A DNA stretch of 64,000 nucleotides from positions 1,339,550 to 1,403,549 of the forward strand of contig MU006094.1 in NCBI GenBank assembly GCA_010093705.1, in the 5' to 3' direction. This DNA is from Patellaria atrata CBS 101060 (taxonomy: Eukaryota). This document shows positions 1 through 64,000 of this stretch, in pieces. A program made the translations under genes and the position numbers. The notes under the pieces were generated by a model. That model did no database searches. It saw nothing but the letters and a program-made list of their open reading frames with translations, and was not told the DNA's origin. Each line of letters opens with the position of its first letter. Positions within the stretch are counted from its first letter, which is position 1.

Positions 1-1
1 G

Positions 2-1432
2 CTTCCGGCCAAGATTGGATCTTTCGACAACGCTTGCTCCATCGGCTCTGATACACCGACCTATTCGCATTATCTACGGGCCTTGGATTACCATACCGTC
101 CTAGCAGGAAAGATGCACTTTACCGGAGATCAATTGCACGGCTACGAGGACCGATTGACTACCGACATCTATCCTGCTGACTACGGCTGGGTCGTAAGCT
201 GGGATAGACCAGAGGAACGCCTCGAGTGGTATCACAATGCCAGCTCCATCATCCAGGCTGGACCATGCGTACGAAGCAATCAGCTGGATTTCGACGAGGA
301 AGTCATGTACAGGTCCAAACAGTATCTCTACGACCACGTGAGACAGCCAAAGGATACGAGGCCATTCTGTTTGACCGTCTCTCTAACCCATCCCCATGAT
401 CCGTATACCATTGAGGATAAATACTGGGATATGTACGAGGATGTCGACATCGATCTACCCCAGGTTTCCATCAAGGAGGAAGACCAGGATCCCCACAGCA
501 AACGTCTTCTCCACGTCTGTGATCTGAAAGGACAAAAGTTCTCAGATGAACAGATCAAGAGGGCTCGACGGGCATATTACGGTGCTGTAAGTTACGTCGA
601 TGACTGCATCGGTCAACTTCTCTCTGTTCTCAAGAAATGCGGCCTGGAAGAGAATACCATCGTCCTGTTCAGCAGCGATCACGGGGACATGCTCGGCGAA
701 CGTGGCCTCTGGTACAAGATGTCATACTTCGAGTCGTCCGTGCGGGTCCCACTACTAGTCAGTTACCCCAAACTCTTTAAACCTCACCGTGTCACCTCTA
801 GCGTCTCCACCATAGACATCCTGCCCACTCTTGTCGACCTTGCCGGTACATCCCTTATCCCTGGACTCCCATTAGATGGCATCTCCTTGGTTCCGCACCT
901 CTACGGCAACAAAGGTCACGACAACGTTTTCGCGGAGTACATGGGCGAAGGTACCATCGCACCCATGATGATGATACGGCGCGGTCCTTGGAAGTTCATT
1001 ACCTGTCCAGCCGATCCCCCAATGCTCTACAATCTCGCCAATGATCCTCACGAGCTCAACAACCTTGCTCGTCCCGACATTCAGGATTCCGAAACGGCAG
1101 CAGTGCTCGATGCATTCGAAACTGAGGCCCGAAAAAAGTGGGACTTTGCCAAAATTACCGAAGATGTAATACTCTGCCAACGCAAGCGCAAGTTCGTGTG
1201 GAGCGCGTTGAACAAGGGAAGGTTCGACAGTTGGGACTTTAGTCCGAGAGAAGATGGGAAGAACAAGTATATTCGCTCCCAGACTCCGCTCGATACCTTG
1301 GAGTTCAAGGCCCGCTATCCGGTCTTTGAAGATTTGAGTCTTAAGGAGAAGAATGAGATTGTGTCTCATCCGAAGATGGTTATTGAGATGGCGCATGGCA
1401 AAGGGTACCATGGACTTATGCACTATCGTTAA
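2..1432 (+). CDS. Choline-sulfatase (sulfatase family); 5' end lies outside the window
   Basis: The frame is open from position 2 (LPAKIGSFDNAC...). It carries the sulfatase motifs GKMHF, SLTHPHDPY, YYGAVSYVDD, SDHGDMLGERGLWYK and LYNLANDPHEL, plus the choline-sulfatase-typical GYEDRLTTDIYPADYGW. The catalytic CxPxR motif would lie upstream of the window. Confidence 0.92.
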   Translation, partial: LPAKIGSFDNACSIGSDTPTYSHYLRALDYHTVLAGKMHFTGDQLHGYEDRLTTDIYPADYGWVVSWDRPEERLEWYHNASSIIQAGPCVRSNQLDFDEEVMYRSKQYLYDHVRQPKDTRPFCLTVSLTHPHDPYTIEDKYWDMYEDVDIDLPQVSIKEEDQDPHSKRLLHVCDLKGQKFSDEQIKRARRAYYGAVSYVDDCIGQLLSVLKKCGLEENTIVLFSSDHGDMLGERGLWYKMSYFESSVRVPLLVSYPKLFKPHRVTSSVSTIDILPTLVDLAGTSLIPGLPLDGISLVPHLYGNKGHDNVFAEYMGEGTIAPMMMIRRGPWKFITCPADPPMLYNLANDPHELNNLARPDIQDSETAAVLDAFETEARKKWDFAKITEDVILCQRKRKFVWSALNKGRFDSWDFSPREDGKNKYIRSQTPLDTLEFKARYPVFEDLSLKEKNEIVSHPKMVIEMAHGKGYHGLMHYR

Positions 1433-2708
1433 TGAGGAACGTGCTTGTTGCACAATTCTCTCTCTTTCTCTCTCCGTCACACCTAATTCTTTCGGTGTTT
1501 ATGAGTTAAGGGATTAAGCGGGCGTCCTCCCTTTTTAGCAAATTCCCCATCATTTCACCCGTTCTGCATTGAAGACTTAGCGTTGCATGTCTGGACCTTT
1601 TTCAAATCGGGGTTTTTCCATCTTGCCGGGCGTCAAGTTGCGTTTCATGTCTAGTCTTCTAGCAATTTGCTTCAAATGATGCTTGTTTTCAACTAGCGAG
1701 TCCCTTTTTTTCAAATTGTTCACTCTGAGCGAGTTTTCAATAATGCAGGAGGCGGGCTCGTGTTTTTCAAGTTTCGGGTTATGATTGCCTTCTTTTTGCT
1801 CTCAACTAGCGAATCCCCCCTTTTCCCTCTATCATTTTATCATCAAGCAGTGTGGTGTGAGGGCGGAATATAATTTAAAGTAGCATAGATAGTGAATCAA
1901 AAGCCTTGCTCTCTACCAAGACTTATTCCTCGAAGAAGTGAACGTCTGGGTTTTATTATAGTCAAGGGGACTACTCCAACAACTTATCGGTTGTATCCCA
2001 TAAGGGGCCTGAAGATGCTACCAAACTCCGTATCGTGGCCCAAGGTAGGTTGACTTTCCACTATTATAGCCAATTTTACTACCCTTCTCTGGACTAGGTC
2101 CATACTTTTCTTTTCTCCAGACGTTTCCCTGGAGATCTATACCTAGGTCTTTAAGTTACATTTTCAGTTGACTATGGGATGGAGATCCGGATACCTCTTC
2201 GTCGTAGTTACGGTGTATATACCATCTTCCGCAACTTTGTGCGAACGTCCATCGTATCCAACTCATTAACCTCCCATTCTTAGTGGTATACCATAGTGCT
2301 TTTTTTCAACCTCCAGATCCTGCCTCACACGATTTCTTCTGCCCGAACTCTTTTCATCTTCACACACCTCAATCTTAAATCGTTCATCTTCTTACCTGCG
2401 TTACTGTTACTTCTTCCCACGAATTCCCCAGTCCAAACGATCCGGACCAGGCCTCGATCCGAGATAAGCGATATCAAACATACTCCAGAGCGTCCAGAAT
2501 GAAACTTCAAAAACAGATCCACCCCTGACCTCATCTTCGGCTCAAACTTGCATCTTAACGTTTAATACAAAATTTGTTTTTGAATAATATTAACTGCTCT
2601 ATATCGACTCAGCGCCGACATCTGCGACATCTGCGTATATGTACTAACCTCGTACTCTCTCATACTCGTACTATGTATACAAAGGAATGGAACGGGGGTA
2701 TATGATCC

Positions 2709-2744
2709 ACCAACCCAACCTAACCCAACCTAACCCAACCCAAC
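2709..2744 (+). repeat. Pentanucleotide microsatellite (CCAAC/CTAAC)n
   Basis: ccaacccaacctaacccaacctaacccaacccaac read directly. Confidence 0.8.
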
Positions 2745-2919
2745 AAAATCACCGGTATAAACAATCGTGCTTAGCTCCCCGCTAAGGCAACAAAAGAGAT
2801 CCCAAGCGCCATGCTCAGACCCATCCAAAACAATATCTCATAAACGCCATCTAAAAACGCACAGAGAGAGAGAGAGTATGTGTGTGAGTGAGAGCGTGGT
2901 CATCCCTCGGACCTGATAC

Positions 2920-5322
2920 TCACGTACCCTCATACGCCCCACCTCTCCCCATCCCCCTCCCGTTTCCCCCAACCCAATCCCCATACTCACTCCCATCATA
3001 AACGCTATCGTAGCCTCCATACCGCGCGTTCCCCCCGTGTCCATTTCCATTTCCATTCCCATTCCCGTTGCCGTTATTATGCACGCTCCCCCACGTACTC
3101 CGCGGCCTCGTGCTAGTCTCAGCCTGCTGCACGATCCCCGGCCGTCCACTCCTGACAACATCGTTCCGCAGCGGCCACTCCTCCCCCTGCTGTTCCATCT
3201 GCGGTGACACGGGCGTGAAAGCCGGATCGGCGAAGGGGTCCGAATACCGCTGCTGGCTCGGACGCACGGGGGAGTTGTTGTTCGAGGCCGGTCTCCGCGG
3301 AGGGGAGTGCCGGGACGGGGAGTTGTTGTTGGACCGCGGCCGAGGCGGTGGGGCGGAGGGCGGTATTTGGTAGGGCGAGTAACCCCCTGCGTACACGTCG
3401 GCGAAGTTGATGTCTGTCATGCTCGCTGTGGGGGAGTGGGAGTTTGATCTCCTGCGGGGCTGTGGGGGCGCGGGATATTCCATCGCGGAGTAGAACTGTG
3501 GTTGCGTCTGTAACTGCGGTCGCGCGGGTAGGGTTTTTTGCTGCGATTGCGGTACAGGTTGTTGGCCCGAAGATGAAGATGTAGAACTCGTCCGCTGCTG
3601 GGTTAGAGTTTGAGGTTTATCATCTCCCTCCTCCCAGCTCCTCTGCCTCATACTGCTTGCAGAATTCCTATTCGGGTTCAACGGGCTCAGTGCCCCAGAT
3701 GGACTCGGTGGGTTCAACAACCCATAATTTCCCTGTCCATTACTCAAGCGCTTCGGGTTTCTGAGGTCCTCGCGGGAGTTTCGCAGAGCTCTGTTTGCTG
3801 CAACGGCTCCTGCACCCGCAGCTACAGCCGTTCCAGGACCAGCGGAAGTCGCAGCACCGTGATTCGGATCAGGTTCCGGCTCCTCACGAACGGACTGCAA
3901 AGTCCCGACTGAACCGCCGGATTTTGATCTATCGGACGAGCTGCCGCTGCCATTTCTTTTATGTGCTCCTGCCGCTGCTCCAGCTGCAAGGCCAACGCCT
4001 ACGCCTGCAGCTCCCGCGCCTAAGGCTCCAGCACCAAATCCCCCAGAAGAAGGACCAGCTCCGGGGCCAAACCCTGCAGAAGAGGAATCAGCTCCAGGGC
4101 CCAGTCCTCCAGCTCCGGGTCTAGATCCTCGAGGAGACGGCCCGGCTGCAGTATCCCTAGGACCAAGAGTGCCTGCATGTGGGTTGATACCCAAGGGGCC
4201 GCCTCTTGGTGAGCGAACTGGAGCTGGGATACCGTATGCAGATCTGTCTCTGTCGTTACCAAGACCGATTGCGTTCTCCGTTTCGCGGCCCCAGTCCTCT
4301 ACATCCCTATCTACAGCTGCATCAACCAATCTCTGTCTCTCCGGTACAGGTCTCCGCCCGATTGCTCCACCTAAAAATGCGGGACGTGGTCGATGGGCTG
4401 GGTGAACTTCTTCTATCTCACCCGGGGCACGTTGGTACGTGGATGAGAGGAAGGCTGGAGTAGGTGGCCTCGAGCCTGAGTCGTGGTCGGAGGGAGTATG
4501 ACGGCTGCGTCTGCGACGGAGACAGAAGAATAGCAGTGCAAGAAGGAGAAGTGCAGCAAGGATGCTTCCAATAGCAATGCCGGCTTTTGCGCCCGTTGAG
4601 AGGCCGCCAGAAGGCTTGGGGTCATCGGATGTAGAGTAGGATGGTGAGGAGACTGTAGGGAGAGATGCTACGATGGTAGAATCAGATGAGGAAGAGCGGC
4701 GGGTTGTAGTGAGGGTTGTAGCGCTTCCCGAGGATGAGGATTCCGAGATCGTTGAGATGGAATCGGAAGCTTGAGAGTACTCGAGAGCAGTTGAGGGGGA
4801 ATCGGAGGACTCTGGTAGAGAGGATGGATCAGATGTAGGATCGAGTGTGAATGGTGCAGAGGTGGGTGTGGGTGTTGGTTGAGCGGATGGAAAAGAGTTC
4901 GAGTCGTCCGTAACTGCGGGACTGCCTGTGGGAGAGGCCTCCGGTGCTGTTGTAGGCCCAAATTCACTGCTCAGGTATTCTTGTATTTCCGTCGGCAGAG
5001 CTGTAAACCAGTCTGGAGTATTGTTATCGAGGAATTGTGACCACAGTAGGGTTGAGACAGCATCGATGTCGATGACGGCCAGCAACAGTATTGAAGCTGG
5101 TATTGCTGTTCCCATAACAGATAACAGAGAAGACCTTTCGAGGATGTTAGTCCCAGTTGTCTATCCAACAATCGCATCGATTAACACTTACAGGTCTACA
5201 TCCTGCCTCCTCCTCAACTCTACTTCTATGGGTAAGGGCGCAGGTGTAATAGTTGGTCTCGCAACATCCTCCGCCCACACTCCCACAGCCGCACCTAAGA
5301 GTATCAACGATTCGTATCGCAT
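2920..5322 (-). CDS. Type I single-pass membrane protein with a Ser/Thr-rich ectodomain and a long disordered cytoplasmic tail (Mid2/mucin-like sensor architecture)
   Basis: Exon 1 (5322-5192) encodes a signal peptide, MRYESLILLGAAVGVWA. Intron 5191-5135 (GTAAGT..CTAAC..AAG) joins it in frame to the 5115-2920 ORF. Then follow an S/T-rich stalk and the TM segment GLSTGAKAGIAIGSILAALLLLALLFFCL-RRRR. A further small 3' intron near 2925-2850 is possible. Confidence 0.8.
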
Positions 5323-6601
5323 TTTCGGTTTTTGTCACGATAGCATTATTGTTTTGTCTGGGAGAACAGCGGTCCGTACGAGTACCATCAAGCGTCCGTA
5401 GAAGTAGGAATAACATCGTCATGATTGACCGGGTGGCCGCAAACTCTTTAACCCACCGTCCATGGAAATCTGGAATGATTGATCGACAGTCGTCTCTACC
5501 CTGCTCACATTCTCGGAGGCTCCCCGTACAGGCATTTTGGAAGTCGATCTTTTAAATATAGATGCAGAAACCTGTTGTCGAACTTGTCGAACTTGTCGGT
5601 TTGCGGGAGGTGATGGAAGATCTGTGGCTAGGGGGCTAGTTTGGCGTTGCGGAGGAGCGCAAGGACTCCAAGGAAGGAGATGCCTCCAGTCGAGAATTCA
5701 GAGAAAATGTTCAAGTCCAAATGGTCAATTCCTAGTTCAAGGCTGATCACTCCGGTGGCGAATTGAAAACAAGTTGATCAAGGTTGCCATTCGTTAGGTG
5801 TGGCTGAGCATAAGAAAAGTTGACGTTATCTCTATAAGAGATCTACATATTCACACCAATTATGATGGATTTATCGCCGTCGTTCGCCTCCGTATAAAAC
5901 CAAACGTTGCAGGTCAGTACTGTTTCAAGGCTAGCACCACGACCTAAATTCGTTTAACAAGTAACAAAGGCTCTATCCGTCCTTCTAGAATCAAAGGCCC
6001 TGCAGGCGTATACTTGTAGCGACTTGGTACTTACTCTGGAAGGTGGAGAACCCGAAAAAGCCATAATAATGATGCATATCGTAGGAAATTGCCATGATTT
6101 AGAAGCTTCCCTTTTCTTTCACTACAGCACTGCTTGTTTAGCGAGTTGGAAGCATCAGGGGAATAGCGTCTAGTTCTGAAAATAAGTAAGTGGTGATATC
6201 TCCGCTCAGTGCGCTGGACTGGTATGAAAGGATGTGTTCATTGTGGTCGGGGAGTCAGCATATTCTAAGCACCTACAGTCAAAATTGTCAATTCAGTCAT
6301 GCCAGAGTGTACGATGTGAGCCGCAGAATCGATACGAAATGAGCAATTGCACGGGATAATTGATTGTATTTTGGCTATCAAAATTCTTTCCTTTAGACTC
6401 ATTTGGCTACTATTACAAAACCACATGGTTGCCTAAAACTAGAGACGGTACTCGCTGTAGGGCAGGAATCTATTTCACCGGAATATCAGTATGCGCTCTT
6501 GTGGACGATATACCTTAGCAGTACAATAGAAAAGGAGACGGGAAAATCATGCTCTTACCTGTCCGCTGCGGATTCTCCACAACAACAAACACCTCAGCAT
6601 G

Positions 6602-8167
6602 TCAGCAATGCTTCCGTACTGGAGCCGCACCGAGCGTGGGAAACTGCTCCGCATCGTGGATGTCGAGCTTCGGTACCAGCCTATTGGTTGGCACCGCTGC
6701 TCTACGGCTCTCCAGTTGGGAATCGACTACCAGGCCACGTGGCCCGGTAGGGGCGAGCGGTGAAGGGCCAGAGAGCTTTGGTAGTACGCTGAAGTGACGG
6801 TGCTGTGGTACCTTAAACCCGCTTCCGATTACCGTTTGTCCTGACATTGCAGGACGCTCCGCAACTGGAGCGGAGGGAAGGGTTGCCACAATCCCGAAGG
6901 ACGGGACGAAGACGGGAGCAGCAGCGTTCAAAGGACGGTTACCTGGACTAGAATATGATGGCAACACGGCATAGCTATTTGGAGCTAAGCTGAACCCCCC
7001 GAACGTTGCCATTGTCGTACCCGTTCCGGACTGGGCGGCCTCCGCTTGGTGTAGGCGGATGTAGTGTTCATTCACGTATTCCCCACTTATCGCGCAAATG
7101 CCCCCACCATGCCATTTACCACACAATTTGCACATCTTGCATCGGTCCTCTGTATGGCCCTTGGTCTTGCAATTCGTACACTCATGGAAAACAAAGCACT
7201 GCTCGGCCTTGTGCTGTTCGCTCCCACACCTCGTACAACGTTTGTCATCCGGTATGTTCTTTACAGCTTCTCGCAAGTCCACGATCATCTTATCAACAAC
7301 AGCTTGTGGTGTCGGATCCTCCCTTGTTAAGCGACGAGAACCTTGAAGGGCAAGGAGGATGACCCCAAGAAGTGTGTACGCCGAGTCATTCCCGCCGTTG
7401 TGTTGATTCTTCAATGTCACGCCCACGCTCGCGAGGATCAGTGGTAGGCGTTGAGGATGCCTGGTTGGAACCCAAGTCATCACTTGTGTATCGATTATTC
7501 CAACGATGGTTTGGAAATCAGTGAGTTTGACACCCAGTTGAGTCTTCAGGTATTTCTCATCGTTGTCAAAGGCATGTCCGACAAGAACAATCTGGCGGTA
7601 TTTGATGTAACCATGTTCCTTAGCATCGTGTTTCGAATCTCTCCACTTGAATGCCATTGCCAAAGCAAAGGGCAAAGTGGCCTTCTGGATCCATTCGCTC
7701 TTTCCAAAGTCCAAGCGATCACCTGCGAAGAGGTCGTTGCCGTATTTGTCTTTGAATCTAGAGACGCGGAAACCATTTTCAACAACTCTCAGGTGTTTTA
7801 CCATGATTTTTGACATCCAGTTTGAACCATTGATGCCAGGATCTCGCGAAAGTTTTCTGGTATCCAGAATTGAGAGGCCGATCTCAGTGAGCCAAGACTG
7901 GTGCTTTGTGTTCTTTGCCTCTATGTCAAGGGCGACAAAGATGCAATCGAGATTGAGCCTAGAATCTTGTCAGAAACTGTTCTGTTGATATAGATGGTGG
8001 TGAGTGATTCGTACATACCTGCCGTTATAATGGTCGCGAATCTTCAATGCTTGTTCCATCAACATATAGCTTGACAGTGGTTCCATTGGCATCATCGATT
8101 GGACTGGCAATAAAACAGGTGTAGCCATCGTATCCGTAGATGGCATGCGTGCGTAAAGATTTACCAT
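6602..8167 (-). CDS. DEDDh 3'-5' exonuclease of the Gfd2/YDR514C/QIP (QDE-2-interacting protein)-like family, with C-terminal CCHC zinc knuckles
   Basis: Exon 1 is 8167-8019; intron 8018-7959 reads GTATGT..CTGAC..TAG. The spliced protein has FVALDIE (ExoI), TEIGLSILDTR, VLVGH..ND (ExoII), IDTQ and HNGGNDSAYTL (ExoIII). Knuckles follow: CTRCGSEQHKAEQC, CTNCKTKGHTEDRC and a third variant, CKLCGKWH..C. The start codon is uncertain. Confidence 0.8.
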
Positions 8168-11100
8168 TTTGTCTATTGTTCGAGGAAATGAGTAATACAA
8201 GTAGATAGTCCGACAAGTGGAGGTGGTAAATCGAAAAATCTTGTTGTGGTGAGGATGTTTGTTGTTGAAAGATTAGAGTTTGCAGCGAACGGGCTTTTAA
8301 AGGAGATCTTGGCCGAAACTTTGTGAAGAAACAGAGTTTTCAAGAATCGTGACTTAACGGAGGTTATGGAAGAGCCGCAACGTCGTCTCCAAACACCAAA
8401 ACAATATGACATAGCCCACAATAGTCAGTTCAGGAACTCCATCCACAAATTGACGATTAAACAATGATGGACATAAAGGGAAACATGAAGGTCATTCTCC
8501 CAACACGCCGACGACAAAGGGGCAAACTGCAGCTCCATGATCAAATCCCACGGAATCCTGAAGACGTATCCTTCGACCATCGCGTTTCAGCTTCGAATAC
8601 ATCCACTTTGCTGACAACGGTGCACGACCGTATATAGAGAGATGCTATTGACCATCGACTAAATAACTGAAAACGGAAGGAAAATGTGCTGAACATGCCC
8701 GTCAGGAACCAGGTTTCAAGCATTCGTGGATTGGATTCCACAATAGCCCTCTGCTAGGAAGACAAGATAATGTCATATATATTAGAGCTGAGGCGACATT
8801 CATATCTAGGCCCTATCAATTCGTCAATTGCATTTGCATTCGTCTTTTGGACAAGCGAAGTGGTCGGTGTCTCCCGATTCGATAAGCGCTCCAAGTGCGG
8901 AAAGGTGGCCTCGCCTGGAGAGGTCTCTTCAAGCCCAGTATTATGGAAGATAGCAAACATGGTAGAGCATTTTTGTTACTTCAACAGCTGTACCAACTTT
9001 TCTTCTTAATGATGTAAGAAATGATAGGATCGACTGTTTGAGGGCGGTGATATGGGGAATGGATCTATTATATAGCAAGAGCTAAGGAATGCAAAGCTAT
9101 AAGGATTAATAGGAGGAAAATAATATGTAAGAGAAGAGCGAGAGGACAGCATAAGAGAGTTTAGGACATATGAAAGTGACTTAGAACACCTCCGAGTCTA
9201 TCTACTTCAATGTGTTCACAAGAGTCTTGAGGAGTGTACGAGCCTATCCAACTCTTCCAAAGAAACTAGGAATATCTCTTAAACCATACTTTGACACTTG
9301 TGTTGTAGGCTGGATATAACGAAATATTGTGTTGTCCAAGTATGTGAGAACGGAAGTATCGCTTGCCATTTTGCACAAGGGGAACTCCATGCGTTGGAAC
9401 GCAGCCGTTTACTTCCTGTGTTACAGAACAGCCCGATCATCTCTTTTAATTCCATCATACGATTCATGCTTTTAAATATTTCTCTGGTGATAAAAAGTGT
9501 TTCAGCATGACATGAACCTTGTTACGCCGGTCTGAGATGCAGATGACCGGATGGATGCTACGAGCGAGAGACCCGGAAGATATTTGTCTTAACGGAACGA
9601 TCACGCTTTCCTATAGCATCCAAGAGGTATATACTGGTAGGATCTTATAAATTTGAGTTCCGAAACCAACGGTCTCCTTTGTGGAAGCGTATCAGATATA
9701 CTGTGTCGATGAATGGAGGTTCAGACGATGAGGTGAGGTTCCGGATGATGGCCGACGCAAAGAATCGGAGGGTGGGTCCGTGCACAATCATTTCTCCTGT
9801 CCCGTCTCATCTGAACTGTTACTTTTCACTCTGTACAATAAAGACCTCATTCATCTGTTCTCCAACACTGTATTTACGCCTATGGAATCATTCTATGTGT
9901 AAGGATTAACTTTGGAGCTCTATAATACTCAGTTGATGGAAAGTCAGCACGATTCAGTTTCAAACTAAAAGATACTGAACTGAAAGTTTCGGCTCATATC
10001 TATTAATGGCACTTTGCATTCCCAACGGGTTTATCGTCTTGTTAGTCTCACATTACTGAGCAGATAATATACATTCAACAGATCCGCGCTATCGTTTTTA
10101 ACTGATGGTAACATCTTGTGATAGGCATTCCTCTGTGGGTATTCCAGACTAGAGATGATAGGAACCAACGAGTTCAAGTACAGGACTGGTCCTCAAGATG
10201 CTAACAGGTTCACTCTTTCTCATCCATTTGATCCGGGAGAAGGGAAATGATGTCATGCTTCGCTCTGTGGGTACCTGGGCGAGAGGTGACCATGAGGAAC
10301 TGTGAGTTGAGAACCATACAGATTGTATATTCAATTTTCAGTTATCGGTTGCGCCAGCAGGGCCATTATCCAGTTAAAAACGCTCAGTTGGGCGACAATC
10401 ACAGACTCAAGTTTAGTTGATATACAATGGACTATCCTCTGTCTCTACTCTAATAACGAGTGATAGCTTGTGGAGCGTTTCCCCCAGCATGGATTGATGA
10501 GTTAGAGCCAACCTCACCGCCTCAAAGTTAGTTGCACAGTAAAGGAAAATGCGGTCGTGGAGCGATCCCAAATAGGAAAACGTTGGCATGTCACTATGAA
10601 TGCTAACGCGTTGGCAATCGACATTGGATCAAACTTGCTAAGGGATATTTGGATACAATCTGTTGTACGGAATACGTTCGTAGTAGTCCTATAGCATTGG
10701 ACAACTTTGAAGTTGCTGCTGCTATTCAGAGATTACTTTACTTTTGTAAATATCGTGAATACATACAATTCAAACCTAAGGCTCTCTACCTTAAAGTATT
10801 TTGGCCCAAGGAAAGGATGAAACAGGCGCCCAACGGGCCTATCTCACATCGTCCAAGACGCAGATCCCAGCACGAAGGAGCGGACAACAACAACGTCAAC
10901 TAGTTAATGACGCTTTGTTTGCAATACCTTTCTTCACGTGCTATATACGGAATCCGCGTATCCAATTCCTCGTAAGCACAGCGTTTGACTATCTAGTTGC
11001 AACTTTGCGCCGGGTCCAAGTCCATATCCTCCCCTTTCCCACATTTCACCATGGTAATAGACTGATAGTTGGTGGATTGGAGCTTAAGATCTAGCAATGC

Positions 11101-11370
11101 AACCTTCCGCCATTATGTTTTACTAAGGCCGGGAGGCCTGAGGGGCCTTCTGTGGTCCTTCGTTCCCTGCTCCAACGGCATGGATACACGCGCGGTGTGA
11201 TAGAGCTGGAATACTAGGAGATTGCCGTTGCTGTGGTAAGGTTTTCTGGATGCACGACTTATTAGTCGGTCGCACATCCCTATCTTTTCTCTTGTACTGC
11301 TTTTTCCTAGACAATCAACTATTGAAGGTCGCAGTTATCGTAGCTGTGGTTAAGCCATTAGAATTACACA

Positions 11371-13079
11371 ATGACACCTCGATTCGCTCGGCTTCTATCC
11401 CTTGCGGTGCTGGCTATACCCTCCGTCCTTTCACAAGAGCTCCCAGAGGTACCGGAGCAGGTAGTTTTGAAACATGCTGTAGAAGTCAAGGAGCATGGCG
11501 GATCTCCTTGTGAGCTTGCTGTAAGCTTGTCACTGGTTTTGGAATATATTTTTGCACTGCTAACGTTTCTATGTAGTGTGCGACCATCGCCGAGTCAATC
11601 CCCGATAAATCGTTCATGAGAACTGCTGGAAACTATTATATGTGGGACGCAAAGCAAGCGGAAATCATTCCCGCATGTCGCGTCGAACCCGCCTCTGCAG
11701 AAGAGATTACATTCATCCTGAAGACGGTGATTGAGCACCAATGTAATTTCGCTATCAAGGGCGGTGGACACGCCCGCCATGCTGGCTCGTCCAATGCGGA
11801 TAATGGGGTCACTATCGACCTAGCCAAGATGAATCAAGTCGAAATTGCTAGTGACAGGAAAACTGTGAAGGTAGGAGGAGGAGCTGTTTGGCTTGATGTC
11901 TATACCGCAGTGGAAGCGGAGGGTTTGATGGTCATAGGTGGCCGTGTTGGGGATGTAGGAGTCGGAGGTTTGACATTAGGAGGTATAATATATAAATCAA
12001 CAAATTTGAACTCAAAGACTGATGAGGGATTGCTAGGTGGTATCTCATTCTTCTCGGGCCGTCATGGCTGGGCTTGCGATTCTGTCATCGCTTTCGAGAT
12101 TGTTCTACCCGACGGCACATTTACCAAAATTACTCAATCATCCAATCCCGATCTTTTCTGGGCTCTCCGCGGCGGTTCAAATAACTTCGGTGTCGTGATT
12201 GCTTTTCATTTCGAGACCTTCGAACATCCCGGAAAACTCTGGCGCGCTACCCGGCTACACAAATGGGAAGATGTTCCTGAGCTGCTTGACATGCAGTATG
12301 ATTTCCAAGTGAATCAACAACCCAAGGATCTGGACACCGGTACTTTTTTTCCCTATGGTTATTATGCGGCTTATGACATGATGCTTGTTCCCTTTACACT
12401 TGTCCATACCGCTCATGATGACATTGATAACCCTCCCGAAGCATTCAAAAAGTTCTTCACCAAGGACGTTATGGACGGTTCTAAGGTTGATTATAACTCA
12501 CTCTCGAACATCACTCTAGATATCCAGCAAAGCAGTCCGCCAGGCCTACGTGTAATGTACAAGACAGTAACCTATCGTGCATCTAGGGAACTAGACGGCA
12601 AGATCCTCGATCTCTACTTGGAAGCGCTCGAACACGTAAAGAAAATTCCCGGTATCATTCCCGTCGTAGTTTTCCACCCAGTCGCGGCGGAGGTTTTTAA
12701 GAAAATGCAAAAGAATGGAGGTAATCCGCTAGGCTTGGACGATGTTGACGGCCCCGTCACTGTTATGCAGATTGCGTGGGCTTGGACTAATAAGGAAGAC
12801 GATGAACTAAACTACAAGGTCACGAAGAGACTTTTCGAGAATATCAAAGTCGAAGGAGACAAACTGGGTGTGATGCATAGGTACATCTATCAAAACTATG
12901 CGTGGGCAGATCAGGACGTGTTCTCGGGCTATGGGGAAGAGAATTTGGCGAGATTGAGGAAGATACAGAAGAGTGTGGATCCGAATGGCGCATTTGCTGC
13001 TGGTGGATTGAATGGAGGATACTTTAAGGTAAACAAGGTGATGGGCAGCGTAGAGGGAATGCTTAGGGATGAGCTATGA
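11371..13079 (+). CDS. Secretory FAD-linked oxidoreductase (BBE/VAO-like, PCMH FAD-binding) with C-terminal RDEL
   Basis: Signal peptide MTPRFARLLSLAVLAIPSVLS. Introns at 11521-11576 and 11983-12036. Motifs: FAIKGGGH (covalent-FAD His), VGVGGLTLGGGISFFS, DLFWALRGGSNNFGVV, and a BBE-like YQNYA..YGEENLARLRKIQKSVDPNGAF. Confidence 0.9.
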
Positions 13080-14067
13080 GTGAAATGTGATTGTGAAAGC
13101 TGGAATTTGGAATCTTGAGACAGGTATGATAATGCTATTGTGTTGTGTTTAGTCACTCTTCTCGAACGGTCAGATTTATTTCCACTAGATATCTGGAGAA
13201 GCTTCGGGATAACTGTTTAGGGATAGCTAAGTGAATTGTGCTCGGGCAAAGAAGTGTAAGTCCATTATTACTCTCTCCCAGACTACCAGGGAGCAAGGTC
13301 AAGGTTTACCTTACCTTACCTTACCTTACATACTCATTAATTAGGTCGATTCACACAGGATCCGTTATTACGGTCTTGTATTAGCAGGAAATATCCTCTG
13401 TCATCATTTCTGGGCCGTGCCTATTACGGAAATAGGATGTAGTAAGGACTACGACATCACTTCCTTAGTATTGATCAGAAGTGCTCTCTTCAAGTATCAT
13501 ACACCTTCTTTTAGCATAAAGACCTGCGTATTCACATCTTAATAGCATAACCAAGATATGCCCAGAGATACTCCACCAGTCTATATCAGCCTTCGACTCT
13601 GATAGAAGACGTTTATCACCTTCTTTCGGGACACCAAACACCTGATCGAACTGGATAGCCTCACCTTCTGCAATTATCCGTACCTTAAAATTCCCGGTAG
13701 TTCTGACAATAACTTTAAATATGGTCGCATTAACGGACACTATCCTTTGTACGGGACATCGCGTGGTGTTAACACATCAGTAGTGGCACTCTAAGTGCAT
13801 TCCGGCCCAAAAGCACAACTTAACCGTATATCCAAGGACTCGGATCAGATCATGCCTTAATTATTCATATGATTCATCTGACTCAATTTTCTGGTACAGA
13901 CAAACGCACCATGACTAGACTCCAAATAGGTTACTGGGCAAGGAATTGCTCTCCCTGGAACCCGCATGTATTGGTATTCTACCATTCCCACGGTCATGCG
14001 TTTTCCTTGGTATGCTATATACAAAGCACCATGTAAAGATCCCTTTTCTTTTAACTTCATACATGAT

Positions 14068-15533
14068 ATGGACGGCGCCGACAGCTTGCTCGCTGTCGCG
14101 ATTGTCTTCCTAATCTTGACGTGGGTATCGACATTCCTTCGTTGTTATGTACGGCACTGGATGCTTCGTTCCTTCGCCATTGATGACTGGATTGCCGCTG
14201 TGACACTGGTAAGACGCTTCAATCGCAACATCTTATGCATAGTCTAATAATCTGTCAGATCCTGTTTACTATATTCGTCGGGTTTACCATTGAGGGTTCT
14301 AGAAATGGCCTCAACGATCATCTTCCGCCCAACGCTCCTTATGAACTCGGTACGGTGCAGTTGAAGTGGTTTTTGCTCGCGACACTGGTCTACATCCTTA
14401 CCATCACCACCCTCAAGGTATCCATTGGGTATACGCTGTTGCGGTTCGCACCGAATAAGAAATACAGGATTATTATCTGGATTGTGGTAGCTGTAACGGT
14501 GGGTCGATATCTTTCACTTTCTCATATACACTCCATGACTACGTACCTGGCAGCCCTCTACGTATACATATACTCCTCCCTCATCTAACCCCGACGATCC
14601 CATACGATACCATACCAACCCCCTTCTAACCCCACACAGACCGTCGTAGGCATATTCTACTTCTTCTTCCTCCTCACCGAATGCTCCCCCCCTTCCCGCT
14701 TCTGGACCGCCCACGCCGAACACCCCAAATGCCGCGACCCACGCATCACGGGCGGCGCAGCCCTGGTACTCTCCGGCGTAAATGCGCTCACGGACTGGAT
14801 ATTCGGCCTCTTACCTATCGGCATCGTGTGGAAGCTCAAGATGAGCAAGTTCCAAAAAACGGTCGTGAGCGGGGTCTTAGCGATGGGGATATTGTAAGTT
14901 TGCCTTCTTCGATGATCGGCAGCAAGTAGTGCGTTATAGTACGAAGATACAGATGCTGACACCGATCCGCAGCGCGAGCATCGCGACAATCGTCCGCATC
15001 GAATCCATCATCGTCTTCGCCACCGCGGTGGAGGATCCCCAACGTAAATTCCCCCTCCCTCATACCACCCAAAACAAAGCTAACGCGTCCACCACGAAAC
15101 AGCAAACGGCATAGGCGGCATCCTCCTCTGGTCCATAACCGAGCCCGGTATCGGCCTGACCGCCATCTCCCTCGCCGCCCTGCGTCCCCTGATCTCCCGC
15201 TTCTCCGTCCGCATGCGCACCAAATTCTCCACCTCCACCTCCGCCTCTGCCCTCGAGCGCTCTATCAGGGTGCGCGGGCTGGAATTCGAGCTCCTCGAGG
15301 AAGGACGGGACGGGGGCCGGCTAGGTGCGGGGAGAGGGATGGGAGAGGGAACGGTGGTCAGGGTGGAGAAGGGGGTTGAGGAGTGGGAGAGTGGAGGGAG
15401 TAGTATTGCGGGTGAGGGGAATGGGGGGAGAGGGGCGAGGAGCACGACTGAGCTGGTGGAGGTCAGGGGGAAGAACGAGGGTGGGGGGAGCGCTGCACCG
15501 GGGCTGCGGGTTAATGTGCATGAGGCGTTGTAG
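14068..15533 (+). CDS. PTH11-like integral membrane protein (fungal rhodopsin-domain GPCR), no CFEM domain
   Basis: Five exons; introns at ~14209-14258, 14499-14639, 14893-14972 and 15044-15102. The spliced product has LRCYVR..DDW, KVSI..LLR, ECSPPSRFW, DWIFGLLP, VWKLKM..K, ASIATIVR and WSITEPGIG..A.SLAALRPL. Confidence 0.88.
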
Positions 15534-16329
15534 AATAGGTATATGGATTCGGCTTTGGTCTTGCTGTGGTTCTGGGCTGGCGTTTGGGTGGGTTAGAGAG
15601 ACGTATGGGCTGGATTTGGATATGTGTGGTTATGACTGTATTGTTAGTTATGATGGACACAGCTTTAGTATGTATGCCTAGTACTATCGTGAAGCTGACA
15701 GTAGACTCCCATACCATGCAGATCATATCGAAAGACCTCGTCAAGCTATATTCTCTTGTCTCTGTTCGGTGATTGTGATTCTAGGCGAAAGAGAGATGTA
15801 AATGTTTTGGTATTAGCATCACAGTGGTAAATGCTCATGAGCTCTACTATTCAAGTCTCCTACTACGGTCATTAACTATCTCATTTGGAGAAGGTCGGTC
15901 AGATACATGAATGGAATTTTCATTTTTAAGAGAACATACATCTATATCCTCAATGTGGTACTAGCTACCCATGACAGTGCTTTTCGAGTCCGAATGCTCC
16001 CAACTCCCTAATATCCTACAATAGTAAATAAAGTACCCAGGTGAGTACCTATATGGAGACATCCAGCTTGAGCAGCTAGAATATGTATCGCCCATATTTT
16101 AGCTCTAAGCAGACACTACCATCACCCTCACCTCCTTTGGACACAATTCCACACCTCCACATGTCGTAATAGGACGACTCCATATAGTGCTACCCTTACT
16201 GTCCTTGCATCCGCAAATCTGATCCTTCTTACCATAATACTTCCTGAGTGCGTGTTAGCTAAAATTCTTGTCTGTGAGAAATATTCACAAAGAACAAATA
16301 GAACTCACGCTCTCGTGCACTCACGATAT

Positions 16330-19300
16330 CCGTTTGGATTTACAGTGGCAGAGCACGTCATCCTAGGTGATTCGGTGAGGGAAGATGTCTTTACAGGGCG
16401 CTCTTGGCTATAGGTCTGTGATTCATCCAGCATGTCGGATCATGTCTCGTTAAAACAGGCTGTCTTGCCGCAGCGTACGAGTTTTGACTATCTGGTCCGA
16501 TCCAGGACCGCAGCCGCATGCGGTAGACCACGGAGAGTCGTTGTTGTGAAAGTTGCTTAAAATCATTAGCAGGGTGTCCAAAAGTTTTGTTGTCAGTAAA
16601 AAGGGTAGGGTCGAATGTGCTTACAAGCGTGTACACGGGTAAGACTTCGGATCGTAAGGGGGGAAGTTGCAGTCTTCAGAAGAAGTCTTCGTTGATCGAG
16701 CTTGGCCCAGACAGAGTATTTGGCCGCAGATGTTCACTACATCGGTGTTCACAGTCTCGCATAAGTAAGTAGGATAGGTAGTAGACATGGCTGCGTATGT
16801 CCACATCTTAGAAGATGTTCAGTTAGCCTGTTGATTATGAATGGAAGAGAAATAAGCTAAGAACTTACGTGTTACGACAATCACCAAGCGTCGGCTCCGA
16901 GGGCAGAGGGTTACAGTCAGTTGAAGCCCTCGATCGGCGTGATGTGAAGAACGGTAGCGTCGTAGCTTCATTGAGACAAAGTACTCTGTTGCGAACAGTT
17001 GTTGGAGTTGCCGACAGTATCTCACATTTACAAGCAGTGGAAGTCTTTGAATCAGTACCTAGATAACTCCTGTCCAATATATGTCAGTCTCTATTGAAAG
17101 GCGAGGACAGAGCAACAAGAAACTTACATGCGCGTACATTTACCATTCTATGTTTCCGTTAGAGTAATACGGATACAAATATCCAGGGTCGATTTTGAAG
17201 TAACGCTAGTGATAGATTTGACCTCGTTTGTGTATACCAGTGGACAACCTGTAGCGGCTCGAGTCTGCATGACTTTAAAGGTTCCCTGGCGCCCGCACTT
17301 GTAACTTCCCAAACCACTAAACTCTGGTCAGTATTCACTCCATAACGGGAACAAGTTGTTTTTCAATTAAGTTACCTCTTGACGCAACCACCAAAACGTT
17401 GATCAAGTGGACAAGTGCACGGTTGATTAGGTCTAGTTGTGGATGCAGCATTGTTCGTAGAAGGAATCTGATTTCCACCACAGCTGCCGCCAGTTATAAT
17501 ATTCGTGGTTCTGATTACGCATTCCCTCTCTGGTGTGCAAGATATCATGACTGAAGATATGGTCCTACTACCTCCACAGGGATCCATAGTAGCAGAAGTG
17601 GTATCAGTAGATAAGCTACCATTTTCGCCCTGGTCCTCGCTGGTATTAACAGTCAGACTGGCCGGACATGCAGATCCACTAGCAGACATCCCAGTTGTGG
17701 TACCTTTGATATTGCAACCTGTCGTAGGGATACCAACGGATGTAGTGCATTTAGACGCGGTGCAAGTGACGTAGACATTAGAGAAAGTGACCTTTGTACA
17801 CGCAGAAGTAGATGAAGAACGAGTAGGAGATGCCGATTCCCGCGTAGAAGTTCTGTCTTCGCCTTGGTCATTATCAGGATTAATGCTAGCTGGACCAGTC
17901 GGACACGCTGGTCCACCACTAATCGTTGTGGTATGACCTTGAATACTGTAACCCGTGAACGTTCTACCTATTGAAGTCTTGGATTTGAAAGAAGCAGAGC
18001 AAGATATGTAGACATCTGATACAGTTACTACTTGCGTGCAGGTCCTTGTGGTAGAAGTAGGACCATCACTTGAAGCGCGTGACGTGCTACCGGAGGCCTT
18101 CGAACTAGTTAGCGATCTGCTGGGAGTGGTACCAGGAGTGTTGATCTCTGGAATGATAGGAGCGGGCCAGTAAATCGGACATTTGGGCGTGGGTTTAGCT
18201 CCAGTTGGCGGTTTGACGTTCGGCTTGACATCCGCATTGGGGATTATACCTCGATTACCACCACATCCGTTTAGGCCGCACAATATTCCTCTTGAACCGC
18301 CTCTGGCAGTCGTAGGCATCCACAAAGACCACAAACTCCACCGCAGCCACACAGACCGCAATGGTGGGTGCCGCCGCCTGTACCGCATCCAAACAAGAAG
18401 CACCACCTCGATCGATGTCCACGCTTGTGTGAGCCGTCGTAACATCCAGTAGGACCCTTGAAATGGCCATCATCATCGTCGTCACTGCCACTATCGCTGC
18501 CAAATTCACTCTCAGAATAGACAATGTTACCCCATTCCTCTTCATCATTGTCATTTGGTTGTGAAATTATTACAGGTCCAGTCGTACTCATTGAAACTGG
18601 CAATGTCTGGGTATGGATCTCGGGACACGTGGAAGGAGGCTGAAAGACAACTAATTTCGGAAAGCCACCTGCTGGTGGATTGACTTCGAATGTTGACATC
18701 GGTTGTATCACTTCCGTTTGTATTGATCTCGGAAAGAAGTTCGACTTCAATGTCATCGGTGCTGGTGGTGAATCTGACATCCAAGGGAAGGGCGGAATGG
18801 TCTGTTCGTTCGAACCTAGGGTGACGACGAATGAAGGGGGAATGATCATAGACATAGGGTGGAAGGCACTATTACCTTCTCCTTCGGTAGCGGTTATGTC
18901 CCAAAATTCCAAGCAGCTCGTAGTTAAATTCGGAACATCAAAAGAAGTCTTTTTGAGAACTAGTTCATTAGATGAGTTTGAGTATAACCACGTCGTCATC
19001 TTGGAACGTAATCGTAGTTGGGACAGGAAGTTGAATTCCGGGAATATAGATTGTACACGGTGGCTTGCATCACACAGTCGAGTGGGGATTTTGCCACAAT
19101 TTTGGTTTTCCATGAAAGTTGACACGGCGGCTTGACATGCTATTAATTATACTAGTCATTGTTCGCCTAGAATTTGGCAGGATAGTCAACTTCCCACCGT
19201 GAGAGCTTGTAGATAAAGGAAGTTGCTTGGAACAAGAACTAGTAGTAATAGGGGTTTGAGTCGATCGAGAAGTATTCGAGATAATTGGTTGAACTGAACG

Positions 19301-20437
19301 GGAAGTTGTAGAACCTGGAAGTTGTTTTGAGCGGGAAGTTGTAGAGACCGGTGGCTGTCCAGATCGAGAGCTGCTGGGGAGAATGGGCTGACCGGAACGA
19401 GTTCTTCCAGAACCAGATGTCGGGGAGGAACTCAAAGACCTTGAAGTTGAGATCTCTGAAGCTTCTGGACTAGACGAGGCACTATATCTACTTGAACTTG
19501 AGTGTGATATTAACCCTGAACGAGTAGATGTAACCTTTGTTGCGGTGGAAAAACCAGGTAGTTCACTCAAAGGTTTCGTCGTTCGTTTTGATACCACCGG
19601 CGGTGAGAGCGGAACATTGAACTTAATGCTGATAGAGGAAGTAGCCTTTACCGACGAATCTCTCGAGTTTAAGAACGAAGGATTAACAATGGGCCTCGAA
19701 GATCCAGTTGGGAGCGACACTTTGGAGCTCGAAGATGGCTTCGAGATTGAGGGAAGCGACGTAGGGGAAGGAACAACTCTGGTAGTCCTATTAGAGCTTG
19801 GGTGAAAAGATTTGCTACTCATGAGTCTTGAATATTGGCCAGAAAGTATACTTAAGGGGCACTAGCATTAAGATTTATCAGCTTGGTACCAAAACCCGTA
19901 GTGACTGTAGACTTCGAGAAGATGATAGCACTGGGAAGGGTAGGAGCAGCTGAATATGTAACCATAGAAGGAATCACGGCATCGGCCGACCCAGTAGTAG
20001 CGAGCGGAATTTTCGTGCATAGCACGAATACTTTACCGTTCTCATCTTCATAAATCTCGCCTTCGCAGATTCTTGCCGTCCCGGGAACAGGCGGTACACT
20101 GTCTTTGGACCGCAAAGTTGGCGGCATTGTAACGATAGTGTTACCGAGAGTCGAGACCTTGGAAGGTAGACCGGTGATAAAGCCATTCTTGATCTCATAC
20201 ACAGGAAGATTTGGAGCAACGGCTGCATCCAACTTGTCTTCGTCCTTTCCTGTAACAATGCGCTCATGGAGTTCATGACCAGACTTAGACGTATTAGCAA
20301 AATCAGGAGGAGATAGCTACCATTGGGCGGACATATGAGGATGTGCAATGCAGTGATTAACTTACCACATATGGGTCCACAGAGCTTGCGATCTGTGCAG
20401 AGGTTATGCCTAATATGATGGCAATTAGTAGCATCAT
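16330..20437 (-). pseudogene. Large multi-exon secreted Ser/Thr/Cys-rich repeat protein, disrupted by frameshifts and stops
   Basis: Signal-peptide exon 20437-20366 (MMLLIAIILGITSAQ). Introns at 20365-20284, probably 19197-19140, then 17375-17317, 17127-17070, 16868-16807 and 16624-16556. Frameshifts near 19855, 18315, ~16800 and ~16480; in-frame TAG at 17150-17148. The 3' end is approximate. Confidence 0.7.
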
Positions 20438-22333
20438 CGCTTTCAAACGCGCTATGATGGTGGGAACGTTGGTATCGTATCGGAAAGTGAAATATGTCTA
20501 ATTGGTGCAGGCTTAGTTGTAGAGAAAAGAAAATGGCGGTTGTAAGAGTAACACCAAAGAATTCTTAAATAATGCGCGAGTGGGATTGCCGCCGAGCTTC
20601 GACAAGGTTCTGATAATTACGTGCGGTTACCAGACTCTTTCTAGTGAGACATTCGCCGTCCCCATCACGGATTACCCTGATAGGTAATATGTTCTTGTGG
20701 AAAGTCAATTGACTTCCGGTCGTCCTGTGAGTGAATTGGGTTTTGAACACACCGGGGTGGCGGAACAAATAATTGACGTATGCAAATACGCGGTAGACCC
20801 AAGTCCGGGTGGGATACTCACCTTGCCCCCTACCTCTAAACTTGATGGAAGCTAGATTGGGGACACCGCTGCTTTGAAAACAAAGATAGATAGATGGTTC
20901 CTTGAGTTGAAACGCTAGCCTTTCATCAATCGATCGTGCCGCATATGGTACTGCTGCGGGACGAAGAACAAATAGTGATCAAATGATCTGTAGAACCAGT
21001 AGGAGATCTGTACAGGTTATCGTATCTCTATAACTCCAGCAGATGAGCACTACCCGAGACCGGGTCTGGATATAGGTATGGCGGAGTATCATATCGTTTC
21101 TCTTCATTAAGAAAATCGCTGGGAATCGTAGCAATGCTTCTGTCAAAGGAAAGATCTGTCAGCTGTTGACTATGTATTCGGGATAAGTGGAACCTACATA
21201 TGCCTTGATAGAGAACATCCCAAAATACTTTGAAAGGTAGCTAACGGTGCATAAGCAGAAACGGGAATTCCGTAGCGACAGTGCTATACCACAGCTGTAA
21301 TTACCTTATTCATAGTACGACCTGCAATACCAAAATGATCTGTTTACGGGACAGCATAGATTCGACAGGCGGCACATTTGTACACAAAGGTAAAAGATTA
21401 AGAAGATTTGAAATTCAGTAACAAAACAGAGGTCTTTCGGAAGCAGCGGTCTAAACAATGTAAAGACAATGATCTTAGTCATCTCAATGTACAGGAATGA
21501 ACTAAGACGAGAACCTCAGACTGATCTTCACCAAGAAGTAAGAAAATATCATGAAATAGACCATATGCGCAGGATTGACTTAAGAGGAGAGAACACATCG
21601 AAAAGAAGCATTCTATATCATGAGACAACGGCTACCCGTTGCTCAGGATCCTGTACGGCTTCATATATTACCACCCCATTGATAGCAAGCTTTACTATGA
21701 TATCCTACAAACAGGACCTGCGGTACACACTATCCAGAATGAAGAGAGTCGAAGAGAGAATATTCTGATACTATCTTCGAACTTTCGTTACGGGGCGTTG
21801 TGCTGCACGAAACGATCGAAGATGGGTGGCATTTTGACGGTATACATGAGAATGCCTAAGAACATCGGTAAACCGTTCCCAAAGGAATGTTTGATAATCT
21901 GCTTATTACCTTCGTTTAAGTTACACTATGAGTGAGAAGTATGAAGTTCCAGTTGAAAAGGACCACCTTAGACCCTTGGAAGCTTCGTGCCGAGTAAAGC
22001 TAAGCCGGGACCAGATGGTGGTGAATTGGTGATGCGATATCTCCTTATCCAATCTCCACAACGAGGTTTTAAATCCGTCCATAAGTTTAATTACATGATT
22101 CAAAGATCCATGAGGTGGATTACGTTGACCCATACCGAGTAGCAATGCGCTTATGTCCGTCTACTCTGCCTCGCCACGTTGTTTATATCCGTAATGGATA
22201 TAAACTGCCACCATGGCCCTTGAGTTGATTGTGAGCCCTTCAGATAAAAGATATTTGTAGAACATTTGATACTATACAAGGATATATCCAGTAATATTAC
22301 TACTTACCGGGATTGGACAATCACTTAAACACA

Positions 22334-23579
22334 ATGCCTCCCTCGAGACACGACCCTCGTCCAAACCCCTTGGAAGGACCAGGTACGCTTAATCAACTTT
22401 AGCATCTCTTCTCTTGTAATAGCACTCCTAGATTACTGTACAGTTGTTCTTTGAGCGGACTTGGAATCAACTGTACCATATAAAGACTGTAAACTGTAGG
22501 AACGCTTACTCCGTCGATTGTGTAGCAAGCGTAGAGGGAGAGGAGTACTAACAACAACAAGGAAAGAGAAACACATACAGAAAACTGACAAGGCACTAGG
22601 CGACTATACCACAACCTCCGTAGTTCATAGCGACACCTATCCCGCTATTGACCCGACCAAACTCGATCTCTCCGGCAAATCCGTTTTCATCAGCGGCGCG
22701 TCCAAAGGGTTGGGTCGAGCGATAACGCTTTCATTCGCGAAAGCTGGTGCGTCACGTATAGCAGCTGGTGCACGTTCCGACCTCTCATCCCTAGAAAATG
22801 AAGTTCAAGAGGCTGCATCAGCCGCGAACCGACCCAGACCCAACTTTTTAACGGTCAAATTCGATGTCTCAGACGCAAAAAGCACTGAAGGGGCCGCAGT
22901 GACTGTAGAGAAGGCTTTCGGACGCGTAGACATCGTGGTCAACAACGCGGGCGTCATTGGTTGCACGAAACTACTCATGGAGACGGATCCTGATGAATGG
23001 TGGTTTACGTGGAGCGTTAATGTTAAAGGTCCCTATCTCGTGACGCGAGCGTTTCTGCCATTAATGCTGAAGGGCGGGGATAAGACGTTTCTAACGGTAA
23101 ACAGCGTTGGAGCTTTGCTCCATATGCCGACCCTGAGCGACTATCAGCCATCGAAGCTGGCGACGTTACGATTTTCGGAACATATTTGTGCGGAGTATGG
23201 TGATAAAGGAATTATAGCGTATTCGATACATCCGGGGAATATGCTTACGGATATGCTCTCTGAAGTAATGAAAGGGAAGGGTTCGGAGGGTTTAAATCAC
23301 AGTATGTCAGGCTAATGCCGCATTGCTCCATTTCAATTCTTTATAGAGATAAACTACTCTTTTTGTTTTTTAGGTTGATGGACTACAACTGACTATGCTG
23401 CAGTATTTGTTGATAAAGTGGAACTGGCTGCAGACACGATTGCGTATTTGACATCGGAAAGACGGGAGTGGCTACGTGGACGATATATCAATGCAACATG
23501 GAATATGCCGGAACTGATGGCGAAGAAAGATGAAATTCAAAGGACGGATAAGTTGAAAGTCCGGCTCATTTTGCCATAG
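22334..23579 (+). CDS. Short-chain dehydrogenase/reductase (SDR)
   Basis: Exon 1 encodes MPPSRHDPRPNPLEGP. Introns at 22383-22599 and ~23303-23403. Motifs: SGASKGLG Rossmann, VNNAG, catalytic YQPSK, HPG, and a last exon ending WLRGRYINATWNMPELM..KLKVRLILP*. Confidence 0.9.
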
Positions 23580-23929
23580 AACGTATCTACTTGGGTCGTT
23601 AGCATAGTGCACATTTCGAATCATCAGCAAATGCGGAGGGAATGAATGTATACTTTCAATTACCTATGAATTCTGTGGCAGACTAATGCACTCGAAGATA
23701 GTAAAAGGTATAGATATCAGAGACGCAAGGAATCGAGAAGTATTAACAGCCTCAAAGTTCATAGCTCTCAGGAGGGTTAAAGGTTTGAAATCAACCCCTT
23801 AGGATAAGTGGTACACATGAGATCTAAATTCTGCTATCTATGACACTGAAGACGAAACTATTCACAAGTACAGTCCCACAAATGGGAGAGTCAAAGATGG
23901 GGAGATTGAGAGTCGAGTTAATAAGCATT

Positions 23930-24750
23930 CTATAGCACTGATAGATCGCCAAATTTTTCCTACAAAAGTATTAGCTGTTGAATCATGCTATGGGCGATCC
24001 AGAGGATTGGTATTACCTTATAGCCCGGAACGTCCCAGCGACCCTTTGTGACCAATTCGGAGGTTTTCTTGTCAATGTCCGGTTGAGCAGCCGCGACCTC
24101 ATCCTACATTTCTTTGTCAGCTTTCATGTCACCAACGTTTGGAGTATCCTTCAACCCCGGATAGAAACACTCATTAGTTTGAGTGACCTTCTCTGTACGT
24201 ACTACAGTCAGATCTTCGAACGGTCTAGCATCCTCAATATTCTTCAACGTCTTCTGTAGTGCGCTCAACTCTTTCTCCACTACTGCTTTTGTTTCTTCTG
24301 CACTCTGCACGGCTTGTGCCTCGAAAGCTTCGATAGCCTTGAGCTGCCTATTTACATCGTACGTGGCAGGTTTGAAGCTAGAGAAGTGCTTCTCAATCTC
24401 GTCCACGACCGCAGTGTTTTTCAAAATCGAGCGGTAATGCGCGAAATCGACCGTTTGGGGTGCGTCACTGAGTTGGGTGACCTTGCGGCGGGCATCGTCG
24501 TTTCGCTTCTTGAAAGCTGCGAGAGAAGTAGCAGTAGTACCTTTGAGACCAAGCTGTATGGGTAGCTTGGTCCAGTCAAGCTTGAGAGTTGCGCTGCGCT
24601 GTGAATACAACTCAAGTTAGCTAAGTGAACAGTGGATAGAGCATGTTGCGACGCATGGACAAAGCCGAGGACGATTACATATGCATCAATGGCAATTGAT
24701 AGTGCTGAACGATGGTATGGAGAGGCATCTGAACTTACTCCGAGGGCCAT
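23930..24750 (-). CDS. ATP7: Mitochondrial ATP synthase subunit d
   Basis: Four exons: MALG | RSATLKLDW...ARPFEDLTV | [29 protein letters not shown] | EKFGDLSVL*. This is typical fungal subunit d. Confidence 0.95.
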
Positions 24751-24862
24751 TGTGATGGTTTGGACGCTGTGAGGAGTGGAGAGCGGATGTAATGAATGTC
24801 GTCGTCAGGTGTTGAAGGAGACTGTCTTCGGACGCATCGCTCCAAGCCTTGGCCTAACCACG

Positions 24863-24870
24863 CACGTGAC
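24863..24870. promoter_or_regulatory. CACGTGAC (CDEI/Cbf1-type bHLH E-box) upstream of ATP7
   Basis: Exact GTCACGTG on the minus strand ~115 nt upstream of the ATP7 ATG. Function is inferred only. Confidence 0.35.
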
Positions 24871-25420
24871 CCGACCTTTTTGCAGTCAACTTGAAAATTA
24901 CTGGGTCAAAAGTTACACGTTAGAACATCATGATGCACATGGGTTATATGTCTTTGCTCAAGCCTATTACAAGAATTGTAAAATATTTCACATTGCAGGT
25001 AGTAAATAATTAGTACAGGAATAATATCTCTGCTAAAGAGACGGTAGCGCTGGTGCTATCTTGTATCAAAGAGCTCTCTCTAATTCACAAGTTCCTTTTC
25101 CGGACGAATTGTAGCTTCATCGATATAGCTAGTTGTATTATCAAAAGATGTGGTTGGTTATTGAAGGAACAACGCTGATACTGGACACGTTACCTGGACA
25201 AATCATATGCTCCACGAGGAGATGGGAACAGGTATTATAGTCACCATGTTTAAAATTATGTATTTCTACAAGGTTTCTTTTGAAGAGGTAGCTAATCACT
25301 TTCGGTTACTACTCTTCGTATTCGAGGTCATTGTCGCCCCCCATAAGCTACCAGCTCGTTTTCCCTTAGTAATGCGAGAGAATGGCAAGCGTAACGGTTA
25401 GCCCCTAGTTGTAGTCCAGC

Positions 25421-26217
25421 CTATATGCTGAGTGCCATGATAGAGTTGACAATATCATTATCGTTCTCTTTGAGAGCCTTAATCGCCTTCTTCCTTGAGA
25501 CACTGGCTTGTTGCATGACAAGCTCAATATCTTTGTCCTCGAGACCCGTAGCATCGACTTCCTCGCCGTCATCTTCATCGTCGTCGTCTTTCTTGGGGTC
25601 GGTGGATTCGATGGCCTTGCCTTTGTCTCCATGGTCATGGCCGGCGTGCGGGTCGGCATCGCTGGCGTTGGCGAGCTGCTGAGCTGCTGAAGCTTGAGCT
25701 TGGGAGTTAAGATCTTCAATCTTTGCTTCACCGAAGATACTGATGAATGGTCAGGTATGGTTGGACTCAAGACGTTAATGAGAGGAATTGGAAACCTACA
25801 TCCAGGTGTTGCTTGAAGGTGACTTGTATACGTCTGGCTGATTGATCACGAACAAGATCTATAATATAAAGATTAGCCTCTGGTCACAATGAGGTGAAAA
25901 GTCTATGGATTCTAGACGTCACAGCTGATAACTTGTGAACGTCGAAGGTTGGCCGCACTCAGTTCGGAAATATCACTCACATTCTTCGGCCTCCTCAAAG
26001 TAACCCTGGTAATACCCTCGACGTGCTTCAGACCTAACTTAGCAATTGCCTTCCTAGCTTTCTTCTCATTGCGGGAATGCACAGCAACAGATGCGCCGGC
26101 TGGGATATTGGCCTCGCCGGCCTCTACCTCGGAATCGGAGCTATCACTTGCATCCTCGACCTCGGCGCCCTTCTTTTCGGGCTCGTCTGGAAGTTCTTCG
26201 ATACGAGGATTCGACAT
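25421..26217 (-). CDS. EGD2: Nascent polypeptide-associated complex subunit alpha
   Basis: Three exons: [44 protein letters not shown] | [19 protein letters not shown] | [18 protein letters not shown] ([36 protein letters not shown]). Confidence 0.96.
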
Positions 26218-26654
26218 AGTGGAGGTGTTGTATGTGTGATGATGGAGTGGAGCTGGAGGTGCGGTTCGTCGTTGTTAAGTTTTAGGTTTCGTGAGTGGGA
26301 GCTTAGGCGAGGTGGGATGGATTTTGCAGGTCCGCAACTACTGTAAACTACGGTACTCTGTCGCAAAAAATAATGTGGACAAGTTCAGACAACACAAGAT
26401 AATGAAAATATTTTGATCACTCTATAAAATACAAGGTGATCATGTGCATTTCTGACCCGTTCTGATGGAGACCGAATTATTTTCTGGTCCGCGTCACGAC
26501 TAAAATGGGCCATAATATATTTGTCTTATGAGTGAAACCTCATCAAGTATTTGATTGAAATGCTCTGGGAAGTAGTCTTAGACGCCGATTATAGACAAGG
26601 AGACCTTCCGATGCCAGACATAAACCATCACTCTCTAACCGTCACCAAGCACCT

Positions 26655-27336
26655 CTACGCCTTTGCCGATGCGCGGACCTTTGCCAGAGACTTTTGAACT
26701 TCGAAGCGGGCCTATTTTTGTAAAGTTAGCAACCGTGGCAAGCTATCTCTCTAGTATTCTTTTGGCGCCGATAACATAGAGAATGTCGTCCTCTCTTAAT
26801 CTCCACTAATTTTGCCATCCGCGATGCACCCATCCAGTACCTCCTACGAGGGGTAAAAGACTAAATGCCTACCTGCTTCCTCAACCTCAACAGCTTGAAC
26901 CTTTCAAAGTCGTTCAATTGCCGTCTCTTTTCGCTCTTCGCCCTTGACTTGGCCCAGGAGGTATTGCTGAAGGCCTCATCGACCTTTGCCTTCTCCCAAA
27001 GCCCCTTTACAGTTGACTGGCCCGTCGCACGGGGGAGCTTGGGAATAACGATAGGTGTGAGTGTGACATTGGAGAGAGGAGAGGAGTGGCGCGGAACGAT
27101 CTTGTCCTTGTCTGAGGAAGGGCCATCGACGAGAACCTATATTGATGTTAGCCACAGCTACAACCATACTCGGACTCCCCTAAGAAGTTCGTTTGATCCG
27201 TCGAACGTACGCGCTTGTGATCGATGATTTCAACAATCGTCGCGAGCCGTCCAGCGTATGGACCGCTCGAGAAGAGAACAACACGGCCAACTTCGACCAG
27301 TCTCCATGAGCTTGCAGTGATCTCGGCGTCACCCAT
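26655..27336 (-). CDS. RPL14: 60S ribosomal protein L14 (eL14)
   Basis: [36 protein letters not shown] | [25 protein letters not shown] | [18 protein letters not shown]. There is an additional 5'-UTR intron at ~27406-27350. Confidence 0.96.
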
Positions 27337-27667
27337 TATGGTTGTGTTGCTGAGAGAGAATAATCAGTATCAGAACTCTTTATGTTCGTAACTTAGCACT
27401 ACTCACTTTGTTTGGGAGTAATTGGAGTAAACTGTAGATTGTCGCTGCCGTATCTTCTGGAATGGAGTTGCGGAATTCGCGTAGTCGGTTGTGTGCCGGG
27501 AAAAAGCCGGACGCCAAGCCCCTACCTTCAATTGCAGATGATTTTCTTCAGTTTCAACTTCAAGTCACCAACTTCAAACCGCCAGACCAGACAAACATTT
27601 CTTCGTCTGCGATTTTATGGTAAGTTCTGATGTACTTTTTTGAACTTCATCCTCCATTCTTTCCGAT

Positions 27668-27774
27668 TCTTATGATGTTATAATTTGCGATTGACTTCAA
27701 TGACCGGAATCTCTCGCCGGAGATTCTTAACGGCGTTGAAGCTATGAAATTCCATTCTTACATATTCTGACTCT
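27668..27774 (+). ncRNA. Box C/D snoRNA, snR87/U16(SNORD16)-like; predicted guide for the 18S Am436-equivalent
   Basis: Lies in intron 27620-27836. C box ATGATGT (27672); guide TAATTTGCG (27681-27689), complementary to 18S CGCAAAUUA; D' TTGA; internal hairpin CTTCAATG..GAATCTC-TCGCCG-GAGATTC..CGTTGAAG; D box CTGA (27767-27770). The 5' end closely resembles yeast snR87 as I recall it (AUGAUGAUAUAAUUUGCGAU). Confidence 0.85.
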
Positions 27775-27939
27775 TTTACAACTCAACGTCCACTCATCAA
27801 CTCGATGTTAAGGTCAAACAATCTAACTATCAATAGGATGCTCTATTGGATCTGTAAAGTCCCACTCGAAACTCCTACAATTGGATGTCCTTCGTAAGCA
27901 CAAATTTTATTTCCACCGCCCCGAACACCTAGCACCTTC

Positions 27940-28024
27940 GCCCAATGATTAAAATCTATAAGCACACTAGATAGTAACTGACCCTTCGGGGCATGATCCT
28001 CTTTACACCAAGATCACTGAGGGC
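27940..28024 (+). ncRNA. Box C/D snoRNA with two guides: 25S Um2347-equivalent (snR65-type) and 25S Cm1437-equivalent (U24-type)
   Basis: Lies in intron 27894-28083. Terminal stem GCCC/GGGC; C box ATGATTA (27945); guide CTAGATAGTA (27967-27976) before D' CTGA (27978); CCC-TTCG-GGG hairpin; C' ATGATCC; guide CACCAAGATC (28006-28015) before D CTGA (28017-28020). Confidence 0.88.
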
Positions 28025-28454
28025 TTATCACTGCAACCTCATATTCACTGGAAATGTCACATTTGCCTACTGACATTGTATAGATAATCATTATCCTACT
28101 CTAGCTACAGCTTCGACCATAACGTGTTCAATATATTCGAAAAAAGGTAGGTCGTGTTGCTGAGCTCGTTGGAACCTGTATTTGGGTGTCACTCCATGCC
28201 GATACACGATTGGAGGGCTCCGCGCTCATTTTTCGAAATGGAGGACTTCAAATTGTCCAGTGGCTATACCTCAATCTAGATAGCTACTGTCACATGTCAC
28301 TTGAGAACATTTTTCATCTTGTACACTACTACGAACATCATCAATGCCAAAATCATTCATCCAGCGAGAATACCATTCATCAAGCGCATGATGCGAAGAA
28401 TTGCTTTTTCAGAACTAACTTGTAGCTCAAACTAGGATTAGGCCTTTCGAGAGA

Positions 28455-29408
28455 ATGGATCTCACCCCAGTCCATATTAGGGGCAAAAAGCGTCCTCGGA
28501 CAAACGCCGATTCGGGTCAAAACACTATTAAGCGGAGCCGCGGTCGGCCTCCCAAGGCACCAAAGGCTGAACCGGCTTTGAAACTCTCAGGCACATCGTC
28601 CACTGTTCTATCGGCTTCCGAAAAGCTCCAAAAGCGTCGAAAACCCCGAAGACCGCTCTCTCGTCTAGAGCAGCTTCCCAACGAGATTATCCAAACCATC
28701 TTTCTTGAAAGTCAGAATGTTGACCTACCCGGTTGCTCCCCCCATCTTACACGTGTTCTGAACTCTGAGCATATGTATCTCGAGTTTTGCGTACAAACAT
28801 ATCTTAAGGAGGACGACGAGGACGGCCAATTTTGGTTCCCTATCTCGCGAGGGCTACCACAGCGTCGCTTCTTTACTTTCCAATTTTGGGGCAAGCTTGA
28901 AAATCGGCTAGTGAGCACAATTGAATTATTGAGGGCGAATGGCGACGACATTGAAGCTTTGAAGTATTGGGCTTATGAAATACCAGTGAAATTATTGTCC
29001 GGGCCATGGAAGACGAACGAAAGCCTAGACGAAGATCAGAACTTCAAATTTCTGAGCGATCTGCACCGAAAAAAACTCTGGCCTCCATTAGAAGGTAAAG
29101 GAGTTATGCAAGCAATGATACAGGGAATACGAAATGCTGTGATGTGTAACAATCAAAGGGTTTTTAATATCCTTATCAGTTTCGGTCTCCATTTTGACCT
29201 CTACGAAGGCACCAAAGATTTCACGGAGCTTATCAGATATGCCGTGATTGAATGTGGCTGCAACGAGGACATGGTTGGTCCATTATTGCGCCATAGTCCT
29301 GTAACTTTCGACTATATGGATCCGGAGCTCTGGGCCTGGGTCGAGAGAAACAAAGATACTGGAAATGGTAAAGGCGAATGGTTGATGGAGATATTAAGGC
29401 TAACCTAG
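28455..29408 (+). CDS. Hypothetical nuclear protein with an AT-hook-like motif, an F-box-like segment and a helical/ankyrin-like C-terminus; probable snoRNA host gene
   Basis: 317-aa ORF with basic NLS-like stretches, KRSRGRPPK (AT-hook core RGRP) and LSRLEQLPNEIIQTIF (F-box-like). A splice acceptor at 28425 lies 29 nt upstream of the ATG. Confidence 0.75.
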   Translation: MDLTPVHIRGKKRPRTNADSGQNTIKRSRGRPPKAPKAEPALKLSGTSSTVLSASEKLQKRRKPRRPLSRLEQLPNEIIQTIFLESQNVDLPGCSPHLTRVLNSEHMYLEFCVQTYLKEDDEDGQFWFPISRGLPQRRFFTFQFWGKLENRLVSTIELLRANGDDIEALKYWAYEIPVKLLSGPWKTNESLDEDQNFKFLSDLHRKKLWPPLEGKGVMQAMIQGIRNAVMCNNQRVFNILISFGLHFDLYEGTKDFTELIRYAVIECGCNEDMVGPLLRHSPVTFDYMDPELWAWVERNKDTGNGKGEWLMEILRLT

Positions 29409-31286
29409 GACTTGGAGATATGAGCAGCCTGTGATTGGGGTTAAATCAAAGGAGAAATCACTTCCTTAGGTTTGGACATTGGCCAGTTGGGGTGATGGAT
29501 GGTGGATAACCACTTTTTCACCATACGGTACTCTTCCAAAGACCCAGGAGTGTATCCCTTCCCTTGTCATAATTGGTATTTCTCAGATTTTGTACAGTAC
29601 ATACTGGCTGGCTGTTGAGTTTGAAGTATCATTCAGAAGACTGCCATCGATCGATATGGCTAGATCCTAATTGCAGTTGGGAGCCCTCTGTATGTCCTTA
29701 AGTCTCCCACATAGAAGTCAGTTCACCTTAGGACGGGAGACTACTCGAATTAAGATGTAAAATAACATTTGAGTTCTTTCTTTACAGTAGAACTAGAGTT
29801 GGAAATAGTGCAATGGTGGTACCTTAGCTTATTAGATTACCGGTGGGCGAGGAATATCTTGACAAGCTAAAGGGAAAGGATAACTACCTTATGCTACGGT
29901 ACTCATAAGGTACCCGTGACCGTGTATAGCACACACTTTGCCCTCCCGTCATCTCATGCCGTGTACCCGGACCCTCGATACTCAAAGAGCAAATTAAGTC
30001 ACACTCACCACCCAAACACCAGATCCGAGTTCCGACCCAGTCGTTGCATGCGGTAGTTCATCCAACGATCCATCATCTTTTCTAGAGCAAAACGTCAAGA
30101 CGAGCAATAGTTACGATCAAGGGATCATCGCGCATGTAGGTTCCCCTCATGCGGGTAACCGGAGCGAATGAGGTGAGAGGCGGGTTTACGCTACGGTTTT
30201 ATTCGCTAATTGGTGAGAGCCTGTCAGGTGGAGTTTGTTGTTGCATAATGCAGCTGAAGTGTCATTATGATTTGGAAGAATTTGGGGATACTGTTGTTGG
30301 AATAGAGAAGATAGTGAGAGCAGGAATAACGTAGGTAAGGTAGTGATATAGCTCCTGAGGTAGGAGCATGCTTCGGTTGGTGAAGGTGCGACTGAGTAAG
30401 GTAGATAACTACGCGGGGACGCGGGGAGGCGGGACGCTTTGCGACTAAATAAGTGCAGATAGACGACATCATATCTTGTATACGGAAGTCCGAGAGGGCA
30501 TTCTTCGAAAATCGGAATCTATATTTCTGTATTATGTGTCATTCGATGTTTGTAGAACAGAAGTAACAGTACGGTAAAGGGGTTGCCAATAATGCTGTTT
30601 TAAGACATCGTATTCTTATCGAGATATCGATCTGTATGAATTCGGTCTTGGTTGCTTCCGTTCTGGGAAGTTGTCGCGCGACATCATTTCTGTAAATTCA
30701 GTGAGAATTGATTACATGCGCTCGGCTCTTGCTCTGATTTGTGGGTGGAGGATTGCTAAGTGCTTGGTGGCCGCGCATTCCGATTTTAGCTCAACATTCA
30801 ACTTTCCCACGCTATCAACAAGCACCTCACATTAACTGTTTAACACCAACTTTTCCTGTCGTTTTCGAATCTACACCCTCCTTCACTCCTTCATCGTCCA
30901 TTCGCTCCAGGAACCCTCTCATACAACGGTTTCACCCGGGCGATGAAACTTTAGACGCTGTTTAACGCCCTGGCGACCTTCCAGGGTTGCTGCCAGCTCC
31001 GAACCGTGACGAATCTGTGCCGTACTCACAGCGACTGCTCAACGACCGTTGAGGACACAATTACTCTTGTACAGACGCGAGATACCAATCTCCGCCTCGT
31101 GACTTTCCCATTATATCCATCCTTCTTCTGTGCGGTGCTTCAGAGCATTCCTTAAACTATCTCGTTCGTTTTCGGCCACGACGCATAGCGGAGGTTGGTG
31201 AGCTTTCAAAGCTCTCCTCAACAATTAATCCCGGTCCTTTTCTTCAATTTTGACGACAAGAATCTACGATCGATAAAATAATCATA

Positions 31287-34179
31287 ATGGTATTTTCGGC
31301 AGCACGGTTTGCGTTTGTTCTTCTCTTCGCATTCCTTTCGTTTTTCCAATTGTCCCTTGCGAAAGAGAAAGACACATGGGTACAGGCATATGATGAATCT
31401 GGGAACCAAATATGGTTGAAAGATAACCGGAGACCTGCTCTCTTTACAGGTAACTTTGGGGACTGTATGGGGAGCAGTAGCATCAATGTTACTCGGTTCG
31501 ATGCTGCATATTATAAAGATAATATGACCGTGTCGTTCCATCTACAGGGAAATACTGCTCTGACAAATGAGTCTCTCATGAGTATGTCCCTTTCTCTTCC
31601 TCTCCTAACCGTTCACTGACCGGGAATAGTGTATATTGGCGTATACGCGTACGGCGAGAACCGTTTTGAGCTCACGTTCAATCCATGCAGCGCAAACATT
31701 GACAGGTATTTACGAATGGCAAGGACTCCCAGGATCATCACTAACAGGTTATAGCCTGTGTCCTACCAGAGAAGATGTCCCAATAGAAGCCAACGGTATC
31801 ATCCCAATCGCTAAATCGGATGTCGCCAACATCCCACCTATTGCACTCACAATCCCCGATTTCGAAGGAGAGGCTATTCTCCGGATCTTTGCCAATTCAA
31901 CCCAGCAACAAATAGGATGTTTCTCAGCCGTTGTCACCAACGGAGCCACATTCTCCCAGGTAGCTACAGTAGGAACTATTCTGGGATTATTCACAATCGT
32001 AGCAATCATCGCTTCATTCGCTACAGCTATTTACGGAAATAACATTCCTGAAATGCGTAAACACTACGCTCACAGTATGTCAGTCATGGTTGTTTTCGCC
32101 GTCTTCCACCATATTTTCTTCACTGGAGCACTATCCATGAATTGGCCCAGCGTACTTGTGGCATTCTGGAGCAATTATGCATGGAGCGCAGGCATGATTT
32201 ACACCTCAGGCATGCAAAACTCGATCAACAAATTCATTGGATCCAACATCGGAAATACATCATCCGTCGGAGCTGCTGGTGTAGGCTCTCAGAATCCCGA
32301 CCTTGGGGGTGGTTATGACATTCGTAAAATATACGCTCGAAATATCGACCCTCTGTTTCCAAACCATCGAGAGGTCATTCGAATGCATGCAGAGAAATTC
32401 CTTCGCAAGAGGGCTATCGCCAATTCTACTGATGGATTCAATTGGTATGGCAAACCCCTTCCGCTTGGTTTACCTCTGCCTGGTAATTTCTCTGGATTTG
32501 CCGGTACTCTTGCTCAACACGAAATTCCAGCCTCGAATGCTTTCTTGACTGGACTTATCTGGCTTGCCATCCTTATCGTCATTATTACCGGGTCTATAGC
32601 TACGTTCAAATTCATTCTTGAGGGCTTAATCCGTACGCGATTCGTCAAGAACGACCGTCTACTATTCTTCCGTAGCCACTGGCTCGGATACGTAGCTTTC
32701 GCTGTCCTACGTATTTGCTTCGTCGCTTTCTTTATGATGATGTTCCTTACCATGTTTCAGTTTACATACAGTGGTGGAGCGGGACCTCTAGCCATCGCAG
32801 CGATCGTGTTCATCCTTTTCTTCGTTGGAATGTTTGGCGTTGCTGCATATGCTTGTTATTACCCTATCAGATTCGGTGGTTACAAGTCCAAACCAGACCG
32901 TATAAACTTGGAAAGAAGGAGACTTTTAGGGGTCGTACCGTGGTACCGATTCGTCCGGGAAAGCCATCACCGTAGGGAGGACTCGACGATCTATGCTGGA
33001 TCTATTCCGTTCTTTAGCTTCACCCTTGCAGAAGGCGAAAATGAAAAGTCTATTCACGACGACGACGCATACACCAAGAAGTTCGGGTGGCTGGCATCCC
33101 GTTTTCGCCGTACACGATGGTGGTTCTTCAGCGCCTGGCTCTTCTACGAGTTCATCCGCGCCTGTTTCTTCGCCGGTGCATCTGGTCACCCCATGATTCA
33201 AGTCTTCGGTCTCCTCGTCGTCGAATTTCTCGCCTTTCTTGCCATTGTCGTCCTCCGTCCCTTTGAAGGCCAGCGTCTCAACGCTATCGTTGTCTACTTG
33301 CTTGGCTTTAGCAAAGTGGCCACTGTCGCCCTCTCCGCTGCCTTCGATAATGAGTTCCGCCTCGCTCGTATCCCCACCACCGCTATCGGCATCGTTATCA
33401 TCGTCATCCAAGGTATTTTAACCATTGTCCTCCTTATCGCTATCGCCCTCGGCGCCATTTCGAGCTATTGGTCCGTCATGCGCAACCGCGAGGTTGTTCA
33501 TCCGAGAGCCTGGATTCCACTGCGCGACCGCTATTTCAAACACCTGGATACTGTTGTAGCGGATGTCCCGCCTCCACCTCCACAGCCCGTCGTCCCGGAA
33601 GAGCCAAAGGAACCGTACTTCGCCGTGACGTCTATCCGCCGTGTTGCCAAGATCGAGGATGAAGATCCTGACCTTGCGATTGAATTAGGAAGTAGAAATG
33701 CTTCAAGATTATCACTTCCCTCTGGAGCAGCGGGTAATGAGGCCGGTAACAGACAGAGTAGAGCCAATAGTATCAGAAGCACGATTAGCTACCACAACGT
33801 CCCCTTCGGTGCACGTGTCCATCGCGCGAGTTGGAACTCCAGAGATTTCCCCAGCGGAGAACTGAGCGAGAGACCAGAGAGAAGGCGTACACTGACGTCG
33901 GGCACGGGACAGAGTGGGGAACCATTGTTGATGGAGCATGCGGAGGAATCGAGGAGTGAATCAAGGAGTAGGGAGAGTGGGTTGAGACATATGACATCTG
34001 CGGAAGAATTGGGGAAAATCGCAAAAGGGGGAGAGAAGCAGACGGAGGTGAATGTGGAAGAGGGGAGACCGAAAACACCAGGTAGGATGGGGAAGAGCTG
34101 GGGAAAGAGACCGGTTTTATCGACCGTGGAGAGTGAGGCGGAGATTTCGAAGGGAGAAGACAAGGATATCAAGATATAG
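31287..34179 (+). CDS. FLC/Pkd2-type TRP-like ion channel (ML-like TRP_N domain plus TRP transmembrane region)
   Basis: Signal peptide; DNRRPALFTGNFGDCMG..VTRFDAAYYKDN; introns 31582-31629 and 31706-31754; IALTIPDFEG..LRIFANST..IGCF; GALSMNWPSVLVAFWSNYAWSAGMI; multiple TM helices. Confidence 0.9.
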
Positions 34180-35273
34180 GACTCCCATAAAGAACAAGGA
34201 AAGTTTCAATCTCTGGGGTTAAGGAACGTTATAGAAGGATGAGAAAAAGGTAATTGGGAGGACACTCACGACTTAATGATGGGATATATGGCATATTGGC
34301 TATTACCTCCGCTTATCTCACAGCTTAAGGTAGCTTAAACTGGAGACGATGGCGGGAATGACGGTGCACACGACAGGCGTTTTATTTTTACTTTCTCTTT
34401 CACTATCTATAGGCATAGCTTAGATGCATTAACCGCGTCAGCGCAAGGCGCTTGGGCGTTTGGCTCGTTTATTAGCTGGGATACCTTAGTAGGACGGGTG
34501 TTATATAATTATCATCTTAAAACCTTATGATATGGTGGGCGATACAGTTTATAATGGCTATCAATGGATCTGGTTACATTATTTGACCTCTCGGATTATC
34601 GTTTATGTTTGGGTAGAAGTAGCGTCTAAAGGGAAGCTCTTCGATACTTGAAATTCACAGTAAATATAGTATTTGAAGATAAACCCGTAGAACGCTGGAT
34701 TTTCTGCGATAGGGATCTGACTGTCCGATGGGTTAATTGGCCCTCTTAAGTACTGATGACGAAGGGGAGGGTATATTCGGGAGATACCCGAAGTCCCTGG
34801 ACGGCTTCGGTAAGAGCACTATTTCCCGTAACTCACAGTAGAAGGATAGGGGGAAGGAAAGAGCAAGTTACACGATGATGTAGATGGTGTAGAGTGCGGA
34901 TTTCATTCTAACTCCCTGCCATAGGAAACTGAGTAGGAGACATCTATGGATCTGAACAGGGTAGATTGGTCTATTCGCCAGGGTGAAATCTATCAGTGGA
35001 GTATTTGCATTAACTGAGTCCGAGGGCGTGGGGGCAGAACCTCGACCTTCGTATCTCGAAGGGATTGTGATACTAGGAAGCAACCCATGAGACATATACC
35101 TGATCCTACATGACCGAGTAGCAGATACTGAAACCGTCTATCAGAAATTAAATACCTCCTGCATCTACTCAGCTTGTCTTAATTTTCCTCCTCCTCCTTC
35201 GAGAAAGACCGTAAAGAACAGGGATCAGTACCATCAACACCAAGAATAAAGCATACGGTCCGCGTACATCTAG

Positions 35274-36304
35274 TCACAACGACTCAACGGGCTTCTCTTC
35301 GTCACTGACCGGCGGTATCCTCTCGTTCAAATAGTTCTCCAGGTCGTCGATCTCGTCAGGGTCCGCGGAATGTGGGAGGCCCCTGGTGATGGCGTCAATT
35401 CTATATACACCGAACACTCCACGAGACCTCAACTTACGGATACGTCTTGAAATCAACATTCCAACCCCAGTCCTTTAGCGTGTCTGCGGTTAACTTGCCC
35501 CACCTATACTGCACCACCTCGTCCTGGTCACCATGTCCCATGAATATCGGCGTCTCCTTGTTCGGATTGTCCTCCGGAACCATCTCCCTCATCTTGCCCT
35601 GTAACAGGAGGTAAGAACTCAGACCGAATATTCCCCCGAGCTTTTGGGGACAGGTTAAGCCAGATATGAGAGACATAGCGCCGCCTTGCGAGAAGCCGCC
35701 TACGACGATTCTTTCCGACGGGATGCCATTGGAGGTTTCTTGGGAAATGAGGGAGTGGAAGTACTCCCGGGATTTAAGGATCCCGACCTCATCTTCGCGG
35801 CGGTTGATATCTCCTAAGGACAACTGGAGGAATGGTAAATCAGATGGACGGGCGTGGAAATGTGAAGGGAGAGAAGAAGAAGAGAGGACGTACTATGTCA
35901 TACCAACCTGGCATCGACATGCCGCCATTCTAAGGTATATGTTAGTTTCGGCGCATAGGGAAAGGATATAAGGATAGAATTACCAGCGTGATGGGGATAG
36001 AAGGCGCATTGGGGAAGATGAACTTGACTTGTTCGAACTTCCCCCGTCGACGCCAATTCTCTGCTAACCATATCCTAGAGCCATAGTCTCAGTATAACTG
36101 TATTGTTGTTGCTTAAACCACAATGCGGGGTTTGGTGGACGCGAACCAACCGATTCCACTGTATGCGAAGTCAGCTTGAGCGATTGAGCGGAGGAGAGGA
36201 GGAATATAAGGCTGAATATATATATACCTGTCTCCCAAGCCATGCGCGACTATAACGGTGGCAGTATGCCTCTTGAGTGCAGGGACTACCAATGCTTTGG
36301 ACAT
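35274..36304 (-). CDS. Acyl-protein thioesterase 1 / lysophospholipase (alpha/beta hydrolase)
   Basis: Multi-exon. HTATVIVAHGLGD; VKFIFPNAPSIPIT; GMSMPGWYDI; GGFSQGG nucleophile motif; FMGHGDQD; GLPHSADPDEIDDLENYL, giving a Ser-Asp-His triad. Confidence 0.92.
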
Positions 36305-36499
36305 GTCGACAAGGGACGGAAGAAGGAAGGTGGGGACAAGAAAGGATTTATGAAGGATGGTATGGGTAGGGATAACAATAAAGAGATGCCAAGTGGAGTA
36401 ACAAAAAAGCAATTAAGAGTCCCAGTTGGGAAGATTAAGGGGTAGAGGAGGGGGTTGAGGGCTTAAAAGCAATTTAGTGGGGACATGTTTGGGGCGTTT

Positions 36500-36599
36500 N
36501 NNNNNNNNNNNNNNNNNNNNNNNNNNNNNNNNNNNNNNNNNNNNNNNNNNNNNNNNNNNNNNNNNNNNNNNNNNNNNNNNNNNNNNNNNNNNNNNNNNN
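36500..36599. other. Assembly gap (100 N)
   Basis: Run of N. Confidence 1.
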
Positions 36600-37028
36600 T
36601 GGTACCGGGACGATGGGTGCGTTCTCGCCTGGTGATCGGTGCTTCTAATACAACTCCGAACGCTTGGGCCGACATGTCACAGACTAAAAGGGATCGTACT
36701 CTTTACTCCTAATGAGACGTCATGGATTGTGACTGATCTCTTCAACTTCATCCTCAATTCCTTCCTGCTCTCATCTTACTTCATCCCTCTTGAACTCTAA
36801 TCACAAATGCCAGAGCTTCTTTACTGGCTTTAAGCACTCTTTATAGTCATTTTGCTTGATATATTGATCATCTATTCCTCTTCTCGGCATTGCCACACTC
36901 AAGAATATTAATAGTGTTAACAACGATTCATCTACAGAGTCTTAGAGTTCAATTCGCCTTTCGAGGTATCCTTCTTAACATATCAATTATATTGCAGGCC
37001 TCTTTCCATCCCTAAGGCTACTTGCATA

Positions 37029-38660
37029 ATGCCTCGAGTCACACGTTCTACAGCTACTATAGCTAAACAAGATGCTCCAAACCCACAATCCCTTTCAAGT
37101 CCGCCTACGAAACCTTCACCTGTCAAACGGGAGGTCAAGGGTAATGGACGTACTTCTAAATTACCGTCTAGAGCGAAGAAAGAGAGTCCCATAGTTCCAC
37201 CTAAAAACGAACCCATCACACCTGCTAGCACTCGTAAGAGGAAAAGACCAACTCCCGCTGTGAAGGACGAAGAGGATAACGAGCTTCCTCACAATTTAGG
37301 AACGCTTCCTGAATCTGAGGCTCCGGGTGACGATCGGCAAGGATCTACACCAAACAGCAAACGCGCATGTAAGGTGCAGAAACAGATCAAGAGTGTAAAT
37401 GGAGACTCTGCTATAGACTCGAATAATGCCAGTACTTCCCCATCGAAAAAGGGAAAGAATACCAAAAAGTCAACCTCAAACCCTGCCGGTCAGGATCCTT
37501 TCCCGGACTGGCCACATCCTACTCCTGAAGAATGCTACGAGGTTACCCGTCTCTTGTCCAGTATCCACGGAGAAGTTAAAATACCCAAAGAGCTTCCAAC
37601 CCCATCTTTGACCGTCTCCGGCTGTGGAGAAGTCCCTTCTGTTCTGGATGCTCTTATTCGTACCCTTCTAAGCGCTGCAACAACTGCTAAAAACTCCTCT
37701 CGTGCATTCCGAGGCCTTGCAGATCGCTTTGGAATTCTTCAAAGCGGAATAGGCAAAGGAAGCGTCGATTGGGACGCTGTGCGCCGAGCTGAGACTAAAG
37801 ATATCTTCGAGGCCATCAAATGCGGTGGCCTGGCAGATACCAAAAGTAAACGCATCAAAGCTCTTCTGCAGCGCGTGTACGAAGAAAATCAAGCCCGTCG
37901 CGATGCTCTTATCTCGTCAAGCGGAACTCAAGACCCTACAAAAGCACCAGCCGGCGCCGAAAACGAGTCTCCTGAGTCCAAGGATGTCGAAATCGCGCGC
38001 GCGGATCAAAATATTATATCTCTGGACCACATTCACTCACTCTCCACCTCTGAAGCTATCACCACACTGACAAAATATGACGGCATTGGTATTAAAACCG
38101 CATCCTGCGTCGCGCTCTTCTGTCTCCAACGCCCAAGCTTTGCGGTTGATACGCACATCTTCCGCATCTGCAAATGGCTCGGCTGGGTGCCGGAGAAGGC
38201 GAATAGGGAGACGACGCACTTTCATTGCGATGTTAGAATCCCGGATGAGCTGAAGTATCCTCTGCATTCGTTGTTCATCACGCATGGGAGGCTGTGCCCG
38301 AGATGTCGTGCTATCACTGGGGAGGGGAGCGCAGGATGGGATGAGGGATGTGTTATCGAGCATTTGGTGAAGAGGAGTGGGGTTAGGAAAGGCGGTGTGG
38401 AGGGTGAGAGTCCGAGTAAGAAAGCTAGGGTCGCGAGGACACCAAAGAAGCAAAAGGGAAAGGGAAATGTTAAGCATGAGGGGGGGAGTGGCTCTCAACT
38501 TAGCGAGGAAGGGGTTTCTGATGACGCCCAGACTCCAGTCAGAAAGGTTAGGCCTTCGAGGACGCCGAGGAAGAAGGCCTTACAGGTTGAGGTCGATGAG
38601 CAAGGCAGTGAATCTGAGTTGACAGAGCTTGAGGACTCTGATGACGACTTCAAGGATTAA
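37029..38660 (+). CDS. HhH-GPD superfamily DNA glycosylase (endonuclease III-like, fungal type)
   Basis: GCGEVPSVLDALIRTLLS; AIKCGGLADTKSKRIK; HhH motif LTKYDGIGIKTASCVALF; FAVDTHIFR (catalytic Asp); HGRLCPRC..C. Both termini are basic and disordered. Confidence 0.9.
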   Translation: MPRVTRSTATIAKQDAPNPQSLSSPPTKPSPVKREVKGNGRTSKLPSRAKKESPIVPPKNEPITPASTRKRKRPTPAVKDEEDNELPHNLGTLPESEAPGDDRQGSTPNSKRACKVQKQIKSVNGDSAIDSNNASTSPSKKGKNTKKSTSNPAGQDPFPDWPHPTPEECYEVTRLLSSIHGEVKIPKELPTPSLTVSGCGEVPSVLDALIRTLLSAATTAKNSSRAFRGLADRFGILQSGIGKGSVDWDAVRRAETKDIFEAIKCGGLADTKSKRIKALLQRVYEENQARRDALISSSGTQDPTKAPAGAENESPESKDVEIARADQNIISLDHIHSLSTSEAITTLTKYDGIGIKTASCVALFCLQRPSFAVDTHIFRICKWLGWVPEKANRETTHFHCDVRIPDELKYPLHSLFITHGRLCPRCRAITGEGSAGWDEGCVIEHLVKRSGVRKGGVEGESPSKKARVARTPKKQKGKGNVKHEGGSGSQLSEEGVSDDAQTPVRKVRPSRTPRKKALQVEVDEQGSESELTELEDSDDDFKD

Positions 38661-40425
38661 AAGGTTGGGAGTGGGTGGTTTCTAGGGCTGATGGACTTTC
38701 TATCGTCTACATAACAATTAATATCAATTACATTTATTATAGGTATATTGCTTACGCCTTCCACGGCCTCATCCTAATGTATTATCCTACCCCCATTACG
38801 GACTCGACCATCACCATCCAACCAACCAACGGGCACCATCCACAGCCCTCGCAGACCATTACCCTTAAAGTCATCATATTCAAGAGTGTACTAATATATT
38901 TTGTTTTTTTTTTTTGTTTTTTTTTTTTTTTGCACATTTCCTTTCATAACCCCAGCGCTGAGAAGACGTGATAATGAATCTCCATCCTCCTTGGGATACA
39001 AAAGACCTGCCACCAATTTCACGGTTTTGGGGAGTCTTTACATCTCTAACTGCGTCTAACATCGAGCACTAAGCTCACATAAGAGATAGATATCCCTTTC
39101 TGCGAGATATCTCCAACGTACCGCTTGCGGTGTTGAAGTGTACTCGTCTAGTTGATCCTTTGTATCCGTGACATAGAGATGGACCAATGGAAGCGATGGA
39201 GTGAGACCGTGATGGATCTAAACTGCAACAAGGTTCCAACCCGACGTTCAGGCGCGGGATCCTACCGAATCTTCTTACTATCGATAATGTTTCGCGTGAT
39301 ATGTTCTGGTTCCGCTAACCTGGCAGATCCATCAACATATGTACGAGCACCTTGATTCCTACGTGTTGAGGTCTTTGGGTATGGCGGCGTCCGATCGATA
39401 TCTCGGCCGTATGATAGAGGTGTGAAGAACATCCTGGGGCGTTGAAGAGATTGGCGTCGTTCGGATTTGTTGCTATAGCTAGCCCGCCGGGGACTCCCGT
39501 TCCGATCTCACCGTACAACTTCATCGGTACGCAGTTGGACGCGGGAGTATAGGGAGGTAAGTAAAGCTCGGTATACCTATGTGCGTTCCAAATCGGGATC
39601 CTGGCTCGGAATTGGGGTCAATCGCTTGCAATACATGGAGGGCGTCGTGGATCAGTCTGAAGTAACTTGCTGGATGTGGTGTTTAGACGAAGTCTAGGCT
39701 TCACCTGAGTTAGTCACCATTCTTATCTTGCTCGTTTCGGAATGCTCTGGTCGTGATATACTAAGTGAATGCTATGTCTGCTTCCGGATGAACAGCAAGA
39801 CTTCTGCGTGCAAGGCCTTCTATACACCTTCTATATAATATCCCTTTATGCATAAAATCGCTGAACCCCAGATCGAGATACTCTCCGAGTTATACCAGTA
39901 TTACCATCACTGGACGCGGTTATCTGCATTGTCCCGAGATGATGATGCGGTTAAATATTACTCCTCACAAGCCGCCATCACTAAAGTCTGGCAGACTCTC
40001 TATGAGTTTATTTCCCCTCCGGTCCAATAGCGATCCCCGTAATCGGGAGAATGAACTTCATGGCCGACGTGTATCTCGTGACGGTAAAACTTCCATTCTA
40101 TGATCTCATTTGCCTACTCTCCGTCACCGCATCTTCACAATGTCTTCACCCATATCCAACATTCCCCGGGCGGCGCTCCCCCCCTTCCCCCCCCCTTCCC
40201 TCTTGGGTACATTGTTCCTTCACACACTCAAGGCCCATGTTTCGGGAAAACATTGGTTGTAAACAAGTCTTCCTCGACCTTAGGACAAGTATAAATCTCA
40301 GCGGCGTGCCTTTTCTTTCCTGCCTTTTTCCATCAATTTCATCCCCAAAAAGCCCCAAATCAGAAACCTATCAAACCGAACACAACCACACTGAAAACAT
40401 CCACGACATCACCGAACCGGGGAAG

Positions 40426-41292
40426 ATGGATCTACCCCGAGGTCACCTCGGGAAGCAACGACGCGACAATAACTCCGAAACCAACCCCTTCACGGTCCTG
40501 CCTGACGAAAATGACACCAAGAAGCGCATCAACAATGATGGCGGAAACCAACGCGCGAGCACTCTCCCAAGCGGAACTCAACCCGACCGTCCCATCACCA
40601 GCAAGGACGACCCATACGAGATCATCCCGTCAACGAGCCCGCGCTACTCCGCATTAAGTGCAGCAGCCCGCTCTCAAGCTCTCGGCTTCGGTGGCGCATC
40701 CATCTCGCCTTCCAAGAAGAACGGTTACGGAGTCAGGGCCCGCCGTTGGTCTCCAGGCAACGAGAACGAAGAAGGCGTCAACGCGGACGAATGGGTCGAG
40801 GTTGTCCCCAAGCGCGTTCGTGTGGATCCGCATGGTTGGGCGATGGCGCGGACGCAAAACGCGAACGAGCTCGAGATCGCGAAGACGCAGATTTCGGACA
40901 AGAGCAGGGAGATGGCGGAGGCGTGGGAGGAGTCGTACGAGGAGGTGTCCCGCGACGAGCCGGTGGCTGCTATGGGTGCTAAGGTGTCGCATGTACCTAG
41001 TACCACGGATGAGGGCTTTGATGCCGAGAATTGGAAGCGCCAGAAGAGGCAGCGTCAGCGAGAACGGAAGAAGGTTGAGAGACAAGCTGCAAAGGAGCCG
41101 GTCAAGCCTATCAAGGAGGCTGAGGATTGGGTTAAGCGTATGACTGGAGAGTACCCCAAGACGAAGAGTGAATCGCTTGAGAGTGACGATGGGAAGAAGA
41201 CGGAAGGGGAGACCGACAATGTTGGTGAGTGGAAGGGATGGAAGGAGTGGCTGACGAAAGGTTTGAGCTTGTCAAAAGTGAGCGGAGTGTGA
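40426..41292 (+). CDS. Hypothetical hydrophilic protein (~288 aa), no recognisable domain
   Basis: Long GC3-rich ORF. The upstream in-frame extension to 40051 is pyrimidine-rich and looks like promoter/UTR, so the ATG at 40426 is preferred. Confidence 0.6.
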   Translation: MDLPRGHLGKQRRDNNSETNPFTVLPDENDTKKRINNDGGNQRASTLPSGTQPDRPITSKDDPYEIIPSTSPRYSALSAAARSQALGFGGASISPSKKNGYGVRARRWSPGNENEEGVNADEWVEVVPKRVRVDPHGWAMARTQNANELEIAKTQISDKSREMAEAWEESYEEVSRDEPVAAMGAKVSHVPSTTDEGFDAENWKRQKRQRQRERKKVERQAAKEPVKPIKEAEDWVKRMTGEYPKTKSESLESDDGKKTEGETDNVGEWKGWKEWLTKGLSLSKVSGV

Positions 41293-43187
41293 TGATGAGA
41301 GCGGTTGATGAATCATATTGATTATCTGGAGAGTGCGAGCTCTCTTGGATACAATATTGTGACCTTGGTGTTGCGACTAACAGTATGAGATAAAATTAAG
41401 CAAGGCGTTCTGGGCCGCCTGTCCTATTCTAGTTAGTACTGAAATGAAAAAAAGGTTCACCATGATATAGCTTAACACGGGAACGATAAAATGTATTTGA
41501 ACCCTTCCCCTACCGTGATATTTCCCGGCGTACTGGACGATCGTTTTGAATATGGTTTCAGGCTTTTCTGGATTGTGGAGTGACGTGTCTGAAAATTGCT
41601 CCATTACACTTAAGACTAGATTGTACAGATGACAACGGTTAAATGAGATTGGAGGAATAACAGTCCGCCAGTACTTGTTTCGTAAGTGTATAGAGGCCAA
41701 GGGGATTGTCCTATACATGGGAAGGGACACGGCCGGCCGGCTAGGACAATCCCGACATCTTCAAGTTTTGTCGAGGGTCTATTGTATGATTAGTCCAGTT
41801 CATCAAAATGTCGGCATTATACACATACTTTATTACTAGAGGCTCTACCTTTTGTTTGAAAATCTCAGGGCATTAGGTTGTACTCATGTTGGCGAGAACC
41901 CTTGAGTTGTCAGAACATGCGGATACCACCACACCCAAACGCAAACCCATCCCATACTCTATCGTCACCTCAAAAACAAATCGTAAACCAGTACTCCGTT
42001 TAAGGATTAGTTTGAAGTGACCTTCCTCTCGCCCGCGGTAAAGGGGCAGGAGAGATTGAAAGAGGACTCATATAGGGAAGACGCTCGAGTTACCTTATAT
42101 TAGTTGCTAGTTCAAGAGTTTAATGCGCAACTCTGCATACTAAACGGCGACAATTCATCTAAGGAGTCCCAAACTTCTATAGTAGGAAGGGCTTAGGGCC
42201 GTAATTTGGGCCGTAGAGGGAGTAGTTACCATATCATTTTCATTACACGAGTAGACCCTGCCGGCCATATCATTGGTTACAAAGCCATTTACTCCCTTGC
42301 GATTGCTTTCGGTTTCGAGCTCTTTATCCGTCGGACTCCATTGGTGCTTGGTGAGGGAGTGGAGCTTCAGAGAAGAATAAAAGTTTTCTTCAGACTCGGA
42401 GATAGAAAACGTTGTCAAAATTTCATCGATCAAGGGAAAAAGACGTCTTGATATTAAGCCTTCCTAGGTAGATAGACTAGCCAGATAATGAAAACTGGAC
42501 CATGCGCGTTCAAAGGAAGGTCACACCAGTAGCTTTCGATTGTCCCGACAGATCAACGGATCTCTTGGACAGTCTCCCTTTTCGAGACTCCATATTCAAC
42601 TATTGCTCTGCGCTTAAACCGCCTTTGGCCTTGAATACGTAGAGTGTACAAGATGGCTCTGCTGTACAGATGGACCAGAGAGTACGGAGTACGGAACCAT
42701 TGGAGAGTACAGAATAATTAAAATTCCATGGAAAAAATGCATCGTACCAAGTGATTTGCTGGTATAGCTGATTGCACTGTACGATATGATGGACCCGTGC
42801 AAAATGACTGAAAGGTACAAAAGATTACACGATATACTGCTAACGGTTGACAGAATTAGATGTACTTGAACGACTTGAACATTGAGATTCATATTTCCAA
42901 TCATAAAATCTTTCGCCGGGTAAAGCGCGTACTTCGCTACTCTAGAGATATGATGTCGTCCTGGGGGATATTGGGGGTTTCTACGACGGTTACCTTCACA
43001 GTACGGAGCAGAAGAACTTCAACGATTAAAGTTAAGAGAAGTGGTTGAGATGGGAAGGTGAAGCATGATTACGGATACTGTGAAGATGAGGTTAGAAGTT
43101 GGAAGGACTGGAGGAGTTAGTGGGATGCATGTGAGGATGTCATATAACTGGAGGAAATTGAAAATTTGATGGAAGTCTTCATGGCGT

Positions 43188-43252
43188 GATGCGATGTCCT
43201 GATGCGATGTCCTGATGCGATGTCCTGATGCGATGTCCCGATGCGATGTCCT
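43188..43252 (+). repeat. 13-bp tandem repeat (GATGCGATGTCCT) x5
   Basis: Five adjacent copies, one with a T>C change. Confidence 0.95.
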
Positions 43253-43520
43253 GTATACGGTTTAGCTTGGCGGTTGCGAAACGAGGGTGGCGTGCGTCAG
43301 GTTCACGTCGAAGTCAACATCCAGACGCCACAATGTACGTCATGAAACCTGAGCTTTGCCGGTGTTCCAGCCACACAGATTTTCCGATCATCGCTTGGGA
43401 TTGCCGGAATGTCACTCATACAAAAGCGGTCCAGCCACAGACTTGGAACCCTTTCTGTGTCGATCACCTTATCTTGTGATAGACGAAGCGACAAACGAGA
43501 CGGGAAAACGGCAAGCATCG

Positions 43521-43713
43521 GTGCAGAAAGTGCAGAAAGTGCAGAAAATGCAGAAAGGGCAAAAATTGCAGAAAGGGCAGGAAGGGCAGAAAGAAAGGGC
43601 AGAAAGGGCAGAGAGGGCAGAAAGAAAGGGCAGAAAGGGCAGAAAGGGGAGAAAGGGCAGAAAGGGCAGAAAGAAAGGGCAGAAAGGGCAGAAAGAAAGG
43701 GCAGAAAGTGCAA
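43521..43713 (+). repeat. Purine-rich 9-bp-based minisatellite (GCAGAAAGG/GCAGAAAGT variants)
   Basis: About 190 nt of degenerate GCAGAAAGG units with occasional AAAG insertions. Confidence 0.9.
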
Positions 43714-44352
43714 GAGAGTGGAGGAAGACAACGCGTCTTCTGAAAGATCCCGTGATTTTAGGAAACAAGCTTGTGGCGCCAAAATCTCCCTTCCGCGCTA
43801 ACTCGGCGTTGACAAGTGATGGCCAACTGTAAGCCTTGGCCGCATTCGGACCAAAGCGTTTCAAGACTTCCCTGTTGGAGACTTCCCTGTTGGAGGCTTC
43901 TCTGTCATCATCACCGTCGTCCATCGAAGATTGTTGGACAGGCCAAGGACAAGCAGTTTGAAAGGATGCGAATTTCGGTTGTCAACGGTACGAGGGGATG
44001 CCCCGTTTTAGCCTGATCGGGATGCGTAGATTTGATATTATGAGATGAAGGTGAGCTCATGATTGGGTCGTTTCCAGTGTAGGTGTGGCTGGCCCTGGTG
44101 ACTGAACTTGGCAGACTTGGAATGCCCTGGAAATTGGTATGACGTCGGCTTTTGTTTGGCGCGTGTGACTGAGCGATATAATAAGGGACGTTGCATTCCA
44201 TATAAGATGATTCCTCTCTCTCTTTCCTCAATTCATCACACAATCATCAAAACACACACATCTCAAGCTTCAATAAGCACCCGACCAATTTGAACAATAG
44301 ATATCCATCATCACACCTAAAGACAAAATCCTCAATCAACACACCAGAAACA

Positions 44353-44607
44353 ATGGGTGCCGTCGTCTCTTGCGTAAGTCCTTTCGTTTCCCCTCCTCAA
44401 CAACCTCAGCACTAACACCATCTGAAGATCCGTGCAATCTTCCAATCCATAGGCTCTTGCCTTATGGCCATCGTTAATGCCATTGGAGCTGTTTTCCATG
44501 CTATCATCAACGGCTTCGTATCGGTATTCGATATCATAATCTCCTGCTTGACCTGCGGACGTTCCGGACGTCGTCGCACCCGGACAAGAACGCGGGCGAC
44601 TGTCTAA
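44353..44607 (+). CDS. 66-aa microprotein with predicted N-myristoylation/palmitoylation (MGAVVSC), hydrophobic helix and basic tail
   Basis: Exon 1 44353-44373; intron 44374-44427 (GTAAGT..CTAAC..AAG); exon 2 44428-44607. Product: MGAVVSCIRAIFQSIGSCLMAIVNAIGAVFHAIINGFVSVFDIIISCLTCGRSGRRRTRTRTRATV*. ACAATGG start context and an upstream TATAA. Confidence 0.85.
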
Positions 44608-45691
44608 ATAACTTCCTCGCGAGAGAGAGAGAGAGAGAGTTACGAGGGGAAGGATGCTTGAGTTTTACGGAAGGGACCTCTCTATTTGCTCCATCGTCGA
44701 CCAAATGATCATGACTACTATTGCAATCATCTCAATCAACAATCGTACGCGACGGTAGACTGCATTACGATGTTCCGGACCCTCTCCGTTGGCTTTATCA
44801 CCACTTTCTCCGCCGTTTCTCGCCTCAATCTGTCAGGGTCCTTCTTGACGGCATACCAGTGCTTCATCATTATACACCGAAACCCGACTCACCAGAAATT
44901 CTCTACTACTTTATTATGCAAGGAGGATAGGACAGCATGGATGGCTCTCAGATACCCCTCTTCTGCTTTGCGTTTTGTTTCTTTTTTCTTTTTTTTTTTT
45001 TTCTTTTTATCGAGCATGCGTCATGAATTGTACTGGTTAATGGTAGCAAACTGAATGGATCAAACGGTTCAGAATCTTCAGATTCTCTTTCGGACATTCC
45101 GCTATAAATATGTGAGCACGTGATTTCGCGAGATGGTGCACCACCAACACATCACCGACACGCTTCCCTACTTTGTGCAACACCACCCACCTCTATGTTA
45201 CGACTTGCTCACCTCAACTTTCCCCCTGCCAGCACTCTTCGACACCAAATCACCAGCAGCTAAAACCGGTGGATCAAGAGTGATTTTGACTGTAAGTTTC
45301 AACAGCCTCGTCTCTAGAACTTCACTAACAACAACAGCAGCAAAATCCATACATCTCATCCCCCTCCCCTCCCCCAACCCACGTGGTTCAACAAAATAAT
45401 TGATACACCACAATGCACACTCCTTGTGACCCTCGCCCTCACCAAAATCAACCAACTTTACAACAGTCGGTGATTTCGTGTCTCGATAGGTTTGCGACCA
45501 GGTAACGGTTCAAAAATCTGAAAGCTAGATAGTATAGAGTATTAAGTAGCCCTACCTTTTGTCCCGGAAAGATATTTATTTAACATTGTGTCGTTGCAAA
45601 ATTTATCATACCTCGAATATCGTCGGATTTTGGCTATACGCGTCAATCTTGTGAACGACGTGTTCCCTCACCTAAAGCCAATGCCCCCATA

Positions 45692-46780
45692 ATGTCCCTC
45701 GAAACTACCTGTCCAATCTGCGAAAAAGCCAAAGGGCCTCTCTCGATGTGTAGGATGCAAGGTCACATTCTACTGCGGCGATGACCACCAAACAGCCCAC
45801 TGGCCCAGACACAAAAGAGTTTTGTCTCCCAATCCGGAAAGCTCAAAATACCCTCAAGACCGAAAAGGAGAAACTGCTCGAGCATTCCGCCCAACGTCTT
45901 CGAAAATGGCTATGCCGACCTCTCCATCATCCCCGAAGCCCATCCCTGCTACATATGTGCCCACTTCGGTCTCGTCAAGGCTCTGCTGATAGTGCATACC
46001 GCCGAGACGGTAACAGGCGGCCTTGGAAAATTCCTCGGATACGCTGCAGCTCAGTCTCGTGGATATCTTGCTGGTTAGGTTTTTCGTGTCGGCGCTCTCC
46101 ATCCGACTGGGGAGAGATCTAAGAGGCGTACGATTTCTTGCAAGTGGTTCGCCACCGCAGAACGACGGACCAGATCACGCTTGAAACGATATAACGAAGG
46201 GATTTTTTTTTTTAGACGTCAAGAGTGCGGATCTCTTTGAGGATACGGATCGCTACAAGAATGACCCTGTCCCCCTCGTGAAGCGGCTCCTGTGCCTCTT
46301 CCTTACCGTTCCCGTCTCGTTGTTGAAGATCCGCCTCCTGCTCGGCCTCGACGACTTTTAGAACTCCTTCGCCGTCCACCGAAGGGTGCCGCAGGAGGTG
46401 TTTGATTTGGTCACGGGCGATGTCATCAGCTCGGTCACGGCGAAGAGGAAGGATATCACGAAAATCAAGGTACCGGAGGAGCTGGATCCCTACATCGCGA
46501 AGCTGGAAGCTCGGGTCGCGCGGATGCACGAAACGGTCAACACGCCGACTGAGTTCTCTTGGTTCCGCACTTCACAAGCTGAAATCCAGCACGTATAGTC
46601 CCAGTGAGAGTGAGGGTTTCCTGGCGGAGCGCACATTGTCTCATAACTAACCCTTCTTGGATTGAGACTCCTGGCGTAATCGAGTACATCAGGGGTTTGG
46701 AGAACAAAGTCCAGTCGTGTCCGATGAGATCGTGCTGGTGTACTAATTTCGTACACTGAACAAGATTCGCGAACAGAATC
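45692..46780 (+). pseudogene. Decayed MYND-type zinc-finger protein gene
   Basis: Read across two frameshifts: CPICEK..LSRCVGCKVTFYCGDDHQTAHWPRHK.EFC (MYND signature). Later fragments DTLQLSLVDILLVRFFVSALSIRLGRD/EAYDF resemble the helical region that follows MYND in this fungal family. Further shifts and stops follow; the 3' end is approximate. Confidence 0.72.
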
Positions 46781-46821
46781 ATAGCCCCTACCTACGAATC
46801 ATCTGCGACGCTTGGTTCTTT

Positions 46822-47011
46822 NNNNNNNNNNNNNNNNNNNNNNNNNNNNNNNNNNNNNNNNNNNNNNNNNNNNNNNNNNNNNNNNNNNNNNNNNNNNNNN
46901 NNNNNNNNNNNNNNNNNNNNNNNNNNNNNNNNNNNNNNNNNNNNNNNNNNNNNNNNNNNNNNNNNNNNNNNNNNNNNNNNNNNNNNNNNNNNNNNNNNNN
47001 NNNNNNNNNNN
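46822..47011. other. Assembly gap (190 N)
   Basis: Run of N. Confidence 1.
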
Positions 47012-47632
47012 TTTGCTGCCGCTGCTTCATTGACCTGAGGTTTACCGATAAACCCGCCCGGAGGGAGTTTCAAACCGCCGACGTTTGCGTTTCGAGGGGA
47101 GGGAAAGGGATCGTAGCCAGACTACCTGACCGCTCTGCCATTTGTTAGTTATGAGTTGTCTTGACTTTTTGTTGATTATAAAAAAGGTGTTGGGCAGAGC
47201 TGGGGATAGCACGTGTTCTTGGGTAGTTGCGGGTTTGGGTGAAGGGGTTTAAGGGGTGTCACGTGCGTAGTTTATATGCGATGGGGAGAAGAGATATCGC
47301 TGGTTTTCCTTTGGTGGCGGAGTTGGGATGGGAAGCGAGGGTGGCCTTCTATGGACTTGATTAGTTCTCAGTGAGCCCGCGATGTAACTGAGGTATGGTA
47401 GATGGGATAGCATGGGAGTTTGATTAGGTTTTATCTCTATTCATTCTATTCACTAGTCTATGAACCAATCCTCTAAAACCTAAAGCTCCTACCCACGTAA
47501 CCCACCCGTCTATACCCAGAGTATCACCCTCCTCTCTTGTTACTCCCACACTAATATATATTGTCACATTACTTCTTCATAACCTCGCACCTATTTCTAT
47601 CTCATCACCAGTGGGTCCTACTACCCTAAGAC

Positions 47633-48554
47633 TCAAACGTTAGGTTTTCGCAACCTTTCGACCTCTAGCACAACGTCTCCCCGCGCACTCATGACGCCGT
47701 TCATGGCACACCGGATACCGTCTAGCGGCGGGCCGGACAAGCAGGTGAGATAGGAATCGGGATTTCCGGGGCTGTTGTTTGTGATGTGGTGCGTGCCGGT
47801 TTGGTAGGTTCTGGAATGGGGAGTCAGATTGGGGAAAAGGAAGGAGAGAAAGATGAAGGGAAATGGTATTTGGATATAGGAATGAAAAGTGCAAAAGAAG
47901 AGAGATATGGGTAAGGAATAAATGCTGTACAGAAAGTAGAAAGGAGAAAGGAAGAAAGAAGGGAAGAATACAAGAAGGGAGAGCGTACAGGAACGGGGTA
48001 GTGTATAAAAAGGGGGTAAATTACCAACACGGGACAAGGTTTTAAAGCTCAGAACACTTCAAAAAGCAGAGAAATAAAAAAAAAAATAAAAGAGAATATT
48101 GAACTTACCCATCCTCAAAATCATATTCGACATTAACCCTCCAGGCTGCCTCTCCCTCCCACTCGCTCAACCACCATGTCCAAGCACCAGTTTCTCTCTT
48201 ATTAGGTCCTCCTTCTACATTTTCAGCTCCTCTCTCGTCCACACATTCTCCCTCGAATCCATCCCCAGTCCCCTCCTTCCAATTCCCCGTGCACACCGCA
48301 TCACCTGTCGGCGTCGCAACTGTGAACTCCAGAGAAGTATTGAACTTCTTGTTCTCTGGCCAGGGTTGACCTGGCCAGCCTAGACCAGTGTTGGAACCCA
48401 TGAAATGTAAACTGATAGCAGTAATGGACCAGGCCTCCGCTTGGGGAATGGTGGTATTTTGGCGAGAGAGGAGGGGATGAGAAAGCTGAGGGAAAGGAGA
48501 GCAGAGTGTAGTGGGTAGGAGGAGTAGGAGAGAAACGAAGGATAATAGGGACAT
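47633..48554 (-). CDS. Small secreted protein (207 aa, 4 Cys)
   Basis: Signal peptide MSLLSFVSLLLLLPTTLCSP. Exon 1 48554-48109; 298-nt pyrimidine-rich intron 48108-47811 (GTAAGT..CTGAC..CAG); exon 2 in frame (TYQTGTHHITNN..YLTCLSGPPLDGIRC..). Confidence 0.8.
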
Positions 48555-49982
48555 TGTTGTGATATACGGTTGAGGTCGGAAACTGAAATTGATTGGATTG
48601 GGAACCAGATTTAAAAGTTTTTCTGTTAAGGTCGCCCTGAAGCTTTTATGCGACAGATTGAAGAATAGTTCGAACAAAAGTTGTGGATTGCGATATTTGA
48701 CGTACTTGAAGGACTATCGGGACTATCGGCAAGGCTGGAAGAGGGTACGGGGAATGAATTTAGATGGAGAAAGATGTACGATATTGAGAAAGAGGAACAA
48801 CGAATAGGCAATTGAGTATTTCACTTGCCTGAATGCAATACCGTATTCAACGGAACAGAGCTTGCCGATCTCAACGAAGACGTTAGAACTGCACGTTGGT
48901 GTGACGAAAAGCTCACCTCGCAGTCGAGGATGCTTTTAGCAGGGAAGACCTCTGTTCTTATATTAAGAGATAGACAACTTACACATTAAATCAATATGAT
49001 CCTTCTCAGCCTCTCATTCTGTTCTGTTTTTGAATAAAAACGCCACTCAGATACCTTCTTCTTAGTTGTACTCCAATCAGGATTGCAAGCTTGCAAACAC
49101 GCCTCAGCCGCACGAGGCAACGTCCCGCACAACCATCGAATCCCATGTGCTGATTCAGTCTTTAAACAAGGAACCCTATTATTTGTGTCTTTTTACTACC
49201 AGGAAAGTAATAGGAGCTGTACACCGAGATCATAATTACGCTACCCGCTAAACAGGTTGATGGCAGGATGACATGCAGTGCTGTCGTGCATACGGACGGG
49301 AGCTCCTTGCGTCTTACTGTGTATCCTGATGTGCGGTTGGGAGGAAGATCATTGATAGGATGCTGTACAATTACTGCAATAAGCTCGTCCGTTCATATGT
49401 CGTGGTTGAGATATTTCTCGGGTATGCCTTTGCCTATAGCGAAACCGTAGCTTTCGTCTTCGGCCCGTGGATCTGTACCAGTCATCTCCTCAACGTTGTA
49501 CGATGGATCCCAATGGAATTTCTCCCGATCACGTAGGATTGATATCACTATGTTGTGCAGCGTAGTATTGAGTTATGGGAGTTGAAAAATGTCGTATTTG
49601 GTCAACGTAGGTGTGCAATGAAGAGAAGAAAGAGAGTCGGGGTATTAAAGAGGGCGCACAGAGCGCTTTGGCGGTACCACAGAGTCGAGCTAAACACTAA
49701 CAGATATGCTGATAAAGACCTTACAGAGATGAGGTGATGACGAAGTTTCGTATACAGTCAGCACTATCTATCTGTACCAGCATGAACATCCTACCCAGAT
49801 AATCTTGTAACACATAAAGGTACAGTACAATACCACTCCAAGCCAGGGTATTATATACACAAAGAGCCACCCAGTCTGAAGGGACTCTTTATGCCATGGA
49901 TACCAAATGCCAAATAAAGGTCCGCCGTTATCGTCACGCCAAAAGTTTATAGAAGCCTACACAATACCTTCAGAGAACATGC

Positions 49983-53424
<3,442 letters not shown>

Positions 53425-53496
53425 TATCGGTAGTGTCCTGGCATATGACGTTCTGATGCTTCTGGAAGTTGTGGATAGCGATGTACCAAGATCAAA

Positions 53497-53539
53497 ACGC
53501 GACCCAGAAGATAAGCCGCGCTACCGGACGCGACGCGAG
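53497..53539. promoter_or_regulatory. Cluster of MCB-like (ACGCGA/CGCG) elements upstream of SMC5
   Basis: ACGCGA at 53497 and ACGCGACGCGA at 53528-53538, 70-115 nt upstream of the SMC5 ATG. MBF-type sites are typical of fungal replication/repair genes. Confidence 0.5.
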
Positions 53540-53691
53540 AATTACTCAGTCATGTGATCGTATAGGGGCACACAAAAACTTCAAGGAAGCACAGCTATCA
53601 TGTTTAATGGACAACACATCATTTACGCTATTTTCGTACTTGTACACCGGGACTAATAGTATTTTACAATAAATGCATTTTCTCATCCATC

Positions 53692-55442
53692 CTACTTCTT
53701 CTCCTTCGGAGCAATCATAAGCTCAGGACGAACATACTTGTCAAAGTCCCCTTCACTCAACGCATTCAATTCTAATGCACTCTCCTTCAGGGTGTTTCCC
53801 TTCTTATGGGCATTCTTAGCAACCTTTGAGGCCATATCGTACCCGATTACTGGGTTGAGGCACGTGACCAACATGAGACTACACCACTATCAGCTAGAAT
53901 TCCGAATCGCGCATTCAGGCAAACTTACCTCTCTTTCATGATAGTACCGATCCTCTTTTCGTCGGCTTCTAATCCATCTACAAGGTTCTTCTCAAAGCTT
54001 CTCATTGCATCTGATAGCAACCTAGAACTGTGTAACAAGTTCCTAATCATAACGGGCTTGAACACATTGAGTTCAAAGTTACCCTGGGAACCAGCGAAAG
54101 TAACTGCCGTCTGGTTACCGAATACCTGTGCGCAAACCATGGTCATGGCTTCACACTGTGTTGGGTTCACCTTGCCTGGCATAATCGAGGATCCCGGCTC
54201 GTTTTCTGGAAGCTTGAGTTCACCCAATCCGCAGCGAGGACCAGATCCCAGAAACCTGATGTCCTGTGCAATTTTGAATAGTGATGTGGCGACTGTGTTG
54301 AGCTGACCGTGTGCTTCAACGATGGCATCATGAGCGGCAAGGGCTTCAAACTTATTCGGCGCAGTAACGAATTCCTTTCCAGTCATTTTACTGACCTCAG
54401 ATGCAATAGCTTCTGCAAAACCCTTGAAAGTGTTGATTCCTGTACCAACGGCCGTGCCACCTTGAGCAAGCATTCGGAGATGTGGTAGAGCGGACTTGAC
54501 CCTTGTCATTCCGTTATCCAGTTGTGCAACATATCCAGAAAACTCTTGACCCAACGTCAATGGTGTCGCATCCTGAAGATGTGTACGTCCGATCTTTATC
54601 AACTGCTCCCATTGTTTTACTTTCTTGTCTAGAGCGTCACGCAAACTTTGTAAGGCAGGAATAAGCTCCTCTTCTAGTTCTAGAACGGCCGCGATATGCA
54701 TGACGGTGGGGAAGGTGTCATTGGAGGAAGCCGACATGTTAACATGGTCATTAGGATGTACTGGCTTTTTCGAACCCATTGTACCACCCAAAATCTCGAT
54801 GGCTCGGTTGGAGATAACCTCATTGGCATTCATGTTGGATTGTGTTCCAGATCCAGTCTGCCAAACAACAAGGGGAAAGTGATCCAAAAGCTTCAGTGAA
54901 GCGACCTCCTCAGCTGCTTGTTGTATCGCTTTGCCAATCTTAGGATCTGCCACCAGTGATCAGCTACCTATTATTGACCTGCGATGTTGTTTGTGTGTAT
55001 GCGCATGTGATTATGCCTCTGTGTATGTAGATATGCGTGACGTACCGAGTCCATACTGCATGTTGACCGTGGCCGCCGCTCCCTTGAGGATTCCAAAGGC
55101 GCGAACGATAGGTGGTGGCATCCTATCATAGGGTTGATTGATCTTGAAGTTCTCGAGTGATCGCTCTGTTTGGGCGCCCCAGTACTTGTCTGAGGGCACC
55201 TGGATCTCACCGAAAGCATCTGTCTCTGCTCGTGTGGTACCTGCCATCATTGTACGAGAAGTGATAAAGGTTCTGAAAACTATATGTGGAAATTTTCCAA
55301 TGGATTGTGTTCTAGTAGGCTCGACGTATGATTTTGTAAAATGTCTGGCGGGACCAGCAGCTCTTATTGCGGGGATAGAACGAGACGAAGCATGTGTAAG
55401 AGGTCGCAACAGCTCCGAGGAAGGCCGGACCTGTCGGAACAT
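53692..55442 (-). CDS. FUM1: Fumarate hydratase class II, with mitochondrial presequence
   Basis: [60 protein letters not shown] signature; introns 55045-54947 and 53928-53879; Arg/Ser-rich N-terminal presequence. Confidence 0.97.
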
Positions 55443-56736
55443 TTTGACGTGCTGTCAATCAATTGGAACAGGAGGATGTGGCAGAATAAGTCGGTGATAA
55501 ATATGGATGTTTTATATGCGCAATTGAATGATATTATCAGAAGAATGTTAGAAAATTGGATGAACAACAAAGCGGGAGTCTGCAAAAGCTTCCAAAAGCT
55601 CCGGAAAGCTTTCTCGGGAAAATACGGCGGGCTTGGGCAACCATCCGCCCGAAGACCCGAACGTCACTGTCTACTCCGGACTGAGTTGCACAAGTGCCCG
55701 ACATAGATCCCCTCTCTGATATGTAACCAGTCTTTCTCTGAGGGAAATTTCTATCCATTCCTCCATTGCGGGATCAACGTCTTACTATACGGTCACACTT
55801 TGACCGGTCTTCAACTCCTTGTCTCTTATACAGTACGGTACGGCGCAAGAAAGGAGAGAATGTACGGAGAATTACCAACCGTACAGACAGCTGGACCGTA
55901 TAGATCTTCTTACTATACGTTCGGTATTCAAGCTGTCTCTGCTGTACTCTACAGAAGAGCCTAAGGAGCCTGAGGACTCGTCGCCGTGCAATCTGCCCAA
56001 CTATGGCGAAGTCCTAGAGAGTTCGCAATACCTCAGACCTAACACACCCCGTAAGAGAGTGAGAAAGGCTATTTGTAGTAGAGGGAGATCACGATAAGTT
56101 TCGAGATGGACGTCACTTAAACGCTTTGATCAAACATTCTTCGCTCCTCCATTTCACTCATACTGCTCTCAGTTCTCCAAGCCTCCACCAAGGGTTTAAG
56201 ATCATCAAACTCTTCACGGGAAACATTTTGGGAAGCTGATTGCTTGAGCTCATAACAATTACGATGGGATAGCTGTGTTCTCGCAAAGGAAAGCCCACAA
56301 AACCTAAAAATATCCCTGCTAAAGTTCAGCTCTCCTCACCTTACCAGATTCGGCTGCAGTGGCTCACCGTGGCTTGAAGAACTGTCCTCGGACTTCTCGT
56401 GAGGCTGGAGAAGCGGTGATCGAATTTTACGCTCCGTGGAGGTATGAAAAGTGTGGAGTACGAGAGGTAGGTATATTTAATACTTTGCTTGCGCGAGGTG
56501 GAATCGTTTTAATTTCAGTCATTTGAATCAAGTCAATCATTCATACCTTATTTCTACCAAGTCTACAATTTAGAATCTAATCTCTGCATATTTTATCACC
56601 CGAGTATCAGCGAAGCACAAGCTACAAGTGAACAGCAATAATTACTACGCCTAGTCCTCTTAAAACCCCAGATCTTGAGAGTCGTTTTCATACTATCCGT
56701 CTGAACAGTACTTTCTATCAACCAAGCCTTACCATA

Positions 56737-57231
56737 ATGCCCCCTCGCCTCTCCCACTCCTACTCCCTCTCCCTCCTTTCTCGTAAAGTCGGCTCCGTCT
56801 GCCACAAATCCTCTACCTCCTGCAAGCCCGCCACAAAAAAGCAAACCTTCATCATTGCTATCTGCGCCGGGGTCGGCGCCCTCCTCGTCTTGCTGCTCGT
56901 ACTTTGGTGGTATCGGTGCTGCTGTTGCTGCTCGCGACGGGGTGATAAGCGCAGTGTTAGCCAGCGCATTAAAGACGGTTTCTCGGGATGGAAGAATGGC
57001 GGACAGCGTCCTGCGAAGGGCGATAAAGCTGGGACGTACGAGAAGGTGGATGAGGGTGCTAGTGCGGTGAGTGGTGCCGCAGATGTGGATACGAGTTATT
57101 CTAGTACTGCAGGAGGGAGTTCGGGGGGAAGTTCAGGGAGTTATGGTGATGGGGGTGCTGTAAGTGATAGTTCGGGAGGCTGGTCAGGTGGGTCGTCGGG
57201 TGGGTTCAGCGCTGGGTTCAGTGGATTCTAA
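56737..57231 (+). CDS. Small single-pass membrane protein with a juxtamembrane CCCCC cluster and Gly/Ser-rich tail
   Basis: 164-aa ORF. TM segment FIIAICAGVGALLVLLLVLWW followed by YRCCCCCSRR; good start context; upstream TATTTAA. Confidence 0.65.
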   Translation: MPPRLSHSYSLSLLSRKVGSVCHKSSTSCKPATKKQTFIIAICAGVGALLVLLLVLWWYRCCCCCSRRGDKRSVSQRIKDGFSGWKNGGQRPAKGDKAGTYEKVDEGASAVSGAADVDTSYSSTAGGSSGGSSGSYGDGGAVSDSSGGWSGGSSGGFSAGFSGF

Positions 57232-58172
57232 GGTGTTGTTCAAAGGGCTTTGTTCCGGGTAGCGTAGAGTTCGGAAAATATTAATGTTAACATATTGCAA
57301 TCAGGGTACCAAGAGAGTGCTGCTCATACATGGGGTTATGGTAATAAGGGTTTCATCAGTTCAAGGAACACATTACTTCGTATCATTCCATGCTATCTTC
57401 ATTGTTCTGTGAAACTCTTTTTCTCTTAAATCCCGTTACCTGTAGACCATCTGGTTTGGGGGTTCTCAACATTTTCTAGGCCTAAGGCATGCCAGTAGAA
57501 ACATGGTTTGCCTCCAGTGGTCAGGCAGCTGTAACTCCAATAGCCAACTGTACTAATAATTTCTTTCTCTCCTGTTCCAGCAGGAACTGGCGATCCGCTC
57601 AGTTTTCTCTACGTAGACACACCGCAAAATCACCTATCTTGACTCTGTCCTTAGCCCTAGTATGATTATTAAAGAGATAATGTATTTGTCGAACTAGCGT
57701 CACTGCTCAAGTCGATATCACTGAGCTGTCGACGGGGTTTGTTGTCCATTCCATCAATATCGCTTGTATTCGCCGTTTTCGAGAGTCCATAGAACTAATG
57801 TGGCCAATGTATTATGACCACTGAGAGATTCAGCGGATCAGCCCTGCACGTATTGAGATCTTTTTATTTTTAACCTGTCCCCTCCTTCAGTATAACGGTA
57901 AATAAAAGCAGTGACTAAAATATATATTATAATTAATGTACTACCAGGTAATAAAAAGACAAAAGGGCCAAGGACTCTTTGCATAACGCTTAGACTACCT
58001 ACCCTTACTAGTTCAAGCGAGAGCACTAGTTGTAGCACTAGTTGTAGTTCTAGCAAGGGTTTTGTATGCCGTTGTTCTCTCCACAGCCTCATTAATTCGA
58101 GGTCGATACTCTATTATCGAAAAACAACATCTTCTATTCACAACGAGACCTCTCACCTGAGTAACCTGCATC

Positions 58173-59787
58173 ATGTGGCTCCCCAAAATGACCACCTCCG
58201 CTTTGCTTGACGCGGAAACCCTAAGCCAACTCCCCTCAGTATCTATCGCCAACTCATCTAGTTCAATTATCCACTGGCTATCAGAGACCGAGTTGCCTAA
58301 TAAAGGGAAGAGGAAGATGCTGGAACCTACCACTGCAAACAGGAGACCGAGGACTGATAACACCATACATGATGGACCCTTTGTATTGTTTCCTCGCCTC
58401 CATGGTCCCGCGACTACCAATATAGTCAGTCAACCAAGCATTTCATCACATCATAGTGAACCTAGTCGGTTCAACGATGCACCTCCTCTGAGCAGCGGTG
58501 GTAGCGTAAAAATCAAGTCGTCTGCCAGCAGAGGTCATACTACCATTAAAAAGCCGATAAATGCAAGCCGAAGCCCTGTCAAGAAGTTCACTAGCCTTAG
58601 CCGCATCCCGGGAAGAATCACTTACAATCTATTTGGGGATGCAGTTTCCCACCTATATGAAGGTGTAAATTTAATCAGGACTAAGCTGAAACAAGTCGGA
58701 GATGGAAAATGCATTATACCAGAATCATTCAAGGTCTGGGGAATGGTCTTCCCCTCATTCAAATTTTGAAACTGACAACAGTCCAGGGTCCGTTAAGTAC
58801 CTATGAGTTTCCAAATGAGTGTATACACCTTGCGTGCAATGGTATAGTCGAGGATGGCACTGTCTTTGCCTCCGATGAGGTTAGGAATATATATGGACCT
58901 TGCCCTAGTATTGACAGGATCATATACGTATTTAGAGAGGCTATAATGTGTGAGACAAATCGACATGCCGAAGCATCCTGGAATAATATGGTGCATTCAC
59001 CCCTCTTGCAGTTAGCTCTATGGAACCAAACCTACTTTCATACTGTTGAAATTGTACCATGATAAACCCTCTCTATATTCTATCAATGCGAGTTTCCTAC
59101 ATATAATAGCCCAGCACAACGGCTCAGATTGAACCATCCCATCTTCTTTCCACAAATTACACTGGCCGCGAACTGGAATCTAAAATGGTCGACTATGTGC
59201 TTTGTCTTCACGAGGATCCAGCGATTTCAAAGTTTTACGCTAAATTCTCCCTGCAGAATCGATGGTATTCGGATGAAGCATCGTTGAACCACACATTTTA
59301 TAGCCCATTTCGTGAATCTCCAATAGCAATATCGATAAAAACCAAACTCGCTGGCGATGATTTAGAGATGGTCAAGATCCAGATAGCTACTTAGGTCACA
59401 GCACATTTTGCCAAATTAAGAGAGCTCGTCATTGTTCCCAACCTTCCGTATCTTTCCCTAGTCATCGCACAGGGTCATGATCGGTATTTTCTTGTTGCTG
59501 TACCGGAACTAGGGGAGGTCGATGCAGGTGACGAAGAAACTCCCGGCTCTACCAGACGGACTCAAAAAACCGTACGTACGCACTTCTTCTTCTAGATAGG
59601 TCGATAATATGCCATGGCGATATAGACTCTTTACAGGAGCATTTCATTCGGCTCTTCGGAAACTATTCTAGGGTTGTACAAGATCATTATGGGACTTCAG
59701 GTACTGGCCCACTGGTGTGCAACGGTGTATAAGCCATGGTTTTATAGGAATGTCCTAGGTGTGGAAGAAGAAGGGACTGCAACTTGA
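58173..59787 (+). pseudogene. Fungal PD-(D/E)XK nuclease-like domain gene, inactivated
   Basis: Family motifs EASWNNMVHSPLL, KMVDYVLCL, SLNHTFYSP..PIAISI(K)TK, QGHD and FGSSETILGLYKI..W. Lesions: in-frame TAG at 59392-59394 where W is expected, an intron donor read as ATAAAC at ~59062, and E>K in the ExK motif. Confidence 0.75.
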
Positions 59788-60119
59788 ACCTTGAATCTCC
59801 ACAGATGGTTCCGACTTAACTATATTAATGTCAGAGCTACTGACGGATTGGAGTTGATACTTTCACACAGTATCCGGGTGAGTGGTGAATAACAACAACA
59901 CAGGGTCATCATACTCCATCTGACATCATCTCTATATAACTGACTACCCTATACTTTCCGGCACATATAGTCTATGACCACCTCTAACTCTGCCCTGGGC
60001 TAGAGGAGGTCCTTGAGTATCCAGCCCATTGATCTCACTCAAACGCTCCTATCCCTCATTTCACCAGCTTACCGTCTCGCCACGCATAAGCCGAAGGAAG
60101 CTGCGGCCTTTCGAATCCT

Positions 60120-60480
60120 CTAGTCCATCCCAAACTTCTTCCCCGTCTAACAAAGCGTCGGGCATGATATCCAGAGGATGATAAACATGGTGCTGGCTAA
60201 GGGGATCCATGAGACCAAAACCCTCCTTCTCGATAGAACAGCCCAAGCGGATATCTTATGCCTCGCACAGGTTGCCGCCGAGGATAGGGATAATAGCGCC
60301 TTCGATGTCTGTGCAGGACCTTGCGTGGTTGTTAAGAACACAGATGTTACTGTTAGAAGGGCATTTCGCGGACGCGCCTGCTACACCCTAGCAATTCCGT
60401 TGGAAGAAGCATTAGATAGCGTAGCTGAAGGCCAGGGAGAAGAGTGAGAGAAGTAGCTGGCACAGTTGGGCAATCGTTGA
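60120..60480 (-). pseudogene. Pseudogene paralog of the secreted Cys-rich protein at 63493-63858
   Basis: Minus-strand translation LLLSLFSLAFSYAI*CFFQRNC*GVAGA..PSNSNICV..RSC..IIPILGGNLCEA*DIRLGC..LMDP..YHPLDI/PTLC*TGKKF aligns end to end with the 63493 protein. It has four premature stops, a frameshift and no ATG. Confidence 0.85.
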
Positions 60481-63400
60481 GTGTCCTTGACTAGGACCCT
60501 GGTAAGTATAACGTGGACTTGCTCCATGCCATATATACCTTGGACCTTCCGTTTGGATAATGTATGGTAGTCAAAGGTTTTGTACCTCTTCTAGATTCCT
60601 CCGGTCGACGTCCGTATAAAAACTTTGGCTGGTTGTTCTAAGTTTGGGTACTGAGGCTGGACTGTGATACCGAACATAATTTTTCCGGAATATCAAAATA
60701 TTCCCTCCTTGTAACATATCCGATTTCTTCATTTTGCAATTTTGCGTACTGCTTTTGTATCTTCGGATCACGGCTCAGTGTGCGACCGGGTTAAAATGAG
60801 AGAAATGCCGGATCAAATACTCATAGGAAGGCCAAATGGGTAAAAATCTCGATAGTCAAAGTAGGCTTTTGCGTTCTAGAGAATAAGAAAGTAATCATAA
60901 GCCTTACTCTACTGGTATGATTCCACAATGTTGTTCATTCTTTAATGCAGCTCTATTTCTTGACCTACACAGATCTCCTGAATTTCACTCTCCCTCCGGC
61001 ACTTGATAGAGGTACAAAAGAACGCTTAATCTTATTCTCGGCCGTACTTCAGAACACCATCTATGGCGCCGGGTTGGACGTCCCTTAATCTTCGGTATCA
61101 GATTGATACTAGTCTGCCCGTTCTGCGAAGGGAGCGTCAAATGCTTTCCCCCAAAGTCTTACGCGCTATGATCTGCTCAATATTGGAGTAAACGTCCGGG
61201 AACCGGTTCTTTACAAGGTGGAGGTCGGTTAACAAATCTGTTTCTAGGTCCTGGTGTATGAAACGAGTCTTTCTAGCGATCTTCTTACTCGCACCAGTCG
61301 CAGCATAAGTGAAACGATCAACCTTGTATTTCTCCTGTTAAGGAACAACCATATAGCTCCCGAGTTACTGTATAGCTATAATCAACCCTAACTGCTGACA
61401 TCGCTCATGCCCGAATGCAAAGGTTTTGAAGTTGGGCCGTGGGGGATGTAAAGGTAAAAGTAAAGTAGAGGATCTACGAATTATCAACCTCAGGACCCAA
61501 GAACCAAGAATCCGGAATACCGATGCTCGCGATTGGTCAGAGAAGAGTGCTTGGCACTATTATAACAACAATGAACAAACATTATCGGTAGCAGGATCCA
61601 ATAAGATTATGATAATAAGATGTACTTCCCCAGGGATAGTTGTAACTACCTTACTGTCACTCACTACTTCTGCACTGTAGTCTGTACATCTCTAGTTTTA
61701 GCCGGTTGGCACAGATTTGCGATCTTCTCTTTCCGCATAGCCGATTATTTGGAAACTTGGACCGCGGGTTCGCTGGGCAAGAGGTGACCGTTGGGGATAG
61801 GAATTCATTACTGAGCATTGAACTTCTTCACGGTTACTAAGATAAGAATATTTTGATACTTTCACGGGATATCAGCATGACATTCATCTTCAAAAGCGGT
61901 GGTTAAGCCAAATTAGGAAAGTTGTCACGAGAGATGATAAGAGACTCTTGAACTAATGCAATGAAAGTCTGTACAGCTGGCGCGAGTCAGGAGCCTCATG
62001 CATGCAATCAGATCGAATGATATTCTCAGCTTCTTAGATTTCTTGGGCTTATAACGTCTTAAACGAGATCATATACTAGGTAAAGCAAAGATTAGCATAA
62101 CTTCATAGAAGATGTAGCCGCGTACGCACAAGGCTTCCCCACGTTTAGGATGCCCCTGACCGCTTGATGTCAACTACTAAACGGAACCACCTCCTACTTC
62201 GAGCACTAAACAGACGCCTCTTCGTAGGCCCAGGCGCTTCTCAAGAATGTGAAATCCTTTTGAACAAAAGAGCCGTTCAAATTTGTGCGTTCATCTAGAA
62301 TGCCACCAGCCAAGGCGGAGAAATACTAAGAAAACACATCTAGAGAATGCTCCTCTTGTAAAGTATCTACAACCTCTCATAACTAGTGGTCGATGTAGAC
62401 TCGAATTTCAGGGTTAATTATACGCTTATCCGCATGATTGCGTTTCCTGATACAAATTGAAAGTACCATCTTTAAACCAAGAAGACATTAGGATGGTATA
62501 CGCCACAGGGCGTGTCTTCTTTTCCCGTAACGCCATCTCTGGAGCGTGCTCGCAAGTACCTACCGGTTTCCGTACAACTATATTCGAAAGCTAGCTCAAC
62601 CGCTGACTTTCAAGCTCATGTACCTCGGGGATATACGAATAGTTACGAATGCTTAGTTCCTAGGTCATCCATGATTTGAGTTGTAGGTCTAGTTTTCAGA
62701 AGATGAATCAGGTTGTGGACCTTCCACGTACTTATGAACATGTCTCCGCATTAGCAAAACATATCACAAGGTGACTCCGTGTCAAGTTCACTCCTGATGG
62801 TCCAAAGGCGAATGCAAGCCATTGGCGCCCAGTGCAATAGTCCTTTTCCAAGCAGTTTCGCCGCATCAGATCCTCTAGCCTGGACATGTTATGAAGGTAG
62901 AGGTAGATCCCAACAACCCTAACACTTAACGACGACGAACAGACGGCCCATAGACCAATTGAACCATATCTGTGGCCATATAGGATTCTACTACTCCAAG
63001 TAGACCATCAAGAGACGGGACGGATGTCTCGTCGATGTCTCTTGATCATGCTACTGTCTTCTTGGGACCGTATCTACCCACGCCATAGTTTGGTTCTCGA
63101 TAGAAACTGGAGACCACCTCCGGGATTCAGGTCGGAGGTCGGAGGATGTCATCTATACCGCGTGCTATTGGTATAGACCAACTCGTAAGAAGCGCATGTA
63201 ATTGATATATAAAGTCAAGAAACTCCGGATATCACATATCATACAATCGAAAAAGTCCAGCAAACGCACAGCGCAGACCACTTTTAGTCTTCCAACGCCA
63301 ATAACAGCTGGTAAGCTCTTCTAACATACCTTTTTCTATCATCCCTCTGCGCCATTCCCCCGCTCCTTTACCCCTTCCTTCTCTCCTCCTTCTCATCTCT

Positions 63401-63492
63401 CCCCACACGTCTAACTCCTCCCGCTTCCGTCTTTGCTCTTTTACATCTCTTACCCTCCAACTGACCGTAACCAGCACCACCCAACAGCGACA

Positions 63493-63858
63493 ATGCTTCT
63501 CACCAAAACCCTCTCTCTCCTCCTTCTCCCGTCTCTCGGCCTCGGCTACGCAATCCAATGCTACACCGACGAGAACTGCACCGGAGGAGCCGGGGCGGTT
63601 CGCGAGGTACCCTCAAACAGCAACATTTGCATCTCGACCTCTGGGCGTAAATCGTGTAAAGTCCACGGCGGCAACGGGATTATCATGCGCGTGGTTGGGG
63701 GAAACCAGTGCGGTGCGTACGATGTGGGATTGGGCTGCGCGACGGGTGGAGGCTGTATCAATCTGATGCATCCCTTTGGAAACTACTATCCATATCATCG
63801 TGTGGATATCAGTAGTCCGACACTTTGTTGGGCGGGGCGGAAGTTTAAGTTTACTTGA
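63493..63858 (+). CDS. Small secreted cysteine-rich protein (121 aa, 8 Cys), effector candidate
   Basis: Signal peptide MLLTKTLSLLLLPSLGLG, eight Cys in the mature part, ACAATG start context, and TATATAAA ~285 nt upstream. Confidence 0.85.
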   Translation: MLLTKTLSLLLLPSLGLGYAIQCYTDENCTGGAGAVREVPSNSNICISTSGRKSCKVHGGNGIIMRVVGGNQCGAYDVGLGCATGGGCINLMHPFGNYYPYHRVDISSPTLCWAGRKFKFT

Positions 63859-64000
63859 GTCGGGTGATGAGGGCGTTCGGGAGGAAGGAGGGAGTGGACT
63901 CGCCCTTGTTTCTTCGTCTATATCATTATCCTGATCAGTTGTTAAACTGTTGATAATAAGACGCTGTCAGATTTGCACTCGATGTATCGCCGAATATGCC

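Follow-up and report, generated by a model that had tools for sequence, protein, structure and literature searches.

In Saccharomyces cerevisiae, U24 and snR65 are two separate snoRNAs, as the preliminary description of this locus had stated and as the available part of the yeast modification table agrees (Sloan 2016), whereas the locus studied here, in Patellaria atrata CBS 101060, appears to place a U24-type guide and an snR65-type guide on one RNA. This raises the question of what kind of RNA is encoded here, which nucleotides its two guides would address, and how both came to share a single molecule. Within the window, by which we mean the whole stretch of 64,000 nucleotides analysed, we consider it likely, with a probability of about 0.75, that positions 27940-28024 encode an intron-borne box C/D snoRNA, predicted to be the filamentous-fungal counterpart of U24/SNORD24 and to guide modification at the equivalents of yeast 25S C1437 and U2347.

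Architecture and predicted intronic setting

Every part of a box C/D snoRNA is present at 27940-28024 on the plus strand (Table 1), and the earlier claim of a textbook structure, with a GCCC/GGGC stem, C, D', a UUCG hairpin, C' and D, holds for each element at its position. Indeed, the trait that marks the class, a C box and a D box joined by a short terminal stem, is found here as ATGATTA, CTGA and GCCC/GGGC. The whole-molecule fold is no more stable than those of shuffled sequences (z -0.08), a common finding for C/D snoRNAs that counts neither for nor against the candidate. The candidate occurs as a single copy in the 64-kb window, where R1, a model built from its homologues, scores it at 88 bits.

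Table 1. Features of the snoRNA locus in window coordinates
Feature	Position	Strand	Sequence, score or basis
Divergent ribosomal protein eL14 (RPL14) gene, two exons read	26861..27336	-	Pfam Ribosomal_L14e E 2.5e-28, KOW motif
Predicted host intron 1	27620..27836	+	splice signals read from sequence
Afu_514 (RF01515) box C/D snoRNA, inside predicted intron 1	27668..27772	+	63.3 bits against a 39-bit threshold
Predicted host intron 2 (190 nt)	27894..28083	+	GTAAGC 27894-27899, TACTGAC branch site 28068-28074, AG 28082-28083
Candidate box C/D snoRNA, 85 nt, U24-type scaffold, two guides	27940..28024	+	sequence, Rfam, homologues
Terminal stem, 5' half	27940..27943	+	GCCC, pairs with GGGC 28021-28024; sequence, covariation
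C box	27945..27951	+	ATGATTA (UGAUUA variant), one change from RUGAUGA
D' guide	27967..27976	+	CTAGATAGTA; +5 = A27973, opposite N. crassa 26S U2309 (= yeast U2347)
D' box	27978..27981	+	CTGA; one nt (A) between guide and box
Internal hairpin between D' and C'	27982..27991	+	CCC-UUCG-GGG; sequence, fold
C' box	27993..27999	+	ATGATCC; sequence
D guide	28006..28015	+	CACCAAGATC; +5 = G28012, opposite N. crassa 26S C1418 (= yeast C1437)
D box	28017..28020	+	CTGA; one nt (A) between guide and box
Terminal stem, 3' half	28021..28024	+	GGGC; sequence, covariation

The candidate had also been described as a canonical intronic box C/D snoRNA, a view borne out by its sequence parts together with the predicted intron signals. 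Within this predicted intron its distances to the 5' splice site and to the branch adenosine are 46 nt and 49 nt, respectively. Branch sites were surveyed in 57 distinct contexts, made up of 56 loci and the window: 54 of them contain a CTRAY motif followed by YAG downstream, and in 48 of these 54 the branch adenosine lies 46-56 nt after the snoRNA, with a median of 51. On the upstream side, GTRNGY occurs within 150 nt in 34 of the 57 contexts, a count obtained with a strict expression that probably misses some sites.

Predicted intron 1 of the same host carries Afu_514, the sole Rfam match in the 64-kb window at gathering thresholds, and in 19 of the 20 loci scanned with Rfam an Afu_514 match on the same strand precedes the candidate's homologue by a few hundred bases. 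Like the candidate, this conserved same-strand neighbour is an intronic two-guide C/D snoRNA, and the spacing of the two fits one shared host transcript, as far as can be read from the sequence. The neighbour belongs, however, to a different family and is not a relative of the candidate; its targets differ, one being an 18S A436-type site and the other a 25S site (available part of Canzler 2018). In A. fumigatus, Afu_514 was reported as an orphan that maps between Afu6g03830 and Afu6g03840 (Jöchl 2008, in the portion covered here). Its N. crassa counterpart is Nc CD10. According to the accessible text of Canzler 2018, the family is grouped with snR87 under the name CD_10 and has a second guide that is Pezizomycotina-wide.

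The other conserved element of the neighbourhood is RPL14, whose first exon is conserved in about 50 of the 87 related metagenome loci described below (BLASTN), and the RPL14 exons are the only other blocks conserved with these loci. We could speculate that the snoRNA host and RPL14 possibly share a bidirectional promoter region. The host exons are not conserved among the related loci, and the host transcript may thus well be non-coding; the locus reads as a putative two-snoRNA host transcript with non-conserved exons. Across the 87 loci, no conserved sequence was found downstream of position 28050. An ORF with a NAC domain (nascent polypeptide-associated complex alpha subunit) lies downstream of RPL14 on the same strand (25912-26217, minus), and a 317-aa ORF at 28455-29408 (plus strand) has neither a Pfam match nor nucleotide conservation in the related loci. 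The snoRNA introns may lie in the 5' UTR of this ORF or in a non-coding host transcript of their own.

Further candidates between the snoRNA and this last ORF were considered and rejected. A third snoRNA or H/ACA gene at 28148-28433 was discarded on account of a fold no more stable than those of shuffles (z -0.38) and a lack of conservation in the region, and a SNORD36-like match at 28382-28446 (plus strand) was discarded on account of its score (23.5 bits, E 1.4) and its absence of conservation elsewhere. The latter shares positions with a TAG and with an AACTAAC that resembles a branch site. Another CTAGATAG string (28276-28283) lies in the inverted repeat GTGGCTAT/ATAGCTAC (28260-28287, plus strand), which is not conserved in the related loci and whose region folds no better than shuffles; the string is probably there by chance.

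Predicted targets and family relationship of the two guides

As the window contains no rRNA, the guides were compared with published stretches of large-subunit rRNA, namely those printed for N. crassa (Liu 2009) and yeast (Taoka 2016) and a C. albicans primer. Against the N. crassa 26S segment shown there with Nc CD50, the D guide pairs without a break over 10 Watson-Crick positions (-17.6 kcal/mol), and its +5 nucleotide, G28012, lies opposite Cm1418. Together with Am1430, Cm1418 makes up the U24 sites of N. crassa (Liu 2009, Table 1), and the U24 sites in yeast are Cm1437 and Am1449 (Sloan 2016, available part). The candidate thus carries the D-box guide for the C1437-equivalent of 25S/28S rRNA by which SNORD24 is recognized; with these 10 pairs, the position of C1418 and SNORD24 as the best Rfam family, the assignment of this guide to the Cm1437-equivalent, a U24 target, proved right.

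The D' guide likewise has an unbroken run of 10 Watson-Crick pairs (-13.8 kcal/mol), here with the segment of N. crassa 26S rRNA that surrounds U2309, and its +5 nucleotide, A27973, lies opposite U2309 itself; the target stretch is identical in a C. albicans 25S rDNA primer. N. crassa Cm2299 corresponds to the snR64 site C2337 of yeast and N. crassa pseudouridine 2313 to yeast pseudouridine 2351 (Liu 2009; Sloan 2016, as far as their available parts go), and from this common offset of 38 we equate U2309 with yeast U2347. In yeast, an RNase T1 fragment has this U, within an identical context, as Um, and deletion of snR65 abolishes this methylation (both in the accessible part of Taoka 2016). 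The candidate and S. cerevisiae snR65 have the same predicted target nucleotide, the U after UAC in the helix-61 stretch as printed, and the guide that places the U2347-equivalent at +5, as expected of snR65, is present as the D' guide. The proposal that the D' guide lands on the Um2347-equivalent, an snR65 target, was therefore confirmed, within the published stretches available.

Compared with the N. crassa sequence, both guides are antisense elements of at least 10 nt that lie one nucleotide before D or D' and put the modified base at +5, as is usual for the class. Each is only 10 bp long, which is the lower guide limit used in the N. crassa catalogue (Liu 2009). Judged on the published N. 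crassa, C. albicans and yeast rRNA, both target assignments are correct. The uridine has been linked to pseudouridylation as well: in N. crassa, the H/ACA guide Nc ACA18 is predicted to act on U2309 (Liu 2009), and in yeast snR9 and snR65 compete at this nucleotide (available parts of Sloan 2016 and Taoka 2016). Thus, the N. crassa prediction mirrors the yeast snR9/snR65 pair, as far as these sources extend.

A comparison with Rfam by cmscan had been put forward as a check in the preliminary description. The best family is SNORD24/U24 (RF00069), matched over its full length (model positions 1-76; E 0.013 in a 3 kb search and 0.0005 in a 116-nt search), but the score of 31.3 bits stays below the gathering score of 41, as do the scores of all 20 homologous loci scanned. 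Boxes, stem and D guide account for the score, and the consensus D' region is unmatched. Over the 116 nt, no snR65-named family appeared at E<=10, and this comparison, confined to whatever snR65 model Rfam may contain, gave no similarity to an snR65 family outside the 10-nt guide. The D' guide for A1449/G1450 that belongs to the budding-yeast and plant form of SNORD24 is missing from the candidate, as had been claimed: the snoRNA does not contain its core, and a search for the exact core TATTTGCTAC gave no match in the loci or anywhere else in the 64-kb window.

With SNORD24 (RF00069) and S. pombe U24, the candidate shares the box C/D architecture with a 4-bp terminal stem and the guide core CACCAAGAUC-N-CUGA before box D, targeting the C1437-equivalent; S. 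pombe U24 is intronic as well. In contrast, the SNORD24 consensus and S. pombe U24 have a AUAUUUGCU-type D' element, for the A1449/G1450 region, where the candidate has its guide for the U2347-equivalent, and the SNORD24/U24 C box is UGAUGA instead of UGAUUA. A further comparison is with Nc CD50, the U24 homologue of the filamentous ascomycete N. crassa, which guides the same cytidine (Cm1418) as the candidate. The A1449-type guide is borne there by another RNA, Nc CD51 (U24b), and the candidate likewise lacks it. Since CD50 (Cm1418) and CD51 (Am1430) are separate RNAs, like U24 and U24b of S. pombe (Liu 2009), a distribution of the U24 functions among distinct snoRNAs has already been described in S. 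pombe and N. crassa. However, Nc CD50 differs from the candidate in that its guide directly follows the C box (it is annotated as the D' guide) and in that it contains a (UGUA)n repeat, is intergenic and has no U2309 guide. Either Neurospora has rearranged its U24 gene, or a family member like the candidate went undetected there.

Conservation among fungal loci

We scanned metagenome contigs with a pattern of 24 specified bases, consisting of the D' guide, a gap, the D guide, any nucleotide and CTGA, which returned 87 stretches. We estimate that, for each gap length, a single match by chance would take some 10^14 positions of random sequence, as an order of magnitude. With two 10-pair guides, each with a correct +5, and a pattern that recurs in 87 stretches, the predicted feature is more than chance. 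All 87 loci contain the pattern; one is cut by a contig end, and from the remaining 86, which could be used, came 48 different snoRNA sequences 77-97 nt long, which together with the window make up an alignment of 49 rows. Identity to the window outside the 24 pattern-fixed columns ranges from 0.45 to 0.71 with a median of 0.58, and the median over all pairs is 0.54. BLASTN detected no similarity in the intron and host-exon sequence around the homologues, and the guides thus persist where neutral sequence is saturated.

Several parts of the molecule that the pattern left free are conserved or, in the terminal stem, change in a compensatory manner. In the terminal stem, 89.8% of the 196 cells in the 49 sequences are paired, 33 of them changed on both sides (GC, UA and CG alternatives); this level was reached by none of 500 shuffles, and slid controls gave 10-63%. 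The C box reads ATGATTA in 40 of the 49 sequences and the canonical RTGATGA in only 2, and its GA is invariant across all of them though not required by the pattern. At D', the guide-N-NTGA spacing is identical in 49/49, so that one and the same U is opposite +5 in every case, and the box keeps its G and A throughout while its 4-mers vary (TTGA 13, ATGA 13, GTGA 11, CTGA 10 and GAGA 2). Within the TGA of the C' box, T and G never vary, and A is kept in at least 90% of the 49 sequences. The invariance of the D box is uninformative, CTGA being fixed by the search pattern. The internal hairpin has at least 3 bp in 29 of the 49 by a crude per-sequence fold, and its sequence varies between lineages.

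Because the 87 loci were chosen for having both guides, the proportion of relatives without one of them cannot be derived from this set. As a guide-independent check, a prokaryote genome collection was scanned for the neighbouring Afu_514-type snoRNA. Both of the two loci found in this way, a small sample, are followed downstream by a homologue whose D' guide is intact (R1 E 9e-15 and 6e-08); in one of them the first, 5'-most nucleotide of the D guide is U instead of C, which would still wobble-pair. The two contigs, L088 and L089, come from bacterial MAG records titled Ferrimicrobium sp. and Acidobacteria bacterium, and they are likely to be eukaryotic (fungal) contamination of bacterial bins, given intronic snoRNAs with spliceosomal signals. 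Across the loci compared, the two-guide combination is not special to this locus and marks a widely conserved family.

Alternative readings and significance

One challenge to a second methylation guide is that the RNA could be a single-guide U24 orthologue, in which the D guide alone methylates and the D' pairing is a helper- or chaperone-type contact with helix 61, or is unused. The D' duplex is a weak one, rich in AU, 39 of the 49 sequences have a non-canonical D' box, and the N. crassa and A. fumigatus screens, in the parts of their tables covered here (Liu 2009; Jöchl 2008), list no C/D guide for the U2347-equivalent. In yeast CLASH data, moreover, snR65 is the sole guide of 43 without a hybrid over its reported site, which would make pairing at this site hard to capture. 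Nevertheless, a D' element without a methylation role fits poorly with a guide-to-box spacing that never changes among the 49 sequences, with a D' UGA and a C' UG(A) that are invariant or nearly so outside the search pattern, with a targeted U that is a proven Um in yeast (Taoka 2016, available part), and with an intact D' guide in both loci found without reference to it, and we regard this reading as rather improbable. Far less credible still is a silent or decaying relic, that is, a snoRNA pseudogene in an unspliced region. In its favour are the non-consensus C box and a search for sequencing runs that carry the stretch, which found two of DNA, with contigs identical to the window and possibly its source, and none of RNA. 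On the other hand, that C box is the norm of the family, the stem, both guides and all boxes are intact and the branch-site distance is kept, the candidate is the only copy in 64 kb, and its conserved neighbourhood has been kept.

How the snR65-type guide came to sit on this scaffold is a separate matter. The preliminary description had proposed that guides were shuffled or fused between families, which nothing here demonstrates; the data show only a lineage-wide U24-type scaffold with a D' guide for the snR65 site. An snR65-type half and a U24-type half could have been joined by recombination in an ancestor of the filamentous ascomycetes. Liu 2009 discuss the recombining of halves of two single-guide snoRNAs as a route to double guides, target translocation between fungal families has been described (Canzler 2018, accessible text), and the U2347 site has different carriers in yeast and here. 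Yet cmscan detected no snR65-family similarity beyond the guide, the alignment with SNORD24 spans the entire molecule, and a 10-nt element can arise stepwise, by point changes in the free D' element of a single-guide U24, all of which make such a fusion unlikely. According to the same part of Canzler 2018, it is a general feature that the family addressing a given site varies between fungal lineages, and that antisense elements acquire new targets specific to a lineage. It is tempting to speculate, and we do so with some doubt, that the snR65 function moved onto the U24 scaffold in filamentous ascomycetes, with the competition between Um and pseudouridine kept, a UGAUUA C box, and a fixed snR87-type partner beside RPL14.

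The literature covered here has little to say on this arrangement. Our search found no paper joining snR65 and U24 snoRNA in fungi and none on Afu_514, nothing relevant on U24 for Aspergillus or Pezizomycotina, and, as judged by titles and abstracts, nothing on snR65 in filamentous fungi. A search for snR65 in the S. pombe supplement gave 0 matches, the T. rubrum paper contains none of the terms looked for, and the guide strings in full text returned only unrelated uses and Candida 25S primers. U24, snR24, snR65 and CD_50 are unnamed in the available main text of Canzler 2018, to which this statement is confined; on balance, the two-guide combination is likely to be tabulated already in the supplement of that work.

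For the preferred reading, an intron-borne U24-type snoRNA with two working guides, the RNA would be freed from intron 2 of the host transcript by splicing, debranching and exonucleolytic trimming, and the box C/D proteins would join it at its C/D and C'/D' motifs. With its D guide, the RNA would then direct 2'-O-methylation of the cytidine in 25S rRNA that corresponds to yeast C1437, the classical U24 function, and with its D' guide that of the helix-61 uridine corresponding to yeast U2347, the function of snR65 in S. cerevisiae. We infer expression, processing and both methylations in Patellaria atrata from the sequence.

The mechanism is an ordinary one and the guide arrangement a mildly interesting one, in a combination unlike that of budding yeast, fission yeast or the published N. 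crassa U24 homologue; how box C/D guides work is understood as before. As a widely conserved fungal snoRNA that scores below the SNORD24 threshold, however, it is left unannotated by Rfam-based pipelines. The family illustrates clearly how a single methylation site can have one carrier snoRNA in budding yeasts and another in filamentous fungi. Moreover, it leads to the prediction that the helix-61 uridine near the RPL3 contact would be 2'-O-methylated in filamentous fungi, possibly together with pseudouridylation, and would thus be present as Um or pseudouridine-m.
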